The notes beneath the pieces are model-generated. The model was not told where the DNA came from. It saw only the letters and a list, made by a program, of their open reading frames with translations, and searched no databases. Positions 1 through 47,388 of a stretch of DNA of 47,388 nt are shown piece after piece. The stretch is from IMG/VR virus record IMGVR_UViG_2558860288_000006. The stretch is one strand, 5' to 3'. Position 1 is the first letter of the stretch. The number at the start of each line of letters is the position of its first letter. The position numbers were made by a program, and so were the translations under genes. Source of the stretch: a virus (taxonomy: Duplodnaviria > Heunggongvirae > Uroviricota > Caudoviricetes).

Positions 1-954
1 ATGACTAGCCGCCGCATTGCCTATGCTTATTTCGATCCTGTATGGGATAAAAGCATACACAGTACAGCACAGTTAGTTCGTACAAGTGTTGGACCATTAG
101 AATATCAAGAAGAAATGAAAGATCATCTCATTTGTCCCCAATGTTATGAGCCACTTAATCGTATACCATCAGAGTCAAGTATAACGATTATGACTGACGG
201 GCGAGAAGCTCTCTTCCGCCACTACCCAAATCCAAATGCTCCTTTTTGTTTGTTGAGAAGCGGAGCTATTATCGGGAAACGCTATTCTAGTGAAGAAGAA
301 GCCCAAAAAGCTGTTAGCGACAATGATGTCATTATCATATCCGGATTCATGCAGGAACGACCAGAACTTGTATATCGTGATAATACAGATTCTTCCGCCA
401 CTCGAACGGAAATGTACTTTGAAAGTAAAAATGGGGTATTTGTTGAAATTCCCATCTCTCGTCATCAAGGTGAAACATTCAATCTGCCCAGTAAGATAAC
501 AAGCGTGCAAGCTCTATGTACTAACTTTCAAGAAAACTACTATAAAGAGATATTTATCACCACTGGCACTAGTCTCGCTCGCAGTTATATTTTTTGCGAT
601 GCATTAAAAAGTATTTCTGATATCCGCTCTGAACAAGAAGAACCGGGGTTTTATTTTGGTGAAATAAGTTCAATAGAACAACATACTAATCATTCAACCG
701 TATGGTTAAAATTAAAAGGTTCTTGTTATTATCCTGATTTCAGAGTGCGAATAGAAAATAACACTGCAATTTCTCGTGGTATAACGGACGAAAATGCAAA
801 AAATAGAATTATTATTTTTTACACTCCAATATCATCTGTCGGCATGGGATACTGGACACATATTTTGAAATGGGGGGAAGTAGGTTTACTGGCTGAAAAA
901 CACAAAGATTTTTTACTTGACGATTATAACAAGAAACACACTAGTAACTGTTGA
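1..954 (+). CDS. Hypothetical protein (317 aa), orphan cargo gene at the tail-fibre end
   Basis: ATG-initiated 317-aa ORF, visibly AT-richer than neighbours, convergent with the minus-strand fibre assembly gene; no motif I can assign (single CPQC pair only). Confidence 0.5.
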   Translation: MTSRRIAYAYFDPVWDKSIHSTAQLVRTSVGPLEYQEEMKDHLICPQCYEPLNRIPSESSITIMTDGREALFRHYPNPNAPFCLLRSGAIIGKRYSSEEEAQKAVSDNDVIIISGFMQERPELVYRDNTDSSATRTEMYFESKNGVFVEIPISRHQGETFNLPSKITSVQALCTNFQENYYKEIFITTGTSLARSYIFCDALKSISDIRSEQEEPGFYFGEISSIEQHTNHSTVWLKLKGSCYYPDFRVRIENNTAISRGITDENAKNRIIIFYTPISSVGMGYWTHILKWGEVGLLAEKHKDFLLDDYNKKHTSNC

Positions 955-1042
955 AATCATTAAAATATAATTTTCTTGGGCTAATGGCACACAATTCTTC
1001 GTTGCGAATGTGTAACAAAAGCCCAAAATCACCCGTAAATTA

Positions 1043-1606
1043 CTAGTTAATTGCCAGCTTTCTGATTGAGCTCAGATCCTTCAGTGTATTTAACGCTTCT
1101 TTCATCTCTCGCTGACGGCGATAAATTTCATCATTGCGATCAACCTGCGCCTGAACCATTGCAGTAAGTAGCTCATCCAGTTGTTGCATTGACAACTTTA
1201 CCTGCTGATTTTCCGCATCGCCCCACGTCATGACGTCCCGTGCTGTGTCGGATTTCGATGCCATCGCCACCGGATAAAGACGGGCCATAGAATCCGGCCC
1301 CCCGTTCCAGCTATGACCGTTCCATTCAAAAATGAATGGCTGCGCCTCCTGCTCTGTACGCCATGCTTCAATTTCCCGGCGTTTGGCTGCTTTTGCTGCT
1401 TCCAGCATCTCTGGCGTGACGGTGAACGGCGTTATTTCTCCCCATCTCCCGCTTTGCAGCTCCTGCCAGACTCGCTGCCCTGTCTCTGCTGTATCCGTGG
1501 CAGTTGCCGTATACGGAACCGGTTCATCCATGCCATCAAACAACACCCCGCAGTCAATCGCGCCATTTTCAAGATAACGCGCATTTTCGATGCGTTTTAT
1601 TTCCAT
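1043..1606 (-). CDS. Tail fibre assembly protein (Tfa-like chaperone)
   Basis: 187 aa from ATG at 1606 (MEIKRIENARYLENG...), immediately downstream of a fibre gene; the track ORF start at 1639 is an upstream extension. Confidence 0.6.
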   Translation of the reverse strand: MEIKRIENARYLENGAIDCGVLFDGMDEPVPYTATATDTAETGQRVWQELQSGRWGEITPFTVTPEMLEAAKAAKRREIEAWRTEQEAQPFIFEWNGHSWNGGPDSMARLYPVAMASKSDTARDVMTWGDAENQQVKLSMQQLDELLTAMVQAQVDRNDEIYRRQREMKEALNTLKDLSSIRKLAIN

Positions 1607-1613
1607 AAAACAC

Positions 1614-3038
1614 CTACGCAATACGTATGAACAAACCAATCATGACACTGGCTGACCCGGCAGACCCGAGCCCATCACCTGACAGTGCCCGATATGACCC
1701 CGGCATACCACCACCAGAACCCCGCACATATACGGAAACGCTGCCGTTATATCCAACCCCGCTACCGGTCGTGCCGTGACACATAAATTCAACCGCGCTC
1801 AGGCGTGACCCCGGATAGCTGTAACCGCGTTTTATCCGGCGGTCGGTGTCTGCGTCTCCCTTACCGTTATAAGCCGCCAGTACAAGACTGCCTGCACCGT
1901 ACCAGCCGTCCGTGGTACCGGGAGCAATACCGGACAGAAGAGAGATAATGTCCTGTGAGGTAATCTTCAGATTTTCCCAGCCAGTCAGATAACCATTACC
2001 TGTTGTCCAGTAGCGGTTGTAATAAACATCGCCATTAATACCGTAGAAAATAATGGCCTTTGCTGTATATCGCGGCTCCGGTGGATTATTGCGTGCCTCA
2101 ACCCACCGGATGCGGACCATCCCGTTAAACAACACACCTCCGGATATGATTTTACTGTCACCCTCAACAAAATATTCACCCGGCGTCGCATTCCTTACCC
2201 AGGACAGAAAATCATCCTCTGTGTTAAAACGGATACGCTCTGCGGGCAAAAAAATATGCCCAAAACCAAATGCGCCAGGTGTCGCCAGACGCCCTTCAGT
2301 CCGGTCACGAATGTCGCTCTGTGGCGTCATTGTGGCAGCGCTTTTCAGTCCAAGATTAGCACGGGATTCCTGCTGAGCCTCTTCACCTTCATCAGCCAGC
2401 TCTGATAAACGATTCGCCGTTTTCAGTGTCGCAGATAACGCAGTATCAATATCTGCTCTGGCCTGCTCTGCACCGGATGCGGCCTTTTTCGCGGCTTCAG
2501 CATCCTGCCTGACCTCCGCGGCGGTATCCTCAACCCGTGAGGCCAGATTTTCGGCCTGTTGTTTACCCTCCGCAACCGCGTCGGCGTTCTGCTGAACACC
2601 TTCCGCCAGTTTTTTTACCTCTTCTTTTGCACGGGCGGCAGCGTCTGCATGTTGCCCTGCCTGTCGTTCGCTTTCTGTTGCAGTTTCCGCGCTCTGCTGC
2701 GCCTGCGCCACCATTTCCTCAAAACGTTTCACCACGTCGGGTTTGAGGTCACCTTCATCGATGGCTGTCAGAAAATCATTCAGCGTGCCGGGCTTTGAGT
2801 CATCGTATACAGCAATATCGCCAACACAGTACTCGTCGCGCCAGTCCTGTTTCAGATATACGCAATATTTTCCGGTCTGCGCCTTAAAAGAGTACTCGCC
2901 ACAGTTTCCTGTCACCACGTCGGCAACTGTGCGCATCACCACCTCTGAGGTGTTTACCCGGGATTTCAGAATAATGTGGCATCCGGACATGGGGATGCCT
3001 GCGCCATCAATCAGCGCACCTGATATCACTACAGACAT
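1614..3038 (-). CDS. Tail fibre protein (second fibre)
   Basis: 474 aa; long Ala/Glu/Gln-rich predicted coiled-coil segment and Gly-rich C-terminus (GSGGGMPGSYRALSGDGLGSAGSAS) typical of fibre distal domains; followed by a Tfa-like gene. Confidence 0.65.
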   Translation of the reverse strand: MSVVISGALIDGAGIPMSGCHIILKSRVNTSEVVMRTVADVVTGNCGEYSFKAQTGKYCVYLKQDWRDEYCVGDIAVYDDSKPGTLNDFLTAIDEGDLKPDVVKRFEEMVAQAQQSAETATESERQAGQHADAAARAKEEVKKLAEGVQQNADAVAEGKQQAENLASRVEDTAAEVRQDAEAAKKAASGAEQARADIDTALSATLKTANRLSELADEGEEAQQESRANLGLKSAATMTPQSDIRDRTEGRLATPGAFGFGHIFLPAERIRFNTEDDFLSWVRNATPGEYFVEGDSKIISGGVLFNGMVRIRWVEARNNPPEPRYTAKAIIFYGINGDVYYNRYWTTGNGYLTGWENLKITSQDIISLLSGIAPGTTDGWYGAGSLVLAAYNGKGDADTDRRIKRGYSYPGSRLSAVEFMCHGTTGSGVGYNGSVSVYVRGSGGGMPGSYRALSGDGLGSAGSASVMIGLFIRIA

Positions 3039-3061
3039 AGTTTTTCTCGCGATAAATTAAA

Positions 3062-3607
3062 TCAGGAAGAGGCTTCCGGAGAGACGGGCCATTCAATGGC
3101 GTTATATGAGGTTTTATCAGCGATGGTGCTGAAATCCATCGCCTGCAGCGATTTCGCGTAAATGCGGTACGCTTTCAGCTTCTCCCTGTCTTCATCACTG
3201 ATTAATCCCAGCAGCAGGTCTTTTTCCCATTCGCTGGTCATGATGCTGACCCGTTGTAACAGGGCATCGCGCTCATCTTCCGCTTTAAGTTTGTAGTCGA
3301 AGACAAATTTATCGTCGCGGTAAAACCAGTAACCAGGCACGGTAATACGGCGGTTAGCGGTAATATCAGGAACTTCAATAACACTGGCGTTACGGGGTTC
3401 AATGCCTGTCACATCCTTACCGACCCACACCACGCGCCCGTCTCCGGTGTAAACCATTTTTATGGTGTCACTGGCAAAATTTTTCAGCTCTTCATACCAG
3501 TTTTTGTCATCTTCCGAAAAAAGCCAGGTGATACCATGTTGTTTTGTCATCTGATATTGTTCTGCGGTTTTCGGATTGCCTGCAGTAATATTTTTTAAAT
3601 GCAACAT
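3062..3607 (-). CDS. Tail fibre assembly/chaperone protein (first cassette)
   Basis: 181 aa ORF directly downstream of the first fibre gene; sequence differs from the second Tfa, so assignment is by position. Confidence 0.5.
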   Translation of the reverse strand: MLHLKNITAGNPKTAEQYQMTKQHGITWLFSEDDKNWYEELKNFASDTIKMVYTGDGRVVWVGKDVTGIEPRNASVIEVPDITANRRITVPGYWFYRDDKFVFDYKLKAEDERDALLQRVSIMTSEWEKDLLLGLISDEDREKLKAYRIYAKSLQAMDFSTIADKTSYNAIEWPVSPEASS

Positions 3608-3609
3608 TG

Positions 3610-4995
3610 TTAAACACTCGCCACGTTATACCAGGTGCCGTTAATCAGTTTCTGAAGCGGTCGGTAATACACGCCGTTGACGTTATCCGCTGAATTTTTA
3701 CCAGTATCCGATATCGATATCCCTGACAATCCGTGTCCCGCAGGAGCGTGATATGTCCAGGAGATTACATTGCTGCCAGGGTTGTAATACATTTCGGAAC
3801 CATAGCGCACATCCTGCACTCCCTCTGTTCGCTGCTTATACCTTGCATCAAAGTTTCCGTAGTCTGACGGTGTTACCCTACCAGAAATGTTCATGGACCT
3901 GTTGCTTTGTAGCGTCCCGTTCTGAAAACGGAATATATGCTGGCCATTGGCATAAATATCCAGCAGGCCGTCGCCATTCTGCTTTATACCCGTATCGTTA
4001 TCCCCGAAAGCAATTGAGTTTCCGCCCAGCGCGTTCTGAACGCCGATACCCAGCGCACCATTGACCTGCGAACCACCGCCAACAGACACTTTATGCGACA
4101 TGGATATTTCGCCCGTCCGCAGATTAATAGTGAACGGGCGAAGTGGACCAATATCGCCGTTTTCGCCCTGATTTTCCCTGGTAGGAATGAGATGCAGGCA
4201 CTCTTCCGAACGACGAAAAATCAGACCAAAGGCTTCGTTGAAAATCCTCAGCGCATTAACACCACGGATTTTCAGCTCCCCGGTCATCAAATCACCAGAT
4301 TTTTTTACATATCGCAGATCAAAATCTGAATAGATATTGCCGGGGTTTATCACACTGAAATAGCTTTTCTCGCTATCAAGAAGGCAAATCAAAGGAATAC
4401 CCTTAATGATATCATTCGCTACCAGCTCGGACTTGTTCCCCTTATAAAGTGGGAACGAACCAAGAACCTTTCCGCCTAGTGTTAATTGAAGCGTCGCGGC
4501 GTTGGTATTGTTCTGAACGGGGAAAACGATAATCGGAGTTCGTAGCGTCCAATCTGTACCTCCATTAACAAAAAACGTCGAGGGAACTTCCAGCGTCAGT
4601 GCGTTTGCAGTGCCGCCAGCAACACCCGCAATATAATGACCGCTCTGAAGCTGCGCTATCTGTACGAAATAGTTTTCCGAACCACGCGTGGCAAAGTTAG
4701 CCACAACATCATTAAGGGACCAACCTTTCGCGGTTGTTCCTTCCTGCCCACGAATGACTTTCAACACATCACCGCTTACCGATACCAAATGACAAATCTC
4801 AAATGCAGACTCTTTATTATCGGTAAGCGTAATTTTTGCATAGACGCGTTGCCCGTTCGATTTATTTTCAAAATCGGCAGAAAGCAATTTTGCAAATTTA
4901 GCTCCCGTGCCCGGCATCACCGGAATATCAGTCTGAATCGTCGTAATATCACCAGCCAGTGCTGAAACAACGTTATTTCCGAATCCAAGAATCAT
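3610..4995 (-). CDS. Tail fibre protein (first fibre)
   Basis: 461 aa, follows baseplate J/I-like genes, Gly/Asn/Ser-rich beta-type composition; gene order as in P2 V-W-J-I-H-G. Confidence 0.6.
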   Translation of the reverse strand: MILGFGNNVVSALAGDITTIQTDIPVMPGTGAKFAKLLSADFENKSNGQRVYAKITLTDNKESAFEICHLVSVSGDVLKVIRGQEGTTAKGWSLNDVVANFATRGSENYFVQIAQLQSGHYIAGVAGGTANALTLEVPSTFFVNGGTDWTLRTPIIVFPVQNNTNAATLQLTLGGKVLGSFPLYKGNKSELVANDIIKGIPLICLLDSEKSYFSVINPGNIYSDFDLRYVKKSGDLMTGELKIRGVNALRIFNEAFGLIFRRSEECLHLIPTRENQGENGDIGPLRPFTINLRTGEISMSHKVSVGGGSQVNGALGIGVQNALGGNSIAFGDNDTGIKQNGDGLLDIYANGQHIFRFQNGTLQSNRSMNISGRVTPSDYGNFDARYKQRTEGVQDVRYGSEMYYNPGSNVISWTYHAPAGHGLSGISISDTGKNSADNVNGVYYRPLQKLINGTWYNVASV

Positions 4996-5618
4996 TTTTG
5001 AATCACCGTTGTTGCATAGGAATAAATAAAAGGGAGTTTTACATATTTCTGGTCAATGGCATCTTTCAGAAAATAGCCTATACCATCACCATATTCTGGT
5101 ATCTGAATAGAAAAAACACTGTCCGATACAGTCACGCTCACATCAAAAGTGTGCTGCAACGGCGGGTCTATTCCGTTTTTCCCATGAATGAACCGTGCCA
5201 CACGGCGCTTTAACCAGTCAATGCAGAAATGCGAACCGTCAGCCTTATAAAAATTCCAAGTTAATATTCGCTTGAAATAATCATCCGGAACATACGATGC
5301 CTGCCCCGGAACATAATTCCGCATTGCCGCATAAGGGATTGTATTGTATTCAATGGTATCGTATGCGCCGCGTGCAATAGCCTCCTCGGAAACCTGTAGT
5401 AAAGGCCTTTCAACGCCATAAATCCCGAGAGCAATCCAGTCCAGCAATTGCCCGGTTATTGATTCCGATGTCCAGCATGGCAATGCCAGATTGTTGAGTG
5501 AATCGAGGTATTCCTGAGCAATTTCATTGTATGCATCAAAGAACGCAACAACATTCGGATCATCTCTGTACTGCACAAACGGATAAGCAGGGAGAATTTT
5601 TTCAGTCAGATATTGCAT
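4992..5618 (-). CDS. Baseplate/tail protein (gpI-like position)
   Basis: ORF downstream of the J-like gene; ATG at 5618 (MQYLTEKILP...) chosen over longer in-frame extensions that would overlap the upstream gene by more than 100 nt. Confidence 0.45.
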   Translation of the reverse strand: MQYLTEKILPAYPFVQYRDDPNVVAFFDAYNEIAQEYLDSLNNLALPCWTSESITGQLLDWIALGIYGVERPLLQVSEEAIARGAYDTIEYNTIPYAAMRNYVPGQASYVPDDYFKRILTWNFYKADGSHFCIDWLKRRVARFIHGKNGIDPPLQHTFDVSVTVSDSVFSIQIPEYGDGIGYFLKDAIDQKYVKLPFIYSYATTVIQK

Positions 5619-6828
5619 ACTTGTTAACTTGAACCTGTGATACCACCGTCGAAAAATAGGAATAGGTATCGCCATAAACCAGGCTTGTGTCTTTTGCCGG
5701 AGGAACAATATGGCCATTAATGCCAATGCTCACACTGATTGTTGAGATCAACGTCGCATCAACCAACAATCTGACGGAACTGGTAAAAATATCCTGGATT
5801 CGCAGCAGATTTATCGGGTGTCCGACTTCAATAGAATTGATGTAATCAGCAACGTTTTGCTGCACAGCCATAGCAATACCCGCCGGATCAACATAATCAT
5901 CAGATACAGTGTTCCAGGTGATTAGCACCATGACGTTTTGTGATGACGGGATAACGAACGGCACCTGATAAACATCTGGCGAAACGGTTATTGAAACCGT
6001 GCGTTTTTCCACTGCCGCACCAGATGGATTGCTAACATCGTTGGTCAGTTTCGAAATATCCGGTACAGATTTGTAAATAGCATAAGCCACATCATACGGA
6101 TCACCGCCACCAACAACCGCAACCCATTTCCCCAGCGACGACTGCCGGAAAGAAATCAGGTTTTCTCGCACACCGCTTACTGATTTGAGCATCGCTTTAA
6201 AGCAATCCGGTGTTCCCTGCACACCAAACATGCCGGACTCCATGACTTCGGCGCGGTAAGATGCCCACGTTTGCGCCTCCTGACCTGGCATCCCTGCGGT
6301 AAGGTTCGTGCATTTTACAGGCTGATCTTTGGGTACCGATGTAATGACCTGCGTTACGGTTCCTTCCGGTACAGCCCATGAGCCTGACGTTGTGGCCACA
6401 CAGTAGACTGGCTCAGTCTGCCCGCTTTCCGGCACCACCGTATCGCGGGAAACTGCATACTGGTAGTTGCCGTCACCGACAACAAATCCTTTAGGGATAC
6501 CAAACCCCGGCAACGCCTCAAACACCACGTATACCGCCGTATTTGTACTTAATCCCTTCTGTGCTCCATAAATGTTTCCGAGTTGCATCAGTAACGGAAT
6601 ATTTGCGCCGTATGGGCTTACGGAGTTAATAAGGTCCACCCGCGCCTGGTCTATTAATGCCAGCGCCCCGACAGCCGTGCTGGCAAGGTCTGTAATAAGC
6701 CCCGCCGGAAGGTTGGCTGTATATCCAGGTACTTTTTCGGCAACTCTGGTGATAAGATTCGCGAGCAAATCATTGGGTGGCGTAGGCTGCGCCCCCGCAC
6801 TGGTCATAGTAATTGGTATTTCTGACAT
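5602..6828 (-). CDS. Baseplate J-like protein
   Basis: 408 aa; size and position between W-like and I-like genes in a contractile-tail baseplate cluster. Confidence 0.55.
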   Translation of the reverse strand: MSEIPITMTSAGAQPTPPNDLLANLITRVAEKVPGYTANLPAGLITDLASTAVGALALIDQARVDLINSVSPYGANIPLLMQLGNIYGAQKGLSTNTAVYVVFEALPGFGIPKGFVVGDGNYQYAVSRDTVVPESGQTEPVYCVATTSGSWAVPEGTVTQVITSVPKDQPVKCTNLTAGMPGQEAQTWASYRAEVMESGMFGVQGTPDCFKAMLKSVSGVRENLISFRQSSLGKWVAVVGGGDPYDVAYAIYKSVPDISKLTNDVSNPSGAAVEKRTVSITVSPDVYQVPFVIPSSQNVMVLITWNTVSDDYVDPAGIAMAVQQNVADYINSIEVGHPINLLRIQDIFTSSVRLLVDATLISTISVSIGINGHIVPPAKDTSLVYGDTYSYFSTVVSQVQVNKYAISD

Positions 6829-6840
6829 ATTTACTCCATT

Positions 6841-6866
6841 AAAAAACCCGCTTTCGCGGGTTTTTT
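6841..6866. terminator. Intrinsic terminator hairpin (palindromic, usable on either strand)
   Basis: aaaaaacccgc-tttc-gcgggtttttt: GC stem with 4-nt loop flanked by A6 and T6, 2 nt after the stop of the nuclease-domain gene. Confidence 0.55.
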
Positions 6867-6868
6867 AC

Positions 6869-8029
6869 TTATTCAACCTCTTCTAAACTGCTCACTCTGG
6901 ACCCTCGGCGGAAATTATCATCATTTTTAACATACTCGTATGAATCCAGAATCAAACCAGATATGCGAAGTATATCTTCCGGATTAGTTATATGTATCCT
7001 TTTACCATCCGTATCAAGTCGAGCTCGTCTTATTTCATTCAACTGAACTTCACTAAGCGAAATAGGTAATGTTATAAATGAAGATTTTTTATCATAAAAT
7101 CTTAACAGCCATCTATTAGTTTTACCATTCAATAGTACACCAAAATATGACTCAGTATCTTTATATTCTATATTATCTTCTGTTTGTATGATTTGTTTTA
7201 CCCTTTCAAATAGTTCCAATTCTTTGGCTGTGGTTATTATGTTGGGGTTTTCTTCATCAACAATGGCGTTATTAACTTGTGTATCCGTTGCATCATTTTC
7301 TTTAGTTTGCTCTACCGGTTGTGTAGATAGCCCGGAAACCACCATTGCGCTAACAGCGCGCTCAACGGCCTGTTTAACTAATGGAGTCACGAACTCAAGA
7401 AATCTCTGATTAAGTTGTCTCTCAATATTTGAACGACTAGCAACATATCGAACAAACTCCAGATCAACTTCACGAAGACTAGAACTGATTGTTTTAGTAA
7501 ATGAATTCAAATAAACACTTTCTTCAGCCAGTGTCCGCAAAGCCTCTGGTTTGAATTTATCATAACGAAAACGAAATAATTGTGTAATATCGGAGTGAGT
7601 TAGAGAATCCATTCTTATTTTTAAAAACGGCGTTGAATCCATTATGTTTTTTTGTTTCAAATCCGTAAAAAAACGCCATTCAACACCATTTGTAATGGCT
7701 GATATAGTAACTTCCGGTGTTGAATTAAAATATCTTGATAGCTGTGGGCAGTGATTATCAATTTGTTCTGAAAACGATTTCGCCTCAATGAACATCACAG
7801 GAACATCATGACAAAATAAAGCGTAATCAACCCGTTCATTAGCCTTAACCCCGGGGAAGTCAGCACTATACTCAGCTTTGACTTTTCTTGGATCATACGG
7901 AGTAAAACCAAGAATATCTAGAAATGGCATAATGAGTGCTTGTTTTGTCGTTTCTTCAGTTGTACAAAACACCCCCATTTTTGCAACATGCTCTGTGTGT
8001 ATTTTTAACTTATTTGCAAAATTTTCCAT
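6869..8029 (-). CDS. PD-(D/E)xK nuclease-domain protein (type I restriction HsdR N-terminal / Mrr-like fold) with uncharacterised C-terminal region
   Basis: Motif block ...TKQALIMPFLDILGF...ERVDYALFCHDVPVMFIEAKS (Asp73, Glu87-x-Lys89 in track numbering); AT-rich; inserted between baseplate W-like and J-like genes; ATG at 8029 has a GGAGG SD, alternative ATG at 8044. Confidence 0.6.
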   Translation of the reverse strand: MENFANKLKIHTEHVAKMGVFCTTEETTKQALIMPFLDILGFTPYDPRKVKAEYSADFPGVKANERVDYALFCHDVPVMFIEAKSFSEQIDNHCPQLSRYFNSTPEVTISAITNGVEWRFFTDLKQKNIMDSTPFLKIRMDSLTHSDITQLFRFRYDKFKPEALRTLAEESVYLNSFTKTISSSLREVDLEFVRYVASRSNIERQLNQRFLEFVTPLVKQAVERAVSAMVVSGLSTQPVEQTKENDATDTQVNNAIVDEENPNIITTAKELELFERVKQIIQTEDNIEYKDTESYFGVLLNGKTNRWLLRFYDKKSSFITLPISLSEVQLNEIRRARLDTDGKRIHITNPEDILRISGLILDSYEYVKNDDNFRRGSRVSSLEEVE

Positions 8030-8179
8030 GCTTGTCTCCTCCATGGTAACAATATGTATTTTGCAAATCCGAAATAATATATGTCAATATGCTCCAGCTT
8101 AGAAAATTACTCGCCCCCCCTAAAATATCTCTCTACAGCACTCCAAACCAAGGTAAAAGTTTTATCATAAAACTGTGAT

Positions 8180-8527
8180 TCATACCGGCACCTGCGTCCG
8201 GTAACTGGTCCCATTAAAAAACACAACATCGATGTTATAGGTGGGGTTATCTGCTCCATCTACCTTTGAAATTGCCAGTGATGCAAAATACCCAGCAAAC
8301 TGTTGCTGAACCATGTTCACATAGTAGTCTGGGTAAATCTGCTGCACGATGCACTGCTGTGCAGGAATACCGTAATTCGCGTAAAACGGCGACTCCCCCA
8401 ATCCCAGCTTTAACGTCTGAATGAGCGTCGTCAGCCAGCCGTAGGAGAAATCACCGTTGGCGTCAGATTCTACTGCAACCCATTTTTTGTTGCCGTTCGC
8501 GTCGGTGACGCGGCCCCATGTTCTCAT
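8180..8527 (-). CDS. Baseplate wedge protein (gpW/gp25-like)
   Basis: 115 aa, same length as P2 gpW by my recollection, sits between V-like and J-like genes. Confidence 0.45.
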   Translation of the reverse strand: MRTWGRVTDANGNKKWVAVESDANGDFSYGWLTTLIQTLKLGLGESPFYANYGIPAQQCIVQQIYPDYYVNMVQQQFAGYFASLAISKVDGADNPTYNIDVVFFNGTSYRTQVPV

Positions 8528-8712
8528 CGTGCCCCCATCACTTTAACTAACTCTGTCAGTACTGGTGAAAAGGCAAATGCTAAAGCTACGAGTGCAGCGG
8601 TGTAATACATGCGTCGTAAGGTATTGCTTTTTGCCACTAATTTTAAGGCTTTCACAATCCAGTCTCCTCCGCTAAAATTAATCACGGAAGACCTCCAAAC
8701 ATACGTAATCAT
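8524..8712 (-). CDS. Small hypothetical protein, possibly membrane-associated
   Basis: 62 aa from ATG at 8712; C-terminal hydrophobic stretch YYTAALVALAFAFSPVL; stop overlaps the start of the W-like gene (ATGA); weak SD. Confidence 0.25.
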   Translation of the reverse strand: MITYVWRSSVINFSGGDWIVKALKLVAKSNTLRRMYYTAALVALAFAFSPVLTELVKVMGAR

Positions 8713-8742
8713 CCCTTGCGTATTCAAGGTGAGAAACAGAAA

Positions 8743-8777
8743 CCCCCGACTGGGCCAACAGTCGGGGGTTTCGTTTT
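8743..8777. terminator. Hairpin with flanking T/A-rich tracts (putative terminator/attenuator inside the tail operon)
   Basis: cccccgact-gggccaac-agtcggggg, 9-bp stem, followed by tttcgtttt on the plus strand and preceded by gaaacagaaa. Confidence 0.4.
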
Positions 8778-8809
8778 ATGGTTAGAATTTAAAGTGAAAT
8801 GAACCGGTA

Positions 8810-18345: not shown

Positions 18346-19374
18346 TTATGCGTATTTGGCAGACAACAGGGTGATCCCCTCAGGGCGGAAGTTCCAGCCC
18401 GGCGTCGCGCGCATGGTATACAACGTGGTCAGGCCGCCATCCGGCATAGGGGACGGAATTTCCGTCGGCGCTGCCATATCACAGAACATCACGTTGACGG
18501 CCTGCTGGTTAGGTACCAGCGTGGAGAAAATATTGGTGTTAATGGTGTGACGCGCTTCCGGAACCTCAATCGTCGGGTTCGTAACGATGATCAGGTCATT
18601 ACCACCAGCGCCTTTACCGATCAGCGTGTCGTCCTGGCAGAAAATGATGTCGTCGCCTGTCGCCTTATCGGCGACGTCTTTAACCATCGTTCCCACCGTT
18701 CCGGTACCACCACCAGGACGCTGGTAACTGGTCAGCTCAACAATTCCTGTCCACTCCAGCGCCTTCATGAATCGCTGTGGGCTCAGAATAACAGTCGTTA
18801 ATGGCTGCCCCAGCAGCAACATGCGGGTTTTCTGGTCAGCAATCAGGCCAAGCATAAATTTAGCCATCTCACCGGAATCCCAGGTGGTATATGAATCATT
18901 CCCTTTGCTGTCGTTGCCCAGATTCAGCGTCACTGCGTTCGGGGAGTTGGTGATCCCCTCGTTATTAGCTGCATTCACGCCATACAGCAGCATATTACGC
19001 AACATTTGAGCGTGTCCCTGACGGTTAGCCAGGCGCAGGCCTTCAATCAGAGAATAGCCCCAGCGATCTGCTGCATCAGTATCGAGATAGCTGTATTGCG
19101 AGCGGGAAGAAATTCGGTAAGTCATCATTCCGTCATAGCCGCCAGAGATACTGGAAGACGGTAACTGACCCGGCAGAGACTGGCTGACCTGCGCCTGCGA
19201 GGTCATGCGCAGATATTTCTGATAGACCATCAAATCACTGGAACTGATTTTTACCGCTGGAGCACCACCAGCCAGGACTTCAAACGCCCCGGAAGCCATG
19301 CTCTGTTGCACGATCATTTCCGGCAGCACCATTGACGGCGACACAATAGTAGTCGCAGGAGTAAATGCGCTCAT
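18346..19374 (-). CDS. Major capsid protein (lambda gpE-like size)
   Basis: 342 aa ORF following scaffold and decoration-like genes; hairpin terminator immediately downstream. Confidence 0.6.
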   Translation of the reverse strand: MSAFTPATTIVSPSMVLPEMIVQQSMASGAFEVLAGGAPAVKISSSDLMVYQKYLRMTSQAQVSQSLPGQLPSSSISGGYDGMMTYRISSRSQYSYLDTDAADRWGYSLIEGLRLANRQGHAQMLRNMLLYGVNAANNEGITNSPNAVTLNLGNDSKGNDSYTTWDSGEMAKFMLGLIADQKTRMLLLGQPLTTVILSPQRFMKALEWTGIVELTSYQRPGGGTGTVGTMVKDVADKATGDDIIFCQDDTLIGKGAGGNDLIIVTNPTIEVPEARHTINTNIFSTLVPNQQAVNVMFCDMAAPTEIPSPMPDGGLTTLYTMRATPGWNFRPEGITLLSAKYA

Positions 19375-19388
19375 TAATTAATATCCCC

Positions 19389-20006
19389 TTAAATTAAAAA
19401 CAGGCCGCACGGTTTGCCGATTTCCCAGACAACGTTACCGCCATCCTCTTTTTTCACCGTCAGGTTTCCGTCAACTGAAACCATCAGCAGCTTAATATCC
19501 ACTTTCGGATTAGCGCCGGGTGATCCCGAATAAACATCAACCATGTTTTTCGTCAGATCCCACACAAAACCACTGGCAGCAACGGTGTTATTTCCATCAG
19601 CCAGCGCAACAACTTCTGCACTGACAGGGAGAGGAATACGGGCACCTGAGCCAACGCGGTAATAGTGAACAAAGCCACCCGCGAGATATAACGGCACCGG
19701 ATTATCCGGCGTGGTAATGCCATGAAATGCCTGATTAAAGACAGTAAAGGCGTTACAGGCGTCCTTCGTGGCTTGTTTAATTACCGCACCGTTAACGCTG
19801 TCTTTCGCGGGAGCAATGCACTCCATAACTCCAACTCCACCCCATACCGGTTCAGTGATTTTGCTGTCCAGTCGACCGGAGCAAAGTTGCAGACGAATTG
19901 CCGGATCATCCTGCGCATCCCCCTGCATCAGCCCACGGGATTCGACGTTAAAAAGGCCACCAAATGCTCCACGGTTTTTAAACGGATGAAAGTTAATATC
20001 AGCCAT
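19389..20006 (-). CDS. Head decoration / accessory capsid protein
   Basis: 205 aa ORF directly upstream of the major capsid gene (gpD-like position). Confidence 0.35.
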   Translation of the reverse strand: MADINFHPFKNRGAFGGLFNVESRGLMQGDAQDDPAIRLQLCSGRLDSKITEPVWGGVGVMECIAPAKDSVNGAVIKQATKDACNAFTVFNQAFHGITTPDNPVPLYLAGGFVHYYRVGSGARIPLPVSAEVVALADGNNTVAASGFVWDLTKNMVDVYSGSPGANPKVDIKLLMVSVDGNLTVKKEDGGNVVWEIGKPCGLFLI

Positions 20007-21321
20007 TGTTCAGGCTCCCTTGAGTGTTAATTTTTGCCAGACGACGCCCCGGAATTTTGAAAGCACTCAGCCAGACGTTCGGATCGCCCTGATATTCAGT
20101 AATGCGACGTCCGGCTTCATCGTTGCGGATACGTTTATGCAGTTGCCCCTGCGTACTCATCATTTCTTTTTCGATGGACTGACGGGCGGCACTGAAAATT
20201 GCGTCCTCAAGCACAGCCAGCGTTGCAGAATCCGCAATCGCGCGAATATTGACGTCCTTATGTGCCGGAGAGTGTTTCTGCATAGCGATTAGCGCACGCT
20301 TGCGGTAGTCCAGCGCATTTTCACCAGAAAACGGTGCTGGCGCGTTTTTACCGCAGGCACTGAATGCGGAGTCGGCTTTTGCCTGTGCTTCTGCCAGGGC
20401 AGAGTCATTGCGTTCTTTTTCTGCCTCCTCGTCAGCCTTACGCTGTTCTTCCGCTTCGGAATCAGCCTTTGCTTTCTCCTCAGCGTCTTTAGCTGCCGCC
20501 TCGTCAGCTTTGGCTTTTTCTTCCGCCTCCTTTGCCGCAGCTTCATCAGCTTTACGCTGTTCCTCTGTTGCTTCATCGGCTTTGGCCTTTTCTTCGGCCT
20601 CTTTTTTCGCCTGAGCTTCGGCGTCCGCCCGCGCTTTGTCCCGCTGTTCCAGTGAGTCCATGCGCGTAACGACACCATCGATTTTCTGATTAATGCCTTG
20701 CAGGGCATCGCTCACAACCCCCTGTAACAGGGCCTGGAGTTCTTCTTTTTCCATCTCGATTTCACCTGTGCTTGTCACTTCAACCCCTGCGGGGATCCGG
20801 TCTTTATCCCACACGCCCAGCGAGCCGTGGTCTTTCGTCACCAGGGCGATGTGATCAACAAGGAAAGGAACGCCTTCGATTAAAAAATTGGTGTCACCTT
20901 CCTGTACTTCCACATTTCCTGATGTGCTGTTGAACACCACCGACGGGCTTGTCGAAACATCCCCCTCAGCGATTTCTTCAACAATGCTCTGGAGGTAAAC
21001 GCGGCACACCGCCCATACCTCATCACCCCGGATATACGGCAGCATGACGCTACCGACGATCCGCGATTTAAAATCCTCCTCCGTCAGAACTGCGTCGTCA
21101 GGATGGTTTGTGATAACCGGAAGGCCATTGCATCGCCTTAAAAACTCCTCGTTCAGATAGAGCTTTGGATCACGCCAGACGTGCTCTTTCAGCCCGGCGC
21201 GATAGGCAAGCCCGGTTCCGGTTATGCGCAAATTCACCAACCACATGTTGGAGAATTTCACCGGAGACGGTACGGTTCCGTCCCTGATGCGTTCTGCCAC
21301 TTCAAGCTCGGTTAAACTCAC
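19999..21321 (-). CDS. Prohead protease / scaffolding protein (gpC-like)
   Basis: 440 aa; central Lys/Ala/Glu-rich tandem repeats (AEEKAKADEAAAK...) typical of scaffold coiled coils; GTG start at 21321 with a GGAGAAGGG SD. Confidence 0.45.
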   Translation of the reverse strand: MSLTELEVAERIRDGTVPSPVKFSNMWLVNLRITGTGLAYRAGLKEHVWRDPKLYLNEEFLRRCNGLPVITNHPDDAVLTEEDFKSRIVGSVMLPYIRGDEVWAVCRVYLQSIVEEIAEGDVSTSPSVVFNSTSGNVEVQEGDTNFLIEGVPFLVDHIALVTKDHGSLGVWDKDRIPAGVEVTSTGEIEMEKEELQALLQGVVSDALQGINQKIDGVVTRMDSLEQRDKARADAEAQAKKEAEEKAKADEATEEQRKADEAAAKEAEEKAKADEAAAKDAEEKAKADSEAEEQRKADEEAEKERNDSALAEAQAKADSAFSACGKNAPAPFSGENALDYRKRALIAMQKHSPAHKDVNIRAIADSATLAVLEDAIFSAARQSIEKEMMSTQGQLHKRIRNDEAGRRITEYQGDPNVWLSAFKIPGRRLAKINTQGSLNNG

Positions 21322-22135
21322 GTTTGCCCTTCTCCGTTAAAAATTCGTCGGGTAGTTTCTGAGGGGCGTAGATCGGCAGAGCATCGCAACTGCAATAAAC
21401 CTCCTCCCCGGCAGCAGTGATTTCGTCATAAAAACCATATACGGGCTTAATAAGCCCCTGCTCCAGCGCCCACGAATCGCGGAGGAGATAAATTTTCTCG
21501 TCGCGCTCTTTGTGGTCCTGTCGGTATTTGTAGCCCGGACGCCGCCAGTTAGAATGCCAGCGCAGAGCAATCGCACCACTCTGAACAGCCAGCAGATACT
21601 TAACGTTGCTCGCCAGCTTATGTCCCTGGTCAATTGCCACCCGGCGACTGATAAAATCCATATCCTTCACGGACTTCTGAAAACCGGACTTCACTTCCCG
21701 GCGATCAATTTCGCTCACCCCGTCAGGCGGAATGGACGTAACCCATCCCTGAAAACGCTGTATGGTTTTCTCGATAGCCTGTTCGCGGTTGAGTTTTATC
21801 AGGTTGGCACTGGCGAAAATTCGCCTGTCGAGTTCCTTACGAAACTCAGGTTTCAGTTTTTCAACAGTGATTTTTTTAGGGCCATCAGGAGGCTGATCCC
21901 GTAATGCCCCGCCGTCGATGACAAGACGGCTGTAGATAGCGGTGAGATGTTTTCTGGCTACGGTATCATCAGGGGTTTCTCGCTGAGCGGCTACACGGAG
22001 TTTCCGGCACCATTCGAGCAATGATTTTTCGCTATCCCACCCGTGATTTACGTAGTAGTTAACGGCATCCGTCAGAACCTCATACAGCGTCCTGATCCGT
22101 TTCTTCTTCCTCACCGCCCGGCTGGAAATTGCCAT
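21302..22135 (-). CDS. Head morphogenesis protein (minor head, F-like position)
   Basis: 277 aa from ATG at 22135 with an AGGAG SD; lies between portal and scaffold genes; overlaps the portal 3' end by 56 nt. Confidence 0.4.
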   Translation of the reverse strand: MAISSRAVRKKKRIRTLYEVLTDAVNYYVNHGWDSEKSLLEWCRKLRVAAQRETPDDTVARKHLTAIYSRLVIDGGALRDQPPDGPKKITVEKLKPEFRKELDRRIFASANLIKLNREQAIEKTIQRFQGWVTSIPPDGVSEIDRREVKSGFQKSVKDMDFISRRVAIDQGHKLASNVKYLLAVQSGAIALRWHSNWRRPGYKYRQDHKERDEKIYLLRDSWALEQGLIKPVYGFYDEITAAGEEVYCSCDALPIYAPQKLPDEFLTEKGKREFNRA

Positions 22136-23516
22136 CAGGCGTCTCCTGCTTCGGTGGTTCATAATTCGCCAGCGCGTCCACATCAATGATGAGTGGAGCT
22201 TCGCCATAGGTTTGCGTGGCATTAACAAGGCTTGCCAGCCATTCAGTGACGGCGGCACGGTTTTCAGGATCAACCTGTGGCGACACGGCAGAGAAAAGTG
22301 CTATCGCCTGTTGAATCACTTTACTGTCGCTTTCCCGGCGTTTGTCCGGCGACTCCTCCACCAGCTCCTGCCATGTCGCGGTAAATTCACGTCGCCACTG
22401 GTAAAACGTGGTTTTATAGTCATCAGTTATGATGTCCGGGTAATCATTTTTCAGCGACTGATAAAATTCCTCGTTCCAGGCGATGTACTGCACCAGGCGT
22501 TCGAAATAATCCATCACAGGTTCAATCTGCTGGCGTACACCATCGATATACTGGCTGATAGCTTTCGAATCCTCAGTTCCTTCACCGAAACCATTCGAGA
22601 AAGCCTCCTCCTTGATGAGAATCGCGGGAACATCGCTACCTGATGCAATATCAGAAATAATGTTGTCGCGGGCGGCATTTAGCGCGCCATCGATGTTTTG
22701 TAAATTCAGCGAGGTAACGTCCTCATCCTTCCCGATACTAAGCACACCTTTATTTTTTGCCTCTTTGACATTTTCCCTTTTTCGTCCCGTGGCGGCAGCC
22801 ATGATCCCGTCAAGTTTCGAACCATACTGCACAACTTTAGCCACCAGTACGCCTGCCTTCTGGCTGACGAGATCATTCGCCTCCATCGTATTGATATAGG
22901 ATTTCAGGGAATAAAGAACACGCTGAAACACGCTTCGCCCGGTGAATCCGAACGATGAACTCTGAAACTCCAGATAAATCGGTGTGCCATTGAAAATTTT
23001 CAGTGTGCGTGACGGATGCCAGTCTTTTCCGCCAATCTTCAGCTTTTTATTGGCTTCCTGGAAAAACGGGCTGTTTGGGTTCTGGTCAGTCACCATCGAA
23101 CCAGAAGCGTTCAACGGGTCCCACGCGTTGATATACACATCATCTTCTGTCAGTCCGAATGTCGGAAGCGGCTCACGACATGGAACACTGTCGGTGCCCA
23201 CGCCGATCGCTGCGGCACCGTAGCAACGAGACAGAAAAAACAGATTTTTAATCTTCTCGTTAACCTTCATACGTTCCCATACCTCCTGGAAACGCCGCAC
23301 AACCCGCTCGTCAGGGTCTGTCTCCACGTTGTACTGACGCGGCTTACACATCGCCATAAGTATGGGTTTTTCGACAAGTTTTCCGCCCAGAGGATGGAAT
23401 TGCCACAGCAGCTTACACAATTCATAGCCAATATCGGTTCCCGGCTGAATTTCTTCAGCCTCAAGAATACGCATCAGTGCTGAACCGAGGCCGCCAGTAA
23501 TCTCGATCTCTGCCAT
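22080..23516 (-). CDS. Portal protein
   Basis: 478 aa ORF immediately downstream of the large terminase gene; acidic C-terminus; ATG at 23516 (the track start at 23519 is a TTG codon). Confidence 0.55.
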   Translation of the reverse strand: MAEIEITGGLGSALMRILEAEEIQPGTDIGYELCKLLWQFHPLGGKLVEKPILMAMCKPRQYNVETDPDERVVRRFQEVWERMKVNEKIKNLFFLSRCYGAAAIGVGTDSVPCREPLPTFGLTEDDVYINAWDPLNASGSMVTDQNPNSPFFQEANKKLKIGGKDWHPSRTLKIFNGTPIYLEFQSSSFGFTGRSVFQRVLYSLKSYINTMEANDLVSQKAGVLVAKVVQYGSKLDGIMAAATGRKRENVKEAKNKGVLSIGKDEDVTSLNLQNIDGALNAARDNIISDIASGSDVPAILIKEEAFSNGFGEGTEDSKAISQYIDGVRQQIEPVMDYFERLVQYIAWNEEFYQSLKNDYPDIITDDYKTTFYQWRREFTATWQELVEESPDKRRESDSKVIQQAIALFSAVSPQVDPENRAAVTEWLASLVNATQTYGEAPLIIDVDALANYEPPKQETPDGNFQPGGEEEETDQDAV

Positions 23517-23534
23517 CAAAAATATCCTGATTTT

Positions 23535-24863
23535 TTACAACGCCGCGTAATTACCGTGCGCGATGATCAACCCATAGGTGTAACAATCGAAAAGGTCATC
23601 AGCACGTTTATGCGCGTTTTTATCCGCCAGGTGGAATCCGGCGATTTGTTTTATGAGGTGGTTTGCGGTGGTACGTTTGAATGAAACGGTCTTGTCGTAA
23701 GCCTCCCGGACGATTTTGCACATCCCCTGATAGTGGTAGCTGGATGCCATCACCGCCCGTTCGTCTTTACCTTTGCTGGTTAGTGCCGATTTAATCGGCG
23801 TCATATCCCAGCCTTCGGTTTCCGCCTTCTGGTTGAGGATTGCCCCCATCGCGGCGTCTTCCATAAAAATGCCCTGGCAGCCCAGACGCGGACGGCATAA
23901 TTTCGCGAGGCGCTCGAGGTTGTCATAAACGCCGGGGATATATTCAGGAAGCAATGACGCTTTAATTTGCGTCACATCCCAGTCAATAATCGTCAGTTTT
24001 GGCTCGTCCGAATACGTTGACTCATAAGCGAAATACACCACGCCAGTACCATCATTTTCGGTCCCGCCTTTCAGCGCCGTATCCATCACTGCGAAAATCA
24101 TGTCGCAGTACGGCGGCATCTCAATCGGCTGACCGTCCACCAGCAGCTTATCGACATCGAGTAACGCGTCTTTGGACCAGTCCACGAACTCTGCAAGATA
24201 TTCCTGCTGCCAGACGCGCGGATCGGATTTCTTCTCCGTTTCCTCCAGTTCTTCTTTCGGAATATACGGATTCGATGAAGTTGGCGCATGGTGCATGACA
24301 AATCCCAGGGATTCATCGTGGCATATCGCGTAGAAAAAATTGCTCTCGTCGATACCGTTTGGTGTGGAAAATACCCACGCACAGCCGCGGTAATCGACAA
24401 GCGTCGGGCGTATAGCTCGGGGCCAGATTTCCTCGAGCATTTCCGGCGATTTAGTGAATGCTGCCTCATCAATCAGCACAGCGTGATATTTACGCCCACG
24501 CCCGGCCAGTTTGTTATTGTCCGTTACCCAAAAGTCGATGCGCCCCCCATTACGGAGAATAATGCGCTTTTCATTTTTTGACTGGCTGAGGATCAGCGGT
24601 TGCAGAACGGCGCTAATTTCATCCCAGATTTCCTGGTACTGGCGGTATTGTGCGGTAAAAATCCCCACCCTACCCGCGATAAGTTGCCCGGTGGTAGGAA
24701 CGGCAAATTTCCGCGTAGCGAAACTGGTAGCGATGTTTACCAGCATCACCGTTTTACCCCAGCGACGACCACAGCATACCGCGTGGAAGCGTTCCTCTAT
24801 TGCCGCCGTCCATGCAGCTATTTGCCCCTCATGAGGTTTTGGGAGGTAGATTTCAATCGACAT
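23535..24863 (-). CDS. Terminase large subunit
   Basis: Walker A CGRRWGKT near the N-terminus, Walker B-like VLIDEAA, acidic nuclease-domain residues; 442 aa. Confidence 0.8.
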   Translation of the reverse strand: MSIEIYLPKPHEGQIAAWTAAIEERFHAVCCGRRWGKTVMLVNIATSFATRKFAVPTTGQLIAGRVGIFTAQYRQYQEIWDEISAVLQPLILSQSKNEKRIILRNGGRIDFWVTDNNKLAGRGRKYHAVLIDEAAFTKSPEMLEEIWPRAIRPTLVDYRGCAWVFSTPNGIDESNFFYAICHDESLGFVMHHAPTSSNPYIPKEELEETEKKSDPRVWQQEYLAEFVDWSKDALLDVDKLLVDGQPIEMPPYCDMIFAVMDTALKGGTENDGTGVVYFAYESTYSDEPKLTIIDWDVTQIKASLLPEYIPGVYDNLERLAKLCRPRLGCQGIFMEDAAMGAILNQKAETEGWDMTPIKSALTSKGKDERAVMASSYHYQGMCKIVREAYDKTVSFKRTTANHLIKQIAGFHLADKNAHKRADDLFDCYTYGLIIAHGNYAAL

Positions 24864-25944
24864 TATCCACTCCCGGCATCGGCAGAGAGTTGTGGATAAT
24901 TATTTCGTTATTCTCACCACCCACGCCTTTTTTGAGGTTTTCAATCTCAGTGCGCAGCTTTTCGTTGCGAAGCCTCAGTCCTTCAAGCTCCAGATCATTG
25001 CGACTGTCAGTTGCACCACCAGCAGAACTTCCTTTCGTCGCCATTATCAGCTTGATAAGTTCGCGCCGGGCGGCAGCCTTATCCTCCAGCAGGATCTCAA
25101 CACCAAATTTCCCGAGCTTTGCCCCTGCATATAATTGTCGCGCATCCCCATCAAGCAGAGTGGTATCAGCCATATAAAGCTGTCCCGTTCCCTCACCGCA
25201 GCACTTCGGACAATCCGGATTGGGTATGGCGTTATCAACAAAGCCGAGGCCTCCATATTCCGGCTCGGGTTTGCCATCTCTGGAGGCCTGTGCCGCTGCC
25301 TTATCGAATTCTGCAATATCACGCCACTGGTAGAGATGATTCTCGCCCCAGCAATAACGGCAGTTAACACGGCGAAATTGTGCCAACTGATTGGGGTCGG
25401 CCTGGACAATAGCCATCAACTGACTCACCAGTAAATCCAGGTCTGCGGTATAGCGTTTCTGATACTGATTGCGGAAGTAGCTGATAGCACGATAAACCCT
25501 GGCATTTCTAAGCATACGGCTGGCGTTGCTGTTAGCTGTCGCACCTTGCCCCTCATAACCAGCCAGTCGGTATGCCTCTGTCGGCTTTTTCCCCTGAGCA
25601 ACAAGCATCGCAAACTTAGCCTGCTGGTCAGAAATGCCGAATTCATCGGGGCAGAACGAAAATTCCTCCGCGTCGCCCTCATTCAGGCACGCATCGGATA
25701 CTGGCTTTTTTTTCTGAGATTTTCCGTTCCGCTTTTGCGCAGTCTGCGCAGATTTTTTCTGCGCACTTTGTTGCGCAGTTTTGCGCATTTCTGTCTGCGC
25801 ATTTTTCGGAGGTTTTTTGATGTAACGACGGGCTGTTGCGTAATTCAGTCCCCTTGCCTCACACCATGCCACCGGAGATACACCGGAGCGGGTGTATTCA
25901 GCAATATATTCCTGCTGCAACGCCCCCCAGTCCGGTCTGCTCAT
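24853..25944 (-). CDS. Terminase small subunit (DNA-binding)
   Basis: 363 aa ORF directly upstream of and overlapping the large terminase gene; N-terminal HTH-like segment GVSPVAWCEARGLNYATARRYI; basic linker. Confidence 0.5.
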   Translation of the reverse strand: MSRPDWGALQQEYIAEYTRSGVSPVAWCEARGLNYATARRYIKKPPKNAQTEMRKTAQQSAQKKSAQTAQKRNGKSQKKKPVSDACLNEGDAEEFSFCPDEFGISDQQAKFAMLVAQGKKPTEAYRLAGYEGQGATANSNASRMLRNARVYRAISYFRNQYQKRYTADLDLLVSQLMAIVQADPNQLAQFRRVNCRYCWGENHLYQWRDIAEFDKAAAQASRDGKPEPEYGGLGFVDNAIPNPDCPKCCGEGTGQLYMADTTLLDGDARQLYAGAKLGKFGVEILLEDKAAARRELIKLIMATKGSSAGGATDSRNDLELEGLRLRNEKLRTEIENLKKGVGGENNEIIIHNSLPMPGVDNVD

Positions 25945-25947
25945 CAG

Positions 25948-26199
25948 TTAGTCCTGATTTTTATCCACCCTGAGTAGTTCACGCAGGGCAAAGGCATCCC
26001 CTTTTCTGGCAAGCTTAAACAATGCCGCCCGTAGTTCGGCTTCACCTTTCGCTCTGCCCTTACGGATGGATGCGTAAAAATCTGTCATTGCTTCCCGATT
26101 TTCTTTCAGTCGGTTCAGATCAACATCCAGAACGTCAGCGATTTGTTGTGCAGTCATCCGGCACGCTGCCAGAGACTCGACTTTCGAATACGGAATCAT
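25948..26199 (-). CDS. Small HTH-like DNA-binding protein
   Basis: 83 aa with SD before the ATG at 26199; segment MTAQQIADVLDVDLNRL resembles an HTH; 4 nt upstream of the small terminase gene. Confidence 0.4.
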   Translation of the reverse strand: MIPYSKVESLAACRMTAQQIADVLDVDLNRLKENREAMTDFYASIRKGRAKGEAELRAALFKLARKGDAFALRELLRVDKNQD

Positions 26200-27067
26200 T
26201 TGTCACCCCCATTGATATGCAGGGTGTCTTCTTCCTGTATTTTTCGTGAAGGATTTTTACTGCAGCGTTGTTCCAGGTGACCTGATGGTGAATGCGTTTA
26301 TGGCTGGCCCCCATCAGTGAGATTTTTACGCACGAGGGCGCATACATGACGGAGTAAAAACTTTTAACGTAGGTTCCGGAATCCAGATACAGCTCGGTCA
26401 TTCCGCCGCTGTTTTTCTGCGTCTGTTTCTGCCCTAACTGGACAGCACCGATCGTCATAAACAATTCACCACAGCGACCGAGATTCGTGTACGTATTCAC
26501 ATCCTCGTTAATGCGCCCCATGAATGAGAACGGTCGATCAACCGAACAGATAAAGCTGTTCATTGCCTTGCGTTTCACCCACGAAGCATGGCCGCCATTG
26601 TCACCAAGAAAATCCCCGCCCTGCGACATAGCGATGGAAAGCGCAGGTATTGATTCGTAGTACGCCAGCATTTCAGAAAGGATCGCATCCAGTTTTCTTA
26701 TCGGGAAATAGGCCTGGTCATAGTTGCGATCCACCCGAAACTGGAACTCGTGATAATCATCATCGAGCTGAATGAAGTATTTACACCCGACCAGTTTTGC
26801 CAGGTCGAAACAGGCATTACGGGCGTAAAAAATTGAGCGGCGATCACCGAAATTATCGGCTTCGTCAAAACGACTGGCTATATCGGCTTTGGAAAACACC
26901 AGCACCTGTTCACCAAATTCAGCTATGTACTGATGCCGTGTCTTATCTTCATCATCAACAACGATAAAAACTTTTCCGGTATAGCCAGCACGACGCAACG
27001 TCCGGTAAGTCAGAACTTTGTCCGGGCGCCCGTGAGTCAGAATAAAGGCGCAAAAATCATCACGCAT
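26135..27067 (-). CDS. DxD-motif protein, possibly GT-A-like glycosyltransferase
   Basis: N-terminal strand-helix-strand pattern FILTHGRPDKV...KVFIVVDDED and later FIQLDDDYHEF (DxD-type acidic motif); ATG at 27067 preceded by a GGAGGAGGAGG SD. Confidence 0.35.
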   Translation of the reverse strand: MRDDFCAFILTHGRPDKVLTYRTLRRAGYTGKVFIVVDDEDKTRHQYIAEFGEQVLVFSKADIASRFDEADNFGDRRSIFYARNACFDLAKLVGCKYFIQLDDDYHEFQFRVDRNYDQAYFPIRKLDAILSEMLAYYESIPALSIAMSQGGDFLGDNGGHASWVKRKAMNSFICSVDRPFSFMGRINEDVNTYTNLGRCGELFMTIGAVQLGQKQTQKNSGGMTELYLDSGTYVKSFYSVMYAPSCVKISLMGASHKRIHHQVTWNNAAVKILHEKYRKKTPCISMGVTNDSVFESRVSGSVPDDCTTNR

Positions 27068-27851
27068 ATTCCTCCTCCTCCCCGCCATGCATGATCTCCA
27101 CCATGCGCTGCGTCATCCGGACAAATCCATTTTCAATAGCCTGCTGATAATCAATGATCACCAGCGCCGACTCCTCAAAAAGGTTCTGAATTTCAGCGGG
27201 GGCGTGAGCGTAATAGTCCGCAATTCTGCTGAAATTAAACACCGTGTGACGTTCTGCCGCGCACAGGAGGAATTTTTCGATATCAGGCTCAAGGGACGCC
27301 GAACGTATCCGGCTGACCAGCTCCTGAGTTTTCGTATCGTCGCACAGTTCACTGATATCCGGTTTATCGCCTGACGGCTCATAAACAGGCGTATCAATTT
27401 TCGTCGTGTACGGCTCCTCCTCATTTCCTGTACCTGGCAAAACATCCGTCAACAATTCATCAATTTCTGTTGGGCTGAATCCTGTCAGGGAGACATCAAA
27501 ATCAGCATTGATTAGGTCCGACAGCTCCATCCGTAACAGATCTTCATCCCAGCCAGCATTCATCGGCAGGCGATTATCTGCCAGGCGGTACGCCTTTTTT
27601 TGGTCATCCGTCAGACCAGACAGAACAATGACCGGAACCGAATCCATTTTGAGCACTTCAGCCGCCATAACACGACCGTGACCCGCAATAATTTCGCCCT
27701 TTTCATCAATCAGCACTGGATTAGTCCAGCCGAATTGCTTAATGCTTTCTACCAGTTGTGCCACCTGCTCAGGGCTGTGTGTCCTGGCATTGTGTGCATA
27801 CGGAGATAGTTCTTGTAACGGGCGATAGACGATCTTCAATTTCTCGCTCAT
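27060..27851 (-). CDS. ParB-like nuclease-domain protein
   Basis: N-terminal ParB/sulfiredoxin-type block ...YRPLQELSPYAHNARTHS...WTNPVLIDEKGEIIAGHGRVMAA...; 263 aa. Confidence 0.65.
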   Translation of the reverse strand: MSEKLKIVYRPLQELSPYAHNARTHSPEQVAQLVESIKQFGWTNPVLIDEKGEIIAGHGRVMAAEVLKMDSVPVIVLSGLTDDQKKAYRLADNRLPMNAGWDEDLLRMELSDLINADFDVSLTGFSPTEIDELLTDVLPGTGNEEEPYTTKIDTPVYEPSGDKPDISELCDDTKTQELVSRIRSASLEPDIEKFLLCAAERHTVFNFSRIADYYAHAPAEIQNLFEESALVIIDYQQAIENGFVRMTQRMVEIMHGGEEEEYA

Positions 27852-28451
27852 ACAGCCTCGCTTTATGAATAAAAAAGCCCACTATCGGCCAGTGCGCTGG
27901 GTGCGCGGCGGGTGCTGATAACGAGCTTTGACATTATCGCAGCCCCTCACACTGAAGGGCTGCTGTAATGCCTGTTACTCACAAATCAAACGAGCATGCT
28001 GACCACTCATTTCAATGCGTAAGTATTGTGGCTTGCCGTCAATCAACGCGGTGATTAACTTGTCACCTGTAGGTGTCCACATAATTTTCTCCTGTTTTAA
28101 TGCCCCTTGCCGCCAGGCAGTTGATCAAAGTTCATCTTGATTCGGCAAGATTTAGAATGAATAAGATAAAATTGGCACACGCAGCAGAATTTCATACTTT
28201 CCGGACGCTGACGCACCCTTCATTTTTCAGCAAAATATTCTGCTATTACAGGCGATCAGTTCTGCATACACTGCCGAACACCGTCGACAATTTCACAAAC
28301 CTGAGAAGATGTATCGAAAAGCTGGCGCGCCTTATCCAGACTGACGCATCCCGCCAGAAAAAAGGCACCAGTATCGCTACCAGTGCCCATTTCGCCGCCG
28401 TTCGCGGCATTCTGTGTGTCCAGTGTTTTCTGCTCATAACACACCTGGTTA

Positions 28452-28829
28452 TCAGCGTTTCAACTGAAAGTGAGGCCCGTCTTTCAGTGTTTTCCAGTCC
28501 CCGCCCCATTCGATGGCAGTTCCCAGCTCTGCGGCAGCCTGCTTAAATGCCTGCGCGATTTTCTCGTACAGAGGCCAGTCCCATGACACCTGGCTGCCAA
28601 CCCAGGCAACAACATCCACCGCATCACCGGTCAGGTGGCGGCTGTTCATGGTCTGGCTTTTCCCTTCCGCGACCAGCTGTTTCTGGCGTTCTTTCGTGCG
28701 CAGCCCTTCCGTAATACCGAAATCAACCTCCGTCAGCTCCAGCGCACGGCGAACGACAGCAACCAGCTGTGGTTTAACGCCCTCCAGATTTTTTTCACTG
28801 CGACGGCTGAATCTGAATTTACCCGACAT
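28452..28829 (-). CDS. Endolysin, peptidase M15-type (L-alanyl-D-glutamate endopeptidase family)
   Basis: Zn-peptidase motifs NSRHLTGDAVDVV and GGDWKTLKDGPHFQL; ATG at 28829 follows a GAGGTG SD (the track start at 28835 is GTG). Confidence 0.65.
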   Translation of the reverse strand: MSGKFRFSRRSEKNLEGVKPQLVAVVRRALELTEVDFGITEGLRTKERQKQLVAEGKSQTMNSRHLTGDAVDVVAWVGSQVSWDWPLYEKIAQAFKQAAAELGTAIEWGGDWKTLKDGPHFQLKR

Positions 28830-28831
28830 AT

Positions 28832-29107
28832 TCACCTCAACAATGGAAAGATTTTTGTGACGTTCCCGCGTGCGCGTATCACCAGCACGCAGAACAGCAG
28901 GTTAAAAAACACTTCCAGCCAGCCCGTTGCTAACGGGCGACCACACAGATAGCTGAGGGGCGCAAAGGCATACAGCAGCATCAGCAGCCACGCCAGCCAT
29001 GACATCAGCGGTTTATGTCTGGAATCACGGCGACGATAAAAAAAGAGCGTCAGCACGATAACCGTGCATAACGCTACATTCAGCAATCCGGGAATGTTAC
29101 TTAACAT
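28832..29107 (-). CDS. Small membrane protein of the lysis cassette (holin/antiholin-like)
   Basis: 91 aa from ATG at 29107 with a GGAGGAGG SD; hydrophobic segments LLNVALCTVIVLTLFF and LMSWLAWLLMLLYAFAPL; between holin-like and endolysin genes. Confidence 0.4.
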   Translation of the reverse strand: MLSNIPGLLNVALCTVIVLTLFFYRRRDSRHKPLMSWLAWLLMLLYAFAPLSYLCGRPLATGWLEVFFNLLFCVLVIRARGNVTKIFPLLR

Positions 29108-29489
29108 TGCCGCCTCCTCCACCCCGCAGACGGGAGAACAGGCCGGACACCAGTGATGCAATATCCTGCTGGTGGATGAACGAGAGAATCTTCACCGACA
29201 CCACTGACACCAGCACTGCACACAGTGCGTCGACAGGCGCACCGTCAAACCCTGTATGCTTTACCAGCCAGGATGCCAGAACCTCTGCGCCCAGCACGCC
29301 GATAATGAACGACACCAGAAAATGCGCCGCCACACGCCAGGCTGAAAGCGCCTGCGGCATCGTTGCCACAAATAACGCCCCGGCGAACGCACCAAACACA
29401 ATCCCGAAATCCGTTCCGGTAAACAGCCCGAATACCGTCGCCCCGCCGAGCGCCGCAGCCGTACCGGAACCGGATAAGGGTTCAGACAT
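29097..29489 (-). CDS. Holin-like membrane protein
   Basis: 130 aa from ATG at 29489 with a GGGAGG SD; several Gly/Ala-rich hydrophobic helices; first gene of the lysis cassette. Confidence 0.45.
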   Translation of the reverse strand: MSEPLSGSGTAAALGGATVFGLFTGTDFGIVFGAFAGALFVATMPQALSAWRVAAHFLVSFIIGVLGAEVLASWLVKHTGFDGAPVDALCAVLVSVVSVKILSFIHQQDIASLVSGLFSRLRGGGGGNVK

Positions 29490-29664
29490 GCTTTTTCCTC
29501 CCACAAATAAAAAAGGGCCTCCAGCGGCCCGTAAAAACACCCTGTCAAAGGCACCCGCAGATGCCTTTTGTGTGGTGTTATCTGATGTGATGTGCGCCGG
29601 GCGCGGCGCGGATATGAAAAAGGCCCGCCGCAGCGAGCCTGTTTTCAATGAGTGCAAAATTCAA

Positions 29665-30408
29665 TTATTCTTGAGTAACACTTAAACTCATCTCATTGAA
29701 TGCAGCCATCCTGTAACCTGCCGGTGTAACACCAAAATAACTCCTGAATACGCTGATAAAATAAGATGTAAAATTATAGCCGCACTGAGCAGCGATTCTG
29801 TTGATGGCGCAACGAGATTGACTCAACAGCATTGCTGCCATTCTCATTCTCTCTGTAAGCAACAACTCACTGAAACAGGTGCCTTCTTCTTTCAGTCTTT
29901 TTTTTAACAAACTTTCACTGATACATAACCGCGAAGATACATCTCTCAGAGTCCAGTTTGCTGCAATGTCCGTACGAAACAATGCACTAAGCCTGTCACT
30001 AATATTGCTAATACACGCGGTCAGAAACGACGAAAACATTTTCTCTGATGAGAAAAACGCCAGACACGAAAAGGAAAGCATTTCCGCTAAATTGTCCGTA
30101 TGAATCTTTTCCTCACAAAGATAATCAATCAGGATGCCCATCAATTCTGCCTTGGGAAAACTCACGCAAAGATATCGTGGTATTTGCCGGACTAAAACTA
30201 CATCCTGTTTTTCGTCTCCACACAACAGGTAACGGCTAATTGTCGATTCACTGAGACTTATTCGCCGAAAACATTCCGAAAAGGGCAATAACGATCCAGC
30301 CCCCCCCCTGACAAGAAGTGCACTACCACTTTCAAGAGAGAGCTCTTTTCCTTCAAAGAGCACAACAAACGGGGAATGAACAAAAACAACAGAACAGGCT
30401 TCATTCAT
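29665..30408 (-). CDS. AraC-family transcriptional regulator (AppY-like cargo gene)
   Basis: C-terminal dual-HTH signature ...WTLRDVSSRLCISESLLKKRLKEEGTCFSELL...AAQCGYNFTSYFISVFRSYFGVTPAGY; AT-rich; ATG at 30408, because the track TTG start at 30561 lies inside the terminator. Confidence 0.7.
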   Translation of the reverse strand: MNEACSVVFVHSPFVVLFEGKELSLESGSALLVRGGAGSLLPFSECFRRISLSESTISRYLLCGDEKQDVVLVRQIPRYLCVSFPKAELMGILIDYLCEEKIHTDNLAEMLSFSCLAFFSSEKMFSSFLTACISNISDRLSALFRTDIAANWTLRDVSSRLCISESLLKKRLKEEGTCFSELLLTERMRMAAMLLSQSRCAINRIAAQCGYNFTSYFISVFRSYFGVTPAGYRMAAFNEMSLSVTQE

Positions 30409-30530
30409 ATCAATTGCCCTGACATTACTGGTCACAAGATAAGTATATATCGATTTACAAAAATACAAGCCGAAAGACCAGTATTCGCAACCACCAGCAC
30501 GTTTTATGTTCTCTGCCGTTTTTCGGACAT

Positions 30531-30553
30531 AAAAAACCCGCTCAATGGCGGGT
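30531..30553 (-). terminator. Intrinsic terminator downstream of the Q-like gene (tR'-like position)
   Basis: On the minus-strand mRNA: ACCCGC-CAUUGA-GCGGGU followed by UUUUU, about 85 nt after the Q-like stop. Confidence 0.5.
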
Positions 30554-30637
30554 TGTATCAAAGTTCATGCGCTTGGTTCGCCTCGCGATACAGCTTTGCG
30601 AAGCATAGCAAAATTGAAGCAGTTTATACGTAAGAAA

Positions 30638-31180
30638 TCAAGCCATTTTCTCAGCAAATGATTCACGCATGTGAATATATAGGGCATACTCAGCAACAGC
30701 TAACCAATTAGCAATCCGTTTTTCGCATGTGCTAAAACACCACTCTGGGTGTGCATCATTTAGCAATTCAGCCATTTTGCGTTTGGTCATCCCCCGCCCC
30801 TCATACCGTTGACGAAGGACGCTAATCAATCCTGGATGCTCTGCCAGCACCTCACTTATGACCCGATCAATACATAACGCCTCTGCATCAGTACAATGCG
30901 CCAGCCAGCTCTTTTGCTTACCGTTAATCATATCCCGCAAAAAAGCCTCAAGTTCAGGTTTGTCCAGACCTGCTTTTTTCATCCTCCGGAGCGCCTCGTT
31001 AATTGCCGTTTTTGTCAGCTTTTTAGAGGTCAGCAACTGGTTGAACATATTTCCCGTCTTACCGCCGCCAATATACGACCAGCGCCCCCACATGCGCAGT
31101 TTTCCCTGAATCCAGACACTTTCCAGCGTGGTGAGACGAAGGTGTTCCCCGCTTTTGCCTGTATTTGTTGGGTAAATCAT
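30638..31180 (-). CDS. Late-gene antiterminator, Q-like (putative)
   Basis: 180 aa from ATG at 31180 (ATGA overlap with the upstream gene); position between nin-type genes and the lysis cassette, with a terminator just downstream. Confidence 0.45.
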   Translation of the reverse strand: MIYPTNTGKSGEHLRLTTLESVWIQGKLRMWGRWSYIGGGKTGNMFNQLLTSKKLTKTAINEALRRMKKAGLDKPELEAFLRDMINGKQKSWLAHCTDAEALCIDRVISEVLAEHPGLISVLRQRYEGRGMTKRKMAELLNDAHPEWCFSTCEKRIANWLAVAEYALYIHMRESFAEKMA

Positions 31181-31467
31181 AAATAACCTTCCTTTCTCCA
31201 GATTTCTTGTGTGCGAAAAACACCTTCTGCATGCATCAGGCGTAATTCTTCTTTGGTGTAATCGCTGGTTTTTACCCGCCCGTCGATTAAATCGTGGCAT
31301 GAGCTACAGGCAATCGCTGCCTGCATATCGTGTGGTTTTGTCGCTGTTCCGCACGTCCCCGCCAGCCTGTAATGCGCCAGCACAGAAGTTTCGGGATTGT
31401 GATTGCAGTAGCCAGGAATTCTGACGGTGCACATCTGCCCCCGCGCCGCTTTACGTAAATCCACCAT
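31177..31467 (-). CDS. nin-region protein, Cys-rich (DUF1364/YbcO-like by recollection)
   Basis: 96 aa; Cys pairs (CTVRIPGYCNH ... CSSCHDL); directly upstream of the Q-like gene as in lambdoid nin regions. Confidence 0.4.
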   Translation of the reverse strand: MVDLRKAARGQMCTVRIPGYCNHNPETSVLAHYRLAGTCGTATKPHDMQAAIACSSCHDLIDGRVKTSDYTKEELRLMHAEGVFRTQEIWRKEGYL

Positions 31468-32066
31468 TACGCAAACTCCAGTAACTGCGCGGCCACATTT
31501 TCGACTTCCTCCGGAGAGGAAAATTTACGGAACAGGATCCAGTTCCACAGCACATTCAGTACAGATTTATAAACCTGCTGAAACTCGGTTTCGTCCATGT
31601 TCGCAAATGCGATAGATTTTGCCCTGCGCCCACGACTACCGTCCGGATAAAAATGTTCGGTGTAAAATCCGGCCTGAATGGTTACCCATTCGCGAAAAGC
31701 GTCAAATGACTTGAGTAAGGCCGTATCCCGGGTTCTGCAAGTCGCAACGGTGTTAAGGTATTGCTCTGCGGCATCACTCAGGGCTGGCGTATGTTCCCGG
31801 CCTACTGATTCACACAGATAATCAACGAAACCGGACACCAGTTTTCGTTCGCGAGGAGTGCTCGCCCCACCGACCGGAGTCCAGTAATCGAATCCGAGTT
31901 GCAGAAGTTTGAAAAAACGCTTGTGGAATGCGTAGTTACGCACACGCTTAAAGTCTGCGTGTATCCACTCACCTATTTTGATTTGATGCAGAAAATCGCA
32001 ACTCTCCGGCGTCGCCGGGAGAAGTAAACCAGAAGAGGTTTGTTTGACCAGTTGTATATGCGCCAT
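31467..32066 (-). CDS. nin-region protein (DUF1367-like by recollection)
   Basis: 199 aa ORF upstream of the Cys-rich protein and Q-like gene. Confidence 0.4.
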   Translation of the reverse strand: MAHIQLVKQTSSGLLLPATPESCDFLHQIKIGEWIHADFKRVRNYAFHKRFFKLLQLGFDYWTPVGGASTPRERKLVSGFVDYLCESVGREHTPALSDAAEQYLNTVATCRTRDTALLKSFDAFREWVTIQAGFYTEHFYPDGSRGRRAKSIAFANMDETEFQQVYKSVLNVLWNWILFRKFSSPEEVENVAAQLLEFA

Positions 32067-32339
32067 TTCTCAATCTCTCGATGGCGCAGTGCAGCAGATG
32101 ACAGTTGTTCAGGCTGACGTATAAAGTATAAATAAACTGATTCCAGTGTAAAGCCCCCACATTGATGGAATAAAAACCAAACAACAGATTGCTGGGATAA
32201 AAACAACGCTTATTATTAAAAGCGGTTAAACAAATTAAATTTTAATGTTATGCAAATCTGCCAAATCACCATAATATCTCATTTGAAAACCGCTGAAATA
32301 ACAACCCTATCAGGATTAATCATATTAAGGTGAGTAAAT

Positions 32340-32426
32340 ATGGAAAACAACAAATCTGCACATTACGTTCCTTTTTTATCTGTAATACTTTTTGTTTTAT
32401 GCTGTGCGTGGGCATTATTTTTATAA
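32340..32426 (+). CDS. Small hydrophobic peptide (28 aa), candidate membrane peptide/toxin
   Basis: Not in the ORF track (too short): AAGGTGAG SD, 5-nt spacer, ATG at 32340; MENNKSAHYVPFLSVILFVLCCAWALFL, polar N-terminus then one hydrophobic helix; convergent with hok. Confidence 0.3.
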   Translation: MENNKSAHYVPFLSVILFVLCCAWALFL

Positions 32427-32534
32427 AAATATTCACAAATAAAATATACCCGCCAAAGCTGGTTAAGTGCGGGTGCGTTGAGGATGCCTGACTCATCAGA
32501 GGTGGCGGGAGATTTCTCTCCCGCCTGGTCACTC

Positions 32535-32690
32535 TTACTCTCTAGATTCGTAGTCTACGAAGACAGCGACCTCCGTCTGGCCGGTTCGGATTCGTACCTC
32601 GCAGAGGTCTTTCCTCGTTACCAGTGCCGTCACTATGACGGTTAAACAGATGACGATCAGGGCGATTAACATCGCCTTTTGCTGCTTCAT
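32535..32690 (-). CDS. hok: Hok/Gef-family type I toxin (HokD/RelF-like)
   Basis: 51 aa from ATG at 32690: MKQQKAMLIALIVICLTVIVTALVTRKDLCEVRIRTGQTEVAVF..., near-identical to my recollection of E. coli HokD; single TM helix plus periplasmic Cys. Confidence 0.8.
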   Translation of the reverse strand: MKQQKAMLIALIVICLTVIVTALVTRKDLCEVRIRTGQTEVAVFVDYESRE

Positions 32691-32895
32691 AGCCTGCTTC
32701 TCCTTGCCTTGCGGCACGTAAGAGGCTAACCTACATTTGTGAGACATAGATTGGGCCTCAGATTAATGTTAAGCGTCTTGCAGGACGCGTAATGTTAACT
32801 GGGGCTTTTCTCTATCTGCCGCTGGTGTTCATGCCCGAGGCAAATAGCCTCAAGCACCCGCAGTAATTTTACTTAACTCCAGCTACCTCGCCAAT
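32691..32895 (-). promoter_or_regulatory. hok leader / mok-sok-type control region (approximate)
   Basis: Hok loci carry a long structured 5' leader with an overlapping upstream reading frame and an antisense RNA gene; here an in-frame upstream extension reaches 32747; exact sok position not determined. Confidence 0.3.
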
Positions 32896-32952
32896 ATGAA
32901 ATCAATCAGAAAGGCGATCCATAAGAACAATAGACAGATAAAGGATAGTCAG

Positions 32953-34314
32953 ATGCAAACAGCAGAGATGTTTCGAAATTTTTTGAACAATTTGAAAATT
33001 TCAGACGAACGTATGCAGGCAATTGCAACACATTATAAAAATGCCACAAGAAGACTTAACATCGAGTTTCGGGGGGTAGCGAATGGATTCAACAATCGAT
33101 TGAAAGTCGGTTCAGCAGGTCGCCGAACAGCGGTTAGCAAAACATCAGACTTGGATATGCTGTATATTATGCCCGCGAGATTGTGGGGAGATTACCAATC
33201 CGGTGTTAATCCACAGCGCCGTTTGCTTCGCGATGTAAAAGAAGCATTAAAACTATCTTTTACCCAGCAAGAGATCAAGGTTGATAGATTAGTTGTACAA
33301 ATCATTTTTGACTCTTTTCATATAGAGGTGCAACCAGTTTTTGAGACTGATGAAGGGCATTTTAAATATCCTGATACTAAGGCCAACGATGGTAATGGAG
33401 GGTGGCGAGTAACTAAACCTCGGATGGAAATTACCGAAATGAGAAATTTCCGTAATAACAAAAGTAGTAATCTTCATAATCTTTGCCGCATGTTAAGAGC
33501 CTGGAAAAATAGAAACACCGTTGATATGGGGGGGCTTCTCATTGACACATTGGCTTGGAGATTTCTGAAACAAACAGATGATTATGATAATACCGGAATG
33601 GTCAGTTATGGGCTTATGTGTCGAGACTTCTTTGACTTTTTGCATCAAGAAGATGTCCATGAACATTATGCAGCGATAGGAAGTGTGCAGAGAGTTAAGG
33701 TCTATAGAAATTTTCAGCGGCAAGCAAAACGAGCCTTTAAATTATGCACAAAAGCGATTGAAGCTTATGAGAATGGCTCGACAAAGAAATGCCACGAACA
33801 CTGGCGAGAAGTTTTTGGGCTAACTTTCCCTAAAGCAGTTGTAGAAATGCGTGACTCTCAGGGGTTAGAGTCAGCTAATTTCATCAATGAGTCCTATACG
33901 GCTCAGACGTGGCGCAATACGGAAGAGTTTACAGATGAAAAGTTTGATGATGTTGATATAAGATACCCCCTCGAAGTTAACTGCATTGTCAAAGAAAACG
34001 GGTATAGGGACCGTGCAATTAGGGCTTACCTGTCGGATATGGCTCGTTATTGGTTACCACCGAATAGAACTTTATCATTTTCGATCAACCAAGCAAGTTT
34101 GGATATCATTCCTGAGCCTTATGATATTTACTGGAAAGTACTGAATAGAGGTTTAGAAGCTGAGCAGCGTGATGAAGTTCGAGGTCAAATAGTTTTAGGT
34201 CAAGTAACTCACACTGAACATACAAAATTTAGAGGTGATCACAAGGTTTGGTGTTACATAGTTAAGAACCATATAGTAATTGCCCAAAACGTTATCGACA
34301 TACCAATCGAGTAA
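32953..34314 (+). CDS. Nucleotidyltransferase, Pol-beta superfamily (CD-NTase/SMODS-like signalling enzyme candidate)
   Basis: Active-site pattern ...KVGSAGRRTAVSKTSDLDMLYIMP... (GS, DxD) and a later acidic strand ...VVQIIFDSFHIE...; ATG at 32953 has an AAGGA SD (alternative ATG at 32896 gives 472 aa); AT-rich, plus strand. Confidence 0.65.
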   Translation: MQTAEMFRNFLNNLKISDERMQAIATHYKNATRRLNIEFRGVANGFNNRLKVGSAGRRTAVSKTSDLDMLYIMPARLWGDYQSGVNPQRRLLRDVKEALKLSFTQQEIKVDRLVVQIIFDSFHIEVQPVFETDEGHFKYPDTKANDGNGGWRVTKPRMEITEMRNFRNNKSSNLHNLCRMLRAWKNRNTVDMGGLLIDTLAWRFLKQTDDYDNTGMVSYGLMCRDFFDFLHQEDVHEHYAAIGSVQRVKVYRNFQRQAKRAFKLCTKAIEAYENGSTKKCHEHWREVFGLTFPKAVVEMRDSQGLESANFINESYTAQTWRNTEEFTDEKFDDVDIRYPLEVNCIVKENGYRDRAIRAYLSDMARYWLPPNRTLSFSINQASLDIIPEPYDIYWKVLNRGLEAEQRDEVRGQIVLGQVTHTEHTKFRGDHKVWCYIVKNHIVIAQNVIDIPIE

Positions 34315-34319
34315 TTATC

Positions 34320-34901
34320 ATGCAAAAAAATGACTTATTATCTCAGATTGCCTCTGCCGGATATAATGTTGGATTTGGCGCTAAGAAAAATTTTGCTACA
34401 TTTGATATTGTTAGCAAACTCCCTGGCTGGATTGGTATTATATCACTAGCAGTCTCTATTTTAGGCCTTTATATGGATGAAATGAGTTCTAAGAATATTG
34501 CAGCCATTTTTATCATTTTAAGCATTGGCAGTTTGTACATCAATTTCTATGATGGTGATAAAAATAAATATGAAGAGGCTGGAAAGAAGCAAACAGCAAT
34601 CTTTAGAAAGATTGAAAGATTGTATTACGATGCAAAATCAGAAAGCGAACCGGATTCTGTTAAATATATTGGGCAACTTGACATTCTGTTAAAAGAATTT
34701 GATGAAACCACTATCACCAAACAAATTTGTGGAAGCAATTGGTATGCTCATTATAAATTCTTTAGTGAAATGGAAAAAAGGTGGCTTGAAGATCAGTTGT
34801 CATTGACTTTCTGGAAGGATAAAGTCCCTAACACTTTGAAATTTCTCATTCTGATAGTTTTCTGCGTCGTTTTGCTTTCGATAATTTATAGGTGTGGTTG
34901 A
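34320..34901 (+). CDS. Small membrane protein with three predicted TM helices (candidate effector)
   Basis: 193 aa; hydrophobic helices WIGIISLAVSILGLYM, IAAIFIILSIGSLYINF and C-terminal FLILIVFCVVLLSIIY; start 5 nt after the NTase stop (operon). Confidence 0.6.
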   Translation: MQKNDLLSQIASAGYNVGFGAKKNFATFDIVSKLPGWIGIISLAVSILGLYMDEMSSKNIAAIFIILSIGSLYINFYDGDKNKYEEAGKKQTAIFRKIERLYYDAKSESEPDSVKYIGQLDILLKEFDETTITKQICGSNWYAHYKFFSEMEKRWLEDQLSLTFWKDKVPNTLKFLILIVFCVVLLSIIYRCG

Positions 34902-34908
34902 TTGTCAT

Positions 34909-34933
34909 GATAGAGGAGTTACACTCCTCTATC
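34909..34933 (+). other. Perfect 11-bp-stem hairpin downstream of the NTase/membrane-protein operon (no U-tract)
   Basis: gatagaggagt-tac-actcctctatc beginning 8 nt after the effector stop codon. Confidence 0.45.
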
Positions 34934-35142
34934 CTCTCTAGGAGGTATTGGTTCTGCTTTGCCCACATCAGGTAATATACTGTACGTTTTCAACTTCCGC
35001 TTTTGGCACAAAGCTGACAACCAGACTAGTTATGGTCCTATGCCATAAAAGTGTCAATTAATATCTGAATTAATACTCTTTAATTTCGTTCACCGTGGCG
35101 ATGCACGAATTTTTTCCTTATAAAATGCCAAAATCCACTGCA

Positions 35143-35511
35143 TTACTTCGCTCTCCAAGCACTCTCTACAAACGATGTTATTACGCCTGTCGTAACGACG
35201 TATTTCTCCATCAGGTAATGACAGATAAGGTCCGGATCAACCACAGATGGTTTCTTCAGCTTTGCCCTTGAGAGTTTTTTGCGGGCCTTTATCCAGTCCT
35301 TACGTGCCTGTTCAGACGGAAATAACCCGTAGCCGGAGTTGTATAAATCGCCACTGGCAACCAGCTCTCTGGCAAGAACACTCATCAGATATCTTGTCGC
35401 ACCTGTCTTAGCTTCCAGTTGTCGTAACGTCTCGCGCCCACTCTGGCGCACGAGCTCAACAACCTTCCCCTTAATTTTTTCCCGCTCTTCTTGTGTAAAT
35501 ACTTTTGCCAT
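35143..35511 (-). CDS. Hypothetical protein (122 aa), early region
   Basis: ATG at 35511 with a GGAGG SD; basic helical protein (…KARKKLSRAKLKK…); downstream of the replication genes. Confidence 0.45.
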   Translation of the reverse strand: MAKVFTQEEREKIKGKVVELVRQSGRETLRQLEAKTGATRYLMSVLARELVASGDLYNSGYGLFPSEQARKDWIKARKKLSRAKLKKPSVVDPDLICHYLMEKYVVTTGVITSFVESAWRAK

Positions 35512-35526
35512 AAGCGCCTCCGGCAA

Positions 35527-36288
35527 TCACTTTTCCGACACAATACGACTGGAGGAATCAACAATCTGTCGAACAATATCCCGGTGCTTATTCAGCTCCC
35601 GCAGCGCGGCGCAGACACGCTCCCACTTCTGGACATGACTTTTCGCCCGACGCAGTTCGCGATTTGCCATATGCAGCGATGGTAAAACCAGGTCATCCGC
35701 TTGCGTTTCGGTGAACGGTGGCAACGACTGCACAATGTCCGCCACAGTTTCTGTTTTAATATCTTCCTGTGTTGCAGCCTCCTGTACTGGTAACGCAACA
35801 CCTGCTAGTTGAGGAAAGGCTTTACCATCAGTTTCCGTTACCGATACAGCTTTCGGCTCTGCTGGTAAATCATCGCCCGGCATGCAGTAACGAAATTTAC
35901 CGTTCTGATTAACGCGAATCAGACGGCCTTTGCTGATTGCCATTGCCAGCGTTGAAGCCACTTTGCGTGATGTGGTGCCGAAAAACGTAGCCAGTTCATC
36001 CGCCGTTTGTGGGCCACGTTGTTCAATCGTCGCGGTTAAATCGCACTCTGAGATTTTCGCTACTGTTGCCGTGGTGGTTTCTTCCGGCAGTTCTGCCTGC
36101 TCTGCCTGTTCCTGCTGAACGTTGTTATCAGCCACACGCCAGGTGTATACGCTTTTATCAACGAAGCCAGCCTTTTTAAGTTCCCACAGCTCGTTCAACA
36201 CTTCTTCACGACTGATATCAAGTCGCGCAGCCAGTTCTACCGACGTGGCTTTTCCCATTGCTTTCAGTGCGTCAAAAACAGTCTCCAT
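35527..36288 (-). CDS. Winged-helix DNA-binding domain protein
   Basis: ATG at 36288 with a GGGAGG SD; N-terminal ...[30 protein letters not shown]... wHTH-like; a second similar segment in the middle (...[20 protein letters not shown]...). Confidence 0.45.
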
Positions 36289-36310
36289 TAAAATTTCCTC
36301 CCGGTAAAAA

Positions 36311-37057
36311 TCACTTCGCAATTCCTGGCTGGACGACATTCGGACGCCAGCTCTCCCAGTTAAAATTCACCCATCGCCCGCCGTTCATGGTCATGCGATC
36401 CATAATCCTCTCGCCGAGCAATGTTTTCATGGCCTCATAGTTCAGGTTTGTCAGCATCCCCACGCTGCGCATCGACGCTGTCCGGCGATCAACAATCTGA
36501 TGCAGCACCACCTGCTCGTTTTTTGTCTCACGCTGAATGCCAATTTCATCAAGAACCAGCAGATCCACTTCGCACAGTTCCCGCAAAAATTTTTCGCCTG
36601 ATTTCCCGTCGTCATAGCTGGCGTGTAGAGCACTCATGACATCAGCCACGGTAACCACAATCACTGTCTGGCCATCTTTCAGCAGGCGATTCCCGATTGC
36701 CGCCGCCAGATGGTTTTTTCCGGTACCAGGTTTTCCGCTGAACGCAAAATTTGTACACCCGGTCATCAGTTCATCAGCGATAGATTTCGCCTGGCTCAAC
36801 GCGTATCGCTGGCCGTCGTTCTGCACCAGGTAATTCGCAAACGAGCATTTGCGGTGCAACGGCTGGATGCCGGAGCGATTCAGGATTTTTTCCACCCGCA
36901 ACTGACGATTCTGACGGTTGATCTCCTCACAACGTTTCTGGCCTTCTGCAAGTTGCCACTCGCGCCACTCAGCCACCGTCCTGAATGGCGCGGTTACATG
37001 TGGCGGGGCCAGTCTGCGGATACGTTCCAGAACGCCGCCTGTCGCAATATTTTTCAT
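36311..37057 (-). CDS. ydaV: DnaC-like helicase loader (IstB-type AAA+ ATPase)
   Basis: Walker [16 protein letters not shown] and Walker [10 protein letters not shown]; 248 aa; downstream of the replication initiator as in Rac ydaU-ydaV. Confidence 0.75.
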
Positions 37058-37063
37058 GGTCAG

Positions 37064-37921
37064 TTACCCCCTGAAGCCTGGCGGGATCGCACTATCCGGT
37101 AACGAGACGGTGTTAACCTGTCGGAGTAACGTCTCAGGTCGAACACCTTTCGGCGCGAACAAGCCCTGGTATTCATTGGCGATGCTGTGTCGAATCACCT
37201 GCTCAGGTGAAAAACCCTGCTGGCGGAATTTTTCCAGCTCCCGTATCGCCCCGTTAGCGCCCTGCTCCGTTCGAATCGGTTTTCGCAATGCCTGGCGAAA
37301 TTCAACCCACTCACGCCAAAGCGAGACAGAAATCCAGTTCGGCAAAGCAATATCCAGAGGGTCAAACTTTTTGACACCTCGATTCCCCCGGGGGGGATTT
37401 AGGGGGGGAGCTGTTTTTAGATCTTTATCTGTATCTTTATTAGTTGCCTTTGTGTTGACATCATGTTCAAACACCACTTCAACATCTGTTTGAACACCTG
37501 TTAAATTTCTCTCTTGTTTTGTTTGAACATCTGCTTCCTTTCTGCTTCTTCTGGCCTGAACCGATGCTTTTCCTGCGGCTGATTTTTTGGTTAATTTTTC
37601 CCTGACTGATGCCAGATCTTCCTCAATCCGAAGATGCACCCATTCCTCGCCGTTATCGCAAAAAAACTCCCGCAAGGATGGTTCAACATCAGCCCATCGC
37701 TCGTTAGTCAGACGGGCAATTTTTGCCAGCCTGTTTTTAGGTATTGGCTTTCCTGTTTGCCAGTAATTGAACATCAGCAACAAATACGCACCATGCTCCT
37801 CTGCTGACAAATGCATGGTGTCAGCCAGGTAATCAGCTATGTACAGTTGCATGTATGGTAATGCGGCCATAATTGCCCCGTATGATGCTGCCCGGTGGCT
37901 TAGAATAAGCACAAACAGCAT
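37064..37921 (-). CDS. ydaU: Replication initiation protein (YdaU-like)
   Basis: 285 aa (matches my recollection of Rac YdaU length); directly upstream of the DnaC-like gene; alternative ATG at 37870. Confidence 0.5.
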   Translation of the reverse strand: MLFVLILSHRAASYGAIMAALPYMQLYIADYLADTMHLSAEEHGAYLLLMFNYWQTGKPIPKNRLAKIARLTNERWADVEPSLREFFCDNGEEWVHLRIEEDLASVREKLTKKSAAGKASVQARRSRKEADVQTKQERNLTGVQTDVEVVFEHDVNTKATNKDTDKDLKTAPPLNPPRGNRGVKKFDPLDIALPNWISVSLWREWVEFRQALRKPIRTEQGANGAIRELEKFRQQGFSPEQVIRHSIANEYQGLFAPKGVRPETLLRQVNTVSLPDSAIPPGFRG

Positions 37922-37933
37922 GGAAACTTTTGC

Positions 37934-38356
37934 TTAATGAACAATGACAGAATTGTCGGAAGACCCGCCGCCGCTGAAATGCGCTTTCTGGTAAACGGCC
38001 TGGACTGCATCATCATGCGCATCAATTGCCGTACTCAACGCTTCCTGCGCCGCCAGTAATGCACGGCGTTCCAGGGTATCGAAGATGCAGAGTCGGTGAC
38101 GCAGCTCGCGCGGAAGAATTGCCAGAACCGCAGGGATCAGTTTCTGAATTTTTTCCCTTTGCGCTTTCGTTTCACCTTTCAACCAACGGTGATAGATATT
38201 CTGCTGATTGTTCCAGTCCTTGCCTGGTACCAGGGGCAATTCGCCGCCCCCCTGGCGCAGATATTCTTCAGTAATTGCATTGGCTACCCATGCCTGCCCT
38301 TTTTCGGCTGCCAGGGCAAACAACACTGATTCGATGTGCTCATGCTTGATTTTCAT
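37934..38356 (-). CDS. ydaT: YdaT-like early protein
   Basis: 140 aa ORF between the Cro-like and replication genes, same order and length as Rac ydaS-ydaT-ydaU. Confidence 0.45.
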   Translation of the reverse strand: MKIKHEHIESVLFALAAEKGQAWVANAITEEYLRQGGGELPLVPGKDWNNQQNIYHRWLKGETKAQREKIQKLIPAVLAILPRELRHRLCIFDTLERRALLAAQEALSTAIDAHDDAVQAVYQKAHFSGGGSSDNSVIVH

Positions 38357-38378
38357 GAATCATTTGCCTCTTGATGTT

Positions 38379-38675
38379 TCAGGTATGATCAAATGAGGAT
38401 TTGTTACTGTCATTTAGTTGCTTCACTGACATATTCTGCGAACAACATGCCGAACGTCGTAAATATGACCAGTCAATATCAGGACGAAGTTCTTCGCACA
38501 GCACCTCACCTCTTGTTGCACGTTCAATTGCTGGACATCTCTCGGCAGGCAATTGACGTACCCCTTTGATCCATTGATTTACGCTTGGAGGTGATACACC
38601 TAAAAGCCTAGCCATTGCTGTTTGCCCACCGACAACAGCACAAGCTTGCTTGAATGAATAGTTCTCTTTTTTCAT
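38379..38675 (-). CDS. ydaS: Cro-like HTH regulator (YdaS-like)
   Basis: 98 aa; HTH segment ...FKQACAVVGGQTAMARLLGVSPPSVNQWIKG...; divergent from the repressor gene across an operator-rich intergenic region. Confidence 0.6.
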   Translation of the reverse strand: MKKENYSFKQACAVVGGQTAMARLLGVSPPSVNQWIKGVRQLPAERCPAIERATRGEVLCEELRPDIDWSYLRRSACCSQNMSVKQLNDSNKSSFDHT

Positions 38676-38701
38676 CGAATGAACTCCAAAAACACACAGA
38701 G

Positions 38702-38779
38702 ATATTAGGCGACGCCTAATACAAATGTCAATAGGCTATGCCTAATACAATGAGAGTAGGGATTGCCTAATGCAATGAG
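38702..38779. promoter_or_regulatory. Divergent early promoter/operator region (left operator cluster)
   Basis: Palindrome ATTAGGC-gac-GCCTAAT (38704-38720); three direct copies of GCCTAAT(A/G)CAA(A)TG; leftward -35 TTGACA (plus tgtcaa 38726-38731) and -10 TAATAT (38702-38707). Confidence 0.5.
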
Positions 38780-38798
38780 CATAGGAGAATATTAAGCA

Positions 38799-39275
38799 AT
38801 GCTTAGTGGTAAAGACTTAGGCCGAGCGATAGAGCAGGCCATTAACAAAAAAATCGCATCGGGATCCGTCAAATCAAAGGCGGAGGTCGCACGCCACTTC
38901 AAAGTCCAACCACCATCAATCTATGACTGGATTAAGAAAGGCTCCATAAGTAAAGATAAACTTCCAGAATTATGGCGTTTCTTTGCTGATGTTGTTGGTC
39001 CAGAGCATTGGGGGCTTAACGAATACCCCATACCAACCCCCACCAATCCAGATACAAAAAGTGAACTTTTAGATATAAACAACCTTTATCAAGCAGCCTC
39101 TGATGAAATAAGAGCGATTGTAGCTTTCCTGTTATCTGGAAATGCTACAGAACCAGATTGGGTTGACCACGATGTTCGCGCCTACATAGCAGCGATGGAA
39201 ATGAAAGTGGGTAAGTATCTGAAAGCTCTAGAATCTGAACGGAAAAGCCAGAACATCACAAAAACTGGAACTTAA
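38799..39275 (+). CDS. racR: Prophage repressor (CI-like, RacR-like)
   Basis: 158 aa (matches recollected RacR length); HTH-like segment ...SKAEVARHFKVQPPSIYDWIKKG...; flanked on both sides by the same operator sequences. Confidence 0.55.
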   Translation: MLSGKDLGRAIEQAINKKIASGSVKSKAEVARHFKVQPPSIYDWIKKGSISKDKLPELWRFFADVVGPEHWGLNEYPIPTPTNPDTKSELLDINNLYQAASDEIRAIVAFLLSGNATEPDWVDHDVRAYIAAMEMKVGKYLKALESERKSQNITKTGT

Positions 39276-39371
39276 ACTTATATGGTCTGACGGAAAACTC
39301 CTGGATTCCGTTATTTAACCCCCCCCATCACTTTCTCCAGTCGCCATCACCTATTAGGTTACGATCAAAAC

Positions 39372-39415
39372 ATTAGGCATAGCCTATTGACAATCAATTA
39401 GGCATTACCTATAGT
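39372..39415 (+). promoter_or_regulatory. Rightward early promoter with overlapping operators (right operator cluster)
   Basis: -35 TTGACA (39387-39392), 17-nt spacer, -10 TATAGT (39410-39415); ATTAGGC operator half-sites at 39372-39378 and 39397-39403; 21-bp perfect inverted copy of 38726-38746. Confidence 0.5.
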
Positions 39416-39593
39416 TCCAGCATACCACCCACCCCGCCCCACAGAACGCCAGGCAATACTTCGAGTTACCAGGCAGTGGTCAGGGGTTAAGTAGCCAGCC
39501 CGAGGCGTATGAACATGACGGCGGGATTCAAATTTTGCAGTGCAGCAGTTAGTTCCGCCACCCGGCGTTAAGGGAAAAGATTTGAGGTGATGT

Positions 39594-39944
39594 ATGACGG
39601 GAGTGAAAATAGCGCCTATCGAACTTACCATAGACGCTACAGAAGTAACGGAACACTTTAGTGCGATACATGGGTTATTTAAACTTCCACCCGCTGCCTT
39701 TGAGGGTGTTCCGGAGCATGTCATTGACTTGTTTCTGAACTACATTTTTTCCTTGCTTAATAACATCGTCCTTAGTGATTTCTCGACCACATTCGGCACA
39801 ACTAACGCCAACGAAATTAGTGTCAAAGTCAAAATCATCGGGCCGCTTGAGCATCTCACTGCCGCAATCAGGGCAGGCAACCTTCAAGGTCTGATTTTCG
39901 AGCATAGAAAAATCCTTCCATCTGTTGGGGGATATTCAGATTAA
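39594..39944 (+). CDS. Hypothetical protein (116 aa); fully overlapped by a minus-strand ORF, one of the two is probably spurious
   Basis: ATG with a GAGGTG SD; same orientation as the downstream early genes and the promoter at 39387-39415. Confidence 0.3.
   Translation: MTGVKIAPIELTIDATEVTEHFSAIHGLFKLPPAAFEGVPEHVIDLFLNYIFSLLNNIVLSDFSTTFGTTNANEISVKVKIIGPLEHLTAAIRAGNLQGLIFEHRKILPSVGGYSD
39675..39905 (-). CDS. Zinc-ribbon-like small protein (76 aa); antisense to the 116-aa ORF
   Basis: C-x2-C ... C-x2-C (CPDCGSE ... CAECGRE); ATG at 39905 preceded by GGAAGGA. Confidence 0.35.
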   Translation of the reverse strand: MLENQTLKVACPDCGSEMLKRPDDFDFDTNFVGVSCAECGREITKDDVIKQGKNVVQKQVNDMLRNTLKGSGWKFK

Positions 39945-40346
39945 CCTAATTTTCGCTGTTGGGGAATAACGAAAACCACCGAAGCCCGGAGGTGGTGAAA
40001 TAAAACCGGGCACAACACGAAGGCGCATTTCCGATATCCATAAAGAGTCGGTCTTGTCTGTTAAATTTAAATGGTGGGAGTGCGCCTCCGGTTGTGAATA
40101 ACGACATTGCTGTGTGTAGTCTTTGGCGGCATCGGTTTTTTCTTGAAGTTCGACTGATGCCCGCCCTTTTTAAAGTGAATTTTGTGATGCGGTGAATGCG
40201 GCTAAGCGCACGCGGCACAGTTAAAAGTCATGTTAGTCCTTATTGGTTTGGGTGGGAAAGCCGACTGTAATTGTTAACTGGTTGCAGTCACCTGGAGGCA
40301 CCAGGCACCGCATCAACAAAGTTCATTTGTAAAAATGGAGATAATT

Positions 40347-40568
40347 ATGATTGCACATCACTTCGGAACTGATGAAATACCACGTCAGTGTGTGACTCCT
40401 GGCGATTATGTTCTTCATGAAGGCCGGACATATATTGCCTCGGCAAACAATATTAAAAAGCGAAAACTTTATATTCGTAACCTGACCACAAAAACATGCA
40501 TTACTGACTGCATGATTAAAGTCTTCCTCGGTCGTGATGGTTTACCTGTAAAGGCGGAGTCATGGTGA
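40347..40568 (+). CDS. kilR: KilR-like small protein (cell-division inhibitor family by position and length)
   Basis: 73 aa from ATG at 40347 with a GGAGA SD, same length and position as Rac kilR as I recall it. Confidence 0.45.
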
Positions 40569-40738
40569 TGACTAAGAAAATAAAATGTGCTTACCACCTT
40601 TGCAATAAAGAAGTTGAAAAAAGCAAAAGCATTACAAAACCACTTCATTTCATGCGTGGAGTTATCCCAACGACGGAAATGAAAAAATATTGTAGTGAAA
40701 TATGTGCCGAAAAAGACCAGATGGCACACGAACTTTAA
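40568..40738 (+). CDS. ydaE: Small Cys-rich zinc-binding-like protein (YdaE-like)
   Basis: 56 aa; ATG overlaps the stop of the previous gene; Cys pairs KCAYHLC ... CSEIC; length and position match Rac ydaE. Confidence 0.4.
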   Translation: MTKKIKCAYHLCNKEVEKSKSITKPLHFMRGVIPTTEMKKYCSEICAEKDQMAHEL

Positions 40739-40812
40739 TTAACTGACTATTCGAAACTGAATTTATGCCAGCAATGGCAGGGATTCGCTCAACCTTAATT
40801 AAGGAGAAAAAC

Positions 40813-41088
40813 ATGATTACCAATTATGAAGCCACTGTTGTAACTACCGATGACATTGTTCACGAGGTTAATCTGGAAGGAAAGCGTATTGGCTACGTGA
40901 TTAAAACAGAAAATAAAGAAACCCCATTCACTGTGGTTGATATCGACGGTCCATCAGGCAACGTAAAAACACTTGATGAAGGTGTCACAAAAATGTGCCT
41001 GGTTCACATCGGAAAGAATCTGCCCGCAGAAAAAAAAGCCGGATTTCTGGCAACTCTGATTGCAATGAAATTAAACGGTGAAATCTGA
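40813..41088 (+). CDS. racC: RacC-like small protein
   Basis: 91 aa from ATG at 40813 with an AAGGAG SD; position upstream of the RecE-like gene. Confidence 0.4.
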   Translation: MITNYEATVVTTDDIVHEVNLEGKRIGYVIKTENKETPFTVVDIDGPSGNVKTLDEGVTKMCLVHIGKNLPAEKKAGFLATLIAMKLNGEI

Positions 41089-41189
41089 AAGAAATAGCCT
41101 GCGTATGGCGCAGGCTATGAACAGTGTGTATCCGGCAAGATCATTCACTGAACAAAACGAATTTTAATCTGAGTTGAGGTTAAAAAACA

Positions 41190-44100
41190 ATGAGCACAAA
41201 ACCACTCTTCCTGTTACGGAAAGCGAAAAAATCATCCGGTGAACCTGACGTCGTCCTGTGGGCAAGCGACGATTTTGAATCGACCTGTGCCACTCTGGAC
41301 TACCTGATCGTTAAGTCAGGTAAAAAACTGAGCAGTTATTTTAAAGCTGTTGCCACGAATTTTCCTGTCGTTAATGACCTTCCCCCTGAAGGTGAGATCG
41401 ATTTTACCTGGAGTGAACGCTATCAACTCAGCAAAGACTCCATGACCTGGGAACTAAAACCGGGAGCAGCGCCAGACGACGTTCACCACCATGATAATGC
41501 TCAGGAAACCAAAGAACTGGCGGGGGGCCAGGAAGAAAACGCGCAGGCAGACGCCCACGGGGATTGCCAGGATTGCGAAGTCTCTGTAGCCACTTTGCGG
41601 TTCACACAGCGTCTTCTGCACATTTTTACGTATGCGGCCGGGGATCGGAAATACCTGCATCATGCCACCCGTGAACAACGCGAACACATCACTGCTCTTG
41701 AGATGGATCAGGAAAACAGCTATGTCCAGAATCTGCTGTTGGCCATACGCGGCATGGCAGAACCGACAACTCTGGATAATGCCGCCCTGCTCCGCCTGAC
41801 TGATGCAATTAAGGCAGTTTTCTCTATCACGAAAAAACATCAGCCCTATGAATTTAAGAATTTCATTTCAGCCTGGCTGGATACCGAACACATTGATCGC
41901 GGTCTTCTGACAAAAGAATGGCGAAAAGGGAATCGTGTTTCACGCATCACTCGCACGGCTTCCGGTGCTAATGCTGGCGGCGGGAACCTCACCGATCGCG
42001 GCGAAGGTTTCGTCCACGATCTGACGTCACTGGCGCGCGATGTAGCCACTGGCGTACTGGCCCGTTCAATGGACGTGGACATCTATAACCTTCATCCGGC
42101 ACACGCTAAACGCATTGAGGAAATTATCGCTGAAAATAAACCGCCCTTTTCTGTTTTCCGCGACAAATTCATCACCATGCCTGGCGGGCTGGATTATTCC
42201 CGCGCCATCGTGGTTGCGTCCGTGAAAGAAGCACCAATTGGGATCGAGGTCATCCCCGCGCACGTCACTGAATATCTGAACAAAGTACTGACTGAAACCG
42301 ATCATGCCAACCCTGATCCGGAAATCGTGGATATTGCCTGCGGTCGCTCCTCTGCCCCGATGCCGCAGCGTGTAACAGAAGAAGAAAAACAGGATGATGA
42401 AGAAAAACCGCAACCATCTTGCGCAATGGCAGATGAACAGGCAACGGCTGAAACAGTGGAACCGGATGCAACTGAACATCATCATGACACGCAGCCGCTG
42501 GATGCTCAGTCACAGGTAAATTCTGTTGATGCGAAATATCAGAAACTGCGGGCAGAACTCCATGAAGCCCGGAAAAACATTCCGCCCAAAAATCCTGTCG
42601 ATGCAGACAAATTACTGGCTGCCTATCGCGGAGAATTTGTTGAAGGGATTAGCGCCCCGAATGATCCGAAATGGGTTAAGGGGATCCAGACCCGCGATTC
42701 TGTGTACCAGCATCAGCCAAAAACGGAACAGAACGACCGAAAATCGGAACAAAACGGCCAAAATGCGCGACAAAATGAACCAGAAGCGCAACAGGAACCG
42801 GAAAAAGTCTGCGCCGCCTGCGGTCAGACTGACGGGGATAACTGCCCTGACTGTGGTGCGGTAATGGGCGACGCAACATACCAGGAAACATTCGATGAAG
42901 AGAATCAGGTTGAAGCTAAGGAAAATGATCCGGAGGAAATGGAAGGCGCTGAACATCCGCACAAGGAGAACGCTGGCAGCAATCCGCATTGCGATTGCAG
43001 TGATGAAGCTGGTGAAGCGACAGCACCTGTAGAAACTGAAATCATGTGGCCGTCATATTTCGAGCCAGGCCGCTATGAAAACCTCCCGAACGAGGTTTAT
43101 CACTCCGCCAACGGAATAAGCAGCACAATGCTGAAGGATGCCCGCATCAGCCTGATGTATTACCACGGACGGCACATTGCCGGAACTATTCCGGGCGAGG
43201 AAAGTGATGCATTGCTGCGTGGGCGGATTATTCACAGCTATGTTCTGGAAACGGATAAATTCGCTGATGAGTATGCCATTCCGGTACCGGTTCCTGAATA
43301 TGTGGTTACTACTTCTAACGAACTGATCGCCATCATTAAAAAACACAATGCCAGTCTGCCAGCACCGATGACACCAGAGCAGATGAAAGAGTGGATCGAA
43401 AGCTACAACAGCACTCTTATACAGCCACTGTCGGTAAGTGCCGGGGCCGAAGAAACAGGCATCCTTTACTGTTCGCTTCCGGAGGAATTCCGGCGTATTC
43501 CTGAGGGGGAAAAACACACAGCATCAGCAATGAAAGCCTGTATTAAAGAATACAACGCAAACCTCCCTCCTCTGTTGAAAACCAGTGGATCACGGGAGCA
43601 ACTTCTGGAGCAAATTGAAACTGTAGATCCAGAACTGGCAAAAAAAGAACGTGCTAAATCTTTGCCTTACAACATCAGTGGCACAAAAGAGCAATTAACC
43701 GAAATCGCACGGAAAATTCGCCCGGAACTGGTGACACTGGAAGACTGGCAAAAACGCCAGCAAGAAGAAAACGCCGGGAAAACGTTTATCAGTCCGGATA
43801 TGTATGAACAGGCAAAAAATATTCACGCTGCACTGCAAAACAATACCGATGCAGCAAGGCTACTCAACCACCCGGATCGCAAATCTGAAATCAGCTATTT
43901 CGGGTTTGATGAAGAAACCGGGCTGGAAATCAGGGTCCGTCCTGATATCGAAATCCGGCTGCCATACGAAAGCATTTGCGCCGACGTGAAGTCAGTCAGC
44001 CTCGGTTATGTGCGACAGGAACGACTGAAAGATCGCCTGCACCGTGAAATTATTGAGCGTGATTATCACCTCAGCGCAGCAATGTATTGCGATGTGGCAA

Positions 44101-44333
44101 ACCTGGACAAATTTTTCTGGATCTTCGTCAACAAAGATGCTGGCTATCACTGGGTGGCCGTCGTGGAAGCCTCGCAGGAACTCCTGGAACTTGGTCGACA
44201 GGAATATCGCCGGACGCTACGACAGATAAATGAAGCTCTGGAGACAAACAACTGGCCAGCACCGATTACCGAAAGTTATACCGACGAATTAAACGACTTT
44301 GATCTTCGTCGTCTTGAAGCACTGAGCATCTGA
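41190..44333 (+). CDS. recE: RecE-like exonuclease (exonuclease VIII family) with long acidic N-terminal extension
   Basis: 1047 aa; C-terminal PD-(D/E)xK-type block ...[23 protein letters not shown]...; followed by a RecT-like gene as in Rac recE-recT. Confidence 0.55.
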
Positions 44334-44344
44334 GGAAGGACACA

Positions 44345-45397
44345 ATGAACGAATTAACTCAACAAGAAAATATTAACTCTAATGTTGCGGTTTTCAGCCC
44401 TCAGTCCCTGGCTGCAATTCAGACATTTTCTCAGGTAATGGCTTCCGGCATGGCTACTGTACCGGAACACCTCCGGGGAAATCCATCAGACTGCATGGCC
44501 ATCACCATGCAGGCGATGCAGTGGCAAATGAACCCTTACGCAGTAGCTCAGAAAACTTTCGTTGTGAATGGTGTGCTCGGATATGAAGCGCAACTGGTTA
44601 ATGCCGTAATCAGTACTCGTGGGCCGCTAACCGGGCGTATTGAATATGACTGGTTCGGGCCGTGGGAAAAAATTATCGGGAAATTTGAAATCAGGAAGAA
44701 CGACAAGGGGAAAGAATATCGTGTACCTGGCTGGAAGCTGGCCGATGAAAACGGGATCGGTGTTCGCGTCCAGGCAACACTACGCGGAGAGAGCAAGCCA
44801 CGCGTACTGGAGTTACTTCTGGCGCAGGCCAGAACACGTAACTCAACGTTATGGGCCGATGATCCTCGCCAGCAGCTTGCCTATCTGGCTCTGAAACGCT
44901 GGGCGCGCCTTTATTGCCCTGAAGTGATTCTTGGAGTGTACACCCGGGACGAACTGGACGAACCACAGGAAAAAATCATTAATCCGGTTCAGGAACATAA
45001 AAACACATCCGCCTGCCGTGCGGAACGTGAAACAACAATTATTGAGCAGGATGCCGGGGAAAACTGGATCAGTGCTTTCCGTGAACGTATTGAGCAGGCA
45101 CAAAGCACCGGAGAAACAACAGCACTTCGCCAGGAAGTGGAAGATCATAAAAATACACTTGGCGCTCTCTACACAGAACTTAAAGGCAAAGTGGTTCAGC
45201 GTCATCACCGTCTCAATGCTATTGCCCGTATTGAGAAGATGATAAATGACCTACCTTCTTCAGGTGATCCAGAAGCAGAACAAAAATTTACTGCTCTGGA
45301 AAATACGCTGAATGCTGCCCGGCCACATCTGGGTGAATTATATGAGGCGTATAAAACGACACTGACAGATATGAAACCAGAATATATCGGCTCCTGA
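44345..45397 (+). CDS. RecT-family single-strand annealing protein (putative)
   Basis: 350 aa; N-terminal half follows the RecT-like pattern (...SDCMAITMQAMQWQMNPY...GVLGYEAQLVNAVISTRGPLTG...); partner position after recE. Confidence 0.45.
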   Translation: MNELTQQENINSNVAVFSPQSLAAIQTFSQVMASGMATVPEHLRGNPSDCMAITMQAMQWQMNPYAVAQKTFVVNGVLGYEAQLVNAVISTRGPLTGRIEYDWFGPWEKIIGKFEIRKNDKGKEYRVPGWKLADENGIGVRVQATLRGESKPRVLELLLAQARTRNSTLWADDPRQQLAYLALKRWARLYCPEVILGVYTRDELDEPQEKIINPVQEHKNTSACRAERETTIIEQDAGENWISAFRERIEQAQSTGETTALRQEVEDHKNTLGALYTELKGKVVQRHHRLNAIARIEKMINDLPSSGDPEAEQKFTALENTLNAARPHLGELYEAYKTTLTDMKPEYIGS

Positions 45398-45460
45398 TAT
45401 TGACTTTGGCGGTGTAGCCTCACCGCCATCACAAAATTTTATTTTATGAGAGAAAAGACA

Positions 45461-45655
45461 ATGCGGTATGAAAAAGTCAAACCATGCCCTTTTTGTGGTT
45501 GTCCATCAGTAACGGTGAAAGCCATTTCAGGATATTACCGCGCGAAGTGTAACGGATGCGAATCCCGAACCGGCTATGGTGGAAGTGAAAAAGAAGCACT
45601 CGAACGATGGAATAAACGAACCACTGGAAATAATAATGGAGGTGTTCATGTATAA
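45461..45655 (+). CDS. ralR: Restriction alleviation protein Lar/RalR-like
   Basis: 64 aa from ATG at 45461; Cys-rich (KPCPFCGCP ... KCNGCESRTGYGGSEKEALERWNKR) as in the Lar family; position before xis/int. Confidence 0.55.
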   Translation: MRYEKVKPCPFCGCPSVTVKAISGYYRAKCNGCESRTGYGGSEKEALERWNKRTTGNNNGGVHV

Positions 45656-45836
45656 AATTACCGCCACTATTGAAAAGGAAGGTGGCACTCCTACTAACTG
45701 GACAAGGTACTCAAAAACAAAATTAACCAAATCAGAATGCGAAAAAATGCTCTCAGGTAAAAAAGAAGCAGGCGTTTCCAGAGAGCAGAAAGTAAAACTG
45801 ATAAATTTTAATTGCGAGCAACTTCAGTCCTCGTGA
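45648..45836 (+). CDS. Small hypothetical protein (YdaC-like position)
   Basis: 62 aa from ATG at 45648 with a GGAGGTG SD; overlaps the lar stop by 8 nt. Confidence 0.4.
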   Translation: MYKITATIEKEGGTPTNWTRYSKTKLTKSECEKMLSGKKEAGVSREQKVKLINFNCEQLQSS

Positions 45837-45935
45837 ATTGCATTGTATTCAAATTAAAACTTCATAGCTGATTATTAATAATCAACATCGGGCGTCAATT
45901 TCAGTCTAACATTGGCGCCTGCCAGAGGTGATGCG

Positions 45936-46151
45936 ATGGCACAAGTAATCTTTAATGAAGAGTGGATGGTTGAATACGGCCTGATGCTTCGCACTGGTCT
46001 GGGGGCCAGACAAATTGAAGCATACCGCCAGAACTGTTGGGTGGAGGGCTTCCACTTCAAACGAGTATCTCCTTTAGGTAAGCCAGACAGCAAACGAGGG
46101 ATTATCTGGTACAACTATCCAAAGATAAATCAGTTTATCAAAGACTCATGA
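45936..46151 (+). CDS. xisR: Excisionase (Xis)
   Basis: 71 aa from ATG at 45936 with a GAGGTG SD; stop 1 nt before the integrase start; the track start at 45912 is TTG. Confidence 0.5.
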
Positions 46152-46152
46152 T

Positions 46153-47388
46153 ATGTCTAAATTACCAACAGGTGTCGAGATTAGAGGTAGAAACATTCGC
46201 ATCTGGTTCATGTTTCGAGGAAAACGATGTCGGGAAACATTAAAAGGCTGGGAGATTACAAACAGTAATATTAAAAAGGCCGGAAATTTAAGAGCGCTGA
46301 TAGTTCATGAAATAAACTCCGGTGAATTTGAGTATTTAAGACGTTTTCCCCAGTCCAGCACTGGGGCAAAAATGGTGACAACGAGAGTCATAAAAACGTT
46401 CGGGGAGCTTTGTGATATCTGGACAAAAATTAAAGAGACAGAGTTAACAACAAACACAATGAAGAAAACGAAATCACAATTAAAAACACTCAGAATAATA
46501 ATTTGTGAAAGTACCCCGATATCATATATTCGTTATAGCGATATCTTAAACTACCGGAATGAACTGCTGCATGGAGAAACGCTTTACCTGGATAATCCAA
46601 GATCCAACAAAAAAGGAAGAACCGTGCGCACAGTTGATAACTATATCGCCCTGCTCTGTTCGCTGTTACGTTTTGCGTATCAGTCGGGATTTATATCAAC
46701 CAAACCATTTGAAGGAGTAAAAAAATTACAGCGAAACAGAATAAAGCCTGACCCGTTATCTAAAACAGAATTCAATGCATTAATGGAAAGTGAAAAAGGA
46801 CAGAGCCAAAACTTGTGGAAATTTGCCGTTTACTCCGGGCTTCGTCACGGGGAACTGGCAGCTCTGGCGTGGGAGGATGTGGATTTCGAGAAGGGAATTG
46901 TGAATGTCAGAAGAAACCTGACGATACTTGATATGTTCGGTCCCCCAAAAACAAATGCCGGGATCCGGACGGTAACATTACTACAGCCAGCTCTTGAAGC
47001 ACTGAAGGAGCAATACAAACTGACCGGGCATCATCGCAAAAGCGAAATCACTTTTTATCATCGGGAGTACGGCAGAACCGAAAAGCAAAAACTGCATTTT
47101 GTTTTCATGCCCAGGATGTGTAACGGAAAACAGAAACCTTATTACTCGGTAAGCAGTTTGGGTGCGAGATGGAATGCAGCAGTAAAACGTGCTGGTATTC
47201 GCCGCCGTAATCCGTACCATACGCGACATACTTTTGCCTGCTGGCTGTTGACGGCAGGAGCGAACCCGGCATTTATAGCCAGCCAGATGGGGCATGAAAC
47301 TGCGCAGATGGTGTATGAAATTTACGGTATGTGGATTGATGACATGAACGACGAACAGGTAGCTATATTGAATGCGCGGTTATCGTAG
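46153..47388 (+). CDS. intR: Tyrosine-type site-specific integrase
   Basis: 411 aa; catalytic-domain signatures ...NPYHTRHTFACWLL...IASQMGHETAQMVYEIYGMW (R/H-x-x-R/H ... Y); terminal gene of the window. Confidence 0.85.
   Translation: MSKLPTGVEIRGRNIRIWFMFRGKRCRETLKGWEITNSNIKKAGNLRALIVHEINSGEFEYLRRFPQSSTGAKMVTTRVIKTFGELCDIWTKIKETELTTNTMKKTKSQLKTLRIIICESTPISYIRYSDILNYRNELLHGETLYLDNPRSNKKGRTVRTVDNYIALLCSLLRFAYQSGFISTKPFEGVKKLQRNRIKPDPLSKTEFNALMESEKGQSQNLWKFAVYSGLRHGELAALAWEDVDFEKGIVNVRRNLTILDMFGPPKTNAGIRTVTLLQPALEALKEQYKLTGHHRKSEITFYHREYGRTEKQKLHFVFMPRMCNGKQKPYYSVSSLGARWNAAVKRAGIRRRNPYHTRHTFACWLLTAGANPAFIASQMGHETAQMVYEIYGMWIDDMNDEQVAILNARLS

Follow-up and report, generated by a model that had tools for sequence, protein, structure and literature searches.

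Prophages and their satellites contain defence hotspots in which single genes or small sets of genes are exchanged as cargo. Examples are the old, tin and fun(Z) genes of P2, the P2 and P4 hotspots, and the gin-mom end of Mu. Swappable AT-rich defence cargo at prophage ends and in defence islands is already well known, and candidate defence genes of unknown mechanism are currently reported in large numbers. Among such cargo, the prophage protein P2 Tin is reported to exclude T-even phages on its own, by poisoning their ssDNA-binding protein gp32.

Here, we analyzed an ORF at the start of a 47,388-nucleotide viral sequence (IMG/VR record IMGVR_UViG_2558860288_000006), referred to below as the window. 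The locus resembles the described hotspots in several respects. The ORF lies at the fixed, post-fibre end of its prophage, is AT-rich, and is transcribed against the structural operon. Sister prophages have it in a minority of cases and in one case hold Rosmer, a validated system, in the slot instead; a homologue occupies the equivalent relative place in a Mu-like prophage. Unlike the catalogued hotspot cargo, however, the ORF encodes a protein unrelated to it in sequence and without a PADLOC match. The ORF thus occupies a swappable prophage slot, and its homologues are found in defence islands.

The ORF is a conserved gene under purifying selection

The ORF starts with ATG, encodes 317 amino acids on the plus strand, and converges on a fibre-assembly gene 88 bp away, as a sequence-only reading of the window had described. 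The features at this end of the window are as follows.

1–954, plus strand: CDS of the ORF, stop codon included (317 aa, WP_023568472.1), the outermost gene within the Rac-type prophage
976–1026, no strand assigned: hairpin, candidate shared (bidirectional) terminator (dG -19.9 kcal/mol, z -2.33)
1043–1606, minus strand: convergent neighbour gene of the DUF4376 tail-fibre assembly type, the inner edge of the cargo slot

The gap between the two genes holds the hairpin, which was missed by a simple terminator scan. The ORF protein is an exact match to WP_023568472.1, labelled "hypothetical protein". An identical 954-nt CDS is annotated in three RefSeq E. coli genomes, GmM062, F2_407_2_2, and C5, which share the window DNA at 99.5–99.9% identity. 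A GGAG Shine-Dalgarno sequence lies 8–11 nt upstream of the ATG and is also present in most homologues at the equivalent place. Because the homologues are 307–317 aa long, with aligned N-termini, the start codon is correct and the ORF is not truncated. The window does begin exactly at the ATG, as had been pointed out, and an IMG/VR contig has the same first base; the position was set by a prophage caller, whose cut fell on the edge of a gene.

The earlier impression that the ORF is richer in AT than its surroundings is confirmed by its GC content of 37.6% (GC3 28.3%), compared with 47.8% for the remainder of the window. Equally low values occur in only 3.4% of segments of the same size (954 nt). 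Across six pairs of family members, dN/dS ranges from 0.04 to 0.20, indicating strong purifying selection and therefore a functional protein-coding gene that moves horizontally. Conservation solely as a pseudogene, which had been named beforehand as an outcome that would speak against a cargo role, is not what we observe: the ORF is intact, and it is a genuine, conserved gene under purifying selection.

The prophage boundary lies directly upstream of the ORF

In GmM062, F2_407_2_2, and C5, the gene order is nifJ-ompN-uspF, followed by approximately 560 bp of intergenic DNA and then the ORF. This intergenic DNA contains the uspF terminator and, approximately 333 bp upstream of the ORF ATG in all three E. 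coli genomes, a Rac-type att site consisting of a 43-bp fragment of the ttcA 5' end. The fragment shares 81% identity with that end of ttcA and closes with the exact 15-mer ATACAACCTGAACAA. The opposite end of the element reads recE-recT-ralR-xisR-intR and directly abuts an intact ttcA. The ttcA fragment at one end and intR abutting ttcA at the other therefore identify a Rac-type prophage integrated in ttcA. Its boundary lies approximately 333 bp upstream of the ORF ATG, with the ORF as the outermost gene of the prophage.

The sequence-only reading had recommended searching this upstream DNA for an att site and for partner genes, and had considered that the ORF might belong to a system continuing to the left. 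The att site was found; partner genes were not, as the 333 bp between it and the ORF contain none in any of the three E. coli genomes. Since only the att site and the host gene uspF lie to the left of the ORF, and no neighbour is conserved over the 20 loci described below, the idea of a leftward-continuing system does not hold. A search of the same 333 bp showed no promoter of consensus strength.

A sister prophage carries Rosmer in the same slot

E. coli C7 contains a prophage of the same type at the same uspF/ttcA site, with the same fibre and baseplate genes and a shared "type I restriction endonuclease" moron. In C7, two different genes, RmrA and RmrT, stand in place of the ORF, with the att side on one flank and the DUF4376 gene on the other. 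These are 89% and 85% identical to RmrA and RmrT of Enterobacter, a pair that PADLOC identifies as Rosmer (RmrA 3e-144, RmrT 1e-57). The presence of Rosmer in this slot bears out the earlier suggestion that the region past the fibre genes is a cargo site. In other prophages with related fibre modules, the slot is either empty or holds Rha/ash or ORF6N genes. The window prophage additionally carries a type I CBASS in a second AT-rich island at 32.9–34.9 kb, with matches for the cyclase (7e-157) and the 2TM effector (8e-78).

Homologues recur next to defence systems and lack an obligatory partner

We tallied genomic context by hand at 20 independent loci, so that the counts describe these loci and are not a genome-wide enrichment statistic. 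Known defence systems lie within three genes of the ORF homologue at at least 11 of the 20, and four of the 20 are prophage cargo slots. The individual contexts are listed here, beginning with the prophages.

E. coli Rac-type prophage: ORF at the fibre/att end
Edwardsiella Mu-like prophage: homologue post-fibre, convergent on a fibre-assembly gene, adjoining com/mom
Vibrio P2-like prophage: homologue at the integrase end, adjoining a type IV REase-like HNH protein
Pseudomonas cichorii prophage early region: opposite-strand moron near a C5 methylase, Lar, and putAbiC
Serratia marcescens: homologue between an SRA-McrA gene and GmrSD plus type I R-M
Serratia plymuthica: homologue between Mokosh MkoC and EcoRII-Vsr-Dcm
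Providencia: homologue between PD-Lambda-2 and MvaI/BcnI R-M
Pantoea: homologue upstream of a Gabija-like pair
Pectobacterium: two-gene islet of the homologue and AbiTii
Pseudomonas phoenicis: homologue adjoining a HEPN RiboL-PSP gene
Enterobacter: integrase, homologue, then Rosmer
Lelliottia: integrase, homologue, then an AbiJ-like PDC-S32 gene
Salmonella arizonae: disrupted homologue adjoining homologues of the PD-Lambda-2-type genes B and C
Phytobacter: disrupted homologue adjoining the PD-Lambda-2-type gene C only

No obvious defence neighbour was seen at six of the 20 loci, namely those of Morganella, Photorhabdus (two loci), Psychromonas, Pseudoalteromonas, and Atlantibacter. Defence islands also contain regulators, toxin-antitoxin genes, and counter-defence genes, and guilt by association is therefore a probabilistic argument.

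Clustering of the neighbouring proteins at the 20 loci revealed nothing, besides the ORF itself, that is common to all of them. The non-coding DNA upstream of the homologues is not conserved and has no Rfam match. A small gene of 94–100 aa lies directly upstream on the same strand in Edwardsiella and Pantoea, where the copies are 44–46% identical. It is missing from most loci, and in Pectobacterium it is a decayed pseudogene beside an intact ORF homologue. With no shared neighbour, unconserved upstream DNA, and a small gene that is optional or decayed, the ORF thus behaves as an autonomous module without an obligatory partner.

The family is rare, widely scattered, and unnamed

The ORF protein matches 24 clusters at 90% identity in a large protein database, all annotated as hypothetical and none with a Pfam domain. 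Their lengths are 307–317 aa except for one of 258 aa, and the genera represented are Escherichia, Edwardsiella, Photorhabdus, Serratia, Providencia, Atlantibacter, Morganella, Xenorhabdus, Pectobacterium, Pantoea, and Pseudomonas. When 1.84 billion representative proteins were searched exhaustively with a profile, only 127 clusters at 50% identity emerged, mostly of about 300 aa and mostly from Gammaproteobacteria, and a second search of the large database with a broad profile added at least two more sequences. Additional members are found in Vibrio, Psychromonas, Pseudoalteromonas, Lelliottia, Enterobacter, Salmonella arizonae, and Phytobacter, the homologues in the last two being disrupted. 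The gene is thereby spread over Enterobacterales, Pseudomonas, Vibrio, Psychromonas, and Pseudoalteromonas. The description of the ORF as an orphan consequently fails with respect to relatives, which exist in both sets of clusters, and stands only in the sense that the gene is rare in E. coli, where we found it in 3 of 5,426 complete genomes. The E. coli carriers are mostly bovine and human isolates.

None of 72,556 plasmids carries a copy, and a collection of 50,697 phage records contains one match, itself a prophage element. Low GC content, rarity in E. coli, and the scattered distribution all suggest that the ORF was acquired horizontally.

Some family members are longer (384–650 aa), extended by disordered tails of acidic or polar character in which we found no Pfam match, no TM segment, and no extra effector domain. 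Because the longer members merely gain such tails, the architecture of zinc module, middle domain, and OB fold is constant throughout the family.

The protein combines a putative zinc module, a middle domain, and an OB fold

The ORF protein is soluble and cytoplasmic, and it can be divided as follows.

1–276, plus strand: N-terminal domain (residues 1–92) with invariant putative zinc ligands, modelled with a pLDDT of about 90
133–135, plus strand: C45, invariant putative zinc ligand
142–144, plus strand: C48, invariant putative zinc ligand
166–168, plus strand: P56, invariant
220–222, plus strand: H74, invariant putative zinc ligand
247–249, plus strand: C83, invariant putative zinc ligand
277–597, plus strand: middle alpha/beta domain (residues 93–199), with no recognizable fold, which includes a variable acidic linker (residues 123–147) and the conserved motifs E141, G145, P151-x-x-R154-H155-x-G157, P163-S164, C173, N175-F176, and N179
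598–894, plus strand: C-terminal OB-fold domain (residues 200–298), topology beta1-beta2-beta3-alpha-beta4-beta5, with conserved residues G220, D246-F247, and W291-G292-E293
895–951, plus strand: C-terminal helix (residues 299–317), after a conserved L-L-P-x-K-Y motif

Across 66 diverse members, with identities down to 18–20%, the only invariant residues are C45, C48, P56, H74, and C83. To judge by this conservation, C45, C48, H74, and C83 presumably form a Cys2-His-Cys metal site, putatively for zinc. The single CPQC pair that had been noticed in the sequence is indeed present, and it is part of this family-invariant set of four rather than an isolated pair.

The C-terminal domain is an OB fold: it forms a five-stranded closed beta-barrel, has a helix between strands 3 and 4, and resembles known OB folds. 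Several described proteins also combine an OB fold with zinc, including RPA70 DBD-C, the MCM N-terminal domain, MCM10, and T4 gp32, but identity to these is only 6–16%. The ORF protein differs in that its zinc module forms a domain of its own at the N-terminus, outside the OB barrel; its OB domain is not basic, and an unrelated middle domain of 100 aa intervenes. No match to an SSB or RPA Pfam model was obtained.

The protein is acidic, with a pI of 5.8 and a family mean net charge of -8.6, and the OB domain itself has a net charge of about -1. OB folds bind proteins as well as nucleic acids. Given the acidic protein, the non-basic OB domain, and this breadth of ligands, nucleic-acid binding is not assured.

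The motifs E141, R154-H155-x-G157, and W291-G-E293 might mark an active or binding site, as conservation singles them out as candidates. They are kept in 73–94% of the broad family, although none is invariant (R154 82%, H155 78%, E141 76%). The only polar residues strictly invariant in the broad family are the four putative zinc ligands. The absence of any further strictly invariant polar residue weakens an enzymatic version of the model.

Profile and fold searches place only the C-terminal domain

The absence of HNH, Walker, and recombinase signatures, reported earlier from inspection, agrees with our searches of Pfam, PHROG, PADLOC, and NCBIfam profiles, in which the ORF protein found no match. 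In Pfam it gave nothing but a spurious NEAT match (E 0.11), and in PADLOC-DB 2.0.0 there were zero matches at E ≤1. No TM segment, nuclease, NTPase, TIR, or pore could be recognized in it, nor an HTH or a known DNA-binding regulator domain. When the 66 diverse members were compared with Pfam, PADLOC, and PHROGs, we obtained stray weak PADLOC matches (PDC-M02B at 1.6e-4, in a single member, and DruB at 0.012) and otherwise only sub-threshold zinc-finger matches and one OB match. A profile search against all PDB sequences returned only noise, and a BFVD fold search with residues 1–200 gave no structural match. Two thirds of the protein length is without a detectable structural relative in PDB or BFVD.

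The remote homology search that the sequence-only reading had called for therefore provides no assignable family for the whole protein, and an OB fold only at the C-terminus. Kinship with fibre-associated, chaperone, or structural proteins, which that reading had considered as a contrary result, was not found in the PHROG or BFVD comparisons; nor is the ORF protein a member of the phage structural and fibre-assembly families in PHROGs v4 and Pfam (Caudo_TAP/DUF4376).

The spacing of the putative zinc ligands, C-P-x-C ... (A/S)-x-F-x-H ... C, is similar to that of the CoiA N-terminal zinc finger, DUF7830, and DUF7828. Among the 66 members, seven match DUF7830, four DUF7828, and one CoiA_N, and all of these matches fall on the zinc module. 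The best DUF7830 scores are 15.3–15.4 bits against a gathering cut-off of 27.5, with a best E of 0.0011 among the 66 members. CoiA_N scores only 10.5–11.6 bits, below its cut-off of 26.3, with matches confined to two members and none to the ORF protein itself. Residue-level follow-up with scores this far below the curated thresholds led us to reject membership in any of the three families and to treat the similarity as a resemblance only. The CoiA family proper was also rejected, as its central PD-(D/E)xK nuclease and CoiA_C were not found.

Further candidates were discarded as well. Neither profile nor fold comparison revealed the beta-beta-alpha metal motif with catalytic His of HNH/His-Me finger nucleases. 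Readings of E141 and R154-H155 as PD-(D/E)xK, HNH, or HEPN residues were dropped, since neither folds nor profiles support them and the residues fall short of invariance. The ORF is not a relative of Rosmer, as it has no PADLOC RmrT or RmrA match; Rosmer is its neighbour or its allelic replacement.

The protein family is unnamed, previously undescribed, and absent from every profile library searched. Our literature search found no paper naming the accessions, DUF7830/DUF7828, or PDC-M02; the gene may have been tested earlier by Brenes & Laub 2025, who address prophage defence in E. coli. The ORF protein is absent among the entries listed in the accessible part of the DefensePredictor supplements.

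Alternative explanations

Among the alternatives to an immunity function, the ORF product could be a factor that binds nucleic acids and serves mobile elements in housekeeping or regulation, for instance in a repressor-like role or in excision, replication, or maintenance; it would then accompany integrases and prophage ends. The gene lies directly after the island integrase in five Enterobacterales and two genes past the integrase in the Vibrio prophage, it is att-proximal in E. coli, and the pairing of an OB fold with a zinc module is common in nucleic-acid binding; the Rha, ash, and ORF6N regulators also occupy the slot. The E. coli ORF, however, is at the end opposite the integrase, no tyrosine integrase lies near the homologue in the displayed part of the Edwardsiella Mu-like prophage, and other homologues lie in chromosomal islets without a recombinase or in the middle of R-M/GmrSD islands. 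Sister prophages lack the ORF, which is therefore not needed for the life cycle of the element, and the protein has none of the HTH or known DNA-binding regulator domains. We regard such a factor as unlikely. A counter-defence or anti-restriction protein is less probable again. With its acidic character and OB fold, the ORF protein might shield DNA on entry or titrate one of the host's defence factors, and the acidic linker, the com/mom anti-restriction DNA modification module adjoining the Edwardsiella homologue, and the frequent position of homologues beside R-M systems would all fit. Yet many copies reside in stable chromosomal defence islands or islets and not in leading regions or early phage operons, plasmids carry none and the phage records only the one prophage element, and the slot is shared with a defence system, Rosmer.

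That the ORF is one component of a multi-gene system, with a partner upstream beyond the window, was a natural thought because a window starting at the ATG hid the upstream region. The small gene preceding the homologue in Edwardsiella and Pantoea points the same way, as does the Providencia homologue, which begins 40 bp past PD-Lambda-2 gene C. In E. coli, however, the upstream 333 bp contain no homologue of the small gene and are followed by the att site and uspF. The small gene is dispensed with at most loci and degenerate in Pectobacterium, and the 20 loci share neither a conserved neighbour nor a conserved non-coding element. This reading is contradicted, and effectively excluded at the E. 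coli locus; overall we consider it very improbable. Least credible is a tail-fibre-associated structural protein or chaperone, or a decaying, non-functional ORF. Fibre and fibre-assembly genes do adjoin the ORF, and the Salmonella arizonae and Phytobacter homologues are disrupted, but the protein has no PHROG, Pfam, or viral-structure match, the gene lies on the strand opposite to the structural operon and differs from it in composition, most homologues are located outside phages, and both the low dN/dS and the full-length conservation speak for a working protein. At the E. coli locus, a structural or decaying ORF is likewise effectively excluded.

A proposed stand-alone immunity protein

On balance, we lean towards the ORF encoding a stand-alone anti-phage or anti-mobile-element immunity protein, carried as autonomous mobile cargo and representing a new family. 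We favor this defence reading because of the allelism with Rosmer, the recurrent adjacency to defence systems, and the autonomy, horizontal mobility, and purifying selection of the gene. The type I CBASS elsewhere in the prophage is also in line with it. The sequence-only reading had offered a lysogenic-conversion or defence gene; defence is the better-supported half of that proposal, from genomic context, while conversion of the virulence type finds no support.

We infer this defence function, together with the ligand and the mode of action outlined here. As an immunity factor, the ORF protein would be expressed by the prophage, and its OB fold, aided by the zinc module, would recognize a ligand from the infecting phage. 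This ligand might be single-stranded nucleic acid, a replication or recombination intermediate, or a phage protein. The ORF protein would then block infection alone, by sequestering or poisoning the bound target. As an alternative effector step, the middle domain could act catalytically near E141 and R154-H155, in a way beyond recognition by homology. The net acidic charge, the variability of every candidate catalytic residue, and the lack of a recognizable effector weigh against any confident mechanism. P2 Tin illustrates how a lone, non-enzymatic cargo protein might stop phage replication by way of the ssDNA/SSB machinery, as an analogy of mechanism and not a sign of relatedness, and a Tin-like mode would fit an OB-fold protein without a recognizable effector.

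A more specific and bolder version is that the family constitutes a new class of single-protein immunity, without an enzymatic effector and with its first 200 residues in a fold not represented in PDB. Such a protein would capture a phage intermediate or an SSB-type protein through the OB fold and zinc module, and would be swappable with Rosmer. We put this forward as a long shot.

If the ORF protein protects against phages, its family would add to the catalogue of bacterial immunity a member with no known effector domain, in a compact, one-gene format that lends itself to studies of mechanism. The gene recurs in Serratia, Providencia, Morganella, Pantoea, Pectobacterium, and Edwardsiella, and it may therefore affect the phage susceptibility of clinical and agricultural strains. 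Should its role lie elsewhere than in defence, it would still be a conserved protein under strong selection on mobile elements. The slot itself, which in Rac-type E. coli prophages integrated in ttcA lies at the tail-fibre/att end, is swappable, holds the ORF, Rosmer, or neither, and can be mined for further systems.

Defence genes beside homologues of the ORF

The loci below concern homologues of the ORF (window 1-954, plus strand, a candidate defence cargo gene) and their neighbours. PD-Lambda-2, which comprises a HigB-like gene, an M78 peptidase gene (B) and a Beta_protein gene (C), adjoins the homologue, whole or in part, in three genera and in varying orientations.

L010 (Providencia) 5327-7961: PD-Lambda-2, all three genes
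L028 (Salmonella enterica subsp. arizonae) 7001-7954: split ORF homologue, two ORFs in the same frame
L030 (Phytobacter massiliensis) 7001-7955: split ORF homologue, two ORFs in different frames

In Providencia, gene C is followed after only 40 bp by the start of the co-oriented ORF homologue, so that the two may be co-transcribed. The split homologue of Salmonella arizonae lies by a PD-Lambda-2-type set with at least gene B and C homologues, while that of Phytobacter is accompanied by a gene C homologue alone out of the set. The Salmonella arizonae halves share one frame, indicating a premature stop, and the Phytobacter halves lie in differing frames, indicating a frameshift. The islands holding both split homologues have an integrase family in common.

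At three loci the ORF homologue is immediately preceded by a small co-oriented gene, which was not found at the other ORF-homologue loci.

L017 (Edwardsiella) 7656-7940: small upstream gene
L016 (Pantoea) 7674-7976: small upstream gene
L020 (Pectobacterium) about 7766-7960: small upstream gene, pseudogene

The gene encodes 94-100 aa. The two intact copies, from Edwardsiella and Pantoea, are 44-46% identical and share the motif GRHKCxxCAYExG...SQAGxVRHK...AYxxGYxDG; the Pectobacterium copy has decayed through stops and frameshifts. This gene may serve as an optional accessory or a regulator.

Other cargo of the prophage and its relatives

The second AT-rich island of the window (GC about 0.35-0.40) houses a type I CBASS, and in the third (GC about 0.35) baseplate genes flank a gene for a 391-aa protein. 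In the sister prophage of E. coli C7, at the same uspF/ttcA site, the cargo is Rosmer.

Window 32896-34901, plus strand: type I CBASS, PADLOC matches to cyclase and 2TM effector
Window 6869-8044, minus strand: 391-aa gene, RefSeq 'type I restriction endonuclease'
L038 (E. coli C7) 3957-5746: Rosmer (RmrT/RmrA), fibre/att end of Rac-type prophage

PADLOC identified the 472-aa CBASS protein as the oligonucleotide cyclase (7e-157) and the 193-aa protein as the 2TM effector (8e-78), labelled in RefSeq 'nucleotide-binding domain-containing protein' and 'SLATT domain-containing protein', respectively. Hok/Gef and DUF977 genes adjoin the pair, and the full segment is present in 2 of 5,426 E. coli genomes.

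The 391-aa gene had no PADLOC match. In E. coli F2_407_2_2 and C5, which also carry the ORF, the identical position is occupied by an LprI-family gene together with an AntA/AntB antirepressor, and the structural operon thus contains a second slot with exchangeable cargo.

Strain C3 (hit H47) likewise has a Rac-type prophage with Rosmer as its cargo at the fibre/att end. Prophage Rosmer closely resembles the chromosomal-island copy of Enterobacter sichuanensis (in C7, RmrA 89% and RmrT 85% identical), and one system therefore moves between the prophage slot and an integrase island.

Ends of the prophage

The AT-rich stretch of 333 bp that leads from the att site to the ATG of the ORF contains GCCCCATTTTTGC twice, about 30 bp apart.

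L001 (E. coli locus with the window's left flank) about 11773-11825: GCCCCATTTTTGC repeat pair, left of window position 1 and thus beyond the window
L015 (prophage right end, GmM062) 1719-1913 and neighbours: right-arm genes, corresponding to window about 45.4-46.1 kb

The pair could represent integrase arm-type sites or operator-like repeats. A promoter scan of this stretch returned no candidate reaching the 9-of-12 threshold.

As in K-12 Rac, the genes of the right arm include recE, recT, one for the type I toxin RalR, a DUF1187 gene, xisR and intR. From the ORF to the integrase gene, the GmM062 copy exceeds the window in length by about 1 kb.

Follow-up and report, generated by a model that had tools for sequence, protein, structure and literature searches.

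In the HsdR subunit of EcoR124I and in the type IIG/IIL enzymes BpuSI and DrdV, an N-terminal nuclease domain with a D...ExK signature and a QxxxY helix is followed by a helical connector. Among the single-chain enzymes of types IV and IIM, PvuRts1I and AbaSI join an N-terminal nuclease to a C-terminal SRA-like reader, and DpnI joins a PD-(D/E)xK domain to a winged helix. Mrr and MspJI are also modification dependent, and McrA of e14 is a prophage-borne precedent for a modification-dependent enzyme. Other prophage passengers reside in the immunity region. Lambda rexAB lies directly behind the repressor gene on the same strand, and P22 sieB and BTP1 bstA are further defense genes that are cotranscribed with the repressor. 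The moron concept belongs to the late operons of the lambdoid phages HK97 and HK022. Defense hotspots are known from P2 and P4 (PMC9122126).

The window analyzed here is a 47,388-nucleotide stretch of viral DNA (IMG/VR virus record IMGVR_UViG_2558860288_000006). Its source element is an E. coli Rac-type prophage with myovirus-like tail genes. Among its baseplate genes lies a gene that an earlier sequence-only reading had described as a nuclease moron, and we lean toward regarding it as a candidate nuclease-based defense gene that would be expressed in the lysogen and act as a single protein. A mechanism like that of the type IV/IIM enzymes would be the most likely one, and several features are shared with them: a small soluble nuclease with one putative nucleic-acid-recognition domain, the lack of a cognate methyltransferase, and carriage on mobile elements. 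However, the fold predicted for the putative reader is double-wing/frataxin-like, and not SRA, EVE, YTH or winged helix.

A predicted nuclease domain and its C-terminal partner

The coding sequence occupies positions 6869 to 8029 of the minus strand and specifies 386 amino acids plus a stop codon. An ORF of 386 to 391 aa had been proposed, and the longer version (6869 to 8044, minus strand, 391 aa) is indeed present, but the start can be fixed at the second ATG (8029), which is the start in 46 of 46 aligned homologues. The PGAP product WP_023568477.1 is the identical 386-aa protein, and phrog_4225 matches that protein over its whole length (3.4e-149). By direct reading, a Shine-Dalgarno sequence, GGAGGAG, lies at 8036 to 8042 of the minus strand, 6 nt 5' of the ATG at 8029. 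Its overlap with the earlier in-frame ATG (8044) favors position 8029 as the start. The upstream gap previously put at 135 bp is therefore correct to the first ATG, whereas the distance to the true start is 150 bp.

Residues 1 to 140 (7610 to 8029, minus strand) are predicted to form a complete PD-(D/E)xK nuclease domain of the HsdR type, which belongs to the RecB family. They match Pfam HSDR_N (PF04313; 8.8e-14, 52.3 bits against a cut-off of 25.1), and residues 30 to 133 match HSDR_N_2 (PF13588; 1e-08, 35.7 bits against a cut-off of 25). Thus, of the HsdR-N/Mrr-like assignment made from sequence inspection, the first half is borne out by the HSDR_N match, but no match to Mrr_cat accompanies it. 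The residues singled out at that time, Asp73 and Glu87-x-Lys89 in 391-aa numbering, are present and correspond to D68, E82 and K84 of the 386-aa protein. The actual motifs read E82-A-K84 and Q96-LSR-Y100. Among 125 representatives of distant relatives, with 27-55% identity to the query, E25, D68, K84 and Y100 are kept in all 125, and E82 and Q96 in 124, so that the proposed catalytic set hardly varies within the family. In the AF2 model the domain has a restriction-endonuclease-like fold, and QxxxY lies in the helix directly after motif III, as it does in EcoR124I, for which this RecB-family motif has been defined (PMC2475608).

The protein thus shares its nuclease fold and the order of its first two domains with EcoR124I HsdR, BpuSI and DrdV. 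However, it has no SF2 motor, methyltransferase, target-recognition domain (TRD) or HsdM/HsdS partners, and a double-wing domain is found in their place. Because motor domain and partners are missing, ATP-driven translocation and collision are excluded. PGAP names the product "type I restriction endonuclease," and the gene lies on the same strand between baseplate genes, which might suggest a type I R subunit or a structural baseplate protein. Both are so improbable as to be negligible. With regard to the former, the protein has only 386 aa, Pfam gives no match to ResIII or Helicase_C, and no such fold appears in the model. The NCBIfam HsdR equivalog PRK11448 gives 18.9 bits where 729 are required, and no hsdM or hsdS gene is adjacent in the window or in any neighborhood examined. 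The PGAP name is a misnomer, because helicase, methyltransferase and partner gene are all absent. For annotation, this would mean that thousands of calls of ~380-aa "type I restriction endonucleases" are not type I enzymes.

The ~280 aa that follow the nuclease domain had been left unassigned. They can now be divided into a helical connector, an acidic linker and a predicted double-wing domain. The connector (aa 141-234; 7328 to 7609, minus strand) is conserved and mostly helical, consisting of one short strand and four helices with a pLDDT of ~65-90 in the AF2 model, and we infer that it might serve in dimerization or coupling. The linker (aa 235-262; 7244 to 7327, minus strand) is disordered, acidic (pI 4.05) and hypervariable, with a pLDDT below 50 for aa 234-253. 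The C-terminal domain (aa 263-375; 6905 to 7243, minus strand), a putative targeting or sensor module, is predicted to adopt the double-wing (CyaY-like) fold found in YdhG, YjbR and the C-terminal domain (CTD) of MotA. Identities within Enterobacterales/Pasteurellaceae and to Clostridia are, respectively, 82% and 50% for the nuclease domain, 78% and 29% for the connector, 26% and 12% for the linker, and 61% and 29% for the C-terminal domain. The arrangement of the domains relative to one another is not predicted, because the model has a pTM of only 0.50.

The assignment of the C-terminal domain comes from structure comparison. Its best structural match is 9t2w, a YdhG-like protein that its depositors label "Frataxin," and its closest fold relative with a characterized function is the MotA CTD, a DNA binder; YjbR is a predicted binder. 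MotA CTD, YjbR/MmcQ and the YdhG-like DUF1801 proteins are alike in fold, but none has a sequence-profile match here: for the C-terminal 131 aa, Pfam returned neither YjbR/MmcQ (PF04237) nor DUF1801 even at E <= 10, and when the middle and C-terminal parts were searched separately, Pfam produced noise only. Searches of PDB sequences with full-length and C-terminal-domain profiles produced 0 matches, and a structure search of BFVD recovered one family member and nothing else that was significant. According to published titles and abstracts, the family of 9t2w is iron or heme related, and YdhG relatives are iron- or heme-related proteins and not DNA binders; therefore, the fold alone is no proof of DNA binding. 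The domain has a pI of 5.9 and is not basic overall. Fusions of nuclease, YjbR and EVE domains have been reported (PMC7641849), as has a structural resemblance of McrB-N to YjbR and YktB (PMC3424535), although McrB-N itself was not retrieved in our structural search with the C-terminal domain.

The cargo segment and its junction

Downstream of the gene lies a baseplate J-like gene (5602 to 6828, minus strand), which matches Pfam Baseplate_J (8.3e-08) and phrog_6, a baseplate wedge subunit. Upstream lies a 115-aa gene (8180 to 8527, minus strand) that had been called W-like. The J-like assignment is supported by these matches, but the W-like label has its basis in size and position only: the gene matches phrog_7986, whose function is not known (1.6e-64), and has no match to a Pfam family. 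Both flanking genes are outside the cargo.

Comparison with related phages delimits a segment that differs from them, at 6837 to 8168 on the minus strand, as judged from breaks in homology and GC content. Relative to Rac-SA53 and vB_Apl-pPE4, homology stops at 6836 and restarts at 8169, and relative to ETEC4090 it stops at 6848 and restarts at 8170. The proposed interruption of a baseplate gene series is thereby confirmed against all three. The segment is 1.33 kb long and holds one gene only. Its GC content is 0.357 and that of the flanks ~0.495 (J-like gene, 0.495; W-like gene, 0.497), and GC at third codon positions is 0.256, compared with 0.491 in the J-like gene. Thus, the AT richness that had been noted by eye is genuine (36% GC versus 50% in the flanks).

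Transcription signals were predicted at both ends of the segment. A promoter-like site on the minus strand (8058 to 8087) consists of a -35 element TTGACA (8087-8082), an 18-nt spacer and a -10 element CAAAAT (8063-8058). Its score of 10/12 is the best in a 4.1-kb scan, tied with a plus-strand site at 8651-8678, but shuffled sequence yields 7.1 +/- 3.1 such sites, and the site is a consensus match only. Matches to the promoter consensus are common in AT-rich DNA.

At the other end, the hairpin terminator previously placed directly after the gene was recovered at 6840 to 6867 on the minus strand, as a predicted intrinsic terminator with an A-tract, five G-C pairs, a GAAA loop and a T-tract. Its sequence is AAAAAACCCGC-GAAA-GCGGGTTTTTT, with a 12-nt inverted repeat (I1) that is 100% complementary. 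The hairpin has a dG of -17.4 kcal/mol (z = -4.83), and 0 of 200 shuffles were equally stable. A simple terminator scan overlooked it, because the T-run forms part of the stem. It ends 12 nt short of the J-like start codon. Rfam searches with the cargo gave sub-threshold matches only, and these were due to this hairpin.

Horizontal acquisition as a moron is the best reading of this anatomy, in which a gene of foreign composition comes with a terminator of its own and a promoter-like site, and the earlier proposal of a moron fits it well. As in the lambdoid morons and the P2/P4 hotspots, a gene of foreign composition with its own terminator occupies a swappable slot, but in this case the slot is the junction between the W-like and J-like genes in Rac-type prophages with myovirus-like tails.

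The contents of this junction vary among relatives. Rac-SA53 and pPE4 retain the W-like gene (rac59 in Rac-SA53). At the same junction, Rac-SA53 carries rac62, rac61 and ant, vB_Apl-pPE4 carries a hypothetical gene and an anti-repressor gene, and ETEC4090 carries an LprI-family gene and a truncated antA. The junction therefore has at least four alternative contents, and the suggestion that it is a variable cargo hotspot, which called for such a comparison of relatives, holds. Among 5,426 complete E. coli genomes, the nuclease gene is present at this junction in only 25, and of 91 E. coli genomes whose flanks match those of the query, approximately 66 carry unrelated cargo instead. A description of the junction as a hotspot was not found in the literature searched.

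These comparisons indicate that the gene is not a component of the baseplate, since relatives with the same baseplate lack it at this junction and carry other cargo there. The sequence-only reading had itself raised the question of whether related phages conserve the protein as a baseplate component; close relatives do not. Together, the data on domains, neighbors and the junction rule out the type I and structural readings.

A second AT-rich island of the same prophage encodes a type I CBASS; therefore, known defense cargo travels in this phage lineage. The W-like/J junction and the CBASS island would together mark Rac-type prophages as carriers of swappable defense cargo.

A candidate single-protein defense

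If the gene acts in defense, its product would be a self-sufficient, soluble DNA endonuclease that guards the lysogen and its prophage against foreign DNA, chiefly that of other phages. In the lysogen, a promoter of the gene's own would drive its transcription, and the terminator would bar the cargo transcript from the J and tail-fiber genes. The double-wing domain would discriminate between targets by binding a DNA feature that is absent from host and prophage DNA. Modified bases or DNA of unusual structure would be the likeliest such features, giving an action like that of type IV or type IIM enzymes that does not depend on a methyltransferase. The helical connector would couple or dimerize the protein, whereupon the otherwise nonspecific nuclease would cut. 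Late read-through of the cargo would mean that the nuclease is also made during lytic growth of the prophage. Because it would be produced during the phage's own lytic growth, DNA of the ordinary E. coli type would have to be left intact by it.

Direct recognition of non-self DNA by the C-terminal domain is put forward only tentatively. Residues T266, T267, E270, K/R290, D291, Y295 and R310 of this domain are retained across the range from Enterobacterales to Clostridia, and in an archaeon as well, and such invariance across phyla argues for a universal ligand (for example, DNA) and not for a lineage-specific phage protein. It is possible, although we would not expect it, that the family represents an unrecognized class of one-protein restriction systems without a methyltransferase, in which an HsdR-type nuclease is steered by a double-wing reader and which would be a functional analogue of rexAB. 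Such a class might, with similar reservation, range across enterobacterial prophages, Clostridia and methanogens and reside habitually in the repressor operon of temperate phages. The feature of invader DNA that it recognizes could conceivably be a hypermodified base or an intermediate of replication or injection.

A different use of the same domains is rather unlikely but deserves consideration. The protein could be a trigger-activated abortive-infection nuclease, whose C-terminal domain senses a phage protein or a small ligand and not DNA. The released nonspecific nuclease would then destroy both phage and host DNA, so that the cell dies before progeny are made. Such a role is in keeping with a fold that is common to the protein- or ligand-binding frataxin/YdhG proteins, and with a C-terminal domain and a linker that evolve faster than the nuclease domain. 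The acidic, disordered linker could be autoinhibitory, and self DNA has no protecting methyltransferase. However, residues of the C-terminal domain that are kept in Enterobacterales, Clostridia and an archaeon are hard to square with the sensing of proteins from such different phages, and the fold relative MotA CTD binds DNA, as YjbR is predicted to do.

In PADLOC-DB v2.0.0, 0 families matched the nuclease at E <= 1, while the CBASS genes of the same window, used as a positive control, matched strongly. The literature consulted included DefensePredictor and its supplements, a domain-centric discovery paper, the SNIPE report, Vassallo et al. and a comparative paper on Campylobacter. No characterized family member was found in the literature searched, beyond a correlative note in Campylobacter, and the combination of an HsdR-type nuclease with a double-wing domain was not found described there. 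In the available part of the DefensePredictor supplement, the matches are unrelated proteins of 825-883 aa. SNIPE was also considered as a relative and ruled out: it is membrane bound, and the nuclease protein has no hydrophobic segment over its whole length (maximum KD19 of 1.08).

If its function is confirmed, the family would be a compact (~1.2 kb), widespread single-gene defense that PADLOC v2 misses. It would also offer a new solution to the distinction of self from non-self by a nuclease without a methyltransferase, with a reader fold so far unlinked to immunity.

Placement of family members

The family counts 456 IMG/VR contigs and 314 clusters at 50% identity (E <= 1e-30). Placement was surveyed at 53 other IMG/VR viral loci with 60-85% identity for which upstream data were present. 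At 50 of the 53 loci, the upstream ORF lies on the same strand and is in the size class of repressors: 18 have the size of S24-cI, 27 have the size of RacR, and 5 are short. Where these ORFs were scanned, they proved to be cI/S24, RacR, short HTH or Arc-type proteins. The gaps between repressor and gene are 8-172 bp. A divergent ORF precedes the repressor-class ORF in all 51 loci that have a plus-strand upstream ORF, and it is Cro/YdaS-like in both representatives scanned. The same layout is found in Citrobacter, Morganella, Klebsiella KpF5, Streptococcus IPP25, Enterococcus EG-TP1 and Clostridium CWou-2020a.

Homologues thus occupy the slot of lambda rexAB, directly behind the repressor on the same strand (50/53 loci), with gaps down to 8-21 bp. 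Their near-obligate occurrence behind four unrelated types of repressor makes expression in the lysogen more plausible. It also matches the position of RexAB-type abortive-infection genes, which is a further point for the abortive-infection view. However, the protein is unrelated to the rexAB-type passengers and is predicted to be a nuclease, not a membrane-depolarizing pair or a KilA-N protein. The copy in the window differs in place as well, since it lies at the W-like/J junction as a self-contained moron in a late operon and is not adjacent to a repressor; in GmM062, no family member follows the repressor of the prophage itself. Because this copy sits elsewhere, the argument from repressor association reaches it by homology only. 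If the defense reading is correct, "the gene in the rex slot" could become a simple rule for finding further prophage defense genes.

Placement also bears on whether the protein is an accessory nuclease of DNA metabolism that aids phage or host and has no role in defense. It might, for example, take part in recombination or repair, process intermediates of replication, degrade host DNA in the lytic cycle or help to maintain the prophage. We judge such a role to be quite unlikely. The gene is dispensable and patchy, as its presence in 25 of 5,426 E. coli genomes indicates, and close phage relatives lack it. Its own terminator, right before an essential baseplate gene, is the anatomy of a moron and not of an integrated late function. 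The great majority of family members sit after the repressor, in the immunity region, and not among genes for replication or recombination, and the prophages concerned already have RecET or Rus-type functions.

Other homologues lie between Q and stx2, after HicAB, and between a tail chaperone and a tape-measure gene beside a Bro-N gene, all of which are likewise classic locations for morons. These sites bear on a selfish, homing-endonuclease-like gene, which would cut genomes that have no copy and be copied into the break. Several features fit such a gene: the nuclease is free-standing and has a putative DNA-binding domain, its gene is AT rich and inserted precisely between conserved genes, and close relatives differ in whether they carry it. 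However, proteins that are 67-78% identical (or 78% identical at the DNA level) are found at four or more unrelated sites: the W-like/J junction, the position downstream of cI or RacR, the interval from Q to stx2, and a cluster of tail genes. Because close homologues occupy unrelated sites, homing to all of them by one specificity is impossible. The junction also takes unrelated cargo that is not a nuclease, and stable lone chromosomal genes exist in Clostridium and Methanococcus. The flanking repeats, a 12-nt direct repeat CCATTAAAAAAC (6836, 8211) and an 11-nt inverted repeat (8012, 8058), are such as chance alone would give. Overall, homing is very improbable.

No methyltransferase or partner gene recurs among the neighborhoods examined, and the family gene stands alone in C. 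perfringens, Edwardsiella and Methanococcus. Its neighbors in Clostridium include Schlafen-like helicase, nSTAND3 and MazG-like genes. Among the members of unusual length that were scanned, only one fusion was seen, to a partial TerD domain on P0288, and this may be a fusion created by gene calling.

The cargo slot and the gene within it

The window corresponds to a prophage of the Rac type, located at the ttcA site. The slot at the W-J junction lies between the 115-aa W-like gene (8180..8527) and the baseplate J-like gene (5602..6828). Both flanks are matched at 89-97% identity by Escherichia phage Rac-SA53 and Actinobacillus phage vB_Apl-pPE4, and the nuclease gene between them is without a match. 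Because homology to these phages ends at 6836 and starts again at 8169, the cargo corresponds to 6837-8168. At the same junction, Rac-SA53 carries rac62, rac61 and ant on the opposite strand, pPE4 carries a hypothetical gene and an anti-repressor, and E. coli ETEC4090 carries an LprI-family gene and a truncated antA. Among 5,426 complete E. coli genomes, 25 have the nuclease gene at this position (99-100% identity), and ~66 others have one or both flanks with different content. Thus, the junction is a variable cargo hotspot, as the sequence-only reading had proposed, and a conserved baseplate component is ruled out, because related phages hold other cargo there. An exact 12-nt direct repeat, CCATTAAAAAAC, occurs at 6836-6847, the left cargo breakpoint, and at 8211-8222, which is 42 bp inside the W-like gene and off the right breakpoint; it may reflect recombination microhomology or chance.

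The minus-strand ORF of 386-391 aa reported earlier is present, and its longest form (6869..8044) encodes 391 aa. Translation almost certainly begins at the second ATG (8029), so that the product has 386 aa. This assignment follows from homologue alignment, in which all 46 aligned homologues have their N terminus at the second ATG (MENF/MESF); from a GGAGGAG sequence 6 nt 5' of this ATG that overlaps the first one; and from the PGAP call of the same 386 aa (WP_023568477.1). The AT-richness and the terminator claimed for the gene were also borne out. GC content is 0.357 and GC3 0.256 in the cargo, versus 0.495 and 0.491 in the J-like gene. Directly 3' of the stop codon is a hairpin, AAAAAACCCGC-GAAA-GCGGGTTTTTT (6840-6867; -17.4 kcal/mol, z = -4.83), whose stability was equaled by 0 of 200 shuffles and which ends 12 nt upstream of the J-like start codon. 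Upstream of the gene, a promoter-like TTGACA-18-CAAAAT (8087..8058), identified by consensus match, agrees at 10 of 12 positions and is the top site in a 4.1-kb scan, tied with a plus-strand site at 8651-8678. Two copies of a near-palindromic motif (ATTTGCAAAAT and ATTTTGCAAAT, core TTTGCAAA) lie 46 bp apart at 8012-8022 and 8058-8068; the copy at 8058-8068 overlaps the putative -10 element, and the copy at 8012-8022 overlaps nuclease codons 3-6. They could be an operator pair, but for AT-rich DNA such a pair does not statistically exceed chance expectation.

Domain architecture of the nuclease protein

Judged from its sequence, the N-terminal domain is a complete HsdR/RecB-type nuclease domain, and every feature compared at the domain level agrees with HsdR-type membership. 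Residues 30-133 are covered by matches to Pfam HSDR_N (8.8e-14) and HSDR_N_2 (1e-08). The catalytic set comprises D68 and E82-x-K84, as expected for the PD-(D/E)xK nuclease of HsdR-N type that was originally suggested, plus Q96-L-S-R-Y100 in the helix directly after motif III. The QxxxY arrangement is a mark of RecB-family nucleases and has been analyzed by mutagenesis in EcoR124I (PMC2475608). In a set of 125 representatives with 27-55% identity to the query, E25, D68, K84 and Y100 are present in all, and E82 and Q96 in 124; the PD-(D/E)xK residues of the sequence-only reading are conserved.

Structure prediction divides the remaining protein into three. The connector (aa 141-234) is conserved and mostly helical, the linker (aa 235-262; pI 4.05, 12-26% identity) is disordered, acidic and hypervariable, and the compact C-domain (aa 263-375) has a fold predicted to be double-wing, or frataxin-like. 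MotA-CTD, which has such a fold, binds DNA, and YjbR, a predicted DNA binder, is reported in fusions with nucleases (GIY-YIG or PLD) and with EVE readers, and elsewhere with TerB (PMC7641849). YktB and YjbR are also reported structural neighbors of McrB-N, the 5-methylcytosine-flipping reader of McrBC (PMC3424535). Because McrB-N itself was not among the structural matches retrieved for the C-domain, and because YdhG relatives are iron/haem-related proteins, DNA binding by the C-domain is something that we infer by reasoning from the modeled fold. The 386-aa protein has no transmembrane segment. One 509-aa metagenomic representative (P0288) has a partial TerD domain ahead of its HSDR_N domain; the fusion may be genuine or may stem from an error in gene calling.

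Distribution and placement of the family

Two word-indexed searches returned 1,352 and 2,660 matches, clustering at 50% identity gave 3,335 clusters at E <= 1e-3 and 314 at E <= 1e-30, and 456 IMG/VR contigs contain a family member. The range includes Enterobacterales, Pasteurellaceae, Clostridia, streptococci, enterococci, Porphyromonas, corynebacteria and Methanococcus maripaludis. In C. perfringens, Edwardsiella and Methanococcus, the gene stands alone amid housekeeping genes; in a different Clostridium, its neighbors are Schlafen-like helicase, nSTAND3 and MazG-like genes. No recurring partner gene or methyltransferase was found across the neighborhoods examined. The M. maripaludis protein (P0211), encoded amid archaeal housekeeping genes, is 60% identical to a Clostridium phage protein, which implies inter-domain horizontal transfer. 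For WP_023568477.1 and its relatives of ~380 aa, "type I restriction endonuclease (subunit R)" is a frequent annotation and "DNA polymerase III subunit epsilon" an occasional one; both names are misleading, because these proteins have no motor or polymerase-associated domain.

In most phages, the family gene resides in a repressor operon. Among 57 viral loci (60-85% identity), 53 have upstream sequence, and in 50 of these the closest ORF upstream has the same orientation, lies 8-172 bp away and is of a repressor size class. Of these ORFs, 27 are the size of RacR (158-160 aa), 18 are the size of S24-type cI, and five are short: HTH proteins, an Arc-like protein and one cut off by the end of its contig. 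A Pfam scan of 51 upstream ORFs detected HTH_3 in 21 and Peptidase_S24 in 20. One RacR-size representative is identical to a gene of Klebsiella KpF5 annotated as a Rac-type repressor, and E. coli copies 98.9% identical at the DNA level are annotated racR. A divergent ORF precedes the plus-strand upstream ORF in all 51 loci that have one, and it is Cro/YdaS-like in the two representatives scanned. The same layout is found in annotated records and metagenome contigs: the gene lies behind the repressor in KpF5, 22 bp after cI in Citrobacter and 9 bp after cI on three different Morganella backbones; the order is repressor-x-gene-integrase in Streptococcus IPP25 and repressor-ImmA-gene in Enterococcus EG-TP1; and Clostridium CWou-2020a is likewise repressor-adjacent. 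This slot corresponds to the rexAB position of lambda. Genes at that position are co-transcribed with the repressor in lysogens.

The other placements are moron sites too. In an Stx2 prophage the gene lies between Q and stx2, in Porphyromonas phages it follows hicAB, and in Phocoenobacter it is found between the tail chaperone and tape-measure genes, adjoining a Bro-N gene. The Stx2 prophage copy, from E. coli JNEC-KY177 (L009 7968-9125; WP_032188582.1), is 78% identical at the DNA level; it is antisense, between the Q antiterminator and tRNA/stx2AB, and adjoins a DNA methyltransferase gene.

Candidate function and other features of the prophage

The protein has no motor, methyltransferase or partner and is carried on mobile elements, and on balance we lean toward a nuclease-based defence gene. 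In a lysogen, the window copy would be transcribed from its own promoter, and its own terminator, before an essential late gene, would insulate the baseplate and tail-fibre genes from the cargo transcript. Late transcription has to run across the cargo before it gets to J and the tail fibres. The protein would thus be made in the lytic phase of its own prophage as well as in lysogens, so it would have to spare ordinary E. coli-type DNA.

Lack of a methyltransferase leaves two main options, both of which retain a defence role. The protein might recognize a feature found only in invading DNA, such as a modified base or unusual DNA form, with discrimination supplied by the C-terminal double-wing domain; or it might be an abortive-infection nuclease activated by a trigger. 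The invariance of C-domain residues across enterobacteria, Clostridia and an archaeon favors a ligand that is universal, for example DNA, over a phage protein specific to one lineage. We therefore choose recognition of an invader feature, although tentatively, and regard trigger activation as rather improbable. Less likely than either are a role in non-defence DNA metabolism, which seems unlikely, and homing-endonuclease-like selfishness, which seems very unlikely; database or positional readings of the gene are scarcely credible.

Single-chain type IV and IIM enzymes couple a nuclease to a reader and lack a methyltransferase. By analogy, the nuclease protein would be most like these in working mode; however, its reader has a different fold and its modification dependence is putative, so membership is not established. 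A type I restriction subunit is ruled out, because the protein has no motor domains, HsdM/S are absent from the neighborhoods examined and the NCBIfam score falls short of its cut-off. PADLOC v2 gave no match to the protein and strong matches to the CBASS genes of the same window, which served as a control. Prophage morons encoding nucleases are a familiar theme, and thus the gene is no categorical surprise. The sequence-only reading is supported wherever testable, with function as the part that we infer, and the gene, with its new combination of domains, makes a good and concrete candidate for a new family of single-gene defence. No characterized member was found in the literature searched. 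One correlative observation concerns a possible relative, a ~348-aa Campylobacter protein with an HsdR-N domain, which a phage-resistant strain carries and a sensitive strain lacks (PMC8713573).

Several other features of the prophage were observed. Inside the late operon, between the V-like baseplate gene and a small ORF upstream of the W-like gene, is a very strong hairpin (8739-8772; 14-bp stem, 9 G-C pairs, GAAACCCCCGACTG...CAGTCGGGGGTTTC) that is called terminator-like on both strands. Past the tail-fibre genes, where the prophage ends, lies an AT-rich 317-aa ORF (1-954, plus strand; PGAP hypothetical, WP_047649541.1); it has no Pfam or PADLOC match and may be another cargo gene. A second AT-rich island (32896-34901, plus strand; GC 0.35-0.41) encodes a type I CBASS, with a 472-aa SMODS and AGS_C cyclase (PADLOC cyclase, 7e-157) and a 193-aa SLATT_6 2TM effector (8e-78). 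Because the E. coli GmM062 prophage has different genes at the corresponding position, matched by coordinate offset (a "beta family protein" and a "sce7726 family protein"), this island is probably another swap hotspot. In the GmM062 equivalent of the window's head-gene region (L008 35381-36817), a 478-aa protein beside terminase is labeled by PGAP "anti-CBASS protein Acb1 family protein"; CBASS can be carried by the same prophage lineage.

Follow-up and report, generated by a model that had tools for sequence, protein, structure and literature searches.

The window, the whole 47,388-nucleotide stretch analyzed here, carries four adjoining genes on the minus strand, all of them present where the first-pass annotation had placed them. 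A ParB/Srx-type gene (positions 27060 to 27851; 263 amino acids [aa], pI 4.45) was identified from its open reading frame (ORF) and from matches to Pfam ParB_N and PHROG 620. It is followed by a gene for a TAGT-family GT-A glycosyltransferase (26135 to 27067; 310 aa; Pfam PF20691, PHROG 842), a small basic ORF (25948 to 26199; 83 aa; PHROG 309), and the TerS gene (24853 to 25944; Pfam Terminase_2, PHROG 51), which marks the downstream boundary of a ParB-terminase locus. The TerL gene (23535 to 24863; Pfam Terminase_6N, PHROG 2) and, 3' of it, the portal gene (22080 to 23519) come next on the same strand.

Two candidate starts, at 27088 and 27067, exist for the glycosyltransferase gene, which ends at 26135. 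The ATG at 27067, which is also the PGAP start and gives the 310-aa product, is preceded by a Shine-Dalgarno sequence, GGAGGAGGAGG, and overlaps the stop codon of the ParB-like gene (27062 to 27060) by 8 nt; together these elements make up a translational-coupling junction at positions 27060 to 27080 of the minus strand. The two genes abut or overlap in related loci too. PGAP annotates the partner gene as ynaK-like and splits it artificially, and we found nothing functional in the literature on ynaK. A promoter and terminator scan of positions 25800 to 28600 gave no promoter above the shuffled expectation, and the cassette is most simply regarded as part of the late operon. In the near-identical region of E. 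coli GmM062, this prophage has the integrase gene intR. The small ORF between the TAGT and TerS genes, previously called HTH-like, had no match in Pfam, NCBIfam, or PDB. It is basic (pI 9.25), and PGAP starts it at Met15, which gives 69 aa. It matches PHROG 309, "terminase small subunit" (1.7e-22), and was recognized only in Enterobacterales loci, save for one weak match in locus L016 (E value, 9e-5).

The first-pass annotation had guessed, from the strings FILTHGRPDKV, KVFIVVDDED, and FIQLDDDY, that the protein of about 310 aa is a GT-A glycosyltransferase with a DxD motif. All three strings were found, and the guess was right by profile, fold, and motifs. The match to PF20691 reached 120.8 bits against a cut-off of 27.5 and covered profile positions 4 to 205 of 205, while PHROG 842 matched at an E value of 3.7e-103. 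The protein folds as a GT-A (nucleotide-diphospho-sugar transferase) enzyme, and its DxD follows strand beta-4 (DDD; 26756 to 26764, minus strand) and is conserved in homologues. Residues R14, D103, D104, K167, D189, and K235 are invariant among 102 nonredundant homologues, in which position 188 is either E (86) or D (16). These residues agree with the R...DDD...ED(Y/F) motif set described for DNA GT-A enzymes (bioRxiv 10.1101/2023.12.21.572611), except that the third motif reads EDV instead of EDY/F. A C-terminal extension (RIHH...W) is conserved as well and lies outside the Pfam model. The PGAP product name is "GREB1-related"; no solved relatives of the TAGT were found, and PADLOC gave no match to it.

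The earlier ParB/Srx assignment of the 263-aa protein, which contains KGEIIAGHGRVMA, was likewise confirmed by its Pfam ParB_N and PHROG 620 matches. The Pfam match (PF02195) is marginal (E value, 1.4e-6; 28.7 bits against a cut-off of 26.3), the PHROG 620 match has an E value of 1e-89, and the PDB profile matches are ParB/Noc/Spo0J N-domains at 1e-4. From the AlphaFold model (pLDDT, 70 to 90) and the PDB profiles, a ParB/Srx nucleotide-binding-type domain was assigned to residues 1 to 95 (27567 to 27851, minus strand). Within it, residues 57 to 60 (27672 to 27683, minus strand) form a GHGR P-motif, in keeping with the G-x-x-R of the ParB/Srx fold. G57 shows no variation, and only 79 of 92 nonredundant partners have kept the Arg of the P-motif. 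Over residues 10 to 145, the protein resembles ParB-methyltransferase fusions at their N-terminus (PADLOC MTase_II, 1e-38; PHROG 498, 3e-51), the only part of the methyltransferase model that PADLOC matched; other phages have this N-module fused to type II DNA methyltransferases. Nothing supports the label "nuclease" given earlier to this domain, for which we found no evidence on either side. A partition ParB of the ParABS type was considered as a candidate and rejected: there is no ParA in the annotation and no HTH family match, and TIGR00180 scored 37 bits against a cut-off of 58.

C-terminal to the ParB/Srx domain, the AlphaFold model places a helix-helix segment (residues 103 to 134) and then a linker that is predicted to be disordered (27357 to 27416, minus strand; pLDDT, 33 to 37). 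This linker carries the conserved motif EPYTTKIDTPVYEPSGDKPD, with the general form Y-[ST]-x-K-[IV]-x-x-P-x-Y. Among 106 nonredundant partners, Y148 and Y157 are each present in 105, and P155 and a hydroxyl residue at position 149 (T in 86, S in 20) in all. The remainder is a helical C-domain (residues 166 to 255; 27087 to 27356, minus strand), which was delimited from alignments and is specific to TAGT-linked partners. Its motifs are FLxxAAxRHxxF, IAdYYAH, and LmExSALVIiD, and R201, A211, Y214, and D234 are invariant. No Pfam family covers the C-domain, and the search for solved relatives returned only noise at E values of >0.05; it occurs in 1,198 representative clusters, always C-terminally. 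The ParB domain is missing in three loci (L021, L108, and L111), where the C-domain alone lies 5' of the TAGT gene. The universal part of the partner is the linker motif plus the helical C-domain, not the ParB domain. In the model, an NBD and the helix-helix segment precede the disordered linker and a C-terminal domain; a DNA-binding domain is lacking. The AlphaFold models of the two proteins come from shallow alignments (mean pLDDT, 62 and 66) and are reliable only for TAGT residues 1 to 150 and the ParB N-domain; since the C-terminal halves are unreliable, no conclusions were drawn from them. The partner is acidic (pI 4.4 to 5.2), and the TAGT is basic (pI of about 9).

The partner adjoins the TAGT in 187 of 187 related loci (107/107 fetched via the TAGT and 80/80 via the partner C-domain), an adjacency far beyond chance. 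The paired loci range over Enterobacterales, Bacteroides, Lactobacillus, Nocardia, and a haloarchaeal virus, with hosts from E. coli to Haloarcula, and the pairing holds down to 28% TAGT identity (Porphyromonas phage). The TAGT of the T4-like phage phiAS5 has no partner within 4 kb. A natural fusion, P0341, joins the TAGT, ParB_N, and C-domain in one protein. Distances within the TAGT correlate more closely with those of the C-domain (Mantel r, 0.63) than with those of ParB_N (0.28); as judged from these sequence comparisons, the C-domain co-evolves with the TAGT. The full cassette is present in 867 of 5,426 complete E. coli genomes, and the related loci contain no third gene conserved with it. 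E. coli strains GmM062 and W carry the cassette. TerL lies at most 3.5 kb downstream of the TAGT in 157 of 175 related loci. The large terminases near the cassette belong to the Terminase_3, Terminase_6, and GpA families and are accompanied by several small-subunit types. In phage c5 the cassette comes directly after the cos site, and in Vibrio phage pv27 it sits among replication genes.

A genomic link to a source of hydroxymethyl-pyrimidine (a TET/JBP dioxygenase, or a thymidylate-synthase-like hydroxymethylase with an alpha/beta-glucosyltransferase), as would be expected of a DNA-type TAGT, was not seen here. Neither a TET/JBP enzyme, a thymidylate-synthase-like hydroxymethylase, nor a methyltransferase was found among the prophage genes scanned or annotated, in the flanks of distant loci (63 proteins), or in the annotation of phage c5 (complete genome, 31.8 kb). 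A 5-hydroxymethyl-pyrimidine of a known kind, made by the phage itself, cannot be the acceptor. Because the enzymes that make the hydroxymethyl "handle" are missing, any route to DNA glycosylation is not one that has already been worked out. All DNA glycosyltransferases known to us attach the sugar to such a hydroxyl on DNA, so DNA glycosylation by this cassette would need either unprecedented chemistry or an unrecognized step. Some loci have occasional inserted genes, namely, a His-phosphatase plus cytidylyltransferase-like fusion and SAM methyltransferases, which would suit donor synthesis or sugar tailoring. For phages c5, LL-Ku, phi jlb1, NTR1, and HHTV-2, we found no paper dealing with DNA modification.

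We propose, with moderate confidence, that the cassette is a phage module for DNA glycosylation, self-contained, expressed late, and of the ParB-terminase locus type; it probably puts sugars on phage DNA with the assistance of the ParB-like protein. In favor of such a module are the family membership, fold, and motifs of the enzyme, the strict pairing, the co-evolution, the natural fusion, and the place before the terminase genes. The methyltransferase-type N-module of the partner, its architecture like that of the dioxygenase activator ParB176 (PMC13229309), the genes inserted in some loci, and the basic and acidic pI values of the two proteins also speak for it. The TAGT would be a DxD-dependent nucleotide-sugar glycosyltransferase acting on phage DNA and would be made together with its obligatory acidic partner through translational coupling. 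The linker motif and C-domain of the partner may bind and activate the basic TAGT, and the ParB/Srx N-domain may help it to work on double-stranded phage DNA when this is packaged, in parallel with the ParB activators of phage thymine dioxygenases. The resulting sugar mark could protect the packaged genome from host nucleases at the next infection. DNA as the acceptor, the partner as an activator, and the anti-restriction role are what we infer from these features. The first-pass annotation had left the choice between a packaging-accessory set and a DNA-modification or anti-restriction module; the modification option gains support and is plausible, if unproven, and the support for the packaging option is positional. 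Tentatively, we also suggest that the ParB-partnered TAGT clade might place the sugar straight onto a canonical base, or onto some other native position in DNA, with no hydroxymethyl intermediate, in which case the partner C-domain and its Y-[ST]...P-x-Y motif might be part of a composite active site or a priming intermediate.

The acceptor might instead be protein, a serious rival reading that we nevertheless consider less probable than DNA glycosylation. The TAGT would then sugar the hydroxyls of the Y-[ST]-x-K-[IV]-x-x-P-x-Y motif of its own partner, in a glycogenin- or O-GlcNAc-like manner, or else a packaging or virion protein of the late operon. The invariant hydroxyl at position 149, flanked by the nearly invariant Y148 and Y157 in a linker predicted to be disordered, is consistent with such a target, although a conserved linear motif is equally explicable as a docking peptide for the TAGT. 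The cassette adjoins terminase, portal, and capsid genes, no pathway for a DNA hydroxyl donor was found in the genomes and loci scanned, and one family member, GREB1, O-GlcNAcylates protein (PMC7968844). On the other side, the R...DDD...ED motifs fit DNA-modifying GT-A enzymes, the partner N-module is one attached to DNA methyltransferases, and the precedents act on DNA, both the ParB-dioxygenase pairs (PMC13229309) and the ParB-Tls loci as described in PMC6536676 and PMC4738411. Besides the missing hydroxyl-making enzymes, the observations that count against DNA glycosylation as such are the strong acidity of the partner and its want of a DNA-binding domain, the loss of the P-motif Arg in 13 of 92 partners, the three loci without a ParB domain, and the protein-glycosylating relative GREB1 (PMC7968844).

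A conventional role, in which the TAGT acts on pre-existing 5hmC or 5hmU, or on a sugar thereon, supplied by an unrecognized phage enzyme or by the host, appears unlikely. The search of the prophage, the 63 flanking proteins, and phage c5 for a TET/JBP or thymidylate-synthase-like gene was negative, and no third gene travels with the cassette; moreover, we know of no common host-made hydroxymethyl base for hosts from E. coli to Haloarcula. Nevertheless, many small phage ORFs still have no annotation, some thymine dioxygenases need no partner (PMC13229309), and the characterized TAGT- and JGT-type enzymes all use such acceptors (PMC13216743; bioRxiv 10.1101/2023.12.21.572611). Still less probable is a packaging accessory that leaves no covalent mark, in which the ParB-like protein would mark or cleave the region where packaging starts, with the GT-A protein as a nucleotide-binding cofactor of the terminase. 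The place of the cassette immediately 5' of terS/terL in about 90% of loci and right after the cos site in phage c5, as well as the PHROG 309 match of the small downstream ORF, would fit this role. However, large terminases of at least three unrelated families, and small subunits of several types, are found with the cassette, a portability that one would not expect of a specific packaging cofactor; neither the catalytic DxD nor the other conserved active-site residues vary, and Vibrio phage pv27 has its cassette amid replication genes. To our knowledge, most phages with the same terminase types do not have the cassette. That the ParB homologue has a partition function and the sugar transferase is an unrelated neighbor is highly improbable; database names such as "chromosome (plasmid) partitioning protein" and "ParB-like partition protein" speak for it, and the intR integrase gene, the late-operon place, and the strict pairing with the TAGT speak against it.

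Solitary TAGT genes, unaccompanied by an alpha- or beta-glucosyltransferase gene, were found in 288 of 753 TAGT-encoding phages, and their function is undefined (PMC13216743, 2026). In another survey, about 65% of phage glycosyltransferase contigs had no dioxygenase or thymidylate synthase nearby and were for that reason set apart as "less likely" to be DNA-acting (bioRxiv 10.1101/2023.12.21.572611). Our analysis defines a large, coherent subset of the solitary genes, spanning Bacteria and Archaea; its members keep to a fixed pre-terminase place, come with an obligatory partner, and can be recognized by a diagnostic motif and domain. If the module acts on DNA, the principle of a ParB-activated DNA-modifying enzyme would be extended from dioxygenases to glycosyltransferases, perhaps with new DNA chemistry; were glycosylation direct, this would amount to a new chemical class of DNA modification, one carried by prophages in a sizeable fraction of E. 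coli genomes. If protein is modified instead, the cassette would represent a phage post-translational system of a new kind. The cassette sits in an easily inducible Rac-type prophage, and both outcomes lend themselves to direct tests in E. coli.

Among the members of the TAGT family is the T2/T6 enzyme, from which glucosyl-hydroxymethylcytosine receives a second glucose. The window TAGT shares PF20691, the GT-A fold, and R...DDD...ED with this beta-glucosyl-HMC-alpha-glucosyltransferase and with the kinetoplastid base-J glucosyltransferase. Like the window enzyme, the T2/T6-type enzymes are phage encoded, and their known acceptor is a hydroxyl on modified DNA. However, the window TAGT falls in a separate clade, with 23 to 26% identity to TAGTs of T4-like phages by tblastn, in which the T2/T6 TAGTs were not retrieved at an E value of 1e-3. 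Its clade, unlike the phiAS5 TAGT, is always paired with a ParB/C-domain partner and, unlike the T2/T6 enzymes, occurs in genomes without a hydroxymethyl-base pathway. GREB1, a 1,949-aa eukaryotic protein reported to O-GlcNAcylate the estrogen receptor (PMC7968844), has a homologous glycosyltransferase domain in animals but neither a ParB partner nor a phage context.

The first-pass annotation could not place a sugar transferase next to a ParB-like domain in any known pathway; in fact, it can be placed alongside ParB-activated dioxygenases (PMC13229309) and the ParB-terminase large subunit (ParB-Tls) locus described in PMC6536676 and PMC4738411. ParB-like proteins activate phage thymine dioxygenases on double-stranded DNA, some of these enzymes being active alone, and the survey in the same study tied ParB to dioxygenase-containing pathways (O'Toole et al., PNAS 2026, PMC13229309). 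In the 5mYOX176/ParB176 pair, ParB176 has the architecture of the partner described here (NBD, helix-helix, unstructured linker, C-terminal domain, and no DNA-binding domain); this likeness is one of architecture and of adjacency to the cognate enzyme. In both systems the residues of the NTP motif are not strictly needed or conserved, and both the ParB-dioxygenase pairs and the window cassette are often near terminase genes. The enzyme of the window is a glycosyltransferase, with no dioxygenase present, whereas 5mYOX176 is an Fe/2-oxoglutarate dioxygenase. The ParB-Tls locus of Iyer et al. 2013, as cited in PMC6536676 and PMC4738411, is a predicted packaging-coupled DNA modification system. 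As there described, it uses the same genomic slot, with a ParB-like gene, a modification gene, and then the terminase, and in the window a modification gene does lie between the ParB-like gene and the TerL gene. Its predicted logic, by which phage DNA is modified around packaging, is also the one proposed here. Finally, ParB-DNA-methyltransferase fusions have the same ParB N-module as the window partner; their cargo is a fused methyltransferase, whereas the cargo here would be a sugar transferase, engaged through a dedicated adaptor domain.

The DxD-motif protein encoded at 27067..26135 (minus strand) is a clear member of PF20691, the "TET-associated glycosyltransferase" (TAGT) family (Pfam E value of 9.9e-35, domain full-length), and also belongs to PHROG 842. 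Across 102 non-redundant homologues, residues R14, D103, D104, K167, D189 and K235 are invariant, and the conserved residues match the R...DDD...ED motif of DNA-modifying phage GT-A enzymes and of the base-J glucosyltransferase (bioRxiv 10.1101/2023.12.21.572611). The GT-A-like fold tentatively proposed in the first-pass annotation was correct. That annotation had also flagged a ParB-like gene beside the DxD gene, and this pairing proved real. We collected 107 loci by TAGT similarity (27 species-representative genomes and 80 viral contigs), and a homologue of the 263-aa ParB-like protein (27851..27060, minus strand; hereafter, the partner) is encoded directly upstream of TAGT, on the same strand, in 107/107. 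The 27 species-representative loci (50 to 60% identity) include Bacteroides, Dysgonomonas, Desulfovibrionaceae, Prosthecochloris, Lachnospiraceae, Saccharibacteria, Opitutia and Hyphomonadaceae. When 80 viral loci were collected via the C-terminal domain (C-domain) of the partner, TAGT was found downstream in all of them, adjacent in 72 and with one gene between in 8. The pair is also present in cultured viruses, namely, haloarchaeal HHTV-2, Lactobacillus gasseri phage phi jlb1, L. delbrueckii phage c5 and Nocardia phage NTR1, and cultured Porphyromonas phages keep the partner although TAGT identity is only 28%. No partner was found within 4 kb of the TAGT of phiAS5, a T4-like phage whose TAGT is a T2/T6-type relative. 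Overall, the gene pair is a very widespread variant within an already known kind of phage module.

The window is an Escherichia coli Rac-type lambdoid prophage. E. coli GmM062 matches the 1.9-kb region holding the two genes (the cassette) at 100% identity. Of 5426 complete E. coli genomes, 1566 carry this region at 90% identity or above, 867 of these in full length, and ten phage records have it at 96.7 to 96.8% identity. On the minus strand, a Q-like antiterminator, an AraC-like gene, two holins, an M15 endolysin and a gap of ~600 bp precede the ParB-like gene, which is followed by TAGT, a small basic ORF (26199..25948), TerS (25944..24853), TerL (24863..23535) and the portal gene (23519..22080). 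The AraC-family regulator (HTH_18/HTH_AraC; 29665-30561, minus strand) sits at the head of the late operon, between the antiterminator and holin genes. In the stretch that separates the lysis genes from the ParB-like gene (27852-28255, minus strand), we observed a 35-aa ORF (MWTPTGDKLITALIDGKPQYLRIEMSGQHARLICE), e.g., at 27975-28081, with a good AGGAG ribosome-binding site, as well as a weak hairpin and then a T-run ~20 nt ahead of the ParB start.

Elsewhere in the prophage, a two-gene CBASS-like defence moron lies in the early region (32896-34901, plus strand), with a low G+C content of 0.36 to 0.41 and on the strand opposite to its neighbours. Its products are an oligonucleotide cyclase of the SMODS/AGS-C type (PADLOC Cyclase, 7e-157; 472 aa) and a 2TM effector, SLATT_6 (PADLOC, 8e-78; 193 aa). 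At this position the GmM062 prophage, near-identical in other respects, carries "beta family protein" and "sce7726 family protein" genes instead. The portal gene (16133-17569 in locus L001; Pfam Phage_portal_3, 1.9e-12) bears the PGAP name "anti-CBASS protein Acb1 family protein," which looks like a misleading family label that stands out beside the CBASS moron of the same prophage. Within the tail/baseplate module, a low-G+C patch (0.36) harbors a gene (6869-8044, minus strand) for a 391-aa protein in which only one domain of type I restriction R subunits is present, the N-terminal one (HSDR_N, 9e-14). PADLOC gives no match for this protein, and its gene may be a moron.

At the junction of the cassette genes, GGAGGAGGAGG precedes the TAGT start at 27067, which is also the start chosen by PGAP. 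From this start, the TAGT ORF shares 8 nt with the end of the ParB ORF, indicating translational coupling. PGAP/RefSeq splits the ParB ORF (L001 21113-21904, equivalent to 27060-27851) into a "ynaK pseudogene, missing C-terminus" and a 167-aa CDS. Nevertheless, the ORF is intact and the DNA is identical in L001, with no stop or frameshift; we infer that the split is an artefact, produced by annotating with the truncated ynaK model of K-12. In many E. coli protein entries (P0023, P0036, P0041-P0045, P0202, P0206, P0207 and P0232), the first 60 to 75% of TAGT or ParB (96 to 98% identical) runs into the C-terminal domain of a tail-fibre, tail-fibre-assembly, Lom or terminase protein. We read such joins as probable deletion junctions left by the decay of Rac-type prophages, comparable to the truncated K-12 ynaK.

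The partner is predicted to comprise four parts: a ParB/Srx N-domain, a helix-helix segment, a disordered linker and a helical C-domain. With a pI of 4.45, it is strongly acidic, in contrast to the basic TAGT homologues (pI about 9). The N-domain matches Pfam ParB_N barely above threshold, PHROG 620 at 1e-89 and ParB/Noc structures in the PDB at 1e-4, and residues 1 to 145 are a very good match to the N terminus of ParB-DNA-methyltransferase fusions (PHROG 498, 3e-51; PADLOC MTase_II, 1e-38). As seen in the alignment of distant loci, the most conserved section is the linker motif, Y-[ST]-x-K-[IV]-x-x-P-x-Y-E-P, together with the helical domain and its motifs FLxxAAxRHxxF, IAdYYAH and LmExSALVIiD. 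P155, R201, Y214 and D234 are present in 106/106 non-redundant partners, as is T/S149 (T in 86, S in 20), and Y148 and Y157 each in 105/106; in contrast, the ParB P-motif arginine is found in only 79/92. Three loci (Vibrio phage pv27, a Lachnospiraceae contig and L108) have the motif and C-domain alone ahead of TAGT. Among 1.84 billion representative proteins searched, 1198 clusters have the C-domain, which is always C-terminal; among the matches listed, most proteins have 250 to 300 aa and some 130 to 200 aa. In P0341, a protein of 534 aa, TAGT, ParB_N and C-domain are naturally fused. In Mantel tests on pairwise-identity matrices from 87 loci, TAGT correlated with the C-domain at 0.63 (maximum over 300 permutations, 0.27) but with ParB_N at only 0.28, and the C-domain correlated with its own ParB_N at 0.34, indicating that TAGT evolves jointly with the C-domain, as one unit, and that the ParB domain is a looser accessory.

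Downstream of distant cassettes lie small and large terminase subunits of differing families, including Terminase_3, Terminase_6N and GpA among the large and P22 gp3-like and Sf6-like types among the small. TerL is at most 3.5 kb downstream in 157 of the 175 loci with enough sequence, and phage c5 has the order cos, ParB, TAGT, two small ORFs and TerL. Upstream neighbours are heterogeneous replication genes. Occasionally, a histidine-phosphatase and cytidylyltransferase-like fusion or a class-I SAM methyltransferase is encoded between partner and TAGT. In L142 (4332-5327), L129 (1509-2342) and L026 (3581-5275), an additional enzyme is encoded between the cassette genes or as a fusion with them, L026 encoding a TAGT-methyltransferase fusion and then a second TAGT. 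These enzymes hint at donor synthesis, unusual donors or glycan tailoring (di-glycans).

The most economical reading, held with middling confidence, is that the cassette encodes a ParB-assisted DNA glycosyltransferase expressed alongside the packaging genes. The chemistry is where this reading is weakest: the DNA glycosyltransferases known so far require a hydroxyl, which these genomes appear unable to make. Neither a TET/JBP nor a thymidylate-synthase-like family was found among the upstream neighbours of distant loci, among those genes of the prophage that were scanned or carry an annotation, or among the annotated genes of phage c5, whose genome (31.8 kb) is complete. A conventional TAGT role, with hydroxymethyl bases supplied from elsewhere, seems improbable. 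The main rival, itself rather unlikely, is that TAGT glycosylates protein, possibly on the invariant hydroxyl residues of the partner's disordered motif, for which GREB1 offers a precedent and the structural similarity to SunS and glycogenin further support. A pure packaging role of the cassette is more doubtful than either, and a partition role of the ParB homologue is very improbable; as a partition ParB, the partner is ruled out by having no HTH domain, no ParA partner and a score under the TIGR00180 cut-off. The cassette is directly testable in E. coli.

Solitary TAGT homologues of undefined function have been described in many phages (2026, PMC13216743), and most phage GT contigs are without an adjoining dioxygenase or thymidylate synthase, with ParB-like and terminase neighbours mentioned just in passing (bioRxiv 10.1101/2023.12.21.572611). 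Our literature search found no experimental work on the ParB-partnered TAGT clade. As relayed in PMC6536676 and PMC4738411, Iyer et al. (2013) described a ParB-terminase large subunit locus with methyltransferases or other DNA-modifying genes between the ParB-like and terminase genes, and proposed that the ParB protein directs modification during packaging; in that account, the layout is the same as in the window, where the cargo is a glycosyltransferase. ParB-like proteins have been shown experimentally to be required activators, on double-stranded DNA, of one subclass of phage thymine dioxygenases, with NTP-motif mutations having little effect (O'Toole et al. 2026, PMC13229309), and the partner described here shares the architecture of these activators.

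Follow-up and report, generated by a model that had tools for sequence, protein, structure and literature searches.

Prophage-borne AraC-like regulators such as PatE, PsrA/B and AppY plug into the acid-resistance network of E. coli and modulate type III secretion in EHEC. PatE (Z0321/ECs_0287), encoded by prophage CP-933H/Sp1, activates gadE, gadBC and hdeAB, and both PatE and PsrB activate gadE/hdeAB and repress the LEE (PMC10877973). PsrB (Z2104, prophage CP-933O/OI-57 of O157:H7 EDL933) binds at the promoters of gadE and hdeA; it increases acid resistance and lowers type III secretion, and PsrA is its paralogue, 90% identical to it (PMC10877973). AppY, carried by the DLP12 prophage of E. 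coli K-12, activates gadE directly (PMC10057817). Together with AppY, the K-12 proteins YdeO and GadW, which are chromosomal and under EvgAS and other control, govern gadE and the acid-fitness island. Two reviews place PsrA at 'z1789'. We found no AraC gene at the Q-lysis junction of CP-933N/Sp6, and Z1789 is annotated as 'putative envelope protein' in the table of PMC4048457; PsrA thus has no position in this comparison, which relies on PsrB (Z2104) only.

The second system of reference is the Q-pR'-tR' module of lambda, in which the Q gene is followed by a short conserved promoter region, a promoter-proximal terminator, cargo and the holin gene. Cargo at the Q-S junction elsewhere includes stx in Stx phages and, in DLP12, nmpC just upstream of essD. 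Here, we analysed an AraC-type gene of a Rac-type lambdoid prophage of E. coli, contained in a stretch of 47,388 nucleotides (hereafter the window), where it lies between a Q-like antiterminator gene of the DUF1133 type and a holin/holin/M15-endolysin cassette (Table 1). The EC11 prophage is 99.9% identical, and RefSeq annotates the same 744-nt AraC-type CDS there.

Table 1. Coordinates of the features of the Q-lysis region in the window
Feature	Position	Strand	Evidence
Q-like late antiterminator gene (DUF1133, 180 aa)	30638..31180	(-)	Pfam DUF1133 2e-107, PHROG 753
Conserved post-Q block; candidate pR'-like late promoter and -10-like pause element	30579..30641	(-)	conservation
tR'-like intrinsic terminator (AACCCGC-CATTGA-GCGGGTT + T6)	30529..30554	(-)	terminator scan and folding
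AraC moron cassette (leader, ORF and 24-nt tail), about 890 bp	~29641..30530	(-)	empty-site comparison with L020
120-nt leader of the AraC gene	30409..30528	(-)	conservation among cassettes
AraC/XylS-family regulator gene, 247 aa, ATG start, YdeO/PatE/Psr/GadW clade	29665..30408	(-)	Pfam, NCBIfam, PHROG, BLASTP
Second intrinsic terminator, directly after the AraC gene	29616..29640	(-)	terminator scan and folding
Third hairpin, terminator-like (GGGCC-GCUGGA-GGCCC + T6), shortly before the ribosome-binding site of the holin gene	29509..29530	(-)	terminator scan
Lysis cassette	28452..29489	(-)	Pfam and PHROG holin/holin/endolysin
Holin	29097-29489	(-)	Pfam Phage_holin_8 1e-22
Second holin	28832-29107/29161	(-)	Pfam Phage_holin_3_7 1e-21
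M15 endolysin	28452-28835	(-)	Pfam Peptidase_M15_4 3e-12

The window gene encodes a YdeO-like AraC/XylS protein

An earlier note, made from the DNA letters, had described the gene product as a 247-aa AraC-type regulator with a C-terminal dual helix-turn-helix, and the Pfam matches bear this out. HTH_18 was matched at 1.1e-13 (51.7 bits for a GA of 33.6, residues 158-233) and HTH_AraC at 3.5e-13 (49.8 bits, GA 26.6) in two stretches, so that the protein has the C-terminal domain of about 100 aa with two helix-turn-helix motifs that is typical of the AraC/XylS family. PHROG 1450 was matched at 3.6e-57. The NCBIfam model for YdeO (NF007407) gave 148.2 bits over residues 2-230, and the equivalog cut-off of 348 bits was not reached; judged by this score, the protein is a relative of YdeO and not its orthologue. 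By BLASTP, it is 40% identical to PatE and 37% identical to both YdeO and PsrB, each over at least 93% of the length, and a multiple alignment gave 35% identity to GadW and 30% to AppY. PatE is the closest characterised relative found, with its 40% extending over 234 aa and a length of 247 aa in both proteins, whereas PsrB has 237 aa and, at 37%, the window protein does not reach the close identity to Z2104 expected of a PsrA/PsrB protein.

Membership of the clade does not depend on the DNA-binding domain alone, as the similarity is collinear over the whole protein, N-terminal domain included. YdeO, GadW and AppY are likewise full-length collinear homologues that share recognition helices of the form SESL(L/I)KK+L and SYFI..F, and the corresponding stretches SESLLKKRLK and TSYFISVFR are conserved in the window protein. 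All 24 of the columns that are invariant in 11 aligned clade members are present in it, among them M1, C5, W152, S164-L172 and C209-F221. The same alignment speaks for the ATG start: a longer, TTG-initiated ORF (to 30561) was dropped, M1 and C5 aligning with the N-termini of PatE, PsrB, YdeO, AppY and GadW. The earlier note had pointed to AraC regulators of prophages that affect acid resistance or virulence, and this agrees with the placement of the protein in the same clade as PatE, PsrB, YdeO and AppY, with PsrB in a homologous slot. Identity is only 35-40% and the YdeO score is far below the cut-off, so that the targets of this uncharacterised distant relative of PsrB and PatE may differ from those of the characterised regulators.

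The full-length similarity to GadW and YdeO, which takes in the N-terminal domain, would also suit a protein that antagonizes host GadX, GadW and YdeO, or acts as their decoy, through mixed dimers or competition for sites, and so dampens the acid response. We consider such a role distinctly improbable, because its characterised counterparts on prophages, PatE, PsrB and AppY, activate gadE/hdeAB and because every clade-invariant residue is kept, including those of the helix-turn-helix regions.

Could the gene be a decaying, functionless passenger of a defective prophage? Its cassette is rare (65 of 5426 complete E. coli genomes, or 1.2%), and in a few genomes (strains C3/C7) the gene is annotated as a split ORF. 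Against this, the 247-codon ORF was intact in all five genomes examined, the exact protein sequence occurs on 570 contigs, and comparison with an 89%-identical ETEC variant gave a dN/dS of about 0.28 across 69 substitutions. The latter ratio shows the gene to be under purifying selection and, with the 24 retained clade-invariant residues, makes the passenger explanation hardly credible.

The gene lies in the late-operon leader of a Q21-related antiterminator

The assignment of the DUF1133 gene as Q comes from a marginal match that is consistent across three libraries, which points to a Q of a recognised family. Pfam Phage_antitermQ (PF06530) scored 27.1 bits for a GA of 26, PHROG 753 ('anti-termination protein Q-like') was matched at 8e-80, and a profile of 59 DUF1133 homologues found the phage 21 Q structures 6P18/6JNX in the PDB with E=4e-5, collinear over residues 14-39 and 95-178. 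A single-sequence phmmer search of the PDB gave only E=0.3 to Q21, insufficient by itself, and an AlphaFold2 model built with the 59 homologues (75-96% identical) reached a mean pLDDT of 55.7 and a pTM of 0.38 and left the Q21 fold unconfirmed. The gene comes behind NinB-like and YbcO genes and ahead of the lysis cassette, and DUF1133 is listed as a Q antiterminator by HHpred in a Stx-phage paper (PMC8136144).

Directly behind this gene, a block of sequence is almost unchanged across 80 Q modules from IMG/VR, and also in O157 and strain 08-00022, while the sequence beyond it diverges. The best sigma-70 geometry in the block is TTGATT (30641..30636)-N17-TTCAAT (30618..30613), which agrees with the consensus at 8/12 positions and is non-consensus in that TTCAAT lacks the A at position 2. 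In the alignment, a TTGnnn hexamer can be seen 17 nt upstream of TTCAAT in the variants from O157 and 08-00022 as well. Further on, in the TAnGCT at 30607..30602, A2 and T6 are kept in nearly all variants, the exceptions being L020 (CAAGCT) and L075. A standard promoter scan gave no hit for a pR'-like promoter behind DUF1133, and the block of about 60 nt, in which neither the promoter hexamers nor TAnGCT match the consensus, is put forward, from its conservation, as a candidate pR'-like promoter with a -10-like pause element. Behind 273-aa and ydfT-type Q genes, lambda-like pR' sequences (GGTAAATT...AACGATGGG) are followed by the same hairpin as in the window.

This hairpin has a stem at 30554..30535 with seven pairs, five of them G-C, and a 6-nt loop, followed by TTTTTT at 30534..30529. 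In all Q-module variants a hairpin with a T-run lies at the same distance from the post-Q block, with at least four different stem sequences: differing relatives have other G+C-rich hairpin and T-run sequences at this position, and in the commonest stem type substitutions are confined to the loop. The hairpin classes have loops of 5 or 6 nt and fall out of register in the alignment, and the variants were therefore compared by inspection. In this respect the hairpin ahead of the AraC gene has the character of a promoter-proximal terminator that is conserved as part of the Q module, placed between Q and the late genes as in other Q cassettes.

Two more hairpins follow. The second terminator has an 8-pair stem (six G-C) and TTTTT, and folds at -20 kcal/mol (z = -3.8, with none of 200 shuffles equally stable). 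Between 28800 and 31400, ten terminator-like sites were detected where shuffles led us to expect 3.2 +/- 2.2, and three of the ten are minus-strand and intergenic, between Q and holin. The post-Q block, the hairpin with its T-run, the three terminators and the homology to Q21 fit the definition of a Q cassette given in bioRxiv 10.1101/651190. Compared with lambda, the window Q is of the DUF1133 type, a distant relative of Q21 but not of Q-lambda, three terminators follow one another where lambda has one, and the promoter is a candidate only. Comparative anatomy defines the late-operon leader of DUF1133-type (Q21-related) antiterminators as a cargo slot preceded by a conserved block and a promoter-proximal terminator, an arrangement little described so far.

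The AraC cassette is a moron with an empty-site counterpart

To delimit the cassette, we used the locus L020, in which the site is empty. There, the tR' hairpin is followed after about 10 nt by the AGGCTCGC... hairpin, which in the window comes after the AraC gene. Because L020 has this second terminator too, the element is part of the late-operon leader rather than of the cassette; the third terminator-like hairpin is conserved in L020 as well. The cassette thus sits exactly between the terminator after the Q gene and the second terminator. Among cassettes behind different Q types, homology starts at the first hairpin, with matches ending at window position 30557.

Presence varies among close phage relatives, the cassette being found in 7 of the 80 closest IMG/VR Q modules and behind three different Q gene types. 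Base composition differs from that of the flanks: GC is 0.40-0.44 across the gene (about 0.41 overall), 0.51-0.59 on the holin/endolysin side and 0.48-0.52 in the genes upstream of Q. As for a promoter and terminator of its own, a strong terminator lies directly downstream but pre-exists in the empty site, and there is no consensus promoter. The sharp intergenic boundaries and the pattern of presence and absence show the cassette to be a self-contained moron, apparently recombined into the late-operon leader of a lambdoid prophage of the Rac type. In the INPHARED phage collection, every match to the gene was below 60% identity and none was a close copy.

The position at the junction of regulatory and late genes could also suggest a regulator of phage genes, exerting accessory control over lysis timing, lysogeny or another prophage operon rather than over the host, and some prophage transcription factors are reported to govern phage as well as host operons (PMC11879457). 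We regard this as quite unlikely, however. Since the other 73 of the 80 closest Q modules lack the cassette, as does L020, it would be dispensable for the phage cycle; it accompanies three Q types, and each of the closest relatives that have been characterised targets acid-fitness promoters of the host.

The same slot is used by other phages. In EDL933, annotation and the Z-number table give the order RusA, DUF1133, small ORF, Z2104 (PsrB), tRNAs and, further on, holin. Like the window protein, PsrB is a prophage AraC/XylS protein of the YdeO-like clade whose gene is preceded by a DUF1133 Q-like gene, the same post-Q block and a hairpin with a T-run, is followed by tRNAs and lysis genes, and points in the same direction; over about 65 nt directly past the terminator, the sequence is homologous to the window leader. 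The psrB locus differs by an extra 65-codon ORF between terminator and psrB, and by tRNA-Ile/Arg, TerB and nanS-p, which come next and precede a different lysis cassette, with class II holin and lysozyme. Phage 1H12 has the order Q, ..., AraC-like gene, holin, and an Stx2k phage Q, ..., Psr-like gene, tRNAs, stx2AB, while the Q-lysis slot of other relatives holds tRNAs, TerB or TolA-like genes. PsrB and the window gene thus share a location directly downstream of a Q-type gene with its terminator. In contrast, patE is found where a degraded prophage ends, past tail-fibre and invertase genes and beside an IS, and appY lies beyond the tail-fibre remnants of DLP12. The arrangement is already exemplified by PsrB and brings nothing conceptually new.

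The anatomy and homology described here give good support to the interpretation of the earlier note. It had placed an AT-rich inserted gene at the Q-to-holin junction, in a slot that stx and other morons use, and the flanking genes, base composition, empty site and cargo of relatives all agree with it. The hairpin and U5 that it had given at 30531-30553 were essentially right, the element running from 30554 to 30529 with T6, and its tR'-like character is borne out by a hairpin that keeps its place in relatives while its stem differs.

Promoter search in the leader of the AraC gene

Next, we looked for a promoter from which the regulator could be expressed in the lysogen. A standard sigma-70 scan of 28800-31400 returned no promoters, and the best candidates from a relaxed scan for the AraC gene agreed with the consensus at only 8/12 positions, with spacers of 15 or 19 nt. 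One of them, TTGTAT-N15-TATACT (30468..30442, 8/12), is a weak candidate within the leader. As no near-consensus sigma-70 promoter exists, expression of the gene in the lysogen is to be regarded as putative. The leader is highly conserved among cassettes, including that of the 89%-identical ETEC variant, and its first 65 nt or so are those common to the O157 psrB locus. Such strong conservation suggests a control region belonging to the cassette itself.

Rfam detected no family in the Q-AraC-holin intergenic regions; weak matches to Trp_leader, rsmX and STnc100 (E 0.1-0.9), which fell well short of the gathering scores, were put down to chance resemblance of a terminator-like kind. A Chi site at 30491-30498 in the leader was not retained as a special recombination signal, being non-specific: the window has seven Chi sites (1.3 expected), six of them on the same strand.

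The lack of a consensus promoter in the leader raises an alternative in which the gene cannot be transcribed from any promoter of its own, stays silent behind tR' in the lysogen and depends entirely on Q-modified polymerase for its expression. The regulator would then act in lytic growth, for example on host stress or envelope genes for phage yield, instead of serving lysogenic conversion. The terminators flanking the gene within the late-operon leader and its late-gene orientation in every context inspected are in line with this. Yet PsrB, in the homologous slot, is reported to enhance EHEC acid resistance and in trans to repress type III secretion (PMC10877973), Z2104 reads are present under several conditions in EDL933 RNA-seq (PMC4048457 supplement), and the strongly conserved leader argues for a control region of its own. 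Expression restricted to induction therefore seems unlikely to us.

Proposed role of the regulator

We favour, as probable though by a modest measure, a moron regulator of host acid-fitness genes that is co-transcribed with the late genes on induction. In the lysogen, a low level of regulator would come from a weak or activator-dependent promoter in the AT-rich leader, or from leakage through tR'. It would bind AT-rich host promoters that belong to the acid-fitness regulon (gadE, hdeAB and others), as PatE, PsrB, YdeO and AppY do, and binding would alter acid resistance and, where the host is LEE-positive, type III secretion too. The downstream terminators would keep this transcription out of the lysis genes. 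Upon induction, the Q-like protein would modify RNA polymerase started at the conserved post-Q block, and the modified polymerase would read through all three terminators, so that regulator and lysis genes would share a transcript, much as stx shares one with them in Stx phages. What we infer for the window gene are its targets in the host, its expression in the lysogen and the readthrough that depends on Q.

A bolder proposal, in which we place little confidence, is that YdeO-like AraC regulators have been repeatedly recruited into the lambdoid late-operon leader and that the window gene is mainly Q-expressed, so that induction switches on an acid-fitness/LEE circuit. At least three YdeO-like lineages occur in such leaders (the window gene, PsrA/B and the 1H12 type), and the others are only 36-37% identical to the window protein; expression mainly through Q would follow from the position behind tR' and the lack of a recognisable promoter. 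If true, the output would be regulatory and coupled to induction in the induced subpopulation, which would resemble the release of Stx more than lysogenic conversion in the classical sense.

The window gene represents an uncharacterised fourth lineage of prophage-borne AraC-like regulators, present in about 1% of complete genomes. If its product activates gadE/hdeAB, it could aid the survival of carrier strains in gastric acid. Many of the sources given for the carriers are cattle, pigs or food, and STEC- and ETEC-named strains are among them.

Setting of the AraC gene in the prophage

The window is a lambdoid prophage at the Rac integration site of E. coli. Its segment 29400-30900, covering the AraC gene and its immediate flanks, shares 99.9% identity with a prophage of strain EC11, which carries racR, ydaS/T, kilR, recE/recT, ralR, xisR and intR, with ttcA at its border. 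All genes around the AraC gene lie on the minus strand, with transcription running from high to low coordinates. Genes for a YbcO nuclease and a NinB-like protein precede the DUF1133 gene, and the AraC gene is directly followed by a lysis set of two holins and an M15 endolysin.

The DUF1133 protein passed the Pfam Phage_antitermQ model marginally (27.1 bits, threshold 26), belongs to PHROG 753 'anti-termination protein Q-like' (8e-80), and a profile built from 59 homologues matched the phage 21 Q structures (6P18, 6JNX; E=4e-5) in two collinear stretches spanning most of Q21. Three independent libraries agree on a predicted Q antiterminator, and DUF1133 was also listed as such by HHpred in a survey of Stx phages (PMC8136144). 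The AlphaFold model was weak (pLDDT 55.7) and uninformative for the fold. Given position and homology, 'Q-like' is a fair description of this protein.

Features of the Q-lysis region
Feature	Coordinates	Strand	Remarks
DUF1133 protein	30638-31180	-	180 aa; directly upstream of AraC gene
Candidate promoter TTGATT-N17-TTCAAT	30641..30613	-	best geometry in conserved block; non-consensus
-10-like TAnGCT	30607..30602	-	downstream of candidate promoter
tR'-like terminator	30554..30535 (stem)	-	7-bp G+C-rich hairpin + T6; terminator scan
AraC cassette, ~890 bp	~29641-30530	-	120-nt leader + ORF + 24-nt tail
AraC-type ORF	29665-30408	-	ATG start; 247 aa; Pfam HTH_18 1.1e-13, HTH_AraC 3.5e-13
Second terminator-like hairpin	29640..29621	-	+ T5; scan; -20 kcal/mol, z = -3.8
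Third terminator-like hairpin	29530..29515	-	+ T6; terminator scan
Chi sites	18602, 19265, 22358, 24137, 25016, 29168, 30491	- (29168: +)	GCTGGTGG

Leader of the late operon

What follows the Q stop codon was compared across the 80 nearest DUF1133 loci of IMG/VR together with several E. coli genomes. A block of about 60 nt right behind the stop codon was almost invariant, including in O157:H7 and strain 08-00022, the Q genes of which diverge by about 20%; across such modules (IMG/VR loci L017-L096) this block (30579-30641, minus strand) is better conserved than the Q gene itself. Past some 25 variable nucleotides, a G+C-rich hairpin followed by a T-run occupies the same place in every variant, with stems of the types AACCCGC/GCGGGTT, AAAAACCGC/GCGGTTTTT, CCCCG(C)/(G)CGGG and GCCCGC/GCGGGT, the commonest of which shows four substitution variants, all in the loop. 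Immediately past the T-run, the modules split into unrelated cargo sequences. An identical hairpin stands behind two further Q types, the 273-aa and the ydfT-like Q, and the sequence downstream of these (GGTAAATT...AACGATGGG) resembles the -10 and pause region of lambda pR'. A Q-dependent cassette consists of a Q gene, a promoter, a promoter-proximal pause element, a terminator and late genes (Yin et al., bioRxiv 10.1101/651190), and the anatomy of the leader appears to match it, the promoter being a candidate. The second and third hairpins both stand downstream of the AraC gene and ahead of the holin. The AraC cassette is bracketed by terminators inside the leader of a late operon predicted to be under Q control.

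The block also holds an imperfect direct repeat, TCGCAAAG / TCGCGAGG, 13 nt apart. Since the binding target of Q21 is a direct repeat with two 8-bp subsites (bioRxiv 10.1101/651190), this repeat could by analogy be a Q-binding element, which is pure speculation.

A mobile cassette in a cargo slot

The limits of the cassette were set by an empty site. In L020, an IMG/VR relative devoid of it, the tR'-like hairpin is linked through about 10 nt straight to a AGGCTCGC...GGGCC hairpin, the very one found directly 3' of the AraC gene in the window, followed by the third hairpin and the holin. Of the 80 closest Q modules, only 7 had the cassette, as did 65 of 5426 complete E. coli genomes. Wherever its context was inspected, it stood right behind an antiterminator gene (DUF1133, 273-aa Q or ydfT-like Q) and upstream of the same holin/holin/M15 set, sometimes with extra cargo in between: a DNA methyltransferase, TerB/DUF3927/DUF4145 or a tRNA-Gly. 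When cassettes behind different Q types were compared, shared homology started exactly at the hairpin. Other relatives carry in this slot tRNA-Thr/Gly, tRNA-Met/Arg/Arg, TerB or TolA-like genes. The empty site, the patchy presence and the varied cargo indicate that the Q-lysis slot is a cargo hotspot and the AraC gene a moron.

Chi occurs seven times in the window against 1.3 expected, six of them on the minus strand. The site at 30491-30498 lies in the cassette leader and is kept behind other Q types and at the psrB locus.

The regulator and its relatives

The AraC-type double helix-turn-helix was recovered with Pfam, and the EC11 RefSeq annotation has an identical 744-nt CDS. GC content over the gene is 0.40-0.44 versus 0.51-0.59 on the lysis side. 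What the earlier note had observed (a dual-HTH AraC-type gene, AT-rich, between Q and holin behind a terminator hairpin) is confirmed, and its interpretation is supported by anatomy and homology. The NCBIfam YdeO model matched residues 2-230 (148 bits, below the cut-off of 348), and BLASTP gave 40% identity with Sakai ECs_0287 (PatE) and 37% with both K-12 YdeO and EDL933 WP_000301797 (Z2104, PsrB). All 24 invariant positions of an 11-sequence alignment are kept, and the recognition helices SESLLKKRLK and TSYFISVFR are nearly identical to those of PatE, PsrB, YdeO, AppY and GadW. The ORF was uninterrupted in all five genomes examined, with a dN/dS of 0.28 against an 87%-identical pig ETEC variant, and the exact protein occurs on 570 contigs in public databases, always under a generic name. 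The mobile cassette carries an AraC/XylS regulator that belongs to the acid-fitness clade and is intact and under selection.

Annotations of an 89%-identical cassette in pig ETEC genomes, e.g. ETEC1730 (L006, 4020-4967, protein P0002), give the gene an N-terminal extension (948 nt, or 308 aa) reaching back across the terminator hairpin. This extension was rejected, as the family alignment places the true start at the MNEACSV methionine. A PDB search with a YdeO/Psr-like clade profile (alignment A4) matched Rns and CsvR, virulence regulators of ETEC (~1e-30 to 3e-30), beginning at about residue 64-67, and ToxT (8e-21) from residue 25, which suggests an N-terminal domain of Rns/ToxT type.

Experimental work has characterised PatE and PsrB, both AraC-like prophage proteins, as activators of gadE/hdeAB and repressors of LEE genes (PMC10877973), and AppY of DLP12 acts likewise in K-12 (PMC10057817). 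PatE and AppY are located at prophage ends, unlike the window gene. PsrB, in contrast, occupies a homologous slot behind a DUF1133 gene with the same conserved block and a terminator, past which about 65 nt are homologous to the window leader; the annotated order in EDL933 is RusA, DUF1133, a small ORF and the HTH protein. Among viable or sequenced phages, an AraC-like gene separates Q from the holin in 1H12, and a Psr-like one separates Q from the tRNA-stx2AB cluster in phiSTEC1575-Stx2k, both of other lineages ~37% identical to the window protein. With these parallels, the window gene represents, judging by homology, a new and uncharacterised lineage of an element whose kind and type of location are both already known. 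Two reviews give the psrA locus tag as z1789, in OI-50; the cited tag or island may be wrong.

Proposed mechanism

Like its relatives, the regulator would bind AT-rich promoters in the host's gadE/hdeAB network. The downstream terminators would stop its transcription before the lysis genes, and after induction Q-modified polymerase would pass all three terminators, so that the regulator would be co-transcribed with the lysis genes, as for stx. Its expression in the lysogen is the least supported step, as promoter scans found no consensus promoter for the AraC gene. This leaves room for a regulator acting on induction only, which we regard as improbable; we favour a role in the lysogen as well.

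Other modules of the prophage

Between hok/sok and the replication genes lies a two-gene CBASS-like defence pair (32896-34901, plus strand), its first gene coding for a SMODS cyclase that has an AGS-C sensor domain (PADLOC Cyclase 7e-157) and its second for a SLATT_6 2TM effector (8e-78); the matching EC11 slot is annotated otherwise, as an ATP-dependent nuclease, a hypothetical protein and a DNA cytosine methyltransferase. A possible DNA-modification module (26135-27851, minus strand) stands between the lysis genes and the terminase: a ynaK-like ParB_N / type II methyltransferase-like protein, overlapped by a TET-associated glycosyltransferase (PF20691, 1e-34). The minus strand also carries a hok-like toxin ORF with sok antisense RNA (32535-32859; Rfam RF01794, 112 bits) and the RalA antitoxin sRNA of the RalR/RalA system (45654-45832; RF02694, 215 bits).

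What the first reader, a model, noticed from the sequence alone, without database searches (positions are those of the whole stretch)
32326..32426. Unannotated 28-aa hydrophobic peptide gene with a strong ribosome-binding site, convergent with hok
Seen: AAGGTGAG, a 5-nt spacer, then ATG at 32340 encoding MENNKSAHYVPFLSVILFVLCCAWALFL (stop at 32424-32426). It is too short for the ORF track but has the layout of small membrane peptides such as type I toxins: polar N-terminus and a single hydrophobic helix. It lies in an AT-rich intergenic stretch downstream of the hok 3' end. Inference: a second small toxin or membrane regulator within the same cargo island.
Basis: inference. Interest (0 to 1): 0.4.

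Follow-up and report, generated by a model that had tools for sequence, protein, structure and literature searches.

The report
Unannotated 28-codon prophage membrane-peptide gene
The 28-codon reading frame is a real, selection-maintained but unannotated gene for a tiny membrane peptide carried by lambda-like prophages in about a fifth of E. coli genomes; what the peptide does, and whether it is a toxin, is still unknown.

Summary
An ATG ORF at 32340-32426 (+) encodes MENNKSAHYVPFLSVILFVLCCAWALFL. It follows AAGGTGAG (32327-32334, one base right of the stated start) in a 31%-GC gap, convergent with hok. An ORF with a ribosome-binding site is not unusual here: seven occur in the window. The conservation is what matters. 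All 73 usable metagenome loci found through an upstream non-coding block alone keep an intact 28-codon frame. So do all 120 viral loci found through a mid-ORF pattern. Three clades differ mainly at synonymous sites (pN/pS 0.12-0.35). The only other frame with a low ratio shares its third positions and carries stop codons. The ORF has no indels, while its leader does. The ORF always travels with a 46-nt conserved AT-rich block about 90 nt upstream, probably its promoter. This roughly 220-bp unit lies against phage lytic transcription, at the edge of a variable cargo or defence slot. It occurs in about 22% of complete E. coli genomes, in Shigella and E. ruysiae, and in four induced phages, and is never annotated. 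It matches no known protein or RNA family. I found no convincing antisense RNA and no structured leader, so the "second type I toxin" reading is unproven. My best reading is a prophage-expressed single-pass inner-membrane microprotein. It is a new member of a known kind.

The parts
32207..32252 (+). Conserved AT-rich block (CGCTTATTATTAAAAGCGGTTAAACAAATTAAATTTTAATGTTATG). This is the candidate promoter region of the peptide gene. Possible hexamers are TTATTA (32213-32218), 17 nt, TAAATT (32236-32241). An alternative further downstream is ATGCAA (32250-32255), 16 nt, TAATAT (32272-32277).
   Evidence: The block is 85-96% identical between the three clades and has no gaps, while the adjoining leader is 50-58% identical with gaps. 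It is strictly linked to the ORF: 73/73 loci found by the block have the ORF and 120/120 loci found by the ORF have the block. The promoter hexamers are weak position-weight-matrix matches only. The transcription start is not determined.
32207..32224 (-). Small hairpin CGCTT-ATTATTAA-AAGCG. In this clade it is followed on the minus strand by TTGTTTTTAT, so it looks like a weak terminator for rightward phage transcription. It overlaps the block.
   Evidence: Flagged by the terminator scan. All 11 representatives keep the pairs on the minus strand, some through G-U wobble and one through a double compensatory change. The T-run is absent in clade C.
32245..32277 (.). Inverted repeat or hairpin ATGTTATG-N17-CATAATAT. 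Its upper stem covaries between clades. It could be a 5' stem-loop of the peptide mRNA or an operator spanning the alternative promoter.
   Evidence: Present in all 27 sequence variants. The upper stem is AATCTG/CAGATT, AAAAAG/CTTTTT or AAAG/CTTT. In the window itself the upper stem is broken and only the lower stem forms, at -2.7 kcal/mol. The data do not show which strand uses it.
32253..32326 (+). Variable leader between the block and the ribosome-binding site.
   Evidence: 50-58% identity between clades, with indels. The distance from block to ATG varies from 85 to 92 nt. No significant predicted structure: z = +1.0 for 32247-32440.
32327..32334 (+). Shine-Dalgarno sequence AAGGTGAG, followed by a 5-nt spacer.
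   Evidence: Read directly. The variants are AAGGTGG in clade B, AAGGTAG in clade C, and AAAGTGAG or AAAGCGAG in the commonest clade-A haplotype.
32340..32426 (+). 28-codon gene encoding MENNKSAHYVPFLSVILFVLCCAWALFL. It has a polar N-terminus (residues 1-10) and one hydrophobic helix (about 11-28). The predicted topology is N-terminus in the cytoplasm and C-terminus outside.
   Evidence: The ORF is intact in all 73 block-ascertained and all 120 ORF-pattern-ascertained loci. pN/pS is 0.12-0.35 in this frame; the only other frame with a low ratio shares its third positions and has stop codons. Of 44 single-site changes, 21 are synonymous, against 21-28% expected (P = 7e-5 to 5e-3). There are no indels. 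The topology is inferred from the positive-inside rule.
32448..32463 (-). Terminator hairpin of the convergent hok mRNA. It is ACCAGC-TTTG-GCGGGT on the minus strand, has one mismatch here, and is followed by a T-rich run. It marks the start of the neighbouring hok/sok module.
   Evidence: Read directly. Other loci carry the perfect hairpin ACCCGC-TTCG-GCGGGT. In 118 of 185 loci this hok 3' end lies directly downstream of the peptide ORF.

Best explanation
The ORF is a real protein-coding micro-gene. With a conserved AT-rich block about 90 nt upstream (probably its promoter), a variable leader and a ribosome-binding site, it forms a self-contained unit of about 220 bp (32207-32427). Lambda-like (Rac/Qin-type) prophages of Escherichia and Shigella carry this unit on the strand opposite to phage early and late transcription. 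It sits at the border between the conserved DUF1367/YbcO/Q module and a variable cargo or defence slot. In this window that slot holds hok/sok and a type I CBASS. The product is a 28-residue peptide that most likely inserts into the inner membrane as a single helix, with the N-terminus in the cytoplasm. Its orientation and its own upstream element suggest that it is made from the resident prophage rather than during lytic growth. I think it most likely acts as other small single-pass proteins do, by binding and modulating a larger membrane protein of the host or of an incoming phage, and not as the toxin of a classical RNA-controlled type I toxin-antitoxin pair. Shown here: the existence of the ORF, its conservation, purifying selection on the protein, the linkage of block and ORF, the genomic contexts, and the absence from known families. 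Inferred: the promoter, expression in lysogens, membrane insertion and topology, and the mode of action.
For: An unbiased test used 76 metagenome loci found through the upstream block alone. All 73 that are long enough keep a 28-codon ORF. All 120 viral loci found through a mid-ORF pattern keep the same start and stop. There are three clades with 80-84% nucleotide identity in the ORF. pN/pS is 0.12-0.35 in the ORF frame and about 1 in the others, except for the antisense frame that shares third positions, which has stop codons. Segregating sites fall 8/10/19 by codon position, and 21 of 44 changes are synonymous against 21-28% expected. The ORF has no indels, while the leader length varies. 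Conservation is bimodal: block 85-96%, leader 50-58%, ORF 80-84%. Block and ORF are linked in both directions. The unit occurs with different neighbours upstream (DUF1367 or a Qin-like gene) and downstream (hok, hok remnants, IteAS, DUF1971). A third setting lies next to SdsR/RyeA in a non-E. coli chromosome. It is always convergent with its neighbour. Four induced temperate phages carry it. The peptide is hydrophobic (Kyte-Doolittle 2.56) and the unit is 30% GC against 47.6% for the window. The mRNA shows no significant structure that would hide the ribosome-binding site.
Against: There is no expression data of any kind. The promoter hexamers are weak, one candidate -10 varies (TAAATT, TACATT, TGCATT), and the transcription start is unknown. 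No consistent plus-strand terminator follows the ORF. The ribosome-binding site is degraded in the commonest haplotype. The family is narrow and shallow, limited to Escherichia and Shigella, so all selection statistics rest on 81 sites and few independent lineages. Nothing here separates a benign modulator from a toxic peptide. Many short hydrophobic peptides are toxic when overexpressed (established knowledge, not tested here).
Confidence: 0.6

Rival explanations
1. The peptide is the toxin of a new type I toxin-antitoxin system. It would depolarise the membrane, and its synthesis would be held down by an antisense RNA transcribed from the minus strand across its leader or ribosome-binding site. 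Such an RNA might start at the promoter-like site TTGTTT-17-TAATAT (32346-32319) and end near the 32207-32224 hairpin.
For: The peptide is short, very hydrophobic and mobile-element-borne, and it sits beside hok/sok. It has a fairly long leader of roughly 55-90 nt. A promoter-like site on the minus strand overlaps codons 2-5 and the ribosome-binding site in clade A. The minus strand of the leader folds slightly better than shuffled sequence in some clades, with z from +0.3 to -2.3. Two small hairpins keep their pairs through G-U wobble on the minus strand only. The weakened ribosome-binding site in the commonest haplotype could reflect selection against translation.
Against: The antisense promoter is not conserved. 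The -35 is lost in clades B and C, and the -10 in clade B lacks the final T. The would-be terminator has no T-run in clade C and only a 5-bp A/U-rich stem. Structure z-scores are weak on both strands. The toxin mRNA shows no fold that sequesters the ribosome-binding site. No nearby sequence is complementary to the leader. There is no match to Hok/Gef, Ldr, Ibs, TisB or other toxin models in Pfam, NCBIfam, PHROGs or PADLOC, and no Rfam antitoxin family. Genomes that carry it hold a median of one copy, not tandem arrays.
Confidence: 0.22
2. The transcript is the functional product. A leftward RNA from the conserved block would read into the convergent hok 3' end (the fold-back and terminator region), or would oppose rightward read-through towards the Q module. 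The short ORF would serve only to keep the RNA translated or stable.
For: The ORF's stop codon lies only 22 nt from the hok terminator hairpin, and 118 of 185 loci have this arrangement. No plus-strand terminator is predicted between the ORF and hok in the window. The block is more conserved than the ORF's synonymous sites. Lambda has a precedent for regulatory antisense transcription in this region, the paQ promoter (established knowledge).
Against: Purifying selection acts on the amino-acid sequence. There is an invariant N-terminal motif and an invariant Cys21 and Trp24. A mere spacer ORF would not show this. The unit persists in 67 of 185 loci where hok is replaced or absent. In some of these it is followed directly by a bidirectional terminator.
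Confidence: 0.1
3. It is a chance ORF in AT-rich spacer DNA. Its conservation would reflect only recent common ancestry or constraint on a DNA or RNA element of the phage early transcript on the minus strand.
For: ORFs with ribosome-binding sites of this size arise by chance about seven times in the window. AT-rich sequence yields hydrophobic codons (also noted in PMC11188072). Most copies are more than 90% identical. Hairpins that pair best on the minus strand lie nearby.
Against: The excess of synonymous change is frame-specific. The ORF has no nonsense or indel alleles in 193 loci, while the adjoining leader has diverged to 50-58% identity with indels. Homology between prophages ends exactly after the stop codon.
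Confidence: 0.06

Closest known systems
Small single-pass inner-membrane proteins of E. coli found by conservation and ribosome profiling (for example YohP, YoaJ/K, YpdK, and the Qin-prophage protein YnfS)
   Same: Fewer than 50 residues, one hydrophobic helix, a ribosome-binding site plus ATG, missed by annotation pipelines and recognised by ORF conservation. YnfS ([29 protein letters not shown]) is likewise prophage-borne, 29 residues long and contains a Cys-Cys pair.
   Different: No sequence similarity to any of them. This family is absent from K-12, where rem occupies the equivalent position in Qin. No translation or localisation data exist for it.
Type I toxins (Hok/Sok next door; ShoB/OhsC, Ibs/Sib, TisB/IstR, ZorO/OrzO, DinQ/AgrB)
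   Same: A short hydrophobic peptide on a mobile element, with a leader of roughly 55-90 nt. It is close in size to ShoB (26 residues) and TisB (29) and, like ShoB, ends in a hydrophobic tail (sizes and sequences recalled, not tested here).
   Different: I found no conserved antisense or complementary small RNA and no structured leader that sequesters the ribosome-binding site. There are no tandem copies and no match to toxin family models.
Phage 'morons' and lysogenic-conversion genes such as lambda bor
   Same: A compact unit with lower GC than its surroundings and its own upstream element. It is oriented against lytic transcription, is found between different neighbours, and lies at module borders or prophage ends.
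   Different: It is far smaller than described morons. The promoter and terminator are not demonstrated, and there is no known benefit to the host.
Entero67K intergenic smORF microproteins (Fesenko et al., 'The Cryptic Bacterial Microproteome', PMC11188072)
   Same: An intergenic ORF of 15-70 codons in Enterobacteriaceae under purifying selection. It is hydrophobic and has no Pfam domain, which is the class that study describes.
   Different: I could not find this sequence in the stored, truncated supplementary tables. Whether it is already one of the 67,297 clusters is unknown.

Membership tests
Type I toxin-antitoxin system | Small (under 60 residues) hydrophobic peptide with a membrane helix | tested here: met
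   28 residues; the strongest 18-residue Kyte-Doolittle mean is 2.56.
Type I toxin-antitoxin system | A cis-antisense or nearby partly complementary small RNA antitoxin | tested here: inconclusive
   A promoter-like site on the minus strand exists in clade A but is not conserved in clades B and C. The putative terminator is weak and lacks a T-run in clade C. There is no complementary repeat nearby and no Rfam hit. RNA data are needed.
[quoted passage not shown]
   For 32247-32440 the minimum free energy is -23.2 kcal/mol against -27.6 for shuffles, z = +1.0. The leader is poorly conserved.
Type I toxin-antitoxin system | Growth arrest or membrane damage on expression, relieved by the RNA | not testable with these tools
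   Requires experiment.
Described toxin and small-protein families (Hok/Gef PF01848, Ldr, Ibs, TisB, etc.; NCBIfam; PHROGs; PADLOC) | Significant match to the family profile | tested here: not met
   No family in Pfam at E <= 0.1. Only chance-level hits (E 0.04-0.27) in NCBIfam and PHROGs. None in PADLOC.
Bacterial lipoprotein / signal peptide | Positively charged N-region and a lipobox [LVI][ASTVI][GAS]C before the invariant Cys | tested here: not met
   The weak hits to lipoprotein and Rz1-like models prompted this check. The residue before Cys21 is Leu or Phe in most variants, and Gly, Cys or Ser only in minor ones. The N-region has net charge of about zero. A mature product would be only 8 residues long.
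Phage moron (autonomous accessory unit) | Own promoter and terminator, composition unlike the flanks, presence independent of neighbouring genes | tested here: inconclusive
   Composition and independence of context are met. A conserved upstream block is linked to the ORF, but its promoter activity is not shown and a plus-strand terminator is present only in some contexts.
Conserved small membrane protein gene (Hemm/Storz criteria) | Ribosome-binding site plus start codon, ORF conserved across relatives with a coding substitution pattern, predicted membrane helix | tested here: met
Conserved small membrane protein gene (Hemm/Storz criteria) | Detected protein (tagged fusion, ribosome profiling) | not testable with these tools
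   No text or supplement hit for the sequence.
Leader peptide / upstream ORF attenuator | A co-directional downstream gene under its control | tested here: not met
   The downstream neighbour is convergent in most contexts: hok, IteS and, in clade C, a minus-strand terminator. Only clade B has a co-directional gene, about 500 nt away.

The most novel reading that the evidence does not exclude
The unit is a new kind of RNA-regulated or RNA-regulating toxin module. Either the peptide is a type I toxin with an undetected antisense RNA, or its mRNA is a dual-function transcript whose 3' end overlaps the fold-back and terminator region of the convergent hok mRNA. In the second case two membrane peptides would be coupled at the edge of a prophage defence slot.
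Probability: 0.12. Interest if true: 0.6.

Novelty: new member of a known kind. Interest (0 to 1): 0.38.

Why it matters
About one in five complete E. coli genomes, and inducible temperate phages, carry a selection-maintained gene that no annotation records. It sits exactly where lambda-like prophages swap defence cargo (CBASS, IteAS, hok and others). It may therefore be useful as a landmark for that slot. It is also a tractable candidate for a prophage-encoded membrane microprotein with a role in lysogen physiology, superinfection or toxin control. More generally, it is a clean worked example of rescuing a sub-30-codon gene by comparative evidence. If further work showed it to be ordinary, it would still merit an annotation entry.

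Tried and rejected
(1) Protein-database routes failed. An exact look-up of five variants found nothing. The peptide is too short for the search for homologous proteins, and also for the representative search and structure prediction. (2) Profile scans against Pfam, NCBIfam, PHROGs and PADLOC gave no family. (3) Rfam found only sok nearby, at both gathering and permissive thresholds. (4) I first thought homology with clade B was confined to the ribosome-binding site plus ORF. That was an artefact of the short query. Homology extends upstream through the whole gap and ends only at the stop codon. (5) My first block pattern had a spacing error and returned nothing, wasting one viral scan. I corrected it after a local test. 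(6) Overlapping ORFs were rejected. The 53-codon plus-strand ORF (32330-32491) and the 70-codon minus-strand ORF (32320-32532) have stop codons in other clades and pN/pS near 1. (7) The lipoprotein reading was rejected (see membership test). (8) The leader-peptide reading was rejected because there is no consistent downstream gene. (9) A trans-acting complementary RNA was not found. (10) Folding z-scores on both strands were weak and do not indicate a strand. (11) Literature gave nothing. The peptide strings occur in no paper text. They are absent from the stored supplements of the EHEC EDL933 and Sakai translatome papers and of the Enterobacteriaceae microproteome study, though some of those files are truncated. 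The Hok survey preprint does not mention a neighbouring small ORF. A UPEC small-proteome preprint was listed but is not held. (12) K-12 MG1655 lacks the gene, so K-12 ribosome-profiling data cannot be used.

Full report
**Observation.** The sequence is as described. ATG at 32340 opens a 28-codon frame, MENNKSAHYVPFLSVILFVLCCAWALFL, that ends with TAA at 32424-32426. The ORF sits in a gap of 31% GC in a window of 47.6% GC. On one side is the DUF1367 gene (31467-32066, minus strand). On the other is hok (32535-32690, minus strand; mok extends to 32747; Rfam sok at 32685-32859). The peptide gene and hok are convergent. The hok terminator hairpin (32448-32463) begins 22 nt after the peptide's stop codon. 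The layout by itself is not remarkable. Seven ATG ORFs of 25-45 codons with a 5-nt Shine-Dalgarno match occur in the window, though only this one is hydrophobic enough for a membrane helix.

**Genomic setting.** A 99.8% identical region in E. coli strain R1 shows a Rac-type lambdoid prophage integrated next to yebY. Its order is int, xis, ralR, exo, bet, gam, recE, kilR, racR, ydaSTUV, then DUF1627 and DUF977. Next come a two-gene type I CBASS on the opposite strand, hok, and the gap with the peptide ORF. After that are DUF1367, YbcO/DUF1364 and the DUF1133 Q-like antiterminator, followed by the lysis, head and tail genes. The peptide gene is therefore on the strand opposite to phage early-right and late transcription. 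No RefSeq or GenBank record inspected annotates anything at this position.

**Is it a gene?**
- BLAST-found relatives with different neighbours all keep a 28-codon ORF with the same start and stop.
- A viral-contig scan with a degenerate mid-ORF pattern returned 120 loci. All are intact, with 13 peptide variants. That pattern biases codons 7-18 towards synonymous change.
- I therefore re-ascertained the family through a non-coding element, a conserved 40-nt block upstream. The metagenome scan gave 76 loci. Of these, 73 are long enough to judge, and all 73 carry an intact 28-codon ORF; three have Glu2 replaced by Gly.
- In this unbiased set plus the BLAST-found loci (82 loci, 24 haplotypes), segregating sites fall 8/10/19 by codon position. 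Of 44 single-site changes, 21 are synonymous against 21-28% expected (P = 7e-5 to 5e-3, depending on transition bias). No nonsense allele or indel occurs, whereas the distance from block to ATG varies from 85 to 92 nt.
- Between the three clades, pN/pS is 0.12-0.35 in the ORF frame and about 1 in the other frames. The exception is the antisense frame that shares third positions, and that frame contains stop codons.
- Eighteen of 28 residues were invariant among the 13 variants first aligned, including MENN, Ala7-His8, Pro11-Phe-Leu-Ser14, Cys21 and Trp24. The metagenome loci later added rare changes at Glu2, Ala7, Phe12, Leu17 and Ala25.
- I conclude that the protein sequence is under purifying selection.

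**Anatomy of the unit.** Conservation between clades is bimodal:

| Segment | Window coordinates | Identity between clades | Gaps |
|---|---|---|---|
| AT-rich block | 32207-32252 | 85-96% | none |
| Leader | 32253-32321 | 50-58% | yes |
| Ribosome-binding-site region | 32322-32339 | 67-78% | few |
| ORF | 32340-32426 | 80-84% | none |

- The block and the ORF are linked in both directions: 73/73 and 120/120.
- Homology between prophages with different cargo ends at 32427, one base after the stop codon.
- In Qin-like prophages with a different upstream gene, homology begins at 32091.
- Clade C shares only the stretch from the block to the stop codon.
- The block is therefore the natural candidate for the promoter. 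Two weak sigma-70-like arrangements fit all clades: TTATTA-17-TAAATT, and ATGMAA-16-TAnnAT. The first -10 is not invariant, and I cannot place the transcription start.
- An inverted repeat, ATGTTATG-N17-CATAAYAT, has an upper stem that covaries between clades. It could be a 5' stem-loop of the mRNA or an operator. It is weak in the window itself.
- The plus-strand RNA shows no significant structure (z = +1.0).

**Distribution.**
- About 1,170 of 5,426 complete E. coli genomes (22%) carry the ORF, with one to three copies each.
- Among one-per-species genomes, only Shigella flexneri and Escherichia ruysiae matched.
- Four induced E. coli phages carry it.
- K-12 MG1655 lacks it; rem occupies the equivalent position in Qin.
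- Directly downstream lie the hok 3' end or hok remnants in 118 of 185 loci, a clade-B junction (DUF1971 gene) in 44, an IteAS system behind a bidirectional terminator in 19, and the clade-C context in 4.
- Clade C lies about 550 nt from SraC/RyeA-SdsR/RyeB in the chromosome of an organism whose ptrB is only 86% identical to that of E. coli. In one contig a prophage tail-fibre end is joined inside the sRNA locus. This is the same chromosomal neighbourhood where the window's own prophage is integrated, so clade C may be a relic of an earlier prophage. That last point is inference.

**What it is likely to do.**
- The peptide has a polar, conserved N-terminus and an 18-20-residue uncharged hydrophobic stretch that runs to the C-terminus. 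The positive-inside rule predicts N-terminus in, C-terminus out (inference).
- The orientation against lytic transcription, the linked upstream element, the low GC content and the independence from neighbours match an accessory 'moron' expressed from the prophage (inference).
I also found no complementary sequence nearby, no leader that sequesters the ribosome-binding site, no tandem copies and no family match.
- In its favour: a promoter-like site on the minus strand overlaps the start region in clade A, and two small hairpins pair best on the minus strand. The idea therefore stays open at about 0.2.
- A purely RNA-level role, for example reading into the hok fold-back and terminator region 22 nt away, cannot explain selection on the amino-acid sequence or the loci without hok. 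It could still coexist with a peptide function.

**Comparison and novelty.** The gene works like the small single-pass membrane proteins and prophage morons already known, and it resembles type I toxins in size and composition. It is not a member of any described family by sequence. A survey of Enterobacteriaceae reported 67,297 clusters of intergenic ORFs under purifying selection, mostly hydrophobic (PMC11188072). A find of this kind is therefore expected in principle. I could not establish whether this cluster is already in that catalogue. I rate it a new member of a known kind, of moderate interest. It is solid as a gene call, widespread, and located at a defence-cargo border, but it has no demonstrated function.

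Noticed in passing
window 32896-34901 (+): This is a two-gene type I CBASS. A SMODS cyclase with an AGS-C sensor domain (472 residues; PADLOC Cyclase E = 7e-157) is followed by a SLATT_6 two-helix membrane effector (193 residues). It lies on the strand opposite to phage lytic genes, just beyond hok/sok.
   Followed up: partly
window 32152..32125 (-): A strong sigma-70-like promoter (TTTACA-16-TATACT, 10 of 12 matches) sits about 60 nt upstream of the DUF1367 start codon. It is identical in clades A and B, even where the downstream gene differs (DUF1367 or a Qin-like 93-residue protein). A constitutive-looking promoter in front of the Q-antiterminator module of a prophage is unexpected.
   Followed up: partly
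window 32158-32177 and 32185-32204: A 20-nt direct repeat, CA(C/G)ATTG(A/C)TGG(A/G)ATAAAAAC, occurs twice 27 nt apart. It lies between the minus-strand promoter and the peptide gene's conserved block, and could be a regulator-binding site between divergent promoters.
   Followed up: no
window 32303-32317: A small hairpin, AACCCT-ATC-AGGATT, lies in the leader. Across clade-A variants the third pair reads C-G, U-G or U-A on the minus strand, but is a C-A mismatch on the plus strand in the window. This hints at a minus-strand RNA element; its shape loosely recalls a boxB hairpin.
   Followed up: partly
window 32448-32463 (-): The hok terminator hairpin has a mismatch in this window (ACCAGC/GCGGGT), whereas most related loci and K-12 hokD have the perfect ACCCGC/GCGGGT. 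Several related loci keep only the hok 3' untranslated region, with hok itself replaced.
   Followed up: no
window 45654-45832 (-): Rfam finds the RalA antitoxin RNA (215 bits). In the matching strain R1 record, ralR, recE, bet, exo, kilR, racR and ydaSTUV identify the element as a Rac-type prophage integrated beside yebY.
   Followed up: partly
L202 8035-8179; L106 position about 1444: In a non-E. coli Escherichia-like chromosome, the clade-C copy of the peptide unit lies about 550 nt from SraC/RyeA-SdsR/RyeB. In contig L106 a prophage tail-fibre end is joined inside that sRNA locus, so the locus serves as a phage attachment site.
   Followed up: partly
L006, L065 and 50+ related loci, the position equivalent to window 32327-32334: The commonest haplotype has the Shine-Dalgarno sequence weakened from AAGGTGAG to AAAGTGAG or AAAGCGAG, while the ORF stays intact. 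Translation may be tuned down in that lineage.
   Followed up: no
L007 (K-12 MG1655) 1123-1212: The Qin prophage of K-12 encodes YnfS ([29 protein letters not shown]). It is an unrelated 29-residue hydrophobic protein that also has a Cys-Cys pair, and it lies on the other side of the Q gene.
   Followed up: no

Follow-up and report, generated by a model that had tools for sequence, protein, structure and literature searches.

A putative hokW/sokW-type toxin-antitoxin locus adjoining a predicted type I CBASS operon in a Rac-like lambdoid prophage of Escherichia coli

Known hok/sok and CBASS systems and the locus under study

The closest described relative of the locus studied here is hokW/mokW/sokW of the Stx2 phages 933W and Sakai prophage 5 (Sp5). 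In that system Hok is toxic and is neutralized by Sok made from its own promoter, both RNAs have been detected, Sok disappears and Hok is produced upon prophage induction, and the locus makes a roughly twofold contribution to phage release (PMC8621323; Takada et al. 2021). The DNA that we analysed (47,388 nucleotides, IMG/VR record IMGVR_UViG_2558860288_000006; hereafter the window) is ~94% identical to hokW/mokW/sokW over the whole locus, and the two loci have in common a mok frame in frame with hok, the same Sok -35 and -10 hexamers, the Sok hairpin and U-tract, and their residence in a lambdoid prophage. They differ in the last two residues of the toxin (RE here, EK in HokW) and in 6 of the first 17 nucleotides of Sok, which form its 5' recognition tail and correspond to the first mok codons. 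Homology to the flanks of the 933W locus stops at position 32879, and 933W has no adjoining CBASS cassette. For the present allele, Hok toxicity and its neutralization by Sok are predicted.

The hok/sok (parB) locus of plasmid R1 is a plasmid stabilization locus in which mok is out of frame with hok, whereas the present locus is prophage-borne and its mok is in frame with hok. The two nonetheless share a hok promoter, the tac, ucb, and fbi elements, translation of hok coupled to mok, and a short cis-antisense Sok with its own promoter located where mok and hok begin (elements as defined in PMC9841398), and the Rfam model built on the plasmid R1 family matches the window at 112 bits. Identity to the plasmid R1 toxin is low, at only ~44% if the published comparison of HokW with Hok is allowed to stand in for the present protein (PMC8621323).

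Another set of relatives comprises hokD (relF) of the Qin prophage and the lambdoid copies annotated as HokD, which have 90 to 93% DNA identity to the window and, in the lambdoid copies, occupy the same position between the replication module and nin-like genes. Their toxins end in TAYEPEE where the present one ends in VDYESRE, and the K-12-type hokD copies match only positions 32448 to 32704 of the window and so lack the leader that carries mok and sok. The toxin encoded here is identical to HokD-type proteins at 47 of 51 residues and to HokW of 933W/Sp5 at 49 of 51 (96%), and for that reason it is HokW-like, with HokD the less close relative. An earlier note on this DNA had called it nearly identical to HokD; this was right as to the Hok family but not as to the nearest member.

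The operon that diverges from hok resembles type I CBASS, in that a SMODS cyclase with a C-terminal AGS_C domain is followed by a two-transmembrane (2TM) SLATT_6 protein in a two-gene operon. Unlike its relatives in Pectobacterium, Kalamiella, Rosenbergiella, and Cedecea, the present copy lacks an upstream region of ~290 nt with a palindrome and a promoter-like site, and it resides in a lambdoid prophage, on the strand opposite to the early-right operon. Both parts are thus of kinds already known, the toxin-antitoxin locus an allele of hokW/sokW and the operon a recognizable type I CBASS. We consider it most probable (roughly 75%) that the window carries a complete hokW/sokW-type locus and that the CBASS operon is a separate module in a cargo slot, with no evolved regulatory link between them. 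The features discussed below are collected in Table 1.

Table 1. Positions, strands, and basis of the features of the hok region and the CBASS cassette
Feature	Window coordinates	Strand	Basis and remarks
hok toxin ORF, 51 aa, HokW-type	32535..32690	-	ORF list, Pfam, HokW identity, PGAP
mok reading frame, 70 aa, in frame with hok	32535..32747	-	ORF list; homology to 933W mokW
Predicted hok mRNA	32455..32859	-	5' end well defined, 3' end approximate
Predicted hok promoter	32866..32894	-	-35 TTGGCG (32894-32889), 17-nt spacer, -10 TAAAAT (32871-32866)
tac element, 5' GGGUGCUUGAGG	32848..32859	-	Pairs with fbi in minimum-energy fold
fbi element, CCUCAACGCACCC, fold-back partner of tac	32472..32484	-	Minimum-energy fold
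Putative Sok antisense RNA, about 71 nt	32739..32809	+	Homology with annotated, experimentally detected sokW
Predicted Sok promoter	32704..32732	+	-35 TTGCCT (32704-32709), 17-nt spacer, -10 TAACCT (32727-32732)
Predicted Sok intrinsic terminator	32755..32813	+	Hairpin 32755-32805, then UUUUCUCU
Remnant of 29-aa hydrophobic ORF, last 10 codons and stop	32902..32935	-	Alignment A1
Horizontally acquired CBASS cassette, ~2.08 kb	32933..35017	+	DNA homology limits against four other genera
CD-NTase (SMODS + AGS_C), 453 aa	32953..34314	+	Pfam, PADLOC, PGAP start
SLATT_6 two-transmembrane effector, 193 aa	34320..34901	+	Pfam, PADLOC
Short palindromic right-junction motif, GTTTTCAACTTCCGCTTTTGGCACAAAGCTGA	34986..35017		Overlap of cassette and lambdoid homology

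The hok, mok, and sok elements

The earlier note had proposed a 51-aa ORF of the Hok/Gef family, and the ORF (translation, MKQQKAMLIALIVICLTVIVTALVTRKDLCEVRIRTGQTEVAVFVDYESRE) indeed matches the Pfam family HOK_GEF (PF01848) at an E value of 4.3e-23 (81 bits; cutoff, 22; profile positions 1 to 42 of 42). In E. coli strain R1 the same ORF is named "Hok/Gef family protein" by PGAP. The mok frame begins 57 nt before the hok ATG, and its homologue in the 933W annotation is mokW, which shares its stop with hokW. This overlapping upstream frame is consistent with translational coupling of hok through mok, which we predict for the present locus.

The Rfam family RF01794 ("sok") matches positions 32859 to 32685 with 112.5 bits (gathering score, 59; E = 6.6e-25; model positions 1 to 157 of 157). 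Because this match sits on the hok-sense strand and stops at the hok AUG, it is really the hok/mok leader carrying the Sok target, not the antisense RNA itself, and it covers the structured leader with the tac/ucb stem, the Sok target hairpin, and the region of the mok Shine-Dalgarno sequence. Both the Pfam and the Rfam matches of the hok locus are far beyond chance. The 5' end of the hok mRNA at 32859 coincides with the first position of the Rfam model, and the -10 hexamer of the hok promoter ends 7 nt upstream of it. This promoter is the top-scoring site of the region (12.0 on an approximate sigma-70 position weight matrix, the scale of all promoter scores given here, which ignores other sigma factors). 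It was also found by a consensus scan, and its position is conserved among the homologous loci that we aligned (alignment A1).

The full-length hok mRNA (32859 to ~32455) folded at -154.8 kcal/mol (z = -6.06), with none of 100 shuffled sequences doing as well, and in its minimum-energy fold positions 32859 to 32848 pair with 32484 to 32472, which is the long-range fold-back of tac on fbi. As these elements are defined, the tac/fbi fold-back marks the inactive full-length hok mRNA (PMC9841398). The fbi element is kept in alignment A1 with compatible changes. In the Rfam consensus structure tac also pairs with ucb (AAGCCCC, about 32809 to 32803). When the mRNA was trimmed at its 3' end, minimum-energy folding refolded the 5' end locally, so that a 5' hairpin was obtained instead of the "open" tac/ucb structure, and it is the Rfam consensus structure only that supports the tac/ucb stem. 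Related loci have a terminator hairpin after fbi (CCCGC-UUCG-GCGGG and a U-run); here it is degraded, which makes the 3' end of the mRNA uncertain. The interval 32535 to 32895 that the earlier note had given for the toxin gene does contain the hok ORF, but the predicted mRNA continues beyond it to ~32455.

Sok was placed by alignment to the misc_RNA sokW of 933W (71 nt; positions 2778 to 2848 of that locus, L002), and this homology puts it on the plus strand, the strand of the NTase operon, as had been proposed. Its promoter scores 8.3, and an overlapping TTGCGG/TACATT pair on the same strand scores 8.6. The TAACCT -10 hexamer is identical to the one that Takada et al. replaced to obtain their promoter-less sokW mutant, as deduced from the primers YO-421/422. 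The predicted RNA folds at -32.2 kcal/mol (z = -6.25) into a 5' tail (7 free nucleotides and a weak 5-bp helix) followed by a long hairpin of 23 bp, which is GC-closed and has a U-tract directly 3' of it. The terminator sequence is invariant in the six loci of alignment A1, including those without a cassette, and downstream of it the complement of the hok 5' stem-loop forms another long hairpin. Across 85 distinct IMG/VR hok loci, conservation is ~98% for the two blocks of the Sok promoter, and the least conserved block of the mRNA is that of the first mok codons, equivalent to the Sok 5' tail (32749 to 32740; 72%). The sequence indicates an antisense gene that has its own terminator and, within the mok/hok start region, its own promoter; all parts of a hok/mok/sok locus are present.

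By the mechanism described for plasmid R1 and hokW, the hok promoter would give rise to a stable mRNA of ~400 nt that tac-fbi pairing holds closed and untranslated. Slow 3' trimming would open this mRNA, upon which mok and, through mok, hok could be translated, and the unstable, short Sok RNA, with its own promoter and terminator, would pair with the mok start region and block translation. Once Sok transcription stops, as in hokW upon prophage induction, Hok would be made and would damage the inner membrane. Here we infer the Sok RNA, the ends of the hok mRNA, and the transcription start of the CBASS operon from the DNA sequence and from homology.

The CBASS cassette and the cargo slot

The CD-NTase matches the Pfam domains SMODS (6.5e-35) and AGS_C (3.2e-37), as well as the PADLOC cyclase model PDLC00796 (6e-157 over residues 1 to 453), and its catalytic motif GS(x11)DLD can be read from the sequence (G53-S54 and D66-x-D68 of the 453-aa protein). 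The second ORF, separated from the first by 5 nt, matches Pfam SLATT_6 (1.1e-61) and the PADLOC 2TM effector model PDLC00695 (8e-78). The operon is flanked by hok at its 5' end and by DUF977, DUF1627, and IstB-like replication genes at its 3' end; no Cap2 or Cap3 gene (type II) and no HORMA or TRIP13 gene (type III) is among its neighbours. The operon is therefore a type I CBASS with a cyclase and a 2TM SLATT effector, for which cyclic-nucleotide synthesis and defence against phages are predicted.

The earlier note had let the NTase gene start at 32896, which gives an ORF of 472 codons. The true start is the ATG at 32953: this is the PGAP start in strain R1, the PADLOC model aligns from the first residue of the 453-aa protein, an AAGGA Shine-Dalgarno sequence lies 8 nt upstream, and the SMODS domain begins only at residue 20 of the longer ORF. 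In alignment A1 the 19 extra codons are the antisense of a small ORF that has been truncated here. Its intact form in cassette-less lambdoid loci is a 29-aa ORF (MLVLKCALAIAAVMAIYCLAVVLMDRLSD) with a GTG start and an AGGAGG Shine-Dalgarno sequence, which is encoded on the same strand as hok and directly precedes the hok promoter. With the corrected start, the DNA between the two start codons is not 32691 to 32895, as had been claimed, but 32691 to 32952 (262 nt). The divergent, back-to-back placement itself stands, the NTase ATG being 93 nt away from the hok start site.

The limits of the cassette were sharp. By blastn, homology to Rosenbergiella, Kalamiella, and Pectobacterium (92 to 95% identity) runs from 32933 or 32935 to 35009 or 35017, beginning abruptly ~20 nt before the NTase ATG, and the Cedecea locus (L008) is 81% identical to the cassette, with homology stopping at 34841. 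Other hok loci are homologous to the window only up to 32932 to 32941, and lambdoid homology on the DUF977 side begins at 34986 to 34997. In the other genera the conserved region upstream of the cassette contains a 20-nt palindrome and a promoter-like ATGAAA-16-TAAAAT; this native region was sought at the present junction and is wholly absent, so that the E. coli cassette keeps only ~20 nt of native 5' sequence. Of 5426 complete E. coli genomes, 2 had cassette DNA, whereas 4724 had hok-like DNA. In a larger collection, the exact NTase protein occurred in 386 blocks, with the same context in every case listed. Given its rarity in E. coli, its 92 to 95% identity to DNA of three other genera, its sharp limits, and the loss of the native upstream region, the cassette is foreign DNA that was acquired horizontally and inserted beside hok.

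The motif at the right junction recurs at cargo boundaries but also in unrelated contexts, and it had no Rfam match at an E value of ≤1. A reading as an RNA element or terminator was rejected (fold z = -0.22, no U-run on either strand, and the lack of an Rfam match), as was a sigma-54 promoter (TGGCAC-N5-TTGC), whose -12 element fails by inspection. A search for transposon- or MITE-like terminal inverted repeats gave one weak 19-nt pair in locus L009 and nothing consistent in L007, L008, and L010.

The window is a Rac-like lambdoid prophage of E. coli, and its sequence is identical or nearly identical to that of many E. coli assemblies, such as strain R1. Early-right transcription runs from high to low window coordinates, with the gene order racR, ydaS, ydaT, ydaU, ydaV, DUF1627, DUF977, NTase/SLATT, hok, DUF1367, YbcO, DUF1133/Q, and lysis genes, and the CBASS operon is transcribed against this direction. 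By blastn, the 2.8-kb core (32400 to 35200) is 100% identical in four public assemblies and differs from strain R1 by 4 SNPs. It is important to note that the arrangement, 100% identical over 2.8 kb in the four independent assemblies, is clonal and therefore provides no evolutionary replication for or against a coupling of the two modules.

The cassette occupies a slot bounded by the DUF977/ren-like gene on one side and the hok promoter on the other, and its cargo differs in each of four other phage loci (L003 to L006): a DUF5677 gene, an FRG-domain gene (PDC-S15 candidate defence), a GNAT gene with an HTH regulator, and QueH with a methyltransferase fragment. The FRG-domain gene belongs to phage Tritos (L004) and matches PDC-S15; a further locus (L026) has an ORF of the same size. 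For 88 IMG/VR contigs in which the hok 5' end is shared, clustering of the 2.5 kb that precede the hok start site gave 44 sequence clusters, and in 10 of these the gene nearest to hok diverges from it. Matches of these divergent genes in PADLOC included PD-Lambda-2_C, a BstA-like gene, PDC-S39, and PDC-S42. The slot is thus a hotspot for cargo and defence genes that abuts the hok promoter, which explains why hok and CBASS are adjacent. A literature search for hok together with CBASS, or for a hotspot at this slot, found nothing specific.

In the reading that we prefer, entry of the CBASS cassette into the slot would have truncated the small hok-flank ORF and left the native promoter region behind, and the back-to-back layout would follow from the location of the slot. 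The CBASS operon would most likely be expressed at a low level, either from weak promoter-like sites within the 93-nt stretch that separates its ATG from the hok start site or by slight read-through.

Transcription between the two modules

The earlier note had suggested that Sok and the NTase operon share one promoter region. This was not supported: the Sok promoter lies ~220 nt upstream of the NTase ATG, and between them stand the Sok terminator and, on the opposite strand, the hok promoter; no single promoter for both was found. A search for a sigma-70 promoter belonging to the NTase operon itself also came to nothing. The consensus scan of 32200 to 34525 returned no plus-strand site, and after the Sok terminator the best plus-strand sites, TTTACT-18-CAATAT and TTAACT-18-TGAAAT (4.6 each), are at the level expected by chance (about one per 87 nt). 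In two cassette-less loci the equivalent site is stronger (TTAACT-18-TAAAAT, 10.4 versus 4.6 here), so there is no sign that a promoter was created when the cassette arrived. A weakening of the Sok terminator in the cassette lineage was likewise rejected, since hairpin and U-tract are invariant in alignment A1; because the terminator is identical in cassette-less loci, no adaptation toward read-through is apparent. With the native 5' region lost, any CBASS transcript must start in, or cross, hok-flanking DNA, and low-level read-through from Sok or interference with the hok promoter is possible. Thus, hok/sok and CBASS are independent in origin and mechanism, but the CBASS operon, if it is expressed at all, must depend to some extent on hok-side DNA for its transcription.

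The loss of native 5' sequence could also mean that the CBASS operon is promoterless and depends chiefly on transcription that starts at the constitutive Sok promoter and reads through the Sok terminator, in which case its level would track that of Sok and the extended Sok would cover the hok promoter and tac as well. It would fit this alternative that, within the ~290 nt preceding the NTase ATG, the pair of overlapping Sok promoter sites scores best on the plus strand (a third site, farther from the ATG and within hok coding sequence, is nearly as high at 7.9), that the sites from terminator to ATG are only those expected by chance, and that the Sok 3' end lies on the same strand just 143 nt from the ATG. 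However, the GC-closed 23-bp hairpin with UUUUCUCU reads as a strong terminator, is unchanged from loci without the cassette, and is followed by the second long hairpin, and we regard predominant read-through as unlikely. It is quite unlikely, in our estimate, that the CBASS operon is instead silent or decaying cargo, captured without a promoter by illegitimate recombination and under no selection here. Besides the missing native promoter region and the weakness of the upstream promoter-like sites, an 8-bp insertion that frameshifts the SLATT gene in CP057621.1 (L024) and the annotated frameshift of the neighbouring DUF977 gene in strain R1 would agree with decay, but the window has both ORFs intact, four other assemblies carry identical copies, the start codon and its Shine-Dalgarno sequence have been retained, and the exact NTase protein recurs in the 386 blocks, in the same context among those listed. 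Moreover, CBASS systems generally need only low constitutive expression, which also counts against silence.

The hok locus could itself be a relic without activity, as are several of the hok copies on the E. coli K-12 chromosome. Reportedly, many hok loci on chromosomes are disrupted, a pattern that the truncated K-12-type hokD copies fit (their matches are to query positions 49 to 305 only), and the degraded terminator hairpin after fbi would point the same way. Yet all the defining elements are intact, a terminator following fbi is likewise missing from the hokW locus of 933W/Sp5, which is functional, and the toxin departs from HokW, itself toxic, at no more than the two C-terminal residues, so that we find a relic hardly credible. 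Finally, CBASS expression might be tied to transcription of the Sok region, by read-through or by a cryptic promoter overlapping the hok promoter, and be switched off at prophage induction, when Sok transcription ceases in the case of sokW. We hold this to be very unlikely. If it were true, induction would at once silence the abortive-infection system of the prophage and release Hok, which would give the induced phage self-immunity while CBASS stays on in the lysogen.

A separate CBASS module beside a complete hokW/sokW-type locus remains the reading that we favour. The analysis documents the slot upstream of the hok promoter as very diverse and often occupied by known or candidate defence genes, and it yields, as a by-product, a corrected start codon for the NTase gene. 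Defence genes in variable prophage slots are expected, and in this respect there is little new. A captured CBASS without its native regulatory region may, however, serve as a simple test case for how captured cassettes are expressed and how such expression affects a neighbouring type I toxin-antitoxin system.

Boundaries of the CBASS cassette

At its right end, the CBASS cassette (NTase and SLATT_6 effector genes) terminates in a palindromic motif that also occurs in cassette-less lambdoid hok loci (L003, L004, and L006), in cassette loci of other genera (L007, L009, and L010), and in L025, L027, and L033. In lambdoid phages, this same motif forms the junction of the DUF977 gene with variable cargo, and the cargo found there is unrelated. 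It appears again in IMG/VR contigs where the DNA on either side is unrelated; for instance, in L033 it adjoins the 3' end of umuC. A search of the motif against Rfam returned no match, its predicted fold was not significant, and it has no U-run. The motif may be a recombination or boundary sequence or, alternatively, a protein-binding site.

On the other side of the cassette, a small hydrophobic ORF lies immediately upstream of the hok promoter in the cassette-less lambdoid loci. In the window, this ORF was cut short by the cassette, leaving a remnant at 32902-32935 (-). The ORF had no Pfam match and may encode another small membrane peptide.

Sequence features of the prophage and of related loci
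Feature	Sequence	Location	Strand	Details
Boundary motif	TCAAyNTCyGCTTT-TGGCAC-AAAGCrGAC	window 34986-35017		palindromic, ~30 nt; right end of CBASS cassette
Small hydrophobic ORF	MLVLKCALAIAAVMAIYCLAVVLMDRLSD	L003 ~4040-4128; L004-L006 ~1985-2075		29 aa, unannotated; GTG start, AGGAGG Shine-Dalgarno
Inverted repeat	ACATCATGATACCAGTTCGT / ACGAACTGGTATCATGATGT	L007 2742-2786; equivalents in L009, L010		perfect, 20 nt
RalA sRNA		window 45654-45832	(-)	Rfam RF02694, full-length match, 215 bits

Variants of the cassette

Where the cassette is in its native context, the inverted repeat is found ∼220 to 260 nt upstream of the NTase gene, and the E. coli copy does not have it. This repeat could act as an operator or terminator. 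In Pectobacterium jejuense (L010, 920-2534), the homologous NTase-SLATT_6 cassette directly follows a different pair, SMODS and SLATT_4, so that two type I CBASS-like operons are arranged in tandem. Further, in one genome with the same, otherwise identical prophage (CP057621.1), an 8-bp insertion (GAAAGATT) at the equivalent of window position 34606 causes a frameshift in the SLATT effector gene.

Type I toxin-antitoxin features

In related loci, the fold-back element (fbi) of the hok mRNA is followed by a canonical terminator (CCCGC-UUCG-GCGGG and a U-run). In the window (32440-32470, -), this terminator is degraded to CCAGC-UUUG-GCGGG followed by UAUAUUUU, so the 3' end of the hok mRNA is uncertain and read-through toward the DUF1367 gene is possible. 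The hok locus of phage 933W likewise has no canonical terminator after fbi. Since RalA was matched over its full length, the hok-bearing prophage also carries a ralR/ralA type I toxin-antitoxin system.

The Rfam "sok" family (RF01794) matched window 32685-32859 on the hok-sense strand, ending at the hok AUG; pipelines that annotate with this family would give "sok" the wrong strand and the wrong length. Across 85 loci, the least conserved stretch of the hok mRNA was the Sok 5' tail, which corresponds to the first mok codons (window 32740-32755; 72%, versus 85 to 100% elsewhere) and differs from sokW at 6 of 17 nt. The Sok hairpin was far better conserved (∼85 to 93% in the same loci) and was invariant in six closely aligned loci. 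E. coli genomes have a median of 2 and a maximum of 9 hok/sok copies, and the variability of the tail may reflect diverging antisense specificity between the copies of one genome.

Follow-up and report, generated by a model that had tools for sequence, protein, structure and literature searches.

Within a 47,388-nt stretch of Caudoviricetes DNA (IMG/VR record IMGVR_UViG_2558860288_000006, hereafter the window), two plus-strand open reading frames are flanked by phage genes encoded on the minus strand, and the question they raise is whether they form a nucleotide-signaling defense system and, if so, of which family. The original prediction had taken them for a signal-producing nucleotidyltransferase and a membrane effector, as paired in Type I CBASS, SMODS-SLATT or Hailong-like systems. 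Pfam and PADLOC profiles and the fold predicted by AF2 support this pairing in its CBASS or SMODS-SLATT form, and we consider it very probable that a Rac-like lambdoid prophage here carries, among its accessory cargo, an anti-phage operon of the Type I CBASS kind.

A mobile cassette between hok/sok and lygF

The first frame, which in its longest form covers 32896..34314 and encodes 472 aa, and the second (34320..34901, 193 aa) are separated by 5 nt on the same strand, as originally described, and their orientation against the minus-strand phage genes is likewise as had been noted. In an Edwardsiella prophage, nucleotide homology of 87% spans exactly 32933-34932, and in an Enterobacter island it spans 32933-34841; conversely, phages Evi, Tritos, mEp460 and HannyBb are homologous up to 32932-32941 and again from 34986-34992 (35116 in HannyBb). 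The mobile two-gene CBASS cassette (32933..34932, plus strand) is thus 2,000 bp long. The claim that it lies in AT-rich DNA holds, with a GC content of 38.1% against 48.1% in the rest of the window, and equally low values are reached in only 0.4% of 2-kb windows. The locus is swapped-in accessory cargo of a Rac-like lambdoid E. coli prophage.

The hok toxin gene reported as a flank was recovered as a hok/mok/sok toxin-antitoxin locus directly upstream of the operon (32535..32859, minus strand; RefSeq Hok/Gef, with Rfam sok at 32685-32859, E 6.6e-25), and the right flank is formed by a DUF977 gene (35143..35526, minus strand; Pfam DUF977, 3.1e-15) that is labeled LygF in related phages. Both lie outside the system. 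In related phages the same hok-lygF junction holds PD-T7-1 or PDC-S15, and other cargo found there runs in the same orientation. The hok/sok-lygF interval is a defense-cargo hotspot of Rac/mEp460-like lambdoid prophages. PADLOC identified no further defense genes among the seven other accessory ORFs of the window.

The gene pair is kept, with a gap of 5-8 nt, in at least five unrelated genomic contexts. Defense islands of V. vulnificus carry it beside HipA, TIR, SIR2, WYL and type I R-M genes, and it is also present on E. coli IncFII plasmids, in the Edwardsiella prophage and in an Enterobacter IS island. The IncFII plasmids (P0030) represent a second E. coli lineage, with an identity of only 45%.

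Start codon and conservation of the cyclase gene

The start originally assigned to the first gene, ATG 32896, lies 19 codons too far upstream. It lacks a Shine-Dalgarno sequence and falls in 32896-32932, which is flank DNA common to phages with unrelated cargo, and all cyclase profile matches start at residue 20 of the 472-aa ORF; it was discarded on these grounds. The true start is almost certainly ATG 32953 (Met20 of the long ORF), which is preceded at a distance of 7 nt by the Shine-Dalgarno sequence AAGGA (32941..32945, plus strand), which the Edwardsiella and Enterobacter copies keep in the form TAAGGAT. The resulting CD-NTase-AGS-C cyclase gene (32953..34314, plus strand) encodes 453 aa and is recognized by PADLOC; the protein matches RefSeq WP_155849665.1 and occurs in its exact 453-aa sequence on 235 public contigs, whereas no record of the 472-aa form was found. 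The cyclase and effector genes show dN/dS values of 0.07-0.14 and are both under purifying selection.

Catalytic core of the cyclase

The first 293 residues (32953..33831, plus strand) constitute a CD-NTase catalytic core, as indicated by Pfam SMODS, by the profile match to P. aeruginosa CdnD (PaCdnD) and by Foldseek. The enzyme is a nucleotidyltransferase of the cGAS/DncV-like kind, and its GS, DxD and Glu catalytic residues are intact. SMODS (PF18144) matches ORF1 with an E-value of 6.5e-35 and 121 bits (cutoff 26.5), and the PADLOC CBASS Cyclase model PDLC00796 matches it at full length (7.2e-157), from residue 20 to residue 472 in the numbering of the long ORF. The motif KVGSAGRRTAVSKTSDLDMLYIMP is present in ORF1, and the GS and DxD residues predicted to form its active site (G53, S54, D66 and D68 in the 453-aa protein; G72, S73, D85 and D87 in 472-aa numbering) prove to be invariant in 44/44 homologues. 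They are also in register with those of PaCdnD in a profile match (6p8u/6p82, E 3e-13) that covers the whole core. The candidate third acidic strand, VVQIIFDSFHIE, stands as well: its last Glu, E125 (E144 in the 472-aa ORF), is acidic in all 44 homologues (37 E, 7 D) and lines up with the Asp in the VDAVPAF strand of PaCdnD, a position that we take to be the usual site of the third catalytic carboxylate in the CD-NTase fold. The invariant D111 was also considered for this role and was dropped in favor of E125, which is the residue aligned with the third-Asp strand of PaCdnD.

The AF2 model of the cyclase (pLDDT 84, pTM 0.80) predicts a CD-NTase fold of the Pol-beta type, the GS and DxD residues lying within its active site. 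Its best Foldseek match is 6p82 (E 1.2e-12, target-normalized TM-score 0.74-0.76), followed by CdnC, CdnD02, CdnB, DncV, CdnE and CdnG; the top matches are all solved bacterial CD-NTases, with the exception of 9ard, matched through the AGS-C domain, and of one weak match to a CCA-adding enzyme. Confidence in the model is low at residues 58-67, the loop that bears D66. Single-sequence searches of the PDB returned no match for either the cyclase or the effector, the cyclase being informative in profile and fold searches only. With the NCBIfam CBASS cyclase equivalog models the protein scores 94 bits against a cutoff of 200, which places its subfamily outside those narrowly curated models.

Linker and AGS-C domain

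The roughly 300 aa that follow the active-site region, initially left unassigned, are the helical lobe of the CD-NTase, a hypervariable linker and an AGS-C domain. The last of these (aa 321-453; 33913..34311, plus strand) is an Ig-like beta-sandwich according to Pfam, AF2 and Foldseek: AGS_C (PF18134) matches aa 340-472 of the long ORF with an E-value of 3.2e-37 and 127.8 bits (cutoff 26.7), AF2 models the domain as all-beta, and Foldseek relates it to the AGS-C domain of EcPycC (9ard) at E 1.9e-5. Its dN/dS is 0.12. The suspicion that so long a C-terminal extension might be atypical can be set aside, given that about 40% of Type I CD-NTases carry AGS-C fusions (bioRxiv 10.1101/2023.05.21.541620).

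The linker (aa 294-320; 33832..33912, plus strand) is predicted to be disordered, with pLDDT below 50 at residues 298-318, and column identity at residues 301-315 averages 0.19 as compared with 0.43-0.87 elsewhere. Among homologues it ranges from 15 to 26 aa and is rich in Glu, Ser and Ala. This variability is framed by conserved elements.

One may speculate, with rather little expectation of being right, that the linker acts as a protease tripwire, cleavage of which by a phage prohead protease would free an autoinhibitory AGS-C domain and start signaling. Many of the linkers do hold hydrophobic-x-Glu motifs that resemble known prohead-protease sites, and a tripwire in the linker, if true, would account for the cross-resistance to escape mutants of the prohead protease that is common to AGS-C operons (bioRxiv 10.1101/2023.05.21.541620). 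Protease-tripwire loops have been described in clades A, D and G only (Hobbs & Kranzusch 2026), and the AF2 model shows no disordered activation loop of about 30 aa at the EcCdnG position in the core; pLDDT is low in two segments of the cyclase, namely the active-site loop (58-67) and the linker between core and AGS-C (298-318). The linker might provide, in AGS-C-fused cyclases, a parallel to the internal activation loops of those three clades, and the tripwire, if true, would be a trait of the whole AGS-C subfamily and not of this locus alone.

The SLATT_6 effector

The second gene (34320..34901, plus strand) encodes a 193-aa SLATT_6 transmembrane effector, an identification in which Pfam, NCBIfam, PADLOC, hydropathy and AF2 concur. 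SLATT_6 (PF18169) matches it with an E-value of 1.1e-61 and 207.9 bits (cutoff 27.1), NCBIfam NF033630 with 237 bits (cutoff 100) and the PADLOC 2TM Effector model at full length (8e-78). Two closely spaced hydrophobic helices and a third at the C-terminus had been proposed by eye, and the Kyte-Doolittle profile does place hydrophobic segments at 34-52, 59-78 and 172-191, all of which are helices in an entirely helical AF2 model (pLDDT 89). The protein consists of a TM hairpin (34-52/59-78), a conserved cytoplasmic helical region (approximately 79-170) and a C-terminal TM segment (172-191), and the distribution of Lys and Arg agrees with an N-in topology. A three-helix effector is not atypical, as had been feared, since the C-terminal helix is kept across SLATT_6 (hydrophobic in 38/39 aligned sequences). 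The conserved motifs of the effector are YNVGFGAKK and SKQIxGSNWYAHYKFF. Profile and fold searches revealed no SAVED or other recognized sensor domain in SLATT_6, and the AF2 model has no specific fold match to any solved chain; the ligand site is presumably the conserved cytoplasmic helical region.

Assignment to Type I CBASS

The profile searches thus return SMODS, AGS_C, SLATT_6 and both the CBASS Cyclase and 2TM Effector models, all of them on the two genes of the cassette. No Cap2, Cap3, HORMA, TRIP13 or other CBASS-related gene occurs within 12 kb on either side, where the neighbors of the operon are hok/sok and the phage genes DUF977, DUF1627 and ydaV, and it is this lack of ancillary cap genes that leads us to class the operon as Type I CBASS. 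The locus combines a CD-NTase core and an adjacent effector with no ancillary regulators, in keeping with that type. The AGS-C fusion, the SLATT6 partner and the E. coli origin all agree with CD-NTase clade F, but AGS-C also occurs in clades B and H and in some members of clade G (bioRxiv 10.1101/2023.05.21.541620). The suggestion of a Hailong-like system, on the other hand, finds no support; the full-length matches of both proteins to CBASS models, and an effector that matches no solved structure specifically, argue against it.

Transcription of the cassette

No convincing sigma-70-like promoter was scored on the plus strand between hok/sok and the start codon. A region of about 200 nt upstream that is common to other copies is absent here, and of the sequence before the ATG no more than 20 nt moved with the cassette; inserted in this way without its native upstream region, the cassette would have to be transcribed from the phage flank. 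At its other end, the predicted hairpin was confirmed as a perfect 11-bp stem with a UAC loop (34909..34933, plus strand; arms 34909-34919 / 34923-34933). By itself this stem does not qualify as a canonical terminator, as it has no U-run and a z of -1.1 in the fold computation, and its sense comes only from the Edwardsiella copy, in which TTTTAAATTTT comes directly after the same stem and the structure has a terminator-like score. By this comparison it is the terminator stem of the cassette, whose U-tract has been lost here.

The truncated upstream region, the missing promoter-like site and the lost U-tract, together with the presence of the cassette in only 2 of 5,426 complete E. coli genomes, are what might be expected of a recent promoter-less insertion that is intact but silent or decaying and serves no current function. 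We regard this as quite unlikely. Both ORFs are intact and differ from strain R1 by 3 nt over 2 kb, the exact effector occurs on 274 contigs and the exact cyclase on the 235 mentioned above, and purifying selection is strong in the family. Moreover, defense genes are typically expressed at a low, constitutive level, read-through from flank promoters, such as those of the hok/sok region, is plausible, and the orientation of the cassette is that of the other cargo at the hotspot.

Proposed mode of action

By analogy with characterized systems, a functional Type I CBASS operon at this locus would operate as follows. In the lysogen, the cyclase would be made at a low level and remain inactive until a superinfecting phage activates it, probably at the late stage of virion assembly, with the AGS-C domain possibly shaping the range of phages sensed. 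The cyclase would then turn NTPs into a cyclic di- or trinucleotide, which would bind the cytoplasmic region of SLATT_6 and cause the effector to oligomerize or open in the inner membrane. SLATT_6 would in this way be expected to collapse membrane integrity or potential, and the infected cell to die or arrest before phage release, an abortive infection that would protect both the population of lysogens and the prophage they harbor.

The inverse logic, that of the guard or decoy systems Hailong and Panoptes, would have a constitutively made nucleotide or oligonucleotide keep the SLATT channel closed until phage enzymes or sponges remove it and so free the effector. SLATT-family proteins do take part in systems regulated by nucleic-acid products, as in their associations with DRT9 and DRT10 (PMC12483538; review PMC13276650), Hailong itself joins an NTase with a membrane channel (PMC13276650), and SLATT_6 is without a recognized sensor domain for an activating ligand. 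However, we are dealing with a bona fide CD-NTase, matched at full length by CBASS cyclase models, and not with a Cas10-palm mCpol, which led us to reject a Panoptes-like reading. In the Type I panel to which the CdnF-SLATT6 operons belong, the DDAA cyclase mutants tested, those of other operons, lose both defense and toxicity instead of becoming toxic, and 15 of 17 Type I CBASS operons are well tolerated (bioRxiv 10.1101/2023.05.21.541620), so that we hold a guard logic to be highly improbable. Membership in another nucleotide-signaling family, be it Pycsar or a non-CBASS SMODS system, is suggested by an AGS-C domain common to PycC cyclases (9ard; PADLOC PycC, 1.8e-7) and can be dismissed as next to impossible, the PycC likeness being confined to the AGS-C part (aa 359-461 only), the catalytic domain being SMODS/CD-NTase and not a class III cyclase, and the partner gene matching the CBASS 2TM effector model.

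Relation to known systems

The closest counterparts of this operon are two E. coli Type I CBASS operons described by Richmond-Buccola et al. [quoted passage not shown] The likeness, which is one of architecture, comprises the same species, two genes, an AGS-C fusion and SLATT_6, whereas the present operon is prophage-borne and devoid of its native upstream region. It might belong to the EcCdnF04 lineage, to that of EcCdnF05 or to a third.

With the solved CD-NTases (P. aeruginosa CdnD (6p82/6p8u), CdnC, CdnD02, DwCdnB, DncV, CdnE and CdnG) the cyclase shares the bilobed fold, and its GS motif, DxD motif and third-carboxylate strand line up with theirs, but identity is only 12-18%. The solved enzymes lack AGS-C and come mostly from Type II/III operons with Cap2/Cap3 or HORMA/TRIP13, regulators that are absent here. 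Pycsar PycC (9ard) has the C-terminal Ig-like AGS-C domain too, but differs in its catalytic domain and class of product, being a pyrimidine mononucleotide cyclase, in contrast to the CD-NTase of this locus. Among effectors, Cap14 (Saf-2TM-SAVED), a nucleotide-gated membrane channel (PMC10402079), and Cap15 are likewise Type I CBASS partners that kill via the membrane, although SLATT_6 has neither a SAVED nor a beta-barrel ligand domain. Hailong (HalB NTase and HalA channel) presents the same two-gene pairing of NTase and membrane effector, with DNA oligomers serving as its inhibitory guard signal (PMC13276650); in the present case, by contrast, a CBASS-type CD-NTase is fused to AGS-C and the effector model matches no solved fold.

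The family itself is already known, being well described and recognized at full length by the standard defense-finder models, and to its description the locus adds little. Our searches of solved structures found none for a clade F or AGS-C-fused CD-NTase, nor does one exist, according to those searches, for the AGS-C + SLATT_6 subfamily. Being native to E. coli, the operon could be used as a model for studying the product, the trigger and the effector ligand site of this subfamily. It also shows a CBASS cassette that moved as a bare unit of Shine-Dalgarno sequence, ORFs and stem, dependent on transcription from the host element, and it documents the hok/sok-lygF hotspot as a site at which CBASS, PD-T7-1 and PDC-S15 interchange at base-precise junctions.

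Identity of the operon

The two plus-strand ORFs, which lie 5 nt apart among minus-strand phage genes as described in the original prediction, appear from their sequences to encode a true CBASS of Type I, pairing a CD-NTase-AGS-C cyclase with a SLATT_6 effector. The first had been read as a 472 aa ORF (32896..34314), a start that proved wrong. No ribosome-binding site was found for the ATG at 32896, and AAGGA lies 7 nt upstream of the ATG at 32953 (Met20). Moreover, every profile match to the long ORF starts at its residue 20, the RefSeq annotation corresponds to the 453 aa form, 32896-32932 is DNA common to phages with unrelated cargo, and an exact-sequence lookup returned the 453 aa form in 235 public contigs and the 472 aa form in none. 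The cyclase gene is therefore 32953..34314, and the residue numbers originally given are offset by +19.

The predicted signal-producing nucleotidyltransferase and membrane effector were both recovered in profile searches. The cyclase matches Pfam SMODS (6.5e-35) and AGS_C (3.2e-37) and, end to end, the PADLOC CBASS oligonucleotide cyclase PDLC00796 (7.2e-157); the NCBIfam CBASS cyclase equivalogs are matched below cutoff only (94 bits versus 200). Among the matches listed for its 2,704 homologues, all full-length proteins combine SMODS and AGS_C. The proposed Pol-beta/CD-NTase active site is borne out by an alignment of 44 sequences, in which G53, S54, D66 and D68 are invariant and the derived profile covers the whole core of Pseudomonas aeruginosa CdnD (PaCdnD; E 3e-13) and keeps the GS and DxD motifs aligned. 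E125, the final residue of the strand put forward as a third acidic element, is acidic throughout the 44 sequences (Glu in 37, Asp in 7) and lines up with the Asp in the VDAVPAF strand of PaCdnD, identifying it as the probable third catalytic carboxylate. D111 (33283-33285, motif KVDRLVV) is likewise invariant in 44/44 homologues and matches no catalytic residue of PaCdnD in the alignment; a structural or metal-binding role specific to the subfamily is conceivable.

The AlphaFold model of the cyclase (pLDDT 84, pTM 0.80) matches almost exclusively bacterial CD-NTases (CdnD, CdnC, CdnD02, DwCdnB, DncV, CdnE and CdnG), and its C-terminal beta-domain separately matches the solved Ig-like AGS-C of the Pycsar cyclase EcPycC (9ard, E 1.9e-5). 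The 300 aa formerly left unassigned, and suspected of being atypical, thus resolve into three parts: up to about aa 293 the helical lobe of the CD-NTase, then a disordered linker (aa 294-320), and finally an AGS-C domain (aa 321-453), the last being present in ~40% of Type I CD-NTases (10.1101/2023.05.21.541620). Hypervariable (column identity 0.19) and 15-26 aa long, the linker has a high content of Glu, Ser and Ala and is disordered in the model. That it serves as a protease tripwire releasing AGS-C seems unlikely, and any such tripwire would characterise the subfamily as a whole, not this locus in particular. Enzymes of clades A, D and G are activated by protease cleavage of internal activation loops (PMC12991175); in contrast, the model of the window cyclase shows no such loop.

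The effector gene (34320..34901, 193 aa) matches Pfam SLATT_6 (207.9 bits versus a cutoff of 27.1), NCBIfam NF033630 (237 bits versus 100) and the PADLOC CBASS 2TM effector PDLC00695 (8e-78). Hydropathy yields the three expected TM-grade segments (34-52, 59-78 and 172-191), with which the helices of an all-helical AF2 model (pLDDT 89) coincide. The third had also been suspected of being atypical; since the C-terminal segment, variable in sequence, is hydrophobic in 38 of 39 aligned homologues, it is instead a family feature. The predicted topology (N-in, hairpin, cytoplasmic domain, C-out) fits the K/R distribution. Invariant positions group in the N-terminal YNVGFGAKK and cytoplasmic SKQIxGSNWYAHYKFF motifs (n=39), which we infer to be candidate ligand or gating elements.

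Insertion site and transcription of the cassette

The element hosting the cassette is a Rac-like prophage (racR, ydaS/T/U/V, kilR, recE, ralR/RalA and integrase). Local GC at the operon falls to 0.36-0.42, and the AT-richness noted previously is that of a 2 kb cassette with 38.1% GC, versus 48.1% in the remaining window, of which it is the lowest-GC 2 kb stretch. Phages Evi, Tritos, mEp460 and HannyBb are homologous to the window up to 32932-32941 and again from 34986-34992 (Evi, Tritos, mEp460) or 35116 (HannyBb), and an Edwardsiella prophage copy (87% nucleotide identity) is homologous exactly over 32933-34932. At the same hok-lygF site mEp460 carries PD-T7-1 (4e-157), Tritos a candidate FRG-domain PDC-S15 protein (1.2e-98) and Evi a GNAT acetyltransferase with an HTH-cupin regulator. 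Because related phages hold other cargo where the window holds CBASS, the hok/sok-lygF junction in lambdoid phages of the Rac/mEp460 type is a cargo hotspot for interchangeable defence genes, with base-precise flanks (32437-32941 and 34986-35514; loci L010-L013). Cargo is read away from hok in mEp460, Tritos and the window, and in Evi for the acetyltransferase only.

Only 2 of 5,426 complete E. coli genomes contain the operon (99.8% identity), and ~4,280 have the hok flank alone. The cassette also occurs in an Enterobacter IS/resolvase island and, at a different site, in the P22-like Edwardsiella prophage, with more distant versions in E. coli IncFII plasmids and V. vulnificus defence islands. 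In four different V. vulnificus contexts (L002-L005, 5758-5991) the homologous operon is preceded, at a distance of 9 nt, by a 77 aa DUF2188 gene. This gene, which has no counterpart in the window, may be a regulator or third operon member conserved in that sub-lineage. For both genes dN/dS is 0.07-0.14 (~0.12-0.14 for core and AGS-C taken separately), which indicates functional constraint on the cyclase-SLATT_6 family.

The hairpin reported at the right end is a perfect 11-bp stem with a UAC loop (34909-34933), 8 nt past the effector stop codon. In the Edwardsiella copy (L015, 8941-8975) the same stem is followed by TTTTAAATTTT, forming a canonical intrinsic terminator. In the window (34909-34945) a recombination junction directly follows the stem, and in place of the U-tract stands CCTCTCTAGGAGG, which forms a second small hairpin of 4-5 bp. 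Some 200 nt of 5' sequence common to the Edwardsiella and Enterobacter copies is also absent here, and a promoter scan of the region upstream of the cyclase start scored no promoter-like site. As carried by this prophage, the cassette hence comprises only the Shine-Dalgarno sequence, ORFs and stem, and would have to be transcribed from the flank. On the left, the predicted hok gene is confirmed by RefSeq (Hok/Gef) and Rfam (hok/sok, 32685-32859, minus strand; sok E 6.6e-25). The Rfam sok match, on the minus strand like hok, spans 175 nt, far longer than the 64-nt Sok RNA. A putative plus-strand antisense Sok promoter, if firing, would point at the promoter-less cassette and might contribute read-through. 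That the cassette is instead silent, promoter-less cargo is improbable, given its intact ORFs and the wide conservation of the exact sequences.

Proposed mechanism

The analysis establishes that the CD-NTase active site is intact, that its partner is a membrane effector, that the two genes are conserved as a linked operon and that they reside in a defence hotspot; no ancillary CBASS genes were found near the operon. [quoted passage not shown] The operon is possibly already among the Type I CBASS operons tested. Most likely, a late-stage phage cue would be sensed with the help of AGS-C, the cyclase would make a cyclic oligonucleotide, and this signal would gate or oligomerise SLATT_6, leading to membrane failure and aborted infection. 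Cap14 provides a precedent for a CBASS TM effector that acts as a nucleotide-gated channel (PMC10402079). A guard logic with an inhibitory signal, as in Hailong or Panoptes, is improbable, since the enzyme is a CD-NTase and DDAA cyclase mutants, tested for other operons of the Type I panel, are inert (10.1101/2023.05.21.541620). Membership of Pycsar can practically be dismissed, because AGS-C is the sole part shared.

Other features of the window

A 391 aa HSDR_N ORF (type I restriction R-subunit N-terminal, nuclease-like; 6869-8044, minus strand) adjoins a Baseplate_J gene in a second low-GC patch (~39-41% GC, 6300-8000). No PADLOC model matches it, and it may be one more accessory or defence gene, lying amid tail genes. 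Beyond the tail-gene end of the prophage, where the window begins, a 317 aa ORF (1-954, plus strand, 37% GC) without Pfam or PADLOC match represents cargo or flanking DNA. Finally, Rfam places RalA, the antitoxin sRNA of the type I toxin-antitoxin system RalR/RalA, at 45654-45832 (minus strand, 215 bits). Counting hok/sok as well, CBASS thus shares the prophage with at least two toxin-antitoxin loci of type I.
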